Source: a virus
Taxonomy: Duplodnaviria; Caudoviricetes
DNA: 33,461 bases
Reading direction: 5' to 3' (one strand)
Virus record (IMG/VR): IMGVR_UViG_3300042997_002639
Coordinates: 1 to 33,461 of that record
Part shown: piece after piece, positions 1-33,461 of the stretch
Position numbering within the stretch: position 1 is the stretch's first letter
How the letters are laid out: every line of letters begins with the position of its first letter
Translations under genes and position numbers: made by a program
Notes under the pieces: model-generated
Databases searched by the model: none
What the model was told of the DNA's origin: nothing
Seen by the model: only the letters and a program-made list of their open reading frames with translations

Positions 1-1272
1 ATGGCGAAGATCAGCCACCTCCTCTCCGACCTTCAGATCCGGCGCTGGATCTCCCAGGGCGACCCCGTCGCGAAGTCCGACGGCGACGGCCTCACGTTCA
101 CGCTGTCGAAGGCGGGCACCGCCAGTTGGGTGCTTCGGTATCGCGAGGAAGGGGGCCGCCGCAAGGAGCTGACGATCGGCAACTACCCGGACGTCACACT
201 CGGAGCGGCTCGAGAGAAAGCGCGCGCCCTGCGCGCCGCCATCGATCAGGGCGCGGACCCAGCCAACGACAAGCAGGAGCGGAAATCTCGGGCCGCCGAA
301 GCATGGACCGTTGCGGAGCTGGTCGAGGACTACCGCGCGAAGGTGCTGTTGCCCGAGGTCTACGCGGCCGGGACGATCGCCTATCGCACCGCGGATCTCG
401 ACCAGATCATCCTGCCCCGGCTGCGCGCGCGGCGCGTCGACAAGGTCACCAGCACCGACATCGTCTCGATGCTGAAGGACAGCCAGCGCACCTGGGCCAT
501 GACCAAGCGCGCGCTCACCACGTCGACCAAGCTGTTCGACCACGCATGCGGGCTCACGATCATCCCCGCCAATCCCTGCACCGGCATCAAGTTGACAGCG
601 TTGAAGGGCCCACGGCCGCAGGCGCGCAAGCGGCTCATGCTCGCCATCGAAGAATTGAAGGTGCTGTTGCCGGGCATCGACTTCATCGGCCGCGAGAACG
701 CACTGGCATTTCGCATCCTCCTGGCCACGTGCGTGCGCGGCGTTGAATTGGTGAAGGCGAAGAAAGCCCACCTGGACCTCGAGCGCGGCACCTGGTGGGT
801 GCCCGACGAATCGGTGAAGACGCGCAGCGGCTTCCTCGTGCCGCTCGCCCCCGTCGTGATCGACTGGTTCCGCGAGCTGGTCGAGCTTTCCGGCGACTCG
901 GAGTACGTGCTCCCCGCGCGCCGCGGCGATCGCGTGGCGCTCCTCGGCGACGTGCCGGTCGGCCGCACCACCCTCTGGGCCGCTTTCAATCGAGCGTTCG
1001 AACGCGGCGACATGGACATCCGCCGCTTCACGCCCCACGACACACGAAGCACGGCGAAGGGACACCTGCGAAACCTCGGCGTGTCGCGCGAAATTTCGGA
1101 GATAGCTTTGAACCACGCGCTCAAAGGAATGGAGGGCGTCTACGACGTGCGAGAAGAGATTCCCGAGCGCCGGCACGCGCTTGTGCTCTGGGCAGATTTT
1201 CTGGTCGCATGTGAAAGGGGCGAAGCTCCCAAACCGCCGCACAATGTCGTGCAGTTGCGCCGAGTCGCTTGA
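1..1272 (+). CDS. int: Tyrosine integrase with N-terminal arm-DNA-binding domain (P4-like family)
   Basis: N-terminal DGDGLTF...SWVLRYR...LTIGNYPDVTLGAAREKA arm-binding signature. The catalytic set is intact: R (TCVRGVE), K (VKTR), HxxR (HDTRS), H (LNH), Y (GVY). Confidence 0.96.
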   Translation: MAKISHLLSDLQIRRWISQGDPVAKSDGDGLTFTLSKAGTASWVLRYREEGGRRKELTIGNYPDVTLGAAREKARALRAAIDQGADPANDKQERKSRAAEAWTVAELVEDYRAKVLLPEVYAAGTIAYRTADLDQIILPRLRARRVDKVTSTDIVSMLKDSQRTWAMTKRALTTSTKLFDHACGLTIIPANPCTGIKLTALKGPRPQARKRLMLAIEELKVLLPGIDFIGRENALAFRILLATCVRGVELVKAKKAHLDLERGTWWVPDESVKTRSGFLVPLAPVVIDWFRELVELSGDSEYVLPARRGDRVALLGDVPVGRTTLWAAFNRAFERGDMDIRRFTPHDTRSTAKGHLRNLGVSREISEIALNHALKGMEGVYDVREEIPERRHALVLWADFLVACERGEAPKPPHNVVQLRRVA

Positions 1273-1294
1273 TTAACGGCATTGGATAAAAATT

Positions 1295-1996
1295 ATGGAA
1301 AACAAGGACTTTCGTTTTGGTGTCATTACATCGGGTCTCTGGGCTCTATTAGCCCTCATCCTCATTATCTTTGCCGAACGTCCATGCAAGTTAAATGAAT
1401 GGGGCGATTTTGTTGCAGGATTTTCCGCGCCACTCGCTTTTCTTTGGCTTGTGCTGGGATATCGACAACAAGGCCGCGAGCTTAATAACAACACCCAAAT
1501 GCTGGACCTGCAAACCAAGGAGTTGGCGCAAAGTACTGCCGCGCTAAAGTTGCAGGCCGACGAGTTGAAGAATTCGGTTGAGCAACAAACGCTTCTGGTA
1601 GAGGCGACCCGGGAGCAAATCCGTCTCGACACTGAAGCGCTGTCCGATGCAAGGGAGCTAAGACGCAGATCCGCACTTCCAAGATTTAAGGCGATTGCAG
1701 GTTCTATCACCTCCTCCGATGGCCAAAGAATGTTTCGATTCAAGCTTCAAAATCTTGGAAACACTGCGACAGACGTTACCATTTCTTATTCCGGCGGCGG
1801 GGCACCATCAACAAGAAAATTTGCCACATTTACCGACCAGACCGTCTTCGATGAAGTCGTAAATTATTCTACTGACTGCGAATTCAAAATGGAAATTGAG
1901 TTCGAAGATTCGTCTGGCGAATCTGGAACATCATATATACCATTCAAGGTTTCTTCATTTGGCCTTTCTATTGGAAGAACTAGAACCGCAATTTAG
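1295..1996 (+). CDS. Moron: membrane-anchored coiled-coil protein (two TM segments, coiled coil, beta-rich C-domain); function unknown
   Basis: Visibly AT-richer than its flanks. TM1 (GLWALLALILIIF), the motif LNEWGDFVAGFSAPLAFLWLVLGYRQQ, then Q/E/L heptads. Confidence 0.8.
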   Translation: MENKDFRFGVITSGLWALLALILIIFAERPCKLNEWGDFVAGFSAPLAFLWLVLGYRQQGRELNNNTQMLDLQTKELAQSTAALKLQADELKNSVEQQTLLVEATREQIRLDTEALSDARELRRRSALPRFKAIAGSITSSDGQRMFRFKLQNLGNTATDVTISYSGGGAPSTRKFATFTDQTVFDEVVNYSTDCEFKMEIEFEDSSGESGTSYIPFKVSSFGLSIGRTRTAI

Positions 1997-2119
1997 CGAT
2001 GACGCAAGCCACAATTTTTGACGCTTAGTTGTGAAATGCGTCATTCGCACGACCATCAAGCCGTGCGATAACCGAAGGGCCGCAGTCACCTGTGGCACCC
2101 TCTACTGCTCCGGCAGCTT

Positions 2120-2142
2120 GGCCCGCCTCGGCGGGCCTTTTT
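2120..2142 (+). terminator. Rho-independent terminator
   Basis: GGCCCGC-CTCG-GCGGGCC followed by TTTTT. Confidence 0.85.
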
Positions 2143-2162
2143 CATGCCTGATCGTCGGCCGG

Positions 2163-2229
2163 GAATCTATTCACGAATCTATTCCCAGAGCCTCCCCTCC
2201 GAGGGAAAGAGGGCCGGCAGAATCTATTC
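2163..2229. repeat. Three exact copies of GAATCTATTC; candidate integrase arm-type sites or operators
   Basis: Copies at 2163-2172, 2175-2184 and 2220-2229. Each is an AT-rich GAAT-N2-ATTC dyad in GC-rich DNA. Confidence 0.7.
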
Positions 2230-2799
2230 AGCGGGAGGCCGATCAGCCACCGCGGCCGCAACGTCGGCCGGCACCGGCAGCCCTCTGGCGCGAAAGAGGT
2301 CAGCCTTGCAAGACGCATATGCTGCGGCGCCCTTCTCGATCGCGGTCAGGGCGTCTGCAAGGCGTCCAGCACCAGCTTCCGATAGAACCCCACTGGCCGT
2401 GCCGGCGTCTGCTGCACCAGCGTCGGTACCGGCGGCAGCTGCACCTGCGGCGCCTCCACTACTACCCCCGGCATCGCGGGTGCAGTCGCGCACCCGGACA
2501 ACGACAGGAGCGCTGCGCTGGCGGCGATCGTCAGCAGCGATTTGTGTGACAGCAGTTGCATCGGTCTTCTCCTGCGCTTGGTGGCGCTTGTCGAGTTCGG
2601 CTTGCTTGGCATCGCGTTCCTTCATGCGCTGCTCGAGCAGCCGCGCCGCGGCGGTGTTCGTCGCAACCACCGCAGCGTTCTGGACCTGCAGCGCCAGGCC
2701 GGAGGTCTTGGCCAGCGAGTGGTAGTGCCAAGTCGACAGGCCCAGCACGCCGGCGAGCACGGTCAGCGCGAGCAGCGCGTAGTTGCGGATGTCAGGCAT
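2224..2799 (-). CDS. i-spanin (Rz-like)
   Basis: N-terminal TM (YALLALTVLAGVLGL), coiled coil, Ala/Gly linker and a C-terminal helix with Cys. Contains a nested lipoprotein ORF and is the last gene of the lysis operon. Confidence 0.85.
   Translation of the reverse strand: MPDIRNYALLALTVLAGVLGLSTWHYHSLAKTSGLALQVQNAAVVATNTAAARLLEQRMKERDAKQAELDKRHQAQEKTDATAVTQIAADDRRQRSAPVVVRVRDCTRDAGGSSGGAAGAAAAGTDAGAADAGTASGVLSEAGAGRLADALTAIEKGAAAYASCKADLFRARGLPVPADVAAAVADRPPAE
2346..2561 (-). CDS. o-spanin lipoprotein (Rz1-like), fully nested in the i-spanin
   Basis: ATG at 2561 gives MQLLSHKSLLTIAASAALLSLSG-C (lipobox LSGC), followed by a Pro-rich mature peptide in an alternative frame. Confidence 0.85.
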   Translation of the reverse strand: MQLLSHKSLLTIAASAALLSLSGCATAPAMPGVVVEAPQVQLPPVPTLVQQTPARPVGFYRKLVLDALQTP

Positions 2800-3139
2800 C
2801 TTCGGCCACCAGTTTCAGGCCGAGCCGCGCGAGCGCGTCGAAGGGCTTGTCCTCGCTGACGTCGCTGGCGCCGAGCAGCGCCTGGCACGCGGCCAGCGTC
2901 ACGCTGATTCCGGCTTGCTGGCACACCGAGAACATCGTCTGCGGGTCGCCCAGCACCGCGGCGAACGTGTCCTCGATGAGGCCGCTTGAGATGTAGTGCG
3001 TGGCCGGCGCCGAGCCGGTCGACGACAGCGGCGTGACGAACATGCCAGCGCCCGGGGGCCCTGCAAGCTGTTCGGTCAGCAGGCGAGCCTGCGGCGCCAG
3101 CGCGGCCGGGACGATGAGGCAGCGGTGAACGTAGCTCAA
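2792..3139 (-). CDS. Hypothetical phage protein, possibly a fibre-associated chaperone (115 aa)
   Basis: TTG start at 3139 overlaps the upstream TGA (TTGA), with GGAG 7 nt upstream. The stop overlaps the spanin start. Function is inferred from position only. Confidence 0.65.
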   Translation of the reverse strand: MSYVHRCLIVPAALAPQARLLTEQLAGPPGAGMFVTPLSSTGSAPATHYISSGLIEDTFAAVLGDPQTMFSVCQQAGISVTLAACQALLGASDVSEDKPFDALARLGLKLVAEDA

Positions 3140-3348
3140 TTCTTCGCTCCCAGCTGTTCGAGCGCTATTGCTTCTTGTCGAAATCCGAAGTGCTCCAGCA
3201 TGCTCACTGCATCGTTGCGGACCTTTGCCCATCCTTCGCATTCGGAGTCACCGCAATCGCAGGGCAGTGCCACATAGCTCTGCGAAAAAACCTCTACCAA
3301 GATTCCAGAGCGCTCACAGTAGGCGTTGATGAATCGTTCCCGAGTCAT
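3136..3348 (-). CDS. Small Cys-rich protein (70 aa; ALPCDCGDSECEGWA), putative metal-binding
   Basis: ATGA-coupled to the upstream gene and TTGA-coupled to the downstream gene. CxC-x4-C motif; lower GC than its neighbours. Confidence 0.7.
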   Translation of the reverse strand: MTRERFINAYCERSGILVEVFSQSYVALPCDCGDSECEGWAKVRNDAVSMLEHFGFRQEAIALEQLGAKN

Positions 3349-4157
3349 ATCGCAATTCCTGCTTGCTGGGCCATGTACCGCTCGCACACCCACATCTCAT
3401 CCGGCGAGAGCAGCCGGCCGATGATGATCAGGCCGTAGAGGTTGCCGTTGAACGGGAGCGAGGCGTTGTTGCGCCTGCCGATATAGAGCGAGTAGTTGCC
3501 GAAGTTGCCCGTCCCCTGCGATGTCGCGACCGCACCTTCGACCGTGTCCACGCGCAGGGCGAGCGACGGAGCCGCGATGTCCGCAACGCATGTCAGCACG
3601 GAAGACACTGGTGAGGCATATCCCGAACGAGTGATCGAGGCGGTGGCGGAACCTCGGGACGCAACCCCATAGGTCGGGCCTGCAGAACCCGGCGCCAGCA
3701 GATAGAACGCACCAGCGTTTGCGCCCGCGTTCGGCGACAGCTCCACCAGCGCTCCCGTTGCCGCATCGCTGTTCTTTCGAACCCCAGCGACCACCGTCAC
3801 CTTGTTCGTGCTGGTGAAGTCGACGCTTGGCGTTGCCCAAGAATCGTCCGTGCCGTCGAACGCCGCATAGGTCGTCTGCCAGAGCGGCCTGCTCGGCGTG
3901 GTTGTCTGAGTTGCGTGGTTGCCGGCGCCGCTCTTATCCATGATCCGGCCGATGCCGTCGCCCGCAGCCGCGACTGGCGTAGTGCCCGCGCTGTCCTGCG
4001 ACAGCGTGGAGATGTCGGACGGATCGAACCAGACTTTCGGGCCCGAGAAGGACGCCAAGAGAGCAACCACGCGCGCCTCGAGAGAGGCGGCTGCACGCGA
4101 ACGCGATCGCATCAGCGCACCACCACCGACGGCCCCGTAGGTGCGGGTGAGTTTCAC
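3345..4157 (-). CDS. Virion fibre/lectin-like protein (LamG/concanavalin-like beta sandwich)
   Basis: WFDPSDISTLSQDSAG...DKSGAGNHATQ...FDGTDD...LYIGRR...FNGNLYGLIII...ERYMA is typical of phage LamG-like fibre domains. GTG start 3 nt after the upstream stop. Confidence 0.75.
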   Translation of the reverse strand: MKLTRTYGAVGGGALMRSRSRAAASLEARVVALLASFSGPKVWFDPSDISTLSQDSAGTTPVAAAGDGIGRIMDKSGAGNHATQTTTPSRPLWQTTYAAFDGTDDSWATPSVDFTSTNKVTVVAGVRKNSDAATGALVELSPNAGANAGAFYLLAPGSAGPTYGVASRGSATASITRSGYASPVSSVLTCVADIAAPSLALRVDTVEGAVATSQGTGNFGNYSLYIGRRNNASLPFNGNLYGLIIIGRLLSPDEMWVCERYMAQQAGIAI

Positions 4158-4160
4158 GAT

Positions 4161-5063
4161 TTAGACCGCGAAGGCTTCGGCCACCAGCGTCACGACGGTG
4201 TTCGACTGGTCGAGGCGCCGCACGTAGATCTGGTTGGCATTGGTGATGCCCTGGATCAGACGCGAGGTGCCGGGTGGGACCGGGATGAAGACCGTGCCGG
4301 TGGAGCCTCGCTTGTACTCGAGCGTCGTGCCGGTGTTGTTGATCAGGTCCAGTGACGTGCATGCCTGGGCACCGAACTGATTGAACCCGCTGCCTGGGTT
4401 GAGCGTGGGCAGCGACAGTGGCGTAACGGTGCTGTAGGTCTCGCGTGCGAGCGAGCCGTTCGCCAGCGTGTTCCAGATATTGGACAGCCAGCCGATCAGG
4501 CCCGCGCCGCCGGCCGGCAGCGCCGTAGCCGCATTGGTCTTCGTGCCGATCTGCGCATCGTCACTGGCCAGCACCACCGGCAGCGCGGCCGCGCTCGCCG
4601 CGGCGCCGAAACCCGGGATCTTGCCGACGAGGCGCTTCATGAAGGCCATGAGCGACGCGGTGGCAGTGTCGCTCGAGGCCGGCGCATCGGCGCGCGCGCC
4701 CAGCGTGGCGCTGGCACCGTCGGCGATCGTGACGGCGCCGCCTCCCACGCCGCCGCCACCCGAAGAGGTCGACAGGTTGAACTCGGCGCCGACGGGCGCG
4801 GCTTGTACGGTGCTGCCGCGACGCTGAACGCGGAAGGAGGCCGGCCCACGGACGTCGGCGCTCAGTCGCTCCGGCGCGCGCAGGACGTGAATGTCGATCC
4901 AGGCGCCGCCGGCACGCTGCACCTGCAGGTGCACCTCGGCCCCCTCCGGCACGGCCGTGCCGGTCGTCGAGGTGAGGAAGACCGTCGCGACTTGGCCGTC
5001 GGTGAGCGCCGTTGCTTCCGAGATGCTGGCGATGGTGTCGGGTGCGAGGAGTTGGGTGGTCAT
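4161..5063 (-). CDS. Putative virion fibre/appendage protein
   Basis: SD AAAGGA before the ATG. N- and C-terminal beta-rich domains are joined by a Gly/Ala-rich shaft (VTIADGASATLGARADA, LPVVLASD). Confidence 0.6.
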   Translation of the reverse strand: MTTQLLAPDTIASISEATALTDGQVATVFLTSTTGTAVPEGAEVHLQVQRAGGAWIDIHVLRAPERLSADVRGPASFRVQRRGSTVQAAPVGAEFNLSTSSGGGGVGGGAVTIADGASATLGARADAPASSDTATASLMAFMKRLVGKIPGFGAAASAAALPVVLASDDAQIGTKTNAATALPAGGAGLIGWLSNIWNTLANGSLARETYSTVTPLSLPTLNPGSGFNQFGAQACTSLDLINNTGTTLEYKRGSTGTVFIPVPPGTSRLIQGITNANQIYVRRLDQSNTVVTLVAEAFAV

Positions 5064-5081
5064 GTTCGGTCCTTTCAGCCG

Positions 5082-5633
5082 CTACTGCGCGGCGAGGCAG
5101 GCGCTGTGCCGCGCTTGCTGGCGCAGCCACACGCCCTTGCAGCCTTTCGGGCCCCAGTTCTGCGGCAGCGCGCAATCCCGGCCAGCCTGGAAGCGGTAGC
5201 GCATGAGCGCTTCGCACGCGGCGCGCGGCCGACCGGCCAGCAGCTCACGGCGCATGGTCGAGCTCGACCATTTGGGCATCCCGTACTGGCCCACGAAGTC
5301 CAGGTAGAGGTCGAACTCCTCCTGCGTCATCTGCACACCGGGCAGCGAGGCGGCGAAGCGCAGTTCTTCGGCGCGGTTCAGGTTGCGCGCCAGCTCCTCG
5401 GCGCGTCGGCGCGTGATCGGGGGATCTGCCAGCGTCACGCGCCGGCCGTCTTCGTAGCGGGTCGAGCCGTGTCCGATCGTGGGGACATCGCCCTGCGTGG
5501 GGACGTAGGGCCGCAGCACTTCGACGCCATCCGGCCGCACCGCAACCGGTCCGGTGCCTTCGTTCGAGACCCATACCGCAAAGCCGGCCGCCGAGAGGGT
5601 GAGCGTGGCGATAGCTACGCGCAGGCCTTTCAT
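5082..5633 (-). CDS. Endolysin, GH24 lysozyme with a probable SAR anchor (183 aa)
   Basis: ATG at 5633 is TGATG-coupled to the holin. The N-terminus MKGLRVAIATLTLSAAGFAVWV is weakly hydrophobic and Ala/Gly-rich, followed by EG...GDVPTIGHGST, QEEFD..LDFVGQYG, SSTM, ACEAL and KGVWLR. Confidence 0.9.
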   Translation of the reverse strand: MKGLRVAIATLTLSAAGFAVWVSNEGTGPVAVRPDGVEVLRPYVPTQGDVPTIGHGSTRYEDGRRVTLADPPITRRRAEELARNLNRAEELRFAASLPGVQMTQEEFDLYLDFVGQYGMPKWSSSTMRRELLAGRPRAACEALMRYRFQAGRDCALPQNWGPKGCKGVWLRQQARHSACLAAQ

Positions 5634-5902
5634 CACCCTTCCTCCCCGAGCTCGCCGAGGTCGGTGTCCGAACGCATGCCGCGGCGCAGGCGCGCTACGC
5701 GCAGCTCGTGCTCGACGGCCTGGCGCCGATTGGCCTCGCGCTTGTAGTACCACGCGAGGACCAAGCCGCCGACGGCGACAACAGCACCGACCAGGCCGAA
5801 GAACTCGTTCGAGAGGAACCACCCGACGCCAGTCATGCCCACGCCGGTGGCGGTGGCCTTGCTGCCTGCGGCGGCCAGGGCGTCGATCGTTTCGTTTCGC
5901 AT
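5633..5902 (-). CDS. Holin (two hydrophobic segments, charged C-terminal tail)
   Basis: 89 aa, directly upstream of the endolysin. TM FFGLVGAVVAVGGLVLAWYY is followed by the charged tail KREANRR. Confidence 0.85.
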   Translation of the reverse strand: MRNETIDALAAAGSKATATGVGMTGVGWFLSNEFFGLVGAVVAVGGLVLAWYYKREANRRQAVEHELRVARLRRGMRSDTDLGELGEEG

Positions 5903-5909
5903 AGCTTCG

Positions 5910-5952
5910 ATAGTCCCGAAGCTGCGCGATACGGCCTAACCCTAGAGGGGGT
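5910..5952 (-). promoter_or_regulatory. Putative activator-dependent late promoter (copy 1; holin/lysis operon)
   Basis: Minus strand: CCCCTCTAGGGTT-N22-GACTAT-N7-ATG. Confidence 0.75.
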
Positions 5953-6034
5953 GGCGCTCCCTCTCAAATATCAGGCCCATTCCCTGTACGTTCTGCGCGC
6001 GTGGCCCTTCTCAAGCACCACTGTGCGCCCATTT

Positions 6035-7222
6035 TTAACGCTCTTCGGCCAAGAACGGTTTTAAATTACCATCGATGAAGTGATTTGGGCGCCAACCCTT
6101 GAGAAGTTTATCGAGAAGCAGGGCATCAGCAGCCCCGGAAGCAATTCCACCTGTGGGATCTACAGAGCCCGCTGCGAACGAAAAAAGATAGCGCAAAGCT
6201 TTAACCGGCGCTTTGTCAGCCCACGTATCTGATTTCAGCGCATCTATGTACTGACTGACAAGCCGTTGATCAGGGTTTGCTTTAGCCAGCCACGACTTAA
6301 ATTTCTCGGCTTTATCTAAAAGCCTCAGGAACTCCGAAAATGATTTTTCTCTTGTGTCAATGACATCCTGGACACTAGGACATGATGGCAGCACAATTTC
6401 AGAGAACTCCGCACGCTCAGACTTGTTTAAATCAGAACGTTGAAGCAGATGCGACTGACGCCATCGGACCAGCGCCGAATTTTCAAGAGTTGTTGCAAAA
6501 TCTCCACCATAAAATGCCGCCAATTGCATGTCAGCGCGAGACTCTTGAACCAAAATCAGAAGATGCGCTAAGGTAAGAGGTTCGAGTGGGGGCCTCATCC
6601 CTGCACGCGCTCTGTTCACCCTTTGAAAATCAATATTGGTGAACAAAAAATTGCCTAAATCAGTTTGAACGCACTCGGCCGTCAGATGATCCCCAGGATC
6701 GTACCCCCCAGGCAGCGCCGCAAGTCCGGTCCGCAAGAGTCCTTTTAGAGTATCTATATCCTGAATATCAATCGTTGCCGCATCAGGAATTCCACCCTCA
6801 ATAAAAGAATCATCCAAAAAACTTTTTGCAGGCACAAAATCAACAAAATCTCGCGCCAGCTTCTTTATCTTTTCAAAAGGAACGCCACATTTTCGAAACC
6901 CAATTTCGAGCCGCTCAAGGCGATTCTTCCCCTGTTTGATGCGATCTCCAACAAGCGCTATCCCTCCGAATTCGTAGGATTTGGACACCCCATGACTATT
7001 TGTGAAGGTCCCTAGAGTTTCCTCGCAAAACACAGCTTGGATTCTCTTTGCTCGCACTAGATTTATTACGTCTCCGAGGCTATCAGTTTTAGCCAGCGCA
7101 CCGAGCGACGAATAGGTCAAAACAATGCGAGTATTCTGATAAAAAAGAAGCGCTTCCGCGATCGCTCCAAGCGACAGATTTCCATCATTTTGCCTACTTC
7201 TTAGAACAATACCTTCAAACAC
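6035..7222 (-). CDS. Moron: 395-aa hypothetical protein, candidate accessory/defence gene
   Basis: Long ORF in a sharply AT-richer island (~5990-7380) between the giant gene and the holin. GTG start; candidate extended -10 TGGTATATT at 7307-7315. Confidence 0.8.
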   Translation of the reverse strand: MFEGIVLRSRQNDGNLSLGAIAEALLFYQNTRIVLTYSSLGALAKTDSLGDVINLVRAKRIQAVFCEETLGTFTNSHGVSKSYEFGGIALVGDRIKQGKNRLERLEIGFRKCGVPFEKIKKLARDFVDFVPAKSFLDDSFIEGGIPDAATIDIQDIDTLKGLLRTGLAALPGGYDPGDHLTAECVQTDLGNFLFTNIDFQRVNRARAGMRPPLEPLTLAHLLILVQESRADMQLAAFYGGDFATTLENSALVRWRQSHLLQRSDLNKSERAEFSEIVLPSCPSVQDVIDTREKSFSEFLRLLDKAEKFKSWLAKANPDQRLVSQYIDALKSDTWADKAPVKALRYLFSFAAGSVDPTGGIASGAADALLLDKLLKGWRPNHFIDGNLKPFLAEER

Positions 7223-7344
7223 GTCAGCCCCACATCTGAATTGTTAGAATCCGACTGCCCACCACTTTCCTCTGCTTTCAGTTTCTAAAGAGTGTCAGTC
7301 AGATCAAATATACCAGTGTAGGACTTCAGCGGCGCTAGTGTCTG

Positions 7345-10300
7345 CTAATCATTAATTGAGTTATTCAGGCTTTGATGCAGCTTCTGGCGCAACGCACGTG
7401 GCGCCGTGTCTGCGATGCGCTGGTCCTTGGACTTCGCCATCTCGCGCACACGGCGGTTGACGTCTGTGATGCGGATCAACATCGGCTGATCCGGGTTCTT
7501 CGCGTTCCAGGCCGCGATCGCTTCGCGCGCGGCGCGCACCTTCGCTTCGTCCTTCTCGAAGATGCCCGCGGCCCACTCCGCGCGGATCTCCTGCGCCCGC
7601 AGGTTGTAGAAGGCCTTCGCCTGCTGGTTGAGGGCGTTCGCCTCCTGGATGGTGGCCACGCTCTGCGGCTGGAACCCGATGGCCTTGAGCGCAGCCTCGA
7701 GGTGGTTGGTCTCGAGCACCTTGTAGCCCTTGGCGTCGCGATACATGCCGGTGGCGGCCATGTCCACGCCCTTCGCAGCGTTGCGCACGGCCGTGGGTGC
7801 CACTTCCAGCGCGCCGGCGCCGATGTTGCCCTTCGCGACATTCAGCGCGCCGGAGAAAATGCGGCTGGCGAAGTCGCCGGCCGGGCCCGCGATCTCGAGC
7901 ACGTCGCGCGTGTGGCTCGTCTTCTGCTGCAGCAGCCCGGTGCCGGGGATCAGGTTGCCCATGCCCAGGCGGCCGGACACGTCGAGCGGCGCTCCCGGCA
8001 GGCCGCTCACGCCCTTGTCGAGGAAGTCGGCGATGCCCTTCGGCAGCATCGCCTCGAGCACTTCCTGGCGTGCCTTCTTCGCCGAGAAGTTGTAGCCCAG
8101 CAGCTGCGCGAGCGCATCGGCCACGTCCTCGGCATCCTCCGCGAACGGCAGGCCACCCGAGCCGCCCATCAGCATCAGCATGCCCAGCGCCAGCAGCGCG
8201 GCGCGCTTCCCTTCGGGGCCGCCTTGCGTGTACATGCGGTGCAGCAGCTCGAGGTAGGCGATGGAGTAGGTCTTGAATGTCATGAGCGTGCCGCCGACGG
8301 CGCCGCGGCCCCACTGCATCTTCGAAGCCTTCGAGTAGACGAACTGCGTCTCGCGCACCGCGCGGCTGGCGAACGCGGCCGGGTCGGCTTCGCCTCGATC
8401 GCGCGCCACGCGGTAGGCCGCGATGAATGTGATCCGGCGGTTCACTTGCTCGGCTGCACCGAAGACCTTGCCCCAGGCGAGCGACAGTCGCGCCAGCGCG
8501 TTCTGGCCGGCGGCACGCGCCTCGCCCAGCCGTGTGCCGTCGCCGGCGCGCAGCGAGCCCGAGCCGCGGGCCTGCGCCATGAGCTGGTGCACCTCCTGCG
8601 GCGCGACGACACCCTCGTCTTCGGCGGTCTTCAGCGCCTTGGCGAGGTCGGACTCGAACTCGAAGCCCTTCGTGGCAATGTTCTTCGCGGCAGTGCCCAG
8701 CGCCGCGGCCGCCTTGCGCGCGCCGCCAAACTGGCTGAGCCACGGGAAGGTCACTGCGGCTGGCTGCGTCATGTTCACGAACGCCGACGCGATCGACCCG
8801 CCCAGGTACTGGGCGAACAGCAGGCCGCGCACGGCCTGGGCCTCTTCCTGCGGGTTTTTCACGTACTCGGCCAGGCGCACGGCAACGTCTTTCAGCTCGC
8901 CCTGCTCCTTCGGAATCGCGTTCACGGCCTCGCCCAGGTCGCCCATGTTCAGGCCTGCGGCGGTCTGCCGCGCGTTGCTGTAGATGAAGCTGGCCAGCAC
9001 GCGGCCCACGTCCTCACTGAAGCCGGCGATGCCCTTGCGATGGATCAGGCGACGCATGGCGCTGCGGTTGGTTTTCGTGAGCTTCAGGTACTCCTGGAAG
9101 GCCTGGTCCTGCGCGCGATCGCCCGTCGAGTCGAGGCCCAGCGCATTGCCGAACAGCTCGAGCGTCTCGGGCGTGACGCCGGCGAACATCTTGAAGGCCT
9201 CCTCCGAGAGCGTGCCCTGGCTGACTGCGGCCTCGCCGAACTCGCCGCGCATGCGCGCCGCCATCGTGTTGGCATCGCGCGCGGTCTCGAACAGGCCGAA
9301 GTACTGCCGCTCGCCCTTGGCGTCGACGACGTCGACCGAGTAGCGGCCGAAGCGCGACAGCGGCGCGTAGCCGCGCGCCTGCAGGTCGCGCACCTTGTCG
9401 GCCCGATCCATGATGCCGTTCGCGGTGTTCATCAGCAGCGTCGCGCGATCGGGCTGGTCGCCGGCCAGCTGCGCCAGGCGATCGCGGATCAGCACGGCCG
9501 CCGCTTGCGCGTCCGGCGCGTCCATCACTATCGTGCGCAGGCCCTTTGCATCGTCGCCGGCGAAGCGCAGCATGTCGGCGCGCGCCATCGTGTCGAGGCT
9601 GCGGTTCGTCGCCTCCCGGAACTCGCGATACAGCGCCACCTGGTCGTCGGTCAGCTGGAACATGCCGCGCAGTTCGGCATCGCTCCAGACCACGCCCGGC
9701 TGCAGCATGCGCGACTCGTAGCGCGAAGCCACCGCCTTCTCGTAGGACTCGAGTGGCATGCCCTGCCAAGCCTTGAGCATGCGCTCGTCCAGCATGCCGT
9801 TGCGCAGCAGGCGCTGCGCTTTCTGCTCGGAGGTGAGGCCGGCCGCGGCATCGATCAGGGTCTGCACCTGCACGGGCGCGCCCTGTTCGTCGCGCGCCCA
9901 CGTCAGCGTGCCCTCGAACACCGGCTTGGCCACTGCGGTGTTGTCGGCCGCGGAGATCGGCGACTTCTTGATGTCGCGCCAGGTCTCCAGCTTCGGCAGC
10001 AGCTTGGGCGCCAGCTCGGCCGCGTCGGTGGCGTAGTGGCTCACGTCGTCGACAAAGCCCTGTGCCGCGTCGAAGACGGGCTTGAACGCCGGCGAGCGCT
10101 CGGCGACGTTGTACATCGTGCCGATGGTCTTGTGCCACCAGCTGAGCCGACCCGGCGCCGAGAACGTCTTGTTCAGCTCTGCGGCCGCGGTGCGCGCGTA
10201 CTCGCCGACCGTCGAGCGGCTGAACCGAATGTCGCCCTCCTCGCCATCGAAGGCGCCACTGTTGCCGATCGCGCTCTTCACCTGCTCCGGGTGGAGCGCC

Positions 10301-13300
10301 ACGTACTCCGTGGGGTTCTCGGCGATCACTCCGTCGAAGCCCCGGGCGATCAGCTGCCGCCTCACTTCACGACCTCGCTCCACCGAGTCCACAAGGCCGG
10401 CCACGGTTCCCGATTCGCGAATGGCCTGCACGTCAGCGCGCGTCGCAGGGTTCTGGATCGACACGTAGACCGGCATGACGTTTCCGCCGGCCTTGTACCC
10501 GTCCCCCGCGTAGATGCTCGCTCGTTCGGGATCGGCCGTCGTGTAGACGCCTGCTCCCGACTCGCCGTTTTCCGAAAGCGCAAACGTCGAGATGTCGGCG
10601 CGCGTGCCATGGAAGACCACCAGCGGCGCGCCCTGGGCGTCCACCACCTTGCTGTCGCCGAACCACGCGCGGAAGGCGGGCGTCGAGGTCTGGTCGGTGC
10701 TCGTGGGGTTGCCCTGCGCCGGGTTGACGCTGTAGATGCGATCCAGGACACTACGGATTGCTCCGGCATCCGCTCTGGTCTGCAACCCAGCTCCGGCTGC
10801 ACCTGCACCAGCCTCGACGGCGGGCTGCCGGAGCTTCTCTCTCAGGACGACCTCGTGCACGTACATGCGCTTGGCATTCGAGTCCGCCTTCACCAGCACC
10901 ACCTCCACCATCTCGCGATCGCCGATGCGCACCGGCGCGGCGACGTGATAGACCATGCCCGCGTCGCGCGCGCCCTCCATCGCCTCCGCGTGGATGATCT
11001 TGCCGTTCTTCAGCACGTCGGGCACCGCCGCGAAGGCCGTGGCCTTGTCGCGGCCGATGCCGTGGTAGAGGCTGCTCTTCACAGCCTGGCGATCGAGCGA
11101 CACGAGGCCGATGCCGAGCACCTCCACCTGTGCATTGCCCGTTGTCGCATAGTGCTGGGTCACCTTGTCGCTGATGGGCACGCCATCCGGCGCGAACTCC
11201 TTCCCGGTCATCTGCGCCACCGGCGCGCCATCGAGGAAAGCGCGGCTCTCGGCGTCCGGGTCGGTGCCCTCGGCGCGGCTGAACGCGAACCCGGCGCGCG
11301 GCGGCGCGGCCCCCGCGCTGCGCTCCACGAACGCTCGCGCCGGCAGGATGAAGTTCCGGATGATCTCGTCGTCGGTGAGGCGCAGGCCGCGGAAGCCGGG
11401 CACGTTCTCGCGCAACCAGGTGCGGATGGCGGCCACCGCGCGCCGCACGAAGTGCAGCTCGGGCGTGTTCTGCGCCATCTCGGCCAGCACCTCTTCTGCC
11501 GCCGCGCGCCGGTCCAGCTTGTTCACGCCGCGCAGGCCGTACTCGCGCACCTTCGCGTCGACCTCGGCGCGACGCATCGTCGCGATCTGGTTCAGCACGC
11601 CGTCCAGTTGCTTGCCGAAGGTGCCGCGCAGCCCATGGTGGCCCAGCACCTCGTGGTAGAGCACGCGCGCCGCATCCTCGGGCGTGGCCAGCCGGGACGC
11701 CATCAAGTAGGCCTTGCCGCGATAGTAGAAGCCTTCCGGCGCGCCGCGGGCGCCACCGCTGCGCTGGCGCAGATCCGCGCGGCGCGCGGCCTCTGGCACG
11801 GCAGCGTCGTTCATGTCGAAAGCCACGACGATGTCCGGCGCATTGCCCCAGGCGCTGCGGAGCGCGTCGACCGTCTTCCGCACGGTGGCCACGGCCTGCG
11901 TGCGCGCCTGCGGCGAGTAGGTCCGGCGGGACAACGCGCGCATGGCGTCGGCCGCCGCGGGCGACATGCCGGCGAGCCCGTCGTCCGCGCGGCGGAACAG
12001 CGCGGTGTTGCCGTTCTCGCCAGCGCGTGTCTCGATCGTCGCGGCGAGCTGGTCGAACGCCTCGTTGATTCGAGCCCGCTCGAGGCCGGCCGGGTACTGC
12101 ACGCCGGACTCGACGCCGTGCACCAGGTAATCGGAGCGAGCACCCATCGCCTTGATGCGATCGAACACCCAGGACTCGAAGGCGCGCGCGAACATCTCGG
12201 TCGGGCGCGTCCAGTAGCTCTCCTTCCCCTCCTTGATGCCGAGCGACGACTCGTAGTAGCTGCTCTCCTTGCGGCCCTGCCGCACCGCATCGGGCGGTAG
12301 ACCCAGGGTCTCGTTCAAGCTCTGGCGCGCCGACTCGACGCCGCGGCTGTAGATCCGCTTCAGGTCTTCATCGGTGGTGCCGGCCAGGCGCGCCTGCGCG
12401 CGCTCCAGCGTCAGTTCGGCTTCGCGCACCAGCGCCGCGCGATCGAGCTGCTCGCGGTAGATGGTGCTCATGACCCGATCGAACGCGCTGGCGAGCTCCG
12501 GGCGCAGGTTCGCGAGCCGACCGCGGCGGCCCGAAGGCTGTGGGGTGCCGTCGTACCTGCCCTGCTCGTACCAGCCGCTCGCCCCGCGCGCCTTTCCCTG
12601 ATAGGCATCGCCCTGCTCGAGCTCGCCGAAGTAGTGATCCAGCGCGTGCGCCCACTCGTGCGCCAGGCTGCCACCGCCACGGATCTTGGTCATGTTGATG
12701 ACCAGCCGGCCGGGCTCGTAGTGCGCGGCGAAGCGGCCTCCACCGCGCGCGCCGAAGGCCAGGCCCATGGTGCCGTTCAGGCTCATTGCCGAAGGCGGCA
12801 CGCCCATGACCTGTGCGAGGTCGCTCAGGCCGTCGTAGGCCATGTTGATGATGCGCTGGCGCTCGTCCTGCGCGCTCCAGTTGCCGAACTCGATGCCCCG
12901 GAAGCCGAAGTCGCGAATGAAGTCGTCCGGCGTGGCATCGCGGTCCAGGCGCTGCGGCAGGCCTGCGCGCTGCAGCACGTCGAGGTGCGGCCGCTCGGGC
13001 TCCTTGCCACGGGTCGCGCTGGCCAACTCGGCCTCGTAGAGGCGCCGCGCCGCCGCCTCGGCATCCGCGCGCGTCATTGCGTACGCCAGCGTGCGCCCGC
13101 CGATCTGCCGCCGGACCTCGAAATAAGAGCCTGCGATTTGCTCGGCGGTCAGCGGCGTGCCGACCTCCGCAGATTGCTCGAGCGTGAGCTCGCGCCCGCG
13201 AGGCGTGAGCGACTTGCCGCTCGATTCCCGAACCCCGAAGCGCCTGGACCACGGCTCGCCCTTCGCGGGGAACCCGTCGACCACCATCTTGCGCACGCGC

Positions 13301-16300
13301 ATCAGGTCCAAGTGGTCGAGCACGAACGGATCACTACGCCCCTTGTAGACCGAGAACAGCGTGGCGCGCGCCTCGCGCCGATGCGCGGCCAGGTCTTCGA
13401 CGCCCTCGGCGTTGCGCCGCGCGCGATCGCTGCTCGTGGCGCCGAGCCCATCGGTCCACTGCAGGTGGTCGAACAACAGGCGCTCCTTCGCGCCGGCGAT
13501 GTTCTCCGGGGTGAGCTCGCTGTAGACCGCGCGCACCGCCTGCATCATGCGCACGTAGCGGCGGCGGCCCGCCGGCGTGTTGTCCTTCGGCTGGGCCGCG
13601 AGGCGGTCGTAGATCACCTTCGCCGATGCCGCGGTCACGGGGTTCATGCCGCCACCGACCAGCGCCGACCAGTCGGGCTTCCAGATGTTCGCCTTCGTGG
13701 CGAGCTCGGCTCCTTCGGCCTCGCTCATCTCGTTCAGGTCGGACACGTTCAGGCCGCGTTCCTTCCAACGATCCTTGCGCGCGCCGCCGATCTTCTCGCC
13801 TGCATCCTGGATGCTCTCGCCGACAGCCGTGCGCGCAGGCACAGCCTTCGCGGGCTCGCCACGCGCGGCAGGTGCCTCCCGCCGCGCGCGCTGCGGCGTT
13901 GGTGCCGACGAGGTCTCGGCCGCGAGGCCCTTGCGGTCGAAGCGCACACGGCCGCCGGCCAGGTCCGAGCGGTCGAAGTCGGACAGCGCGCGTCGCGTGA
14001 GCAGACGCAGCTTTTTGACGTCGGAGGCCTTCATCTCCACGGACTGCACAGCGCGCGGCGCGATGATGTCCACGGAGTACTCGCGCCCCGCAAGCGCGCC
14101 GGTCCCCGGCTTTGCGTGCTCGCGCCCGCTCAACGAATCCGGTCGGAACGCGACCTTGACGCCGGTGTTGTCGCCTTGGCCGAGGGCCAGGTCGGGGTTG
14201 TCCGTGACGAACATGCCCGACCGAAAATCAGCTTGGGCATCCATGCGCAGCAGGTCGTCCAGGCCGCTCGGGCTCGTCTCGCGATAGAGCGGTCGACCGC
14301 TCGCGATAGAACGCGGCGTGACCCTGCCGCCGGGACCAATGCTCATGGGAGGGAGGCTGGTCACGCGCGGGAACCGTTCGTCCTCACGCGGCGCTGGAGC
14401 TGGTGCCGGCGCCGATGTATCGTCGGTCGTGGAGCTCGGAAACTCCCGGGCTACCTCGAGCAGCTGATCAATCGGGGCGTCCAGGCGGATCGTGCGCACG
14501 TCCTCGCCCTTCTCCCGTGCGGCAAGCCACTGGTGGTGGCCATCGAGCACGTGGCCATCGCTGGACACCAGGATCGCGCGATCGCCACCGGTGAACTCGC
14601 TGGCCCGCTGCACGCGCTCGGGGCTGAACTCCGCTTGGGTCGGCTTGAGGCTGTCGGCCGGCACCGTCTCTTCGGCATGCGCGATGCCGCGAGCATTCAT
14701 GAAGTTGACCATCGCACCGCGGTGCTCTGCGCGGATCTGCGGCATCTGCGCGCGCGGCACGCCCTTCGTTCCAGAGTCCGCCGCGAAGGTCGCCCATTCG
14801 CCATCCGCCAGGCGGCCCGATTGCTTGGCGGCCGGCAGCGGCTCACGCGGTTCGGGGCGCGCAGTTGGGACGGTCGGCGCGGCCGGCGCCGTGCTGGCGG
14901 CGGTCTTCTGCTTCACCACGAAGCGCCGGTTCTCCGGCACCACTTCGTGCGTGCCGTCCAGGCCGTTCTCGCTCACGAAGGCTTCGGCCTTGCCCTGCGA
15001 GAGGAACCATGCCTTGCCGTCCTCGACACGCTGCAGCGCCTTCTCGCGCCGCGCCGTCGACACTGCCCTGCCCTCGACGCTGGGAACTGGAGCTTCGGCC
15101 GCGGCCGCTGCTGGTGCTGCTGGCGCTGGCGCCTTCGCGCGCCGGCCGCGCGCCCGCGCAATGCCGTCCTGCACGCTGGTCGGTGCCTCCGACGCCGGCG
15201 CGGTCGTGGCCGGCGTGACCGGCGCCGCTACTGCTTGCGCTGGTTCGACTTGTCCTTGTTGGACTGGAGCTGCTGCAGCAGCCGGTCGCGCGCCTTCGGT
15301 GACATCTGCCGCAGGCGCAGCAGCGCCGCCAGCACGTTCTTCCGGGCCTGCGGCTCCGCGGGCAGCTTGAATGGCATCTGCAATCTCCTGATCGTTCGCG
15401 CCGAGGGCGCGGAGGAATTGTTCATCGGTGACGTTGCGGCCGCCGAAGTCGGGCACGTCGTCCGCGAGCGCGGCGGCGATGTGCCCCTCGGTCTCACGGT
15501 CGAGCGCGCGGAAGTAGTCGTCGTAGAGCGCGCGATCGCGCTCGTCGAGGTCGGAGTAGTCGAGCACCGGCGGCGCCGCGCGGTTCGCGGCCGTGGCCTG
15601 CTCCTGCTCGGCCAGCGCCGCGACGTCGGCCTGGCGCTGCGCGTCCTGCAGCAGCTGGCCGTGCGCGCCGGAATTCACCGCGATCGCCGCGCCGGTGGAG
15701 AGCGGCCCCGCGGCAGGGTCGATGCCCATGGCCTGCGACGGCAGCGGTGCTGCGCGCGCGACCGGTGCGCCAGCTCGCGTCTCGGTGGTCGGGGGGGACG
15801 GCTGCGGCGACAGCCCCATGAGGCGCGCGCGCTCGGCGGCGCGCTGGTTTTCCGGCAGTCGCGCGAGGTAGGCATCGACCTCGGCCTGCCGGCCGACGGT
15901 TCCGTCGGGGAACGCGACCAGCGTGTCCGGCTGGTAGCCGAGCTGCAGTGGGTCAGGAGCGGGTGCGGGCGCCGGCGCCGCAGCCGCTGGCTCGCCGCGC
16001 GCGCCGACGCCGTGCACCAGCGCCGCGCCGCCGCCCATCGCGCCGCCGGCCAGCAGGCCCTGCGCCGCGGAGGCCCCGACGCCCTCACCCACGGGCTTGT
16101 CGAGCGCGAGGTTCTGCAGCGCCTGCTCGGCCATCGACTGCGGCACCTCCTCGAGGACGCCCTCGGACAGCACGCCCTCGCCGACTTGCCGCGCCAGCGA
16201 GCGCTGCGAAGCGGGGCCCGCGCCGCGGATCGCACCTTGCGCCAGCATGGTGTCGGCGTCGCCGATGCCGAGGCGCTGCGCGGCACGGCCGCCAGCAGCA

Positions 16301-16893
16301 CCGAATGCCGCGGTGGTCACGCCGCTGACTGCTGCCAGCGCTGCCTGCTTCGGCGTCAGCAGGCCGTCCTGGGTCTCCTGCCGGATCTGCTCTGCCTGCG
16401 AGCCAGCACCCAGCACGCCTTCGCCGATGGCCCCGGCGATCGCCGGCGCGACCCGCGCGCCCGTGGCCAGCACCCCGCGCGCAACGCCGGCGCCGCCGAG
16501 CATCTGCGGGATCGATTCGCCCACGCTGGTCGCGATCGTGCTCGGGTTCTCGAGCATCGCCTGGGCCGTGCCCACGAAGCCGTCGGCCTCGGCCACCTTC
16601 TGGTTGGCGGCCTTCTGCGCGTCGGAGTACTGATCGGCGAGGAAGGCCTGCGTGTCCTTGAACCGCACGCCTGCATCCTCGACCGCCTTGCCTGCCTGGC
16701 CGCCAGTCACGAGATCCGCGAGGCCGACAACGCTCTGCGGCAGACCCACGGCGCCCTTCAGCGCGGTGATGCCGACGTCTTTCGCGACGTCGAGCGCGGT
16801 GCGCCTCGGTGGTTCGCTGCTCGCGTCCTCGTAGGAGAAACCGCGAGCGACCGGCTTGCTGGCGTCGTCGTAGGAAAAGGAATCTTGAGCCAT
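7345..16893 (-). CDS. Giant polyvalent internal virion/ejection protein (PLxRFG-type) with ParB/Srx-like, ART-like, LPD5, LPD1, zincin, LPD3 and ART-PolyVal modules
   Basis: 3182 aa. Motifs: LKPTQ...ILVSSDGHVLDGHHQW; IQDAGEKIGGARKD; FRGIEFGNW...LAFGARG...AHYEP...SLAHEWAHALD...EMFARAFE; HEVLGHHG...EEVLA; FRAWFGDSKVVD...VFHGT...GVYTT...VMPVYV...GFDGVI...EY...QVKSAIGN; YAPLSRFG. Confidence 0.9.
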   Translation of the reverse strand: MAQDSFSYDDASKPVARGFSYEDASSEPPRRTALDVAKDVGITALKGAVGLPQSVVGLADLVTGGQAGKAVEDAGVRFKDTQAFLADQYSDAQKAANQKVAEADGFVGTAQAMLENPSTIATSVGESIPQMLGGAGVARGVLATGARVAPAIAGAIGEGVLGAGSQAEQIRQETQDGLLTPKQAALAAVSGVTTAAFGAAGGRAAQRLGIGDADTMLAQGAIRGAGPASQRSLARQVGEGVLSEGVLEEVPQSMAEQALQNLALDKPVGEGVGASAAQGLLAGGAMGGGAALVHGVGARGEPAAAAPAPAPAPDPLQLGYQPDTLVAFPDGTVGRQAEVDAYLARLPENQRAAERARLMGLSPQPSPPTTETRAGAPVARAAPLPSQAMGIDPAAGPLSTGAAIAVNSGAHGQLLQDAQRQADVAALAEQEQATAANRAAPPVLDYSDLDERDRALYDDYFRALDRETEGHIAAALADDVPDFGGRNVTDEQFLRALGANDQEIADAIQAARGAAGPEERAGGAAAPAADVTEGARPAAAAAPVQQGQVEPAQAVAAPVTPATTAPASEAPTSVQDGIARARGRRAKAPAPAAPAAAAAEAPVPSVEGRAVSTARREKALQRVEDGKAWFLSQGKAEAFVSENGLDGTHEVVPENRRFVVKQKTAASTAPAAPTVPTARPEPREPLPAAKQSGRLADGEWATFAADSGTKGVPRAQMPQIRAEHRGAMVNFMNARGIAHAEETVPADSLKPTQAEFSPERVQRASEFTGGDRAILVSSDGHVLDGHHQWLAAREKGEDVRTIRLDAPIDQLLEVAREFPSSTTDDTSAPAPAPAPREDERFPRVTSLPPMSIGPGGRVTPRSIASGRPLYRETSPSGLDDLLRMDAQADFRSGMFVTDNPDLALGQGDNTGVKVAFRPDSLSGREHAKPGTGALAGREYSVDIIAPRAVQSVEMKASDVKKLRLLTRRALSDFDRSDLAGGRVRFDRKGLAAETSSAPTPQRARREAPAARGEPAKAVPARTAVGESIQDAGEKIGGARKDRWKERGLNVSDLNEMSEAEGAELATKANIWKPDWSALVGGGMNPVTAASAKVIYDRLAAQPKDNTPAGRRRYVRMMQAVRAVYSELTPENIAGAKERLLFDHLQWTDGLGATSSDRARRNAEGVEDLAAHRREARATLFSVYKGRSDPFVLDHLDLMRVRKMVVDGFPAKGEPWSRRFGVRESSGKSLTPRGRELTLEQSAEVGTPLTAEQIAGSYFEVRRQIGGRTLAYAMTRADAEAAARRLYEAELASATRGKEPERPHLDVLQRAGLPQRLDRDATPDDFIRDFGFRGIEFGNWSAQDERQRIINMAYDGLSDLAQVMGVPPSAMSLNGTMGLAFGARGGGRFAAHYEPGRLVINMTKIRGGGSLAHEWAHALDHYFGELEQGDAYQGKARGASGWYEQGRYDGTPQPSGRRGRLANLRPELASAFDRVMSTIYREQLDRAALVREAELTLERAQARLAGTTDEDLKRIYSRGVESARQSLNETLGLPPDAVRQGRKESSYYESSLGIKEGKESYWTRPTEMFARAFESWVFDRIKAMGARSDYLVHGVESGVQYPAGLERARINEAFDQLAATIETRAGENGNTALFRRADDGLAGMSPAAADAMRALSRRTYSPQARTQAVATVRKTVDALRSAWGNAPDIVVAFDMNDAAVPEAARRADLRQRSGGARGAPEGFYYRGKAYLMASRLATPEDAARVLYHEVLGHHGLRGTFGKQLDGVLNQIATMRRAEVDAKVREYGLRGVNKLDRRAAAEEVLAEMAQNTPELHFVRRAVAAIRTWLRENVPGFRGLRLTDDEIIRNFILPARAFVERSAGAAPPRAGFAFSRAEGTDPDAESRAFLDGAPVAQMTGKEFAPDGVPISDKVTQHYATTGNAQVEVLGIGLVSLDRQAVKSSLYHGIGRDKATAFAAVPDVLKNGKIIHAEAMEGARDAGMVYHVAAPVRIGDREMVEVVLVKADSNAKRMYVHEVVLREKLRQPAVEAGAGAAGAGLQTRADAGAIRSVLDRIYSVNPAQGNPTSTDQTSTPAFRAWFGDSKVVDAQGAPLVVFHGTRADISTFALSENGESGAGVYTTADPERASIYAGDGYKAGGNVMPVYVSIQNPATRADVQAIRESGTVAGLVDSVERGREVRRQLIARGFDGVIAENPTEYVALHPEQVKSAIGNSGAFDGEEGDIRFSRSTVGEYARTAAAELNKTFSAPGRLSWWHKTIGTMYNVAERSPAFKPVFDAAQGFVDDVSHYATDAAELAPKLLPKLETWRDIKKSPISAADNTAVAKPVFEGTLTWARDEQGAPVQVQTLIDAAAGLTSEQKAQRLLRNGMLDERMLKAWQGMPLESYEKAVASRYESRMLQPGVVWSDAELRGMFQLTDDQVALYREFREATNRSLDTMARADMLRFAGDDAKGLRTIVMDAPDAQAAAVLIRDRLAQLAGDQPDRATLLMNTANGIMDRADKVRDLQARGYAPLSRFGRYSVDVVDAKGERQYFGLFETARDANTMAARMRGEFGEAAVSQGTLSEEAFKMFAGVTPETLELFGNALGLDSTGDRAQDQAFQEYLKLTKTNRSAMRRLIHRKGIAGFSEDVGRVLASFIYSNARQTAAGLNMGDLGEAVNAIPKEQGELKDVAVRLAEYVKNPQEEAQAVRGLLFAQYLGGSIASAFVNMTQPAAVTFPWLSQFGGARKAAAALGTAAKNIATKGFEFESDLAKALKTAEDEGVVAPQEVHQLMAQARGSGSLRAGDGTRLGEARAAGQNALARLSLAWGKVFGAAEQVNRRITFIAAYRVARDRGEADPAAFASRAVRETQFVYSKASKMQWGRGAVGGTLMTFKTYSIAYLELLHRMYTQGGPEGKRAALLALGMLMLMGGSGGLPFAEDAEDVADALAQLLGYNFSAKKARQEVLEAMLPKGIADFLDKGVSGLPGAPLDVSGRLGMGNLIPGTGLLQQKTSHTRDVLEIAGPAGDFASRIFSGALNVAKGNIGAGALEVAPTAVRNAAKGVDMAATGMYRDAKGYKVLETNHLEAALKAIGFQPQSVATIQEANALNQQAKAFYNLRAQEIRAEWAAGIFEKDEAKVRAAREAIAAWNAKNPDQPMLIRITDVNRRVREMAKSKDQRIADTAPRALRQKLHQSLNNSIND

Positions 16894-16899
16894 CCCCCC

Positions 16900-16941
16900 A
16901 TCCTCTGCACGAGGGAGGGGGTAGTCGAACCCTAGAGGGGT
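16900..16941 (-). promoter_or_regulatory. Putative late promoter (copy 2; giant protein gene)
   Basis: Minus strand: CCCCTCTAGGGTT-N22-GAGGAT-N6-ATG. Confidence 0.72.
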
Positions 16942-16997
16942 CCGCCCCTCGCGGGGTAGAGTCCGGTCACCACAACAGGACCCCGCGAGGGGCGGAC
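16940..16997. repeat. Perfect 18-bp inverted repeat with a 22-nt spacer
   Basis: GTCCGCCCCTCGCGGGGT (16940-16957) and ACCCCGCGAGGGGCGGAC (16980-16997). Confidence 0.9.
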
Positions 16998-17011
16998 GAA
17001 AGGATCAGGAC

Positions 17012-17551
17012 ATGGATGCTTCGCATCTGGGCGCGCTTTCAACGTCTCTCGGTATCGCCAGAGACCTGGCGAAAGCCCTTGTCGGCTTGCGGGACTGGAA
17101 TCTCGTCGCCGAAAAGGTAACGACGTTGCACGACCAGATCCTCAAGGCCCAGGATGCTCTGCTCTCGCACAACGCCTCCACGTTCGAGTTGCAGAACAAG
17201 TACTTCGAGGCCTGCGAGGAGCTGCGAAAACTGAAAGAAGCCATCAACGAGAAGGGCCGCTACTCGTTGGTCGAGCTCGGTTTCGGCTTCCATGCGTACC
17301 GGGAAAATGTCACCCCAGAGCAAAGCGGGACCGGCCAGCCAGGCCCGCCGCAGCCTGAGCGCTACTTCTGTCAGTCGTGCATGGACCGCGGGGCTAAGCT
17401 GGTGCTCCAGTCCCGTTTCGAGGAGGGGGTCTGCATCGGCTGGCGATGCACCGGCTGCAACACCACCCTGCTGAATGGGCAGGGAGTCGCTATGCTCGCC
17501 AAGCCAGTGGCTACCGCGTCCGGTGGCAGCAGATTCAGGACCTTCACCTAG
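17012..17551 (+). CDS. Moron: coiled-coil protein with a C-terminal zinc ribbon
   Basis: AGGA SD. Amphipathic helix and coiled coil, then YFCQSC...WRCTGC (two CxxC). Opposite strand to the late genes. Confidence 0.8.
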   Translation: MDASHLGALSTSLGIARDLAKALVGLRDWNLVAEKVTTLHDQILKAQDALLSHNASTFELQNKYFEACEELRKLKEAINEKGRYSLVELGFGFHAYRENVTPEQSGTGQPGPPQPERYFCQSCMDRGAKLVLQSRFEEGVCIGWRCTGCNTTLLNGQGVAMLAKPVATASGGSRFRTFT

Positions 17552-17938
17552 ACCAAGATGGGTGACCAGCTTCGCCATCGCATCAGCCTTCGGAGCCAAC
17601 CGGTCGGCCACCGCGCCACTTGAGCCGGGCGTTGGGCGTTTCGGCTTGCCTTGGATCGCCGCCTCCGGTTCGGGCGGCTCTCGGCGACCTCCGAAACCAG
17701 CAGCGCGAGCGATGTCATCGGCAGTGATGCTGGGCAGCGGTGTCGCCTCAATCGCGGCCATGCTCGCAGACCACATTGCCTTGAGCGAGCGTGCGGCGGA
17801 CAGCGCCGCCTGTGCCCTGGATTCGGTAGCGCCAAAGTCACGCTCCGAACGCACGGCCTCGACGCCCATGTGAGGCAAAGAGAACCGGCGAGTCCGCCCG
17901 GCGCGCAGCCTCATCAGGTGCCAGGAAGCATGATGCAT
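17039..17938 (-). CDS. Hypothetical protein; the 5' ~130 codons are probably real, while the 3' part runs antisense through the zinc-ribbon moron
   Basis: ATG at 17938 is TGATG-coupled to the upstream 49-aa ORF. The frame stays open to 17039. Confidence 0.4.
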   Translation of the reverse strand: MHHASWHLMRLRAGRTRRFSLPHMGVEAVRSERDFGATESRAQAALSAARSLKAMWSASMAAIEATPLPSITADDIARAAGFGGRREPPEPEAAIQGKPKRPTPGSSGAVADRLAPKADAMAKLVTHLGLGEGPESAATGRGSHWLGEHSDSLPIQQGGVAAGASPADADPLLETGLEHQLSPAVHARLTEVALRLRRAWLAGPALLWGDIFPVRMEAETELDQRVAALLVDGFFQFSQLLAGLEVLVLQLERGGVVREQSILGLEDLVVQRRYLFGDEIPVPQADKGFRQVSGDTERR

Positions 17939-18087
17939 CACCCACCTCCTTCTGCTTCAGGGCTCGGAGCGGCCAGCCATGCCGGCGGCTCCCCGACATA
18001 GGCGCGCAGGACGTATCCGCCGCCTTCCGTGATGAAGTGACCGTCCGAGGCGTGGATGAGGCGCTCGGGCTCGAGTTCGATGTTCAT
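17938..18087 (-). CDS. Small hypothetical protein (49 aa, MNIELEPERLIHASDGHF...), probably leaderless
   Basis: The ATG lies 6 nt after the -10 hexamer of promoter copy 3, and its stop is coupled to the next ATG. Confidence 0.55.
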   Translation of the reverse strand: MNIELEPERLIHASDGHFITEGGGYVLRAYVGEPPAWLAAPSPEAEGGG

Positions 18088-18093
18088 GGGACC

Positions 18094-18135
18094 AGTCTGG
18101 CTTTGCTCCGAGCGTGCGCCGAACCCCACAGGGGT
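18094..18135 (-). promoter_or_regulatory. Putative late promoter (copy 3)
   Basis: Minus strand: CCCCTGTGGGGTT-N22-CAGACT-N6-ATG. Confidence 0.7.
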
Positions 18136-18147
18136 GCGGTCGTGTCC

Positions 18148-18156
18148 TGCTACATT
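18148..18156 (+). promoter_or_regulatory. Candidate sigma70 extended -10 promoter of the membrane moron
   Basis: TG-C-TACATT, 30 nt upstream of ATG 18187. Confidence 0.5.
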
Positions 18157-18186
18157 TCGTTTCATCCGAAGTCCCCGGAGCGAGGA

Positions 18187-18615
18187 ATGGAACAAGCAAC
18201 CGCCGAGCAGCCCTCATCAGCGCTGCGCCTCGGACGCCACGCCGTCGGCATCATGATCGCGGCACTGGCCAACCCGATGATCTACTTCGACACCGATAAG
18301 GTGCTGGTCTGGCTCGCGACCTGGGGCCCGGTGCTGATCGCCACGGCCGTGATTTACGGCCTGCTGACCCTGTTTCTCACGCGGCGCGCGCGGGCCGCGT
18401 GGCCAGGCGGCGCCATCGCGCTCGCTTGGGTGCTTCTGCTGCTTCTCGTCGTGGGGAACTGGATGAACTATCGCGAAGCCACGTCGCGCGCCGCTCCCTC
18501 TGCCGCAGAAGCCCCAATCGACTGGGAAAAAGGCGCGATGAAGGCGCCGGCAACAAATGAATCGCCGTCCCGCGCATTCACCTACGAGGAAGCTGCCGGC
18601 GCGTCTAAGCGTTAG
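18187..18615 (+). CDS. Moron: 142-aa three-TM inner-membrane protein, candidate superinfection exclusion protein
   Basis: ATG at 18187. Three hydrophobic segments with an RRARAA loop before the last, then a flexible tail containing PIDWEKG and RAFTYEEAA. Convergent 4-nt overlap with the ejection gene. Confidence 0.75.
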   Translation: MEQATAEQPSSALRLGRHAVGIMIAALANPMIYFDTDKVLVWLATWGPVLIATAVIYGLLTLFLTRRARAAWPGGAIALAWVLLLLLVVGNWMNYREATSRAAPSAAEAPIDWEKGAMKAPATNESPSRAFTYEEAAGASKR

Positions 18616-20723
18616 ACCGGCTGGAACATCGAGCCGTCCCAGCGCGCCGCTCCCCGCGCGGTCTGGTACACCTGCCCTCGTACGAGCTTGTCCTTCGGGG
18701 GCAGCGGCTGCGGAGCACTCGCCCCCTGACCCTGATCCAGCCGCCGCACCTCACCCGTTGCCGAGTTGACCGCGGCCAGCACGCCCTCGGTCTTGTTGCC
18801 CGATGCGTCGGTGCTGCCCTGCAGCGCCACGGGCTTCCACTCGCCCCCTGCGACTTTCCCCTGCATCGCAAGCAGCCCTTGCTGCGCGCGGGCCCGCTCC
18901 GACACCGAGGTCTTCGGGTCGAGCACGATGCGACGTAGCGCGGCCTCGTCCTCTGCAGCCGCGACCTGGGTATCGCGCAGACGGTTGGCGCTGCCCACTT
19001 CCTCGCGGCGGATCGAGTTGGTGTCGGCCGCGCGCCGGTCCTCGGCGGCGATGCGCTCGGCCTGCAGCCGTGCGGCGGCCGCCTCGCGCTGGGCCGCGCT
19101 CTGGAATCCCAGACCCGCCCGCTGCGTATCGGCGGCCTGGCGCCCGGCCTCGAGCTCTGCCTGCTGGCGGTTCTGCACCGGAATGGCCGCCGCCGCCACC
19201 GCGCCCTGGTCCGACTGGAAGCCACGCCGCGGCGACCAGGAGCCGCGCGCGGCGGCAGTGCGCAGATCGGCGTCATCGAAGAAGCGCTGGCGCGCTGCCT
19301 GCCCAAAGCCCGCGCCATCGATCACGGCAAGACCCGGCGCCTGATCGCTGGGCGCCCGCCAGGTCTGCTTGTCCTTCTCGTGGGCGATGTCTCGATTCAT
19401 CTGCGCCACGCGCTCCGCACTCGACACGAAACCGAACCCGGTGCCGGACGCAGCGTCTGCGGCCGGCGCTGCCGCCGCGGCTGCGGGCGCCGATGGCGCG
19501 ACCGCAGCAGGCACCGCCAGCGTGGGCGTGGGCGTCGTCGTTGCGGGAGCCACTGGCGCCGGAGCTGGAGCGCTGATCCCGAACACCGGTGCGACACCTT
19601 GGCGCGCCGCCTCGGCGCCGGCGGCACGGTCGCGTGCGTCCTGATCGAAGCGCGCAACCACGCGAGATTGCTGCTCGTCGGTCAGCGGGTAGCCACTGAA
19701 CCGGAGCGAGGCGTCGTTCGCTGCGGCCACCGCGTCAGCAGCGGGCCGCGCCGGCGGCGGATTGATCGCTCCACGGCCGGCACCAGCTGCCGACGGCGCG
19801 CCGAAGCCCGCCAGCTGCTGCGCCTGCGGGCTCGGCGGCAGGGAGGGCGTCAGCATCGGCAGCGGTGCCGGGATGCTCGCGCCGAGATCCCTGCTGCCGG
19901 TGCTGGCAGCCGCCGGGCGCGGCGCGCCGAGCTGCGTGACGCTCGAGTCGCGCGCGGCTGCCGCGGCGTCACCGAAGCTGTTCGAGCGGCGGCGCTCCTC
20001 CTCGTCGACCACGCCGCCGTTGGCGTAGCCTCGCGGCCTGAACCCGAGGCCGGCCCCGCTACGCGGGTCCACGGCAGCCGGCGTCGCCCGGCCAAATGCG
20101 CCCGTGGCCGATGTGGGGCCGAACCCACCGGGCGGCGAGGCGGCCGGCAGCATGCGCACCGACGTTTCCGGCACGCCCGGCACCGCCGCGGGCGCGGAGG
20201 GTGCGACCGGTGCGCCAATCGAGCTCATGGTGCCGCCGGGCGCGCCGCCGTTGATCGAGACCCGGCCGGAGACGTTGCCGCCGCTGTACGAGTTCCCCTC
20301 CCGGCTCACGAGGCCGCCGTCGGCGAAGAACATCGCGTCCGAAGCGCTGCCGGGGCCGAAGCCAAGGCCTTCGCCCACCTGCTCGTGCGTCGCGTTCTTC
20401 AGCGCGTCCAGTGCCTGCACGCCGACCGCATGCACCTGCTCGGGCGGCAGCTCGTACTCGCCGTTGCTGAGCCGCACGTCGACGCCCTTGCGCTGGGACT
20501 TCGGCGTGAAGCCGCGCGCACCCATGCCGGCCAGCGCCTGGTCGCCGATCTGCGCTGTGGAGTCCGCCGGCATGATGTACGTCCCGGCCGGCACGGTGTC
20601 CTCGATGGAATCGGACGTGCCGGTACCGGGTCCGCGGATCACGCCGCCTTCGGCCGTGCGCTGGCGCGCGCCGGCTGGTTGGTGAGGCGCCTTCCGCGCC
20701 GAGGCTGGTTGAAAGCCGTACAT
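18612..20723 (-). CDS. Putative ejection/internal virion protein (703 aa)
   Basis: Start reassigned to ATG 20723 (SD AAGGTGA, promoter upstream). GGVIRGPGTGTSDSI and VRLSNGEY motifs, FADGG/YANGG, a long Ala/Pro/Gly disordered region, coiled coil, and a small C-terminal GQVYQTARGAARWDGSMF domain. Confidence 0.7.
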   Translation of the reverse strand: MYGFQPASARKAPHQPAGARQRTAEGGVIRGPGTGTSDSIEDTVPAGTYIMPADSTAQIGDQALAGMGARGFTPKSQRKGVDVRLSNGEYELPPEQVHAVGVQALDALKNATHEQVGEGLGFGPGSASDAMFFADGGLVSREGNSYSGGNVSGRVSINGGAPGGTMSSIGAPVAPSAPAAVPGVPETSVRMLPAASPPGGFGPTSATGAFGRATPAAVDPRSGAGLGFRPRGYANGGVVDEEERRRSNSFGDAAAAARDSSVTQLGAPRPAAASTGSRDLGASIPAPLPMLTPSLPPSPQAQQLAGFGAPSAAGAGRGAINPPPARPAADAVAAANDASLRFSGYPLTDEQQSRVVARFDQDARDRAAGAEAARQGVAPVFGISAPAPAPVAPATTTPTPTLAVPAAVAPSAPAAAAAAPAADAASGTGFGFVSSAERVAQMNRDIAHEKDKQTWRAPSDQAPGLAVIDGAGFGQAARQRFFDDADLRTAAARGSWSPRRGFQSDQGAVAAAAIPVQNRQQAELEAGRQAADTQRAGLGFQSAAQREAAAARLQAERIAAEDRRAADTNSIRREEVGSANRLRDTQVAAAEDEAALRRIVLDPKTSVSERARAQQGLLAMQGKVAGGEWKPVALQGSTDASGNKTEGVLAAVNSATGEVRRLDQGQGASAPQPLPPKDKLVRGQVYQTARGAARWDGSMFQPV

Positions 20724-20752
20724 GGGATCACCTTCTCGATTAGCTCCCGCCG

Positions 20753-20795
20753 ATTGTTCCAACCCGTCGATGTCGCGCCAAACCCCAAAGGGGGT
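20753..20795 (-). promoter_or_regulatory. Putative late promoter (copy 4)
   Basis: Minus strand: CCCCTTTGGGGTT-N22-AACAAT, then a short leader with an SD. Confidence 0.75.
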
Positions 20796-20833
20796 GGTAC
20801 GCTGCCCGCCCGATTTACCCCCGCAGTTAAGCG

Positions 20834-21577
20834 ATGATGACAAGAGCAAAGCATCTGGAGATTGGGCTGGCCGCAGTGGCCGCAATTGCCACGTTGGTTC
20901 CATTAGCCTTGTGGGCTGTACACGTCGGGAAGCCGACGTTTTCAGCCAAGGCTAGCGACTGGGCAGACTTCGGCACTTACGTCGGCGGTGTGTTATCCCC
21001 TTTGCTCGCATTCGCAGGCTACATTGGGCTGCTATTCACGATCCGCCAGCAGCGCGAGGCGGCTTGGAAGCAGCAGGAAGATCGAGATGGAAAAGACTAC
21101 TTCAATCACGCCGTCAGTTGCCTCGAGCGAGCCTTTGCCACGATCAGCGCAAATGGAGAGAGTCGAACGCCCGTCAATGAAAGATTGGCTTGGCTGACGT
21201 GCGCGAGACTGCTTCTCTCTGCGCAGGCTGCAGCGAATCTCATCGCGAAAGAATCCACCGGACTCCGCACTTTGTATGAAGGTGAATCTGAGCACTGGCG
21301 GCGGCAGTTCTATGAGCTTTTTCGACCAACCTCGCCGGATTCATTTGGCAATGAGGCAGTCTATTTTCTCGTCGATCGGGGCACGCCGTCCCAGCCGATT
21401 GATGAACGATCGACTCGCGTCATTTACGACTTCATTTCTTGGCCACCGGAAAAGGAAGATCCGATTGACCAGGTTGAGCGCTACAGCGACGAAGAGATCG
21501 ACAAAATGCGGAGGACTGTCGGCAAGCTTGGGCTGGCGCGCGCGCTGATGAGTTGGAGAGGAACGACCAGGGGGTAA
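20834..21577 (+). CDS. Moron: membrane-anchored protein (two TM segments plus a helical domain); function unknown
   Basis: Lower GC and opposite strand. TM1, then WADFGTYVGGVLSPLLAF...TIRQQ, then RLAWLTCARLLL. Candidate extended -10 TGGTACGCT at 20795-20803. Confidence 0.8.
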   Translation: MMTRAKHLEIGLAAVAAIATLVPLALWAVHVGKPTFSAKASDWADFGTYVGGVLSPLLAFAGYIGLLFTIRQQREAAWKQQEDRDGKDYFNHAVSCLERAFATISANGESRTPVNERLAWLTCARLLLSAQAAANLIAKESTGLRTLYEGESEHWRRQFYELFRPTSPDSFGNEAVYFLVDRGTPSQPIDERSTRVIYDFISWPPEKEDPIDQVERYSDEEIDKMRRTVGKLGLARALMSWRGTTRG

Positions 21578-21665
21578 CGGCGATCGGCTCTTGTGACAAA
21601 TTTTCCTACTAGCGCTCCACGATCTTGAGGAGCAATTCCCGCTCGAGGATTCGCGCAGGTTTCGC

Positions 21666-22001
21666 TCACCTCTCGACGATGCGCAGGAAGATCGAGCGGT
21701 CATCGACACGCGCTGGCGCATTGGTCGTGGTGATGCGGCACGTGACCCGCAACTTGTTGGGGCCGCTGACCGGCTTCACGCCGCCGGAGAGCCACACCGT
21801 CGCAGTGGTGCCGTCGAAACCGAAGTCGACAACCGTGAGCGAGGGATCGACGACGAACTCGACGGACGCGATGGTGTCGCCGCCGTTGAGCGTCAGCCAG
21901 GCCGCCCAGTCGAAGGCGTAGTCGAGGACCGCGTTCGGATCCTTCTCGATCACGAGGTCGCTCCGGTCGAGCACGTAGGTGGTGGGCTTCTGGGTGGCCA
22001 T
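21666..22001 (-). CDS. Phage fibre-tail adaptor-like protein
   Basis: KDPNAVLDYAFDWAAWL...DTIAS...ATVWLSGG...VTCRITT...DDRSI pattern; lies directly after the fibre gene. Confidence 0.75.
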   Translation of the reverse strand: MATQKPTTYVLDRSDLVIEKDPNAVLDYAFDWAAWLTLNGGDTIASVEFVVDPSLTVVDFGFDGTTATVWLSGGVKPVSGPNKLRVTCRITTTNAPARVDDRSIFLRIVER

Positions 22002-22010
22002 GGAGGTCTC

Positions 22011-23483
22011 TCAATCGGTGAAGGCCACGGCGCGGCGCTCGCCGACGATCGCGACGCGGCGGGATTCGGGCACGGCTCGGATGCCGCGGTCTTCGGCGAT
22101 CACGCGCACCGTGCGCTCATTGCGCTCGAAGGCGTAGGCGTGGCGCACGCGCGCGACCTGCAGCACGCCGGCCAGCAGCTGTGCGCCCACAAGGTGCCGG
22201 ATCGTGTCGGTCACGGTTCCGGTCGCGACCTGCGCTACGGCGCCCAAGGTCTGTGCGGCCTGCGCACTGGCGACCACGATGGCCGTGGCCGCTCCCACTG
22301 CTGCGTCCAGCGTCTGCGCGGCCGCGACGCGCGCACCCGCCCCGGCGGCCGCGCCCTGACTTACGCCGTCGAGCACCTGCCCAGCGCTCGCGCGGGCAAT
22401 CGCGGCTGCCGCAGCAGCTTGCGCTGCGCCTTCGAGGGTCTGCGCGCCAGAGAACGATCCCGACGCGCCGGTGATCACGGCCGTAGCCGCCTGCGCTACG
22501 CCGGCCAGAGTCTGAGCGGCCGAGGTCTTCGCCTGCGCAGCCGCCGTGGCACCCTGTGACACATCCTCGAGCGACTGCGTGGCCGTCAGCTTCGTCAACT
22601 CGACGGCGGTGGCCGCCTGGGCCACGCTGTCGAGCGTTTGCGCTGCGTTGAACGAGCGGTCTGCAGCAGCGGTGACGATGCCCGTAGCCGTCTGTGTGAC
22701 CCCGCTCAGCCGCTGCGCCAGCGTCGTGTCAGGGGTGCCGAACGGGACCTCCGAAGGGACGAAGTCGCTCACGTAGCGTGCAACGCCCTTGGTGAAACGA
22801 ATCTCGTCGAGGTATCCGCTGAAGAAATTCAGCGAGGCGTTCTGGCAACCGATGTACAAATCCGCGGTGGTGACCGCTGGCAACGCACCCGTGAAGGTCG
22901 AGGAGCCGTGTAGCAGACCATCGACGAAAAGTCGAGCAGTGTTGCCGCTGCGCGTGACTGCGATGTGGTGCCACTCCCCCACCGTGATCATGGGGACTGG
23001 CCCCCCCGGCACCGGCGAGAGAACGAAGACAGTGCCGCCTGAGTTCTGCAGGAGCAGACTCGCGCGCCCATTCGACCCGATGGAGAGCTGCCAGCCGAAG
23101 CTGTTCCATCGGTCAACGAGCACGGGAGAGTTCGCGATCGAATTCGCGTAGAACCACATCTCCGCCGTGAAATCGCCCGGCATGTCCCAGTCGGCCGAGT
23201 ACGGCGACTGGATGTACTGCGTCGTGCCATTCAGGAAAAGGCTGGCGGTGCCGAACTTTTTCTGAGCCGTGGACAGCGCCGCCGACCCCACCCCTGTGAA
23301 CGTGTGGCCTGCCAAGTCGGTGAAGGTGGTCGAACCGTTAGCGCCGTCGAGGTGAAGGAGTGCCGCGTTCGAACTTGCGAAGGTGTCGACCGGCCCCGGC
23401 ACTCTGGCAACGCCGACAAGGCCAGCAGCCGTCTGCGACACGCCCGCAAGCGTCTGGGCGGCGGTGATGTCGCCAGCCGCCAT
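22011..23483 (-). CDS. Tail fibre with a LamG domain and an AQTL repeat shaft
   Basis: LLHLDGANGSTTFTD...KFGTASL...DFTAEMW...WHHIAVTRSG...LFVDG...GYLDEIRFTKGVARY, flanked by about ten AQ[TS]LxxV[SA]QxA repeats. Confidence 0.85.
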   Translation of the reverse strand: MAAGDITAAQTLAGVSQTAAGLVGVARVPGPVDTFASSNAALLHLDGANGSTTFTDLAGHTFTGVGSAALSTAQKKFGTASLFLNGTTQYIQSPYSADWDMPGDFTAEMWFYANSIANSPVLVDRWNSFGWQLSIGSNGRASLLLQNSGGTVFVLSPVPGGPVPMITVGEWHHIAVTRSGNTARLFVDGLLHGSSTFTGALPAVTTADLYIGCQNASLNFFSGYLDEIRFTKGVARYVSDFVPSEVPFGTPDTTLAQRLSGVTQTATGIVTAAADRSFNAAQTLDSVAQAATAVELTKLTATQSLEDVSQGATAAAQAKTSAAQTLAGVAQAATAVITGASGSFSGAQTLEGAAQAAAAAAIARASAGQVLDGVSQGAAAGAGARVAAAQTLDAAVGAATAIVVASAQAAQTLGAVAQVATGTVTDTIRHLVGAQLLAGVLQVARVRHAYAFERNERTVRVIAEDRGIRAVPESRRVAIVGERRAVAFTD

Positions 23484-23486
23484 GGC

Positions 23487-23891
23487 TTATGCGTTGCCTT
23501 CGGTGATGGTCCAGCCGGTGATCTGCACGCTCTGGCCGCTGGCGATCACGGCGTTGTCCACCGTGAGGTCGCCGCCGCCGCCAGTCGCGGTCACGCTGCC
23601 CTGCATGTGCGTGGTGGTGCCCGCGCTGTCCTTCGCTCGATAGTGCGCGGCCGTGCCCGCGGCGCCGGCGGTGGCCGACAGCGGCACGCCGCTGAAGGTG
23701 AGCACGCCACCGGTCTGCGTCGACCAATCCGACGGCAGTGTGAATTCGACGAGCAGCGTGCCACTATCGGCGGCCGCACAGTTGGCCGGCTGCGCACCAC
23801 TGCGGATCTGCACCTTCGGCGCCGTGCCCACCGTGGACTCGATCGAGGCGCTACGCGCGTTGCGCAGCGCGGTTCCAAATTGAATCGGCAT
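23487..23891 (-). CDS. Virion structural protein (134 aa), paralog of 29370..29819
   Basis: SD AAAGGAG before ATG 23891. T.LRNA...QPANCAAADSGTLL...AGTAAHYR...MQGSV. Confidence 0.7.
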   Translation of the reverse strand: MPIQFGTALRNARSASIESTVGTAPKVQIRSGAQPANCAAADSGTLLVEFTLPSDWSTQTGGVLTFSGVPLSATAGAAGTAAHYRAKDSAGTTTHMQGSVTATGGGGDLTVDNAVIASGQSVQITGWTITEGNA

Positions 23892-23901
23892 GTCGGCTCC
23901 T

Positions 23902-24105
23902 TTAGGCCGCGGCGGCTGCACGGATGTCGTTGATGACGGCCTGCAGCTCGGCGGGAGCGGCTCCGCCAACCGCAGTGATGCGGTCCTCGACGCCTTGGGC
24001 CTTGGCCAGGGCCCAAGCCTTGGAGCTGTTGAGGGTCGCGAGAACACGCTTCATCGCGTCCAGCGTGGTCTCGGGCGCCGACGGCGCGGTTTGTTGGTCA
24101 TCCAT
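23902..24105 (-). CDS. Small hypothetical protein (67 aa)
   Basis: SD AAGGAG before ATG 24105; first gene after promoter copy 5. Confidence 0.65.
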   Translation of the reverse strand: MDDQQTAPSAPETTLDAMKRVLATLNSSKAWALAKAQGVEDRITAVGGAAPAELQAVINDIRAAAAA

Positions 24106-24126
24106 GGGATCTCCTTGAATGCCGAA

Positions 24127-24168
24127 ATCGTGATGGCACAAGGAGCCCGCAGCAAACCCTACGGGGGT
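24127..24168 (-). promoter_or_regulatory. Putative late promoter (copy 5; fibre operon)
   Basis: Minus strand: CCCCCGTAGGGTT-N22-CACGAT-N6-ATTCAAGGAG...ATG. Confidence 0.75.
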
Positions 24169-24170
24169 GC

Positions 24171-25205
24171 TCAGACCTGCGAGGAGTCGCCCCCGCTAAT
24201 CGATGCCCCGGCCCCGATGCCGTTGAACGACGCCGCAGCGGAATCGCCGAGCATCTTTAGGTTCGCCAGCATGCCCTGCGCGCGCATCTGCGCCGTCTCC
24301 GTGCGCGCGCGCAGGTTCACGGTGGCGGCCTGTTGCTGGATGTCCGCATCGGCGATCGCTAGTCGCACGCGCGGCTCGAGCGCCGCGGTCTGCGCCGAGT
24401 AGAGCGCGGTCAGCGTGCGCGCCGCCTCGTTCTTCAGCCCGGCCGTCGAGGTCGCCAGCTGCATCGAGATCTGCGGCCCGAGCATGACGGTCTTCACGTA
24501 GTCACCGACCGCGGCGATGGCCTGGATGTACTGGTCCATCACCGACTTCACGGCGAAGCGCACGTTCTCGAGCTCCGCGTCGAAGCTCTTCACCGCGATA
24601 TCGCGCGACTGCTCGGCGAGCTTGTTCCGGCTGTCCTGGCGCACCAGTCCGGTCTGGTGCAGCATGGCGCCGGGCGGCAGCGGCCAGCCGGCCCGTGCGT
24701 AGCGGTTCTCGATGTCCGCCACGGCCCGATCCGCTTCTTGCGCGACCCGCGCGCGGGCGCGCTCCCACAGCGCCGCTTCCACCGCCGGGTTGATGCCGGT
24801 CCCGCCCTGCGTCACCGCACGATTGCACCAAGCCAGCGCCGCCGAGATGTAGCCCATGTCCGGGAAGGTCTCGCCCAGCATGCGCTGGAAGGTGCTGTCG
24901 ATCAGTGCGGACAGCTCGGCGTTCTTGCTGTCGAAGTAGGCCATCGCGGCGTTCGGATCGTCGAAGCTGATCTGCGGCGCATCCGGCGGAAGGTAGGTCT
25001 TGTCCAGCGTCGGCGGCGTCAACTGCGGCGCGACGCCGATCGCTGCCATCACGTCGTCGCCGAACTCGAATGCGCGGTTGAACCACTGCAGCGCGTTCTG
25101 CCACTTCGCGTTGATGATCTGCGACGTGACGACCGCCGCGCCGGCGCCGCCGGACGCATCGGGCACCGACACGATGCCGCCTGGGGGAATGGGTGCTGTT
25201 GCCAT
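24171..25205 (-). CDS. Helical virion protein, possible ejection/internal protein
   Basis: GGTGINPAVEAALWERAR...AGWPLPPG followed by long Ala/Gln-rich helices. ATG 2 nt after the upstream stop. Confidence 0.6.
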   Translation of the reverse strand: MATAPIPPGGIVSVPDASGGAGAAVVTSQIINAKWQNALQWFNRAFEFGDDVMAAIGVAPQLTPPTLDKTYLPPDAPQISFDDPNAAMAYFDSKNAELSALIDSTFQRMLGETFPDMGYISAALAWCNRAVTQGGTGINPAVEAALWERARARVAQEADRAVADIENRYARAGWPLPPGAMLHQTGLVRQDSRNKLAEQSRDIAVKSFDAELENVRFAVKSVMDQYIQAIAAVGDYVKTVMLGPQISMQLATSTAGLKNEAARTLTALYSAQTAALEPRVRLAIADADIQQQAATVNLRARTETAQMRAQGMLANLKMLGDSAAASFNGIGAGASISGGDSSQV

Positions 25206-25207
25206 GG

Positions 25208-26992
25208 TCAAATCTTCCGAGTCAGGTCATGGACGAGGAACTCGAGCGTGTCGACCTTGAAGCGCTCGCCGTCCTCGTTGTTGAAGGTGGGCACGACGTA
25301 GGTGCTCTTGAGGCCCTTGCCGAGGTCGAAGCGGATCGCGCGCATCGTTTCCCCATGGCCGCGCGCCGAGTAGGTGAAGCTGGCCGGCACGTCGTTGAGC
25401 AGCGCATCGATCGTCAGCTGAAGCGCACCGGCCGCGGCGCCGAGGTAGCAGTGGCCGACGGTCTTCTTCTGGGCGTTGCCGAAGTTCAGCTGGCCCAGCC
25501 CGAACGTGGCATCGATGGCCTGGCCGGCGTCGTCTTCCCCCTCGAGCAAGTAGAGCCCGTCGTGCCGCGCACCGTAGTAGCGGCCGCCGATCCGCACGAA
25601 GCTATTGAAGTCGAACCCCTCGTACTGCGTGGTCCCGCCCGGCTTGCCGCCGGCCATGTTCAGCACCCACAGCTCATTGAGGCCCGACAGGATCGAGATC
25701 GACCCGCGGAGCACACCGACCATCGGCGCGGTGCGCAGCGTCACCTCCCCGCGCGCGGCCATGCTGCCGCCCAGGATGCCCGCGAGAGATACCGTCCTGA
25801 GCGTGACTTCCGCATAGGGTGCGACCTCGCCGCCCAGCACGCCCTCGAGTGGGCGCGTCGGCAAGACGGCCACGCCGCGCGGGCGCACGGCGCCGCCCAG
25901 CCGCAGCAGGCCATCGACATAGAGCGTGTCCTGCGGCCAGGAGCGCCCCAGGAACCAAGGCGCGGGCAGCTGCAGCTTCAGCTGGCCGGTGGGACGATCC
26001 GAGGCCGCGAAGCCCGGCGCCGGCAAATCGAGCTTCAGCTCTCCCCGCGTTCCGACCAGCCCGCGCAGGTTGAGAAACACCGGCGGCAGCGTCAGGCTCA
26101 GGAGGGCGAAGGATGGGGCGGCCAACCCGCTCGTGATGGAAGGCTTCGGCGCCGGCAGCTCGAGGCGCAGCACGCCGCCGGCGCGCTCTCGCGCGGCGAA
26201 AGCGGGCGCGGGCAGCGTGAGCGACAGCGTGCCAGTGACGGGCGTGTCGTCGTCGAGCGGGCTCACCTGGTGCAGCACCGGGTTGAAGATCTCGTCGTCG
26301 CCGGAGTACAGCGAGGCCTGCAGCCAGAGAATCTCGGTGCTGTCCTCCACGGCCGACGTGTAGACCAGCGTGTCGTCGATGAAGTAGGTGATCTGGCCGC
26401 CCGTGCGGTCGACCTTGAAGACGGTGTTGTCGGTGTAGGCGAAGGAGCCCGTCTTCGTGACGCCCAGCTCCACCACGCGCGCCATGCCGCGTGCCAGGTA
26501 GAAGGCGAACTTCGTGCTGGTGCCGTTGTAGTTGATGGGGTCCTCGTGCCCGTTCAGGCCCACGACCGCGCCCACGATCGACGCGCGCGCCTGGAAGGTG
26601 GCGTTGGCGTCTCCAGCGAGGAACATCCGCGATCGCGCGCCGGCGTTCCAGCCCAGCAGGTAGTCCCAGTGCGATGGCACGCCGGGGACATAGGGCTGCC
26701 CGGGGTCGGCCGGGTACTGGACCATCACCAACTCGTCACGGCAGGCGTACCCGAAGTAGTCGACGCCATTCGGGCTGGTCGTGCCGGGGTTCGGCACCCA
26801 GGTCGTGGTCGTCTTGCCGTTCAGCGGATCGGTGACGGTCACGTAGCGGCCCGCGTTCGGGTCTGGCCCGTAGTAGCGGTAGCCGCACACCGTGCGCAGC
26901 TCCCAGACGTTGGTCTGCGGGCGCGGCGGCCGATAGGGCCGCTCGACGGTGAACGGCACGAAGGTCTTGCTCTTGATGAGGCTGTTACTCAT
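25208..26992 (-). CDS. Tail-associated structural protein (594 aa)
   Basis: Beta-rich N-domain, central GxLxLxLP repeats and a C-terminal QYEGFDFNSF...YYGA...GLYLLEG.DDAG..IDA domain; coupled to its neighbours. Confidence 0.65.
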   Translation of the reverse strand: MSNSLIKSKTFVPFTVERPYRPPRPQTNVWELRTVCGYRYYGPDPNAGRYVTVTDPLNGKTTTTWVPNPGTTSPNGVDYFGYACRDELVMVQYPADPGQPYVPGVPSHWDYLLGWNAGARSRMFLAGDANATFQARASIVGAVVGLNGHEDPINYNGTSTKFAFYLARGMARVVELGVTKTGSFAYTDNTVFKVDRTGGQITYFIDDTLVYTSAVEDSTEILWLQASLYSGDDEIFNPVLHQVSPLDDDTPVTGTLSLTLPAPAFAARERAGGVLRLELPAPKPSITSGLAAPSFALLSLTLPPVFLNLRGLVGTRGELKLDLPAPGFAASDRPTGQLKLQLPAPWFLGRSWPQDTLYVDGLLRLGGAVRPRGVAVLPTRPLEGVLGGEVAPYAEVTLRTVSLAGILGGSMAARGEVTLRTAPMVGVLRGSISILSGLNELWVLNMAGGKPGGTTQYEGFDFNSFVRIGGRYYGARHDGLYLLEGEDDAGQAIDATFGLGQLNFGNAQKKTVGHCYLGAAAGALQLTIDALLNDVPASFTYSARGHGETMRAIRFDLGKGLKSTYVVPTFNNEDGERFKVDTLEFLVHDLTRKI

Positions 26993-28682
26993 GGGCGATC
27001 CTGCAATCGGTCAGCCAGGGCGTGGCGGGGAACGCCGACTGGATGCGGCCGTCACGTTCGACGACGGCCAGCGAGGTGAGGTGCGCGGGCACGCTGCCGC
27101 CGGGCTGCGGTCGCACGGCGTCCGAAATGGTTGCGTGCGGCTGCCAGGTTGCGCCCCGATCCCTCGAGCGGTACAGGCGCGCCGTGGCGCCCTCGTACAC
27201 CGTGACCAGCAGCATGCTCGGCGAGGCCGCCATGATCGGCCCGCAGCGCTCCTCGGGCGCCGGCATCACGCCGCGCGGCAAGAGCGTCGCGCCATCGGTG
27301 GTGCTGCGAATGCTGGCCGGCGTGGTGTACAGGCTGGTGCTGTCGCGCAGCACCACCAGCACCTCGCCCTCGAGCGCCAGCAGCTGCTTCACCAGCGTCC
27401 GCCCGACGAACGCCCCGCTGCCCTCGTCCAGCGTCTGCGTGGCCACCATGACGCCGTCCATTCCGACGGTGCCGAGCTTCACGCGCCAGCGCCACGTCTC
27501 GCCGCTCGTCGGGTAGGGCACGGCGACGGCCACCACCGACAGCGCGCGCGTCAGCGGCGCGCTCCACACCTCCACGGGCGCGGTGCCGGCCGAGATCAGG
27601 AACTCGCCCTCGGTGTCGTCCGGCAGCCCGCGGCTCGCGAGGAAGTAGCTGTAGTCGTCGAGCGTCGACTGCATGCCCGCCAGCTCGGCTGCCAGGATCG
27701 GTGCCGCGACCTGCGCCCATGTGGTGCCCGCATCCGTGCTGTGGGACACCAGCGCCAGCGTCTTGCGCGGCATGTCGCGCCACGGCACCGGCGGGTCGAT
27801 CGGGTTTTCGTGGTCCTCGTGCTGGTCCTTCTGCGGGTAGTAGAAGGTGTCGAGCTTGAGCAACCGGCCCGGCCCCAGCGTGCAGACGAAACTGCTCAGC
27901 GGCGCCGAGTCGAGGAGGCCGATGGTGTTGGCCGGGCCATACCCTGCTTCGTCGACCGTGTAGAAGCCGTGGAGGGCCTGTTGCAGGTCTGGGCGGTAGG
28001 CGATGGCGGTGAAGCCCGTGTACCAGGTCGCCGTGCCGCCGTTGTCCCAGTAGCCGGCCGGCAGCAGCTTCAGCGACGAGTGGCTGTCCTCCACCGGGTT
28101 CTGCATGTAGTCCTCGGAGTCATCCCCCGGATAGGTGCTGTGCGTGATCCGCTGGAACGATGGCCAGGCGATCGCCTGCTCGAGCGCCAGGAAGTTGTCA
28201 TCGGCCGGCGCGATGCCGCGCGGCGCCACGATCCACGCGACCTTCGTGTCCCACCAACGCAGCCCGAACTTGTCGAGGCGATAGGGCGAGATCACCCCGC
28301 CGGGAAGGTAGCCGAAGTCGCCGCCCGAGTCTTGGAGGATCGCGACGCCCCTGCGCGCACTGGCCTGAAACGGTGGAGCAAAGGTCGGCAGCCTCGAGTA
28401 CAGCGCCGGCCGGCCGATTTCGATCCAGCGCAGCGAGTCAGGCGAGCTGAACACGCGCTGCTCGTTGACCGCATTCAGGAAGCCCGCCATGTACATGCGC
28501 GTCGGGCCGCCCTCCTCGCGCGTGACGTTCACGAACATGCCGTCGCGCGAGACCGTGGCGCGCTGATCCACCGATGCCTTCTTCTGCCAGTCGCCGCCGG
28601 CTGCGCCGCGCAGGTAGGCCGCCGTGCCCGAGGCCAGCGCATCGAAGCCGTTGCGGTACCGCGTGGGAAAGCGCGGCGGCAT
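26985..28682 (-). CDS. BNR/Asp-box beta-propeller tail protein
   Basis: Asp-box-like motifs SSPDSLRW, HSTDAGTTW, STTDGATL and RSRDRGATW; TGATG-coupled. Confidence 0.65.
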   Translation of the reverse strand: MPPRFPTRYRNGFDALASGTAAYLRGAAGGDWQKKASVDQRATVSRDGMFVNVTREEGGPTRMYMAGFLNAVNEQRVFSSPDSLRWIEIGRPALYSRLPTFAPPFQASARRGVAILQDSGGDFGYLPGGVISPYRLDKFGLRWWDTKVAWIVAPRGIAPADDNFLALEQAIAWPSFQRITHSTYPGDDSEDYMQNPVEDSHSSLKLLPAGYWDNGGTATWYTGFTAIAYRPDLQQALHGFYTVDEAGYGPANTIGLLDSAPLSSFVCTLGPGRLLKLDTFYYPQKDQHEDHENPIDPPVPWRDMPRKTLALVSHSTDAGTTWAQVAAPILAAELAGMQSTLDDYSYFLASRGLPDDTEGEFLISAGTAPVEVWSAPLTRALSVVAVAVPYPTSGETWRWRVKLGTVGMDGVMVATQTLDEGSGAFVGRTLVKQLLALEGEVLVVLRDSTSLYTTPASIRSTTDGATLLPRGVMPAPEERCGPIMAASPSMLLVTVYEGATARLYRSRDRGATWQPHATISDAVRPQPGGSVPAHLTSLAVVERDGRIQSAFPATPWLTDCRIAHE

Positions 28683-29338
28683 CAGGGCACCTCGTAGGCG
28701 CCGGAGGCCGATACCCAGAACTGAGGCGTGTCGACGGGCGGCGTCTCCACGTTGACCGAGTAGCGGAAGTTGCGGATCTGCGCGACACCGTCACCATCGC
28801 TGATCGCGTCGATGTCTCGAAAGATCGACTGCGGCGAGATGTCGAGGTCGGCATCGACGATTCCGGATGCGACCTGGACGTCGTTGATGAGGACCCGGTA
28901 TGCACTGGACTGCGGCACAACCTCTACGCGGGCGCGCACGAAATCGAGGCTGGACACAGTGGTCGTGGCCAGGACGTGGAAGTCGAGCCCGACATCCCCC
29001 TGGGTCACCACGTAGAAGGTCTGGGCGTTGTTGCGCCACTCGATGAGGATGCGCAGCGTGTTGCCCACTCCAGGCCGGTAGAGCGACGAACGCACCTGCG
29101 CGCGTGCGGTCGAGCCGGTGGCCTTGAACTCGCACTGCAACGCGACGAACGTCGGCACCCCGCTCCATGCCACCTGTGCGCCGATGTACGCGATACCGGC
29201 ACCCGAGAGCCCGGTTGCGGTCTTCGTGTAGGCCGCGCCGCCGGCCCAGGTGCCCGGAACGTTCGAGTTCTCGACCGCGGCGCCGTTGAGCGGGCCGCTG
29301 CCGATCATCGAGTCGAAACCGTCGAAGAATTCGTCCAT
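28682..29338 (-). CDS. Hypothetical beta-sandwich virion protein
   Basis: 218-aa beta-rich ORF in the structural operon, coupled to the next gene. Confidence 0.6.
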   Translation of the reverse strand: MDEFFDGFDSMIGSGPLNGAAVENSNVPGTWAGGAAYTKTATGLSGAGIAYIGAQVAWSGVPTFVALQCEFKATGSTARAQVRSSLYRPGVGNTLRILIEWRNNAQTFYVVTQGDVGLDFHVLATTTVSSLDFVRARVEVVPQSSAYRVLINDVQVASGIVDADLDISPQSIFRDIDAISDGDGVAQIRNFRYSVNVETPPVDTPQFWVSASGAYEVP

Positions 29339-29369
29339 GGACTATCGCGTCCGTCGAGCCGTGGAGCGC

Positions 29370-29819
29370 TTAGACCGTTGCCGGAACGGTCAGGCTCGCG
29401 GCATCCAGGTTCTGCGGCGCGCCGTTCACGATGGCGAGCGAGGACAGGCCGAGCTGCGCCGTGACGTCGGACAGCAGGCCCACCTTGCCCTGGATTCGGA
29501 CCGCCGTGGTGCTGGCGCTGCCGTCGTCACCCGGCAGCTCCCACCGGAAGTACGCCGGCGTCCCGCTGGCCACCGCAATGCCGCTCCAGGCATCCCCGCT
29601 GACCTTGGACAACGAGCCGGATGCCGGCGCGCCCAGCGCCAGGCCGGCGCCGGTCCCGCCCGTGCTGTAGGTGCACAGCAGCGTGCCCAACTTGGCGTCG
29701 TCGGCAGAAGCCGGCTCGGGGGCCGTATAGGCCTTGAGGACCATGCCGGCCATGATGGTTTTGAAGTCTCCGGTGCCCAGCCAGGCATTGCGGAAACCGG
29801 TCGAGTACTTGGCAGCCAT
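29370..29819 (-). CDS. Virion structural protein, paralog of 23487..23891
   Basis: SD AAGGAG. STGFRNA...EPASADDAKLGTLL...ASGTPAYFR...IQGKV. Confidence 0.7.
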   Translation of the reverse strand: MAAKYSTGFRNAWLGTGDFKTIMAGMVLKAYTAPEPASADDAKLGTLLCTYSTGGTGAGLALGAPASGSLSKVSGDAWSGIAVASGTPAYFRWELPGDDGSASTTAVRIQGKVGLLSDVTAQLGLSSLAIVNGAPQNLDAASLTVPATV

Positions 29820-29832
29820 GTCGGTTGCTCCT

Positions 29833-30264
29833 TCAGGTCACAGGGTTGGAGAGGGTCAGGCTGGTCGGCACCTTGATGACGTCGCCGACGTCATAGGAGC
29901 GCGGGGACGACAGCCGCTGAAATGCGAGCAACGTGCCGGTGGCGGCGCCCTTGCCTGCCGCCGACAGCAGCCCGAAGGCTCGAACCGTCTTCGGAGCGGT
30001 CAGGGTGAACTGCGCCACGCTGGCCTCGTTGTCCGTGGCTCCTCCGACTGCGGCCGACTCGACAAACTCGGGCCGCGTGGTCTGCGAGTAGGCAGTGATC
30101 TCGGTGGCGCGCGCGCCGATGTTTGCCGCGGCGTCGTCCTCCTGGGGCGTGTAGTCGCCCTCGAAGAGCGCGATGTACCAGGTGGTGACCTGGGCACCAC
30201 CGTGCACGCCAACGTTCAGGAGATAGTTGCGGCCCTCGGCCGGGAAATGGAGGCTCATGGCCAT
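29833..30264 (-). CDS. Virion structural (tail) protein
   Basis: SD AAAGGA. EGRNYLL...WYIALF...EITAY...RP...FT...GTLLA pattern of small phage tail proteins. Confidence 0.7.
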   Translation of the reverse strand: MAMSLHFPAEGRNYLLNVGVHGGAQVTTWYIALFEGDYTPQEDDAAANIGARATEITAYSQTTRPEFVESAAVGGATDNEASVAQFTLTAPKTVRAFGLLSAAGKGAATGTLLAFQRLSSPRSYDVGDVIKVPTSLTLSNPVT

Positions 30265-30270
30265 GTCCTT

Positions 30271-31443
30271 TCAGGTTGGCTCAACGTCAAAGCGCGCCGC
30301 CAGGACGTGCTTCTCGCCGTCCTGCTCGCGCACGAGGGTGGCGCCGGAGCGCGCACCGGTGAAGGTGAGGACGGCGTCTTGCGGAACCGCCACGACGCCG
30401 CCCGGGCGCGCCACAACAACGCCCAGTGGGCTCTGCCAATACGCGGCGAGCCCGCCATTGCCGTCGCGGCCGTCGACCGTGCTCGAGCCGCGCAGCGCGC
30501 CAAACGGAAGGACCACGGTTGGCACCGTGTCCAACGGATCGCCGGGAATCCAGTAGGTGCGGTCCGCGCAGACGTAGAGCCCGTCGTCGAGGGGCTGCAC
30601 GACCGAGATCTCGGCGGGGAACGACAGGAAGCCGCGACTGGCGTTGAGCACGCCGGGCCGGTATGGCTCGCTGAGAAACAGGTACGGCCCGCGCGCGACC
30701 AGCAGCGAGCCCTTGTGCCACGCGATCGCGCGACCAGGCGGCATGGCCTGGAGCATGAAGGTCGAGCACGGCGCGCCGAAGTTGTCCAGCGTGAGGAAGT
30801 CGCTCGGCGGGGCCTCGTTGAAGACCTCGCCGTCGGGCCCGGTCGCATAGACGCGCGTGCTGCCGGTCATGCCGGCGAACGTGATGCCGCCGCCGGCGGG
30901 CAAGACAATCTGCTGCGGTTCGGTGCTGGGGGACTCGCCATCCGCCCCCACGGCCGTGAAGCACACCTGGTAGCGGCCGGCTGGCAGCGCGCCGGTTGTC
31001 GCGATCGCCACCGGAACGGGATTCGGAGCGGGCGTGACGATCTCGCGCGCCGTGGCGCCCAGCAGGCGGCCGATGCGCTCCCCGTTGGTCCAGTAGACCA
31101 TTCCGTCGGGCGCGCGCTCGTAGCTGACGCGGGCATCACCGACGCCGGGCACTACGACCGTCTGCGCGAGACGCGGGCCGAGGTGCACCAGGTCGCCGTC
31201 CTTGACTGCGTAGGCATCCCGAGCGTCGGACCAGGCCGAGCGGAACTGGCCGGGCGCGGCCTGCTTGAACCCATCGCGCGATCGCAGGAAGCCGTCGGCC
31301 GTGAGCTCGACGTTGCGCGCCACCTTCAGGAACGCCCCGGCTTCGACCAGCATGCGGGTCTGCTCGAGCCGGTTGTTCAGACCCAGGAAGGGGCCGACGC
31401 GCCGCGGGCGCGCCTTCGGCTGCATGGCGCGCGGCGTGGTCAC
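30271..31443 (-). CDS. Tail tubular/nozzle-like protein (~390 aa)
   Basis: GTG at 31443 overlaps the upstream TGA. GPFLGLNN...ARNVEL..DG.LRSR.G N-terminus and a beta-propeller-like body; follows the adaptor gene. Confidence 0.65.
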   Translation of the reverse strand: MTTPRAMQPKARPRRVGPFLGLNNRLEQTRMLVEAGAFLKVARNVELTADGFLRSRDGFKQAAPGQFRSAWSDARDAYAVKDGDLVHLGPRLAQTVVVPGVGDARVSYERAPDGMVYWTNGERIGRLLGATAREIVTPAPNPVPVAIATTGALPAGRYQVCFTAVGADGESPSTEPQQIVLPAGGGITFAGMTGSTRVYATGPDGEVFNEAPPSDFLTLDNFGAPCSTFMLQAMPPGRAIAWHKGSLLVARGPYLFLSEPYRPGVLNASRGFLSFPAEISVVQPLDDGLYVCADRTYWIPGDPLDTVPTVVLPFGALRGSSTVDGRDGNGGLAAYWQSPLGVVVARPGGVVAVPQDAVLTFTGARSGATLVREQDGEKHVLAARFDVEPT

Positions 31444-32105
31444 CGGTACACCACCGTCTGGTGGTCCTCGTCGTGCCGCGTCGAGCGGCGCAGGTCGCTG
31501 TCCGTGGGCAAGCCGAAGTAGCTGGCGAACGCCACCTCGGCGCGGCCTGCGCGCACCGGGTCGAAGGTATCGGCATCGGGCACGCTGAACGCGCGGAACA
31601 GCGCCCAGTTCACCAGATGCCGATGGTGCACCCGGTTGATCTCGGGCTCGTCCGAGTCGTCTTCCATCGCGATGAGCGGCAGGCGGTAGCCCTCGAGCCG
31701 CAGCACGCCAGCTACGGCGGGCTTGCGCGCCAGGCGCAGTGTCTTGTCGTCCTGCACGGCGTGCTCGACCCGGCCGGGCCGGGTGCGCCAATCTCGCATC
31801 GACCGGTCCAGCTCACCTGCGGACTTCAGCGTCACCTGCTGGTGGTCGCTGCCGTCTGCCGGCTCGAAAACGATCCAGTCGAGTTCGTAGAGGCCCGAAT
31901 GGAGGTTGTAGACCGCCACGCCGGCCTGCACGGCGATCGTGCAGAAGTCCGGATCCGCGCTTTCGTGCAGCAGACGGCCGCGTACGGCGGCCTCCTGCTC
32001 GGCCTCGTTCAGCCACACGATCACGTCCTCGTCTGCGAAGAGAGGCGGGTCGGCGCGATCAGCTGCATCGACACGGAAAGCCGCGATCAGGTCGCCGAGG
32101 TTCAT
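31440..32105 (-). CDS. Head-tail adaptor-like protein
   Basis: MNLGDLIAAFR...D...LF.D.....WLNEAEQEA..R...EPEI...HHRHLVNWALFRAF..PDADT; ATGA-coupled. Confidence 0.75.
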   Translation of the reverse strand: MNLGDLIAAFRVDAADRADPPLFADEDVIVWLNEAEQEAAVRGRLLHESADPDFCTIAVQAGVAVYNLHSGLYELDWIVFEPADGSDHQQVTLKSAGELDRSMRDWRTRPGRVEHAVQDDKTLRLARKPAVAGVLRLEGYRLPLIAMEDDSDEPEINRVHHRHLVNWALFRAFSVPDADTFDPVRAGRAEVAFASYFGLPTDSDLRRSTRHDEDHQTVVYR

Positions 32106-32713
32106 GGCACCCCGTACTGGTCGATCATCTCGACGAGACGCGCGCGCATGTTCTCGGGCGTGAGGGTCTTCGGCACCTTCTGCTGGAACTTGTCGAATCC
32201 CCAGTCCTGCAGCTGGTCCTTGTCCATCGAGTCGAGGGTCTGCACAAGGTCGAGGCGCGTCTGGTCGGCCAGCTTGCGTGCCTCCTCGGCCTTCTTGGCT
32301 TCGGCGAGCACGGCGTCGGTGTCATCCTCGGGCTCGTGCGTGCCATCGTCCGCGGGCTGGGTGTCGCCAGCGGGCGCGCCATCAGCCTGGCCGCCCGCAC
32401 CGTCCGGTGCAGCGCCTTCGGCGGTGCCGTCGTCCGAGCCCTCGCCAGCGTCGCCAGCACCCGCGGCGCTCTCGCCGCCTTGCGCGTCGGGCGCGGCAGG
32501 TGTCGGCACCACGACAGGCGCCGGCGTGGCCGGTGCGATGACCACGCGCTCGAAGCAGTCGCTGTGGCGGAGAAACTTCGCGACCAGGTCGAGGTCGTTG
32601 ATGGGGCGCACCTGCTCCGGCTTGAAGGAAAGGTTGGAGCCGTAGAGGCGGTCATAGAACGGGTCTTCGCGCCCGATGTACTTCACGGACACGCCGGCGG
32701 TTTTGGAGGCCAT
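32102..32713 (-). CDS. Hypothetical head-region protein with an acidic disordered linker (203 aa)
   Basis: SD AAGGA before ATG 32713. Globular N- and C-termini are separated by a D/E/A/G/P-rich linker. Confidence 0.7.
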   Translation of the reverse strand: MASKTAGVSVKYIGREDPFYDRLYGSNLSFKPEQVRPINDLDLVAKFLRHSDCFERVVIAPATPAPVVVPTPAAPDAQGGESAAGAGDAGEGSDDGTAEGAAPDGAGGQADGAPAGDTQPADDGTHEPEDDTDAVLAEAKKAEEARKLADQTRLDLVQTLDSMDKDQLQDWGFDKFQQKVPKTLTPENMRARLVEMIDQYGVP

Positions 32714-32734
32714 GGGGAATCCTTCAGTGGGATG

Positions 32735-32762
32735 AAAAAGGGGAAGGCGCCAAGCCCTCCCC
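32735..32762 (-). terminator. Rho-independent terminator after the capsid/decoration genes
   Basis: Minus strand: GGGGAGGGC-TTGGC-GCCTTCCCC-TTTTT. Confidence 0.7.
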
Positions 32763-32771
32763 CCGCTCGCG

Positions 32772-33251
32772 TCACTTCGCGCCGAGACGCTCGCCGTGAA
32801 CGATGAAGTCGATGCGGCTGGCCTTGGCGTTGGCCGCACCCGCGAGCGTCAGCACCAGGAAGGCCTCCTTGGCGAGAGTCACGGGCGCCTTCGCCGAGGC
32901 CGTGCGCAGACGCGCCGCTGCGCTGAGCACGATGCCCGCGCCGAAGTACGCGAGGTCCTGCGGCACCTCCGCGCTGTCGACGCCGTCGACGTACTCGAAG
33001 CCGATCGAGCCCGTCACCGCCGCGGTCATGGCGGTGGACACGATCACCTGCAGGTCCTCGAGGCGAAAGCCCGCGGGCAGCACCTGCAGGTAGACCTTGT
33101 CGCTGATCGCGAGCGCGAGTTCGGAGTTGGCGCGCAGCGGCGCGCCATTGGCGCCAGTGTCGAGGCGCGAGCGCAGCGTGGTCACGTTGCCGTAGGCGGC
33201 CATGCCGCCGAACTGGTTGATGCCCAGGCCCTTGAGTTTGATGTTGGCCAT
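32772..33251 (-). CDS. Capsid decoration/cement-like protein
   Basis: 159 aa with SD AAGGAG, directly after the major capsid gene. Jelly-roll-like pattern LPAG..L.D....V...M...T.SIGF. Confidence 0.7.
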   Translation of the reverse strand: MANIKLKGLGINQFGGMAAYGNVTTLRSRLDTGANGAPLRANSELALAISDKVYLQVLPAGFRLEDLQVIVSTAMTAAVTGSIGFEYVDGVDSAEVPQDLAYFGAGIVLSAAARLRTASAKAPVTLAKEAFLVLTLAGAANAKASRIDFIVHGERLGAK

Positions 33252-33282
33252 GTGTGGCTCCTTGGAAAGGTGAAGGGAGAGA

Positions 33283-33300
33283 GGCCGGGTTGCCCCGGCC
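33283..33300 (-). other. GNRA-capped hairpin after the major capsid stop (weak terminator or mRNA stabiliser)
   Basis: Minus strand: GGCCGGG-GCAA-CCCGGCC followed by the pyrimidine tract TCTCTCCCTTC. Confidence 0.5.
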
Positions 33301-33308
33301 CTGGGTCA

Positions 33309-33461
33309 TCAGCCGCGCGGGGCGATGATCGGAACGACGGTGTCGAGCACGGTCACGCCGTGGTCGGTGAACTGCACCTCGTCGCCGCGGTCGACCGCGA
33401 ACCGGATCTTCGACAGGCCCTGGATCGCGCCGATGAGCACTTCCATCTTGTCGCCGTGGTC
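33309..33461 (-). CDS. Major capsid protein, last 50 aa (DUF4043/N4-gp56-like); truncated by the window edge and absent from the ORF track
   Basis: Manual translation: DHGDKMEVLIGAIQGLSKIRFAVDRGDEVQFTDHGVTVLDTVVPIIAPRG, then TGA TGA. The G..KxRF...DHGVxxxDT ending is characteristic. Confidence 0.8.
   Translation of the reverse strand, partial: DHGDKMEVLIGAIQGLSKIRFAVDRGDEVQFTDHGVTVLDTVVPIIAPRG

What the first reader, a model, noticed from the sequence alone, without database searches (positions are those of the whole stretch)
16820..18615. Membrane moron whose tail copies the N-terminal motif of the giant ejection protein: candidate superinfection exclusion by peptide mimicry
Seen: the 3182-aa protein begins MAQDSFSYDDASKPVARGFSYEDASS, which carries F-S-Y-[DE]-D-A twice. 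The otherwise unrelated 142-aa plus-strand membrane protein (18187..18615) ends SRAFTYEEAAGASKR (motif at 18571-18597). RAFTYEEAA versus RGFSYEDAS has 5 identities and 4 conservative changes. The gene sits between the two ejection genes, in the opposite orientation, with its own candidate promoter. The RRARAA loop before the last TM places the tail in the periplasm by the positive-inside rule. Established: P22 SieA is an inner-membrane exclusion protein encoded next to the ejection genes that blocks DNA entry. Inference: the N-terminal motif is a docking peptide used to build the ejection conduit, and the lysogen displays a membrane-tethered decoy that jams incoming related phages. I know of no described exclusion system working this way.
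Basis: partly seen in the sequence, partly recalled or inferred. Interest (0 to 1): 0.92.

Follow-up and report, generated by a model that had tools for sequence, protein, structure and literature searches.

The report
Prophage decoy copies injection docking peptide
A small membrane protein of this phage ends in a copy of the short peptide that starts its giant virion protein, and across related phages this copy, the peptide and the tip of a neighbouring protein switch type together, which likely marks a lock-and-key joint of the DNA-injection machine and an untested decoy that would block rival phages.

Summary
Confirmed and extended. The window is an F116/H66-like temperate podophage. Alone, the FTYEEA match is unremarkable: another of 246 window ORFs scores as high. 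Across relatives it is strong. The moron tail matches its own phage's giant-protein N-terminal peptide in 12 of 15 loci (permutation p 1e-5), in several different peptide types. The peptide type also tracks a ~30-residue C-terminal mini-domain of the upstream protein (18612-20723): 64 of 66 classified loci, partial Mantel r 0.68. 84 of 113 moron homologs carry such a peptide, 17 carry several types, and the window's moron also has a non-self one (IDWEKG). At least five unrelated exported scaffolds carry the same peptides. Charge bias puts the tail in the periplasm, and a conserved extended -10 lies upstream. Best reading (0.65): a type-specific decoy that blocks DNA injection; it would work like P22 SieA but is not a SieA. 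Not found in nine literature searches. This scan noted the same pattern before on other DNA (e1-5909720 and others).

The parts
7345..16893 (-). Giant virion protein G (3182 aa; LPD1, LPD3, ART-PolyVal); likely an ejected protein
   Evidence: Pfam; PHROGs; N-domain matches F116/H66 'structural'/'PLxRFG' proteins and an N4-like vRNAP N-region (E 7e-7)
16861..16878 (-). G N-terminal peptide copy 1, FSYDDA
16822..16839 (-). G N-terminal peptide copy 2, FSYEDA
18187..18615 (+). Moron (142 aa): three predicted membrane helices, disordered tail; candidate decoy
   Evidence: 112 homologs; no PHROG or PADLOC family, only a sub-threshold DUF6234 in Pfam
18577..18594 (+). Tail peptide FTYEEA (self type)
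18517..18534 (+). Tail peptide IDWEKG (non-self type; heads G in L053, L055, L081, L119, L137, L198)
18148..18156 (+). Conserved extended -10-like element TGCTACATT, 39 nt upstream of the moron ATG
18612..20723 (-). Upstream protein U (703 aa); likely periplasmic-tunnel-type ejection protein (inferred from position and size)
   Evidence: upstream leftward element at 20779-20793 supports this start
18615..18704 (-). C-terminal mini-domain of U (GQVYQTARG...WDG type); predicted receptor of the F[ST]YE[ED]A peptide
16926..16940 (-). Repeated leftward element upstream of G (also at 5936, 18120, 20779, 24153); possible late-gene signal
   Evidence: 7 matches, 2.1 expected
17012..17551 (+). Second accessory gene (179 aa, phrog_1244, unknown function); no peptide copy

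Best explanation
The moron is likely a superinfection-exclusion decoy: a predicted inner-membrane protein whose tail copies the doubled peptide at the start of the giant protein G, and which would occupy the C-terminal mini-domain of the neighbouring protein U of an incoming phage, the predicted docking site for that peptide. Shown in sequence: G starts with a doubled peptide, U ends in a ~30-residue mini-domain, the two come in matched types that swap together, and antisense exported genes carry the peptides. Inferred: U and G are ejected proteins; U's mini-domain binds G's peptide to join the periplasmic tunnel to the inner-membrane part; the lysogen makes the moron from its extended -10 promoter and shows the peptide in the periplasm; capture of U stalls DNA entry. 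This allele would block phages of the FSYE type (its own) and of the DWEKG type.
For: Tail versus own G in 15 loci: mean score 41.5 against 23.9 +/- 2.4, p 1e-5; 12 of 15 have shuffle p < 0.05. G type versus U mini-domain type is concordant in 64 of 66 classified loci; class-free partial Mantel r 0.68 on 63 loci, null max 0.155. The window, L001 and L002 are sisters (93-94% core identity, support 97) with three different G and U types. Searching with U's end alone returned G starts with FS[YF]E[ED]A in 10 of 11 new readable loci. L239 was predicted from moron and U, then confirmed. 84 of 113 homolog tails carry a G-type peptide (shuffled 1.3, max 5) and 17 carry two or more types. Unrelated scaffolds with signal or anchor segments carry cognate peptides. 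K+R is 2.8 in the loop before the last helix versus 0.4 in the first loop. No excess codon identity (49 of 107, expected 53). Analogy: T7 gp16-N stabilises gp15's C-terminal region in the periplasm (PMC8954989, passages); the N4 model joins gp51's C-terminus to gp50-NTD (PMC13434306, passages); SieA escape mutants map to ejection proteins (PMC10883804).
Against: No binding, expression or exclusion data; the RNA runs gave no test. L019, L021 and L023 lack a significant cognate match. In L015 and L085, U and G types disagree and the decoy follows U. 29 of 113 tails match no class pattern, and a motif-less subgroup exists. U was not found in 56 of 134 G loci, many with other N-termini, so the rule was tested on 78. 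In phage DEV, gp72 co-migrated with gp71-C and not gp71-N (PMC11445570, passage), and the XC38 vRNAP has no doubled peptide. U and G have no solved relatives, so their ejection role is inferred.
Confidence: 0.65

Rival explanations
1. The peptide is bait rather than a passive decoy: binding of an incoming U makes the membrane part cluster and damage or depolarise the membrane (abortive infection).
For: The three-helix scaffold is conserved, also in tail-less or motif-less members; some members carry extra folded domains (L021, L114).
Against: The same peptides sit on small signal-peptide proteins with no membrane body (L014, L203, L211, L221), which fits competition better than signalling.
Confidence: 0.1
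2. The moron acts in the phage's own cycle, for example holding U away from G or from the membrane during assembly, or protecting progeny at lysis.
For: Most tails match the phage's own type (12 of 15), and the gene is always tail-to-tail with U where U is present.
Against: Many loci have no such gene (U-G gap 0-160 nt); non-self and multi-type tails are common; the tail is predicted periplasmic while assembly is cytoplasmic; the gene is antisense with a host-type promoter element.
Confidence: 0.1
3. G's peptide and U's mini-domain do not bind each other; both co-vary because they meet a third partner (portal, another virion protein or a host envelope protein), and the moron blocks that partner.
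For: Co-variation alone shows no direct contact; DEV gp72 did not co-migrate with gp71-N.
Against: Types switch between sister phages with near-identical G cores and recur across host families; a satellite with proteins unrelated to U and G shows the same peptide/mini-domain pairing.
Confidence: 0.11
4. The tail is a functionless relic copied from G's 5' end and carried along with U's 3' end by linkage.
For: A 23-nt, 83% inverted repeat links the two sites in the window; linkage does explain joint inheritance.
Against: No excess codon identity over 13 loci; peptides on at least five unrelated exported scaffolds; only the peptide, not its flanks, is kept.
Confidence: 0.04

Closest known systems
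Phage P22 SieA (PMC10883804; abstract, passages and part 1 of 2 of the Discussion read)
   Same: Small three-helix inner-membrane prophage protein; proposed to act on ejection proteins at DNA entry.
   Different: No family hit links the two, and the SieA motif FxRYPxEAxxFNK is absent. Two SieA types showed no difference in target range, whereas here the tail changes with target type. The parts read propose no mimicry.
T7 gp15/gp16, N4 gp51/gp50 and DEV gp72/gp71 ejection proteins (PMC8954989, PMC13434306, PMC11445570; passages)
   Same: A tunnel-type gene followed by a giant ejected protein; tunnel C-terminus contacts the giant; G's N-domain matches an N4-like vRNAP N-region.
   Different: The passages read describe no swappable peptide/mini-domain pair; DEV gp72 binds gp71-C; XC38 lacks the doubled peptide.
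HK97 gp15, TP-J34 Ltp, Tuc2009 Sie (as summarised in PMC10883804)
   Same: Membrane morons that block DNA injection; escape maps to the conduit protein.
   Different: They target long-tailed phages; no peptide copy of the target is described there.
Entry-exclusion groups of conjugative elements (Eex/TraG of SXT/R391; recalled, no call)
   Same: Type-specific exclusion by an inner-membrane protein matched to a variable part of the transfer machine.
   Different: Conjugation, not phage ejection; not known to me to work by copying a docking peptide.
F116/H66-like Pseudomonas podophages and GP4-like tail module
   Same: Homologous giant protein (about 47% over the N-domain) and GP4 gp77/gp80 homologs.
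   Different: The Pseudomonas loci of this type fetched here have U and G adjacent (gap 0-20 nt) with no moron between.

Membership tests
P22 SieA | Sequence relationship to SieA types A-C, including FxRYPxEAxxFNK | tested here: not met
   Motif absent from the sequence; no PHROG, PADLOC or above-threshold Pfam family; no direct alignment to SieA was run
P22 SieA | Small integral membrane protein with three helices | tested here: met
   Model helices 11-27, 38-63, 74-102 (pLDDT 66, pTM 0.32); the hydropathy script called 2 or 3 helices per member
Injection-blocking Sie morons | Accessory antisense gene with own promoter beside virion genes | tested here: met
   (promoter is a conserved element, activity not shown)
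Injection-blocking Sie morons | Expressed in the lysogen | tested here: inconclusive
   1 and 0 reads in two raw RNA runs; contigs of relatives only in a third
Injection-blocking Sie morons | Blocks DNA entry but not adsorption; escape mutants in conduit proteins | not testable with these tools
   Needs phage and host
Podophage ejection proteins (U, G) | Large unstructured-looking virion genes after the tail module, the last one giant | tested here: met
Podophage ejection proteins (U, G) | Homology to a solved ejection protein | tested here: not met
   PDB sequence searches with the G N-domain and U mini-domain profiles found nothing meaningful; the U body was not searched
Podophage ejection proteins (U, G) | Packaged in the virion and ejected into the envelope | not testable with these tools
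   Inferred from homolog annotations and the phi24B proposal for its polyvalent giant (bioRxiv 10.64898/2026.04.10.717836, passage)

The most novel reading that the evidence does not exclude
Podophage injection machines are joined by an interchangeable code of about a dozen peptide/mini-domain pairs, and prophages and satellites fight over it: exported decoys, arisen on at least five scaffolds, collect one to several peptides as a target list against rival phages, and phages escape by swapping the pair.
Probability: 0.55. Interest if true: 0.93.

Novelty: new variant of a known kind. Interest (0 to 1): 0.86.

Why it matters
How ejection proteins couple to each other, why their ends are so mosaic, and how exclusion proteins recognise them are open questions (the SieA paper says so). 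Here all three reduce to small testable parts: a 6-10-residue peptide, a 30-residue domain and a decoy. If true, a lysogen's exclusion range could be read from sequence, which bears on prophage competition and on choosing therapeutic phages, and the pairs would be a set of tiny orthogonal protein connectors.

Tried and rejected
Complex prediction of U mini-domain with the moron tail was not available: no verdict. The fold of the mini-domain did not finish (job, last asked). Fold searches of the moron model were not run. The Atlas gave only hypothetical proteins (best 0.90) and weak structural rows. The moron had no match in GenBank phages. RNA evidence: no test. The sigma-70 scan found no promoter. 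A recent DNA copy from the phage's own G was rejected. In the scan of all gap genes, 18 of 79 candidates were flagged; 3 of these (L169, L182, L189) look like chance and were not counted as decoys. A first tail count parsed only 78 of 113 proteins and was redone on all 113. The tree is the quick IQ-TREE run; the careful run did not finish. Literature searches (listings and abstract starts) showed no description of the peptide pairs or of decoys; the library lacks most subscription papers, and no supplements were read.
Full report
Setting. The window is a virus record with integrase, lysis genes, a GP4-like tail module and a 3182-aa polyvalent protein G. G's N-domain matches 40 GenBank phage records, 36 of them Pseudomonas phages such as F116 and H66, and weakly an N4-like vRNAP. 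U (18612-20723) lies upstream of G on the same strand. That U and G are ejected proteins is inferred from position, size and homolog annotation; neither profile I searched has a solved relative.

The observation. It is as described. Alone it is weak: score 32, shuffle p 0.008, and one other of 246 window ORFs scores 33. The tail also holds IDWEKG, which heads G in other phages.

Moron and G co-vary. Locus searches gave 20 distinct family members. G was readable in 15; L107, L110, L111, L115 and L117 were left out, and the L118 start was moved by hand to its second ATG. Tail versus own G scored a mean of 41.5 against 23.9 +/- 2.4 (max 36.1 in 100,000 permutations). 12 of 15 had shuffle p < 0.05; L019, L021 and L023 did not. 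The cognate pair was top or tied in 8 of 15; most others were beaten by a locus of the same type, and the window by its second peptide. Types include FSYE, WWxxGAK, LKPFxGxLD, IDxxL, NPFxDPxYG, FFDQFD, DWEKG and PW (labels are mine). At identical residues 49 of 107 codons were the same, against 53 expected, so the likeness is kept at protein level (13 loci).

A third partner. U's last ~30 residues come in types that match G's peptide. U was found in 78 of 134 distinct G loci. Of these, 66 were classified on both sides and 64 agree; the patterns were written after seeing the data, and two U types serve two G types each. A class-free test on 63 loci (L061 and L036 dropped by hand as doubtful calls, the rest thinned at 90%) gave Mantel r 0.69, partial r 0.68 on core identity, null max 0.155, and r 0.75 among 1253 distant pairs. 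The window, L001 and L002 form a clade of support 97 with three different types. As a forward test, a search with U's end alone gave 11 new loci with a readable downstream start: 10 begin with doubled FS[YF]E[ED]A and L228 has a variant on both sides. For L231, moron and U predicted G's type, and the fetched DNA confirmed it. The mini-domain hits 695 cluster representatives; 144 of the best 150 carry it at the very end, and only 34 of the 94 long ones match my U-body profile, so it travels as a module. Exceptions: L015 and L085, where the decoy follows U rather than G.

Decoy features. Of 113 family proteins (plus the window's), 84 carry at least one G-type peptide (shuffled mean 1.3, max 5) and 17 carry two or more types; class-free, 70 of 108 tails beat all 20 of their shuffles, about 5 expected. 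The search profile included tails and may favour such members. Unrelated exported proteins in the same slot carry cognate peptides: a cysteine-rich signal-peptide family (L014, L079, L084, L091, L203, L211, L218, L221), two other membrane families (L081, L181; L204, L208), and L022, L057/L060, L068. Of 21 distinct FSYE-type U ends, 10 have an antisense gene ending in F[ST]YE[ED]A, on three scaffolds. Charge counts on 22 aligned members (K+R 1.5 N-terminal, 0.4 first loop, 2.8 second loop) and the model (three helices, disordered tail; low pTM 0.32) favour N-in, C-out. An extended -10-like element stands upstream in 12 of 21 loci. Expression could not be tested.

Mechanism. I infer that U's mini-domain grips G's peptide, joining tunnel to inner-membrane part, and that the doubled peptide lets one G engage two U copies (speculation). 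Where U's end and G's start are adjacent, one short exchange swaps both. A periplasmic copy of the peptide would capture U of an incoming phage of that type. Non-self and multiple peptides, and absence from many loci, argue for action against other phages. Precedent is mixed: T7 gp16-N stabilises gp15's C-terminal region (PMC8954989, passages) and the N4 model links gp51's C-terminus with gp50-NTD (PMC13434306, passages), but DEV gp72 co-migrated only with gp71-C (PMC11445570, passage). I put the decoy reading at 0.65; bait-and-kill, an own-cycle role and a third partner at about 0.1 each; a relic at 0.04.

Comparison and novelty. It would work like P22 SieA (PMC10883804; abstract, passages, part 1 of 2 of the Discussion) but fails sequence membership, and SieA types did not differ in target range. 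That sieA lies beside the ejection genes is recalled, not checked. Nine searches showed no description of the pairs or the decoys. I class it as a new variant of injection-blocking exclusion, with an undescribed coupling module behind it. The scan's own unchecked notes report the same pattern on other DNA; my reading was written down before that look-up, and those notes are not counted as support.

Noticed in passing
L240/L241 (G287:C142): A satellite-like element (PriCT-2/AAA primase by Pfam; integrase-like and small-terminase-like ORFs judged by eye) encodes its own pair: a 477-aa ORF ending in a GYRFLGGDP-type mini-domain followed by a 750-aa ORF starting with a doubled GPW peptide, neither hit by my U or G profiles. 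Its moron homolog ends in a non-self FDP-type peptide.
   Followed up: partly
window 5936, 16926, 18120, 20779, 24153 (- strand): A 15-nt element 33-106 nt upstream of leftward gene starts; 7 matches in all, 2.1 expected. Possible late promoter or activator site.
   Followed up: partly
window 16940-16997: Perfect 18-bp inverted repeat upstream of G, also seen in L001; possible terminator.
   Followed up: no
L235, L237, L238: Tail-less 87-98-aa chromosomal relatives of the membrane scaffold (E 7e-7 to 3e-5), beside a response regulator or transporter gene; possible origin of the scaffold.
   Followed up: partly
L018, L029, L062, L069, L171 and others: Many G homologs start with small folded-looking domains instead of doubled peptides, and my U profile finds no U there: another coupling style.
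   Followed up: no
L005, L034, L048, L053, L057, L095, L240: A DUF4124-like exported family with a C-terminal cysteine domain often fills the slots beside U; only L057/L060 carry a cognate peptide.
   Followed up: partly
L015/L067 G start: G carries two peptide types, each doubled; the same G occurs with two different U types.
   Followed up: partly
window 17012-17551 (+), 17938-18087 (-), 20834-21577 (+): Further accessory genes of unknown function (phrog_1244; a 49-aa ORF shared with L001; a lower-GC membrane-anchored gene, phrog_8999); no PADLOC hit for the two tested.
   Followed up: no
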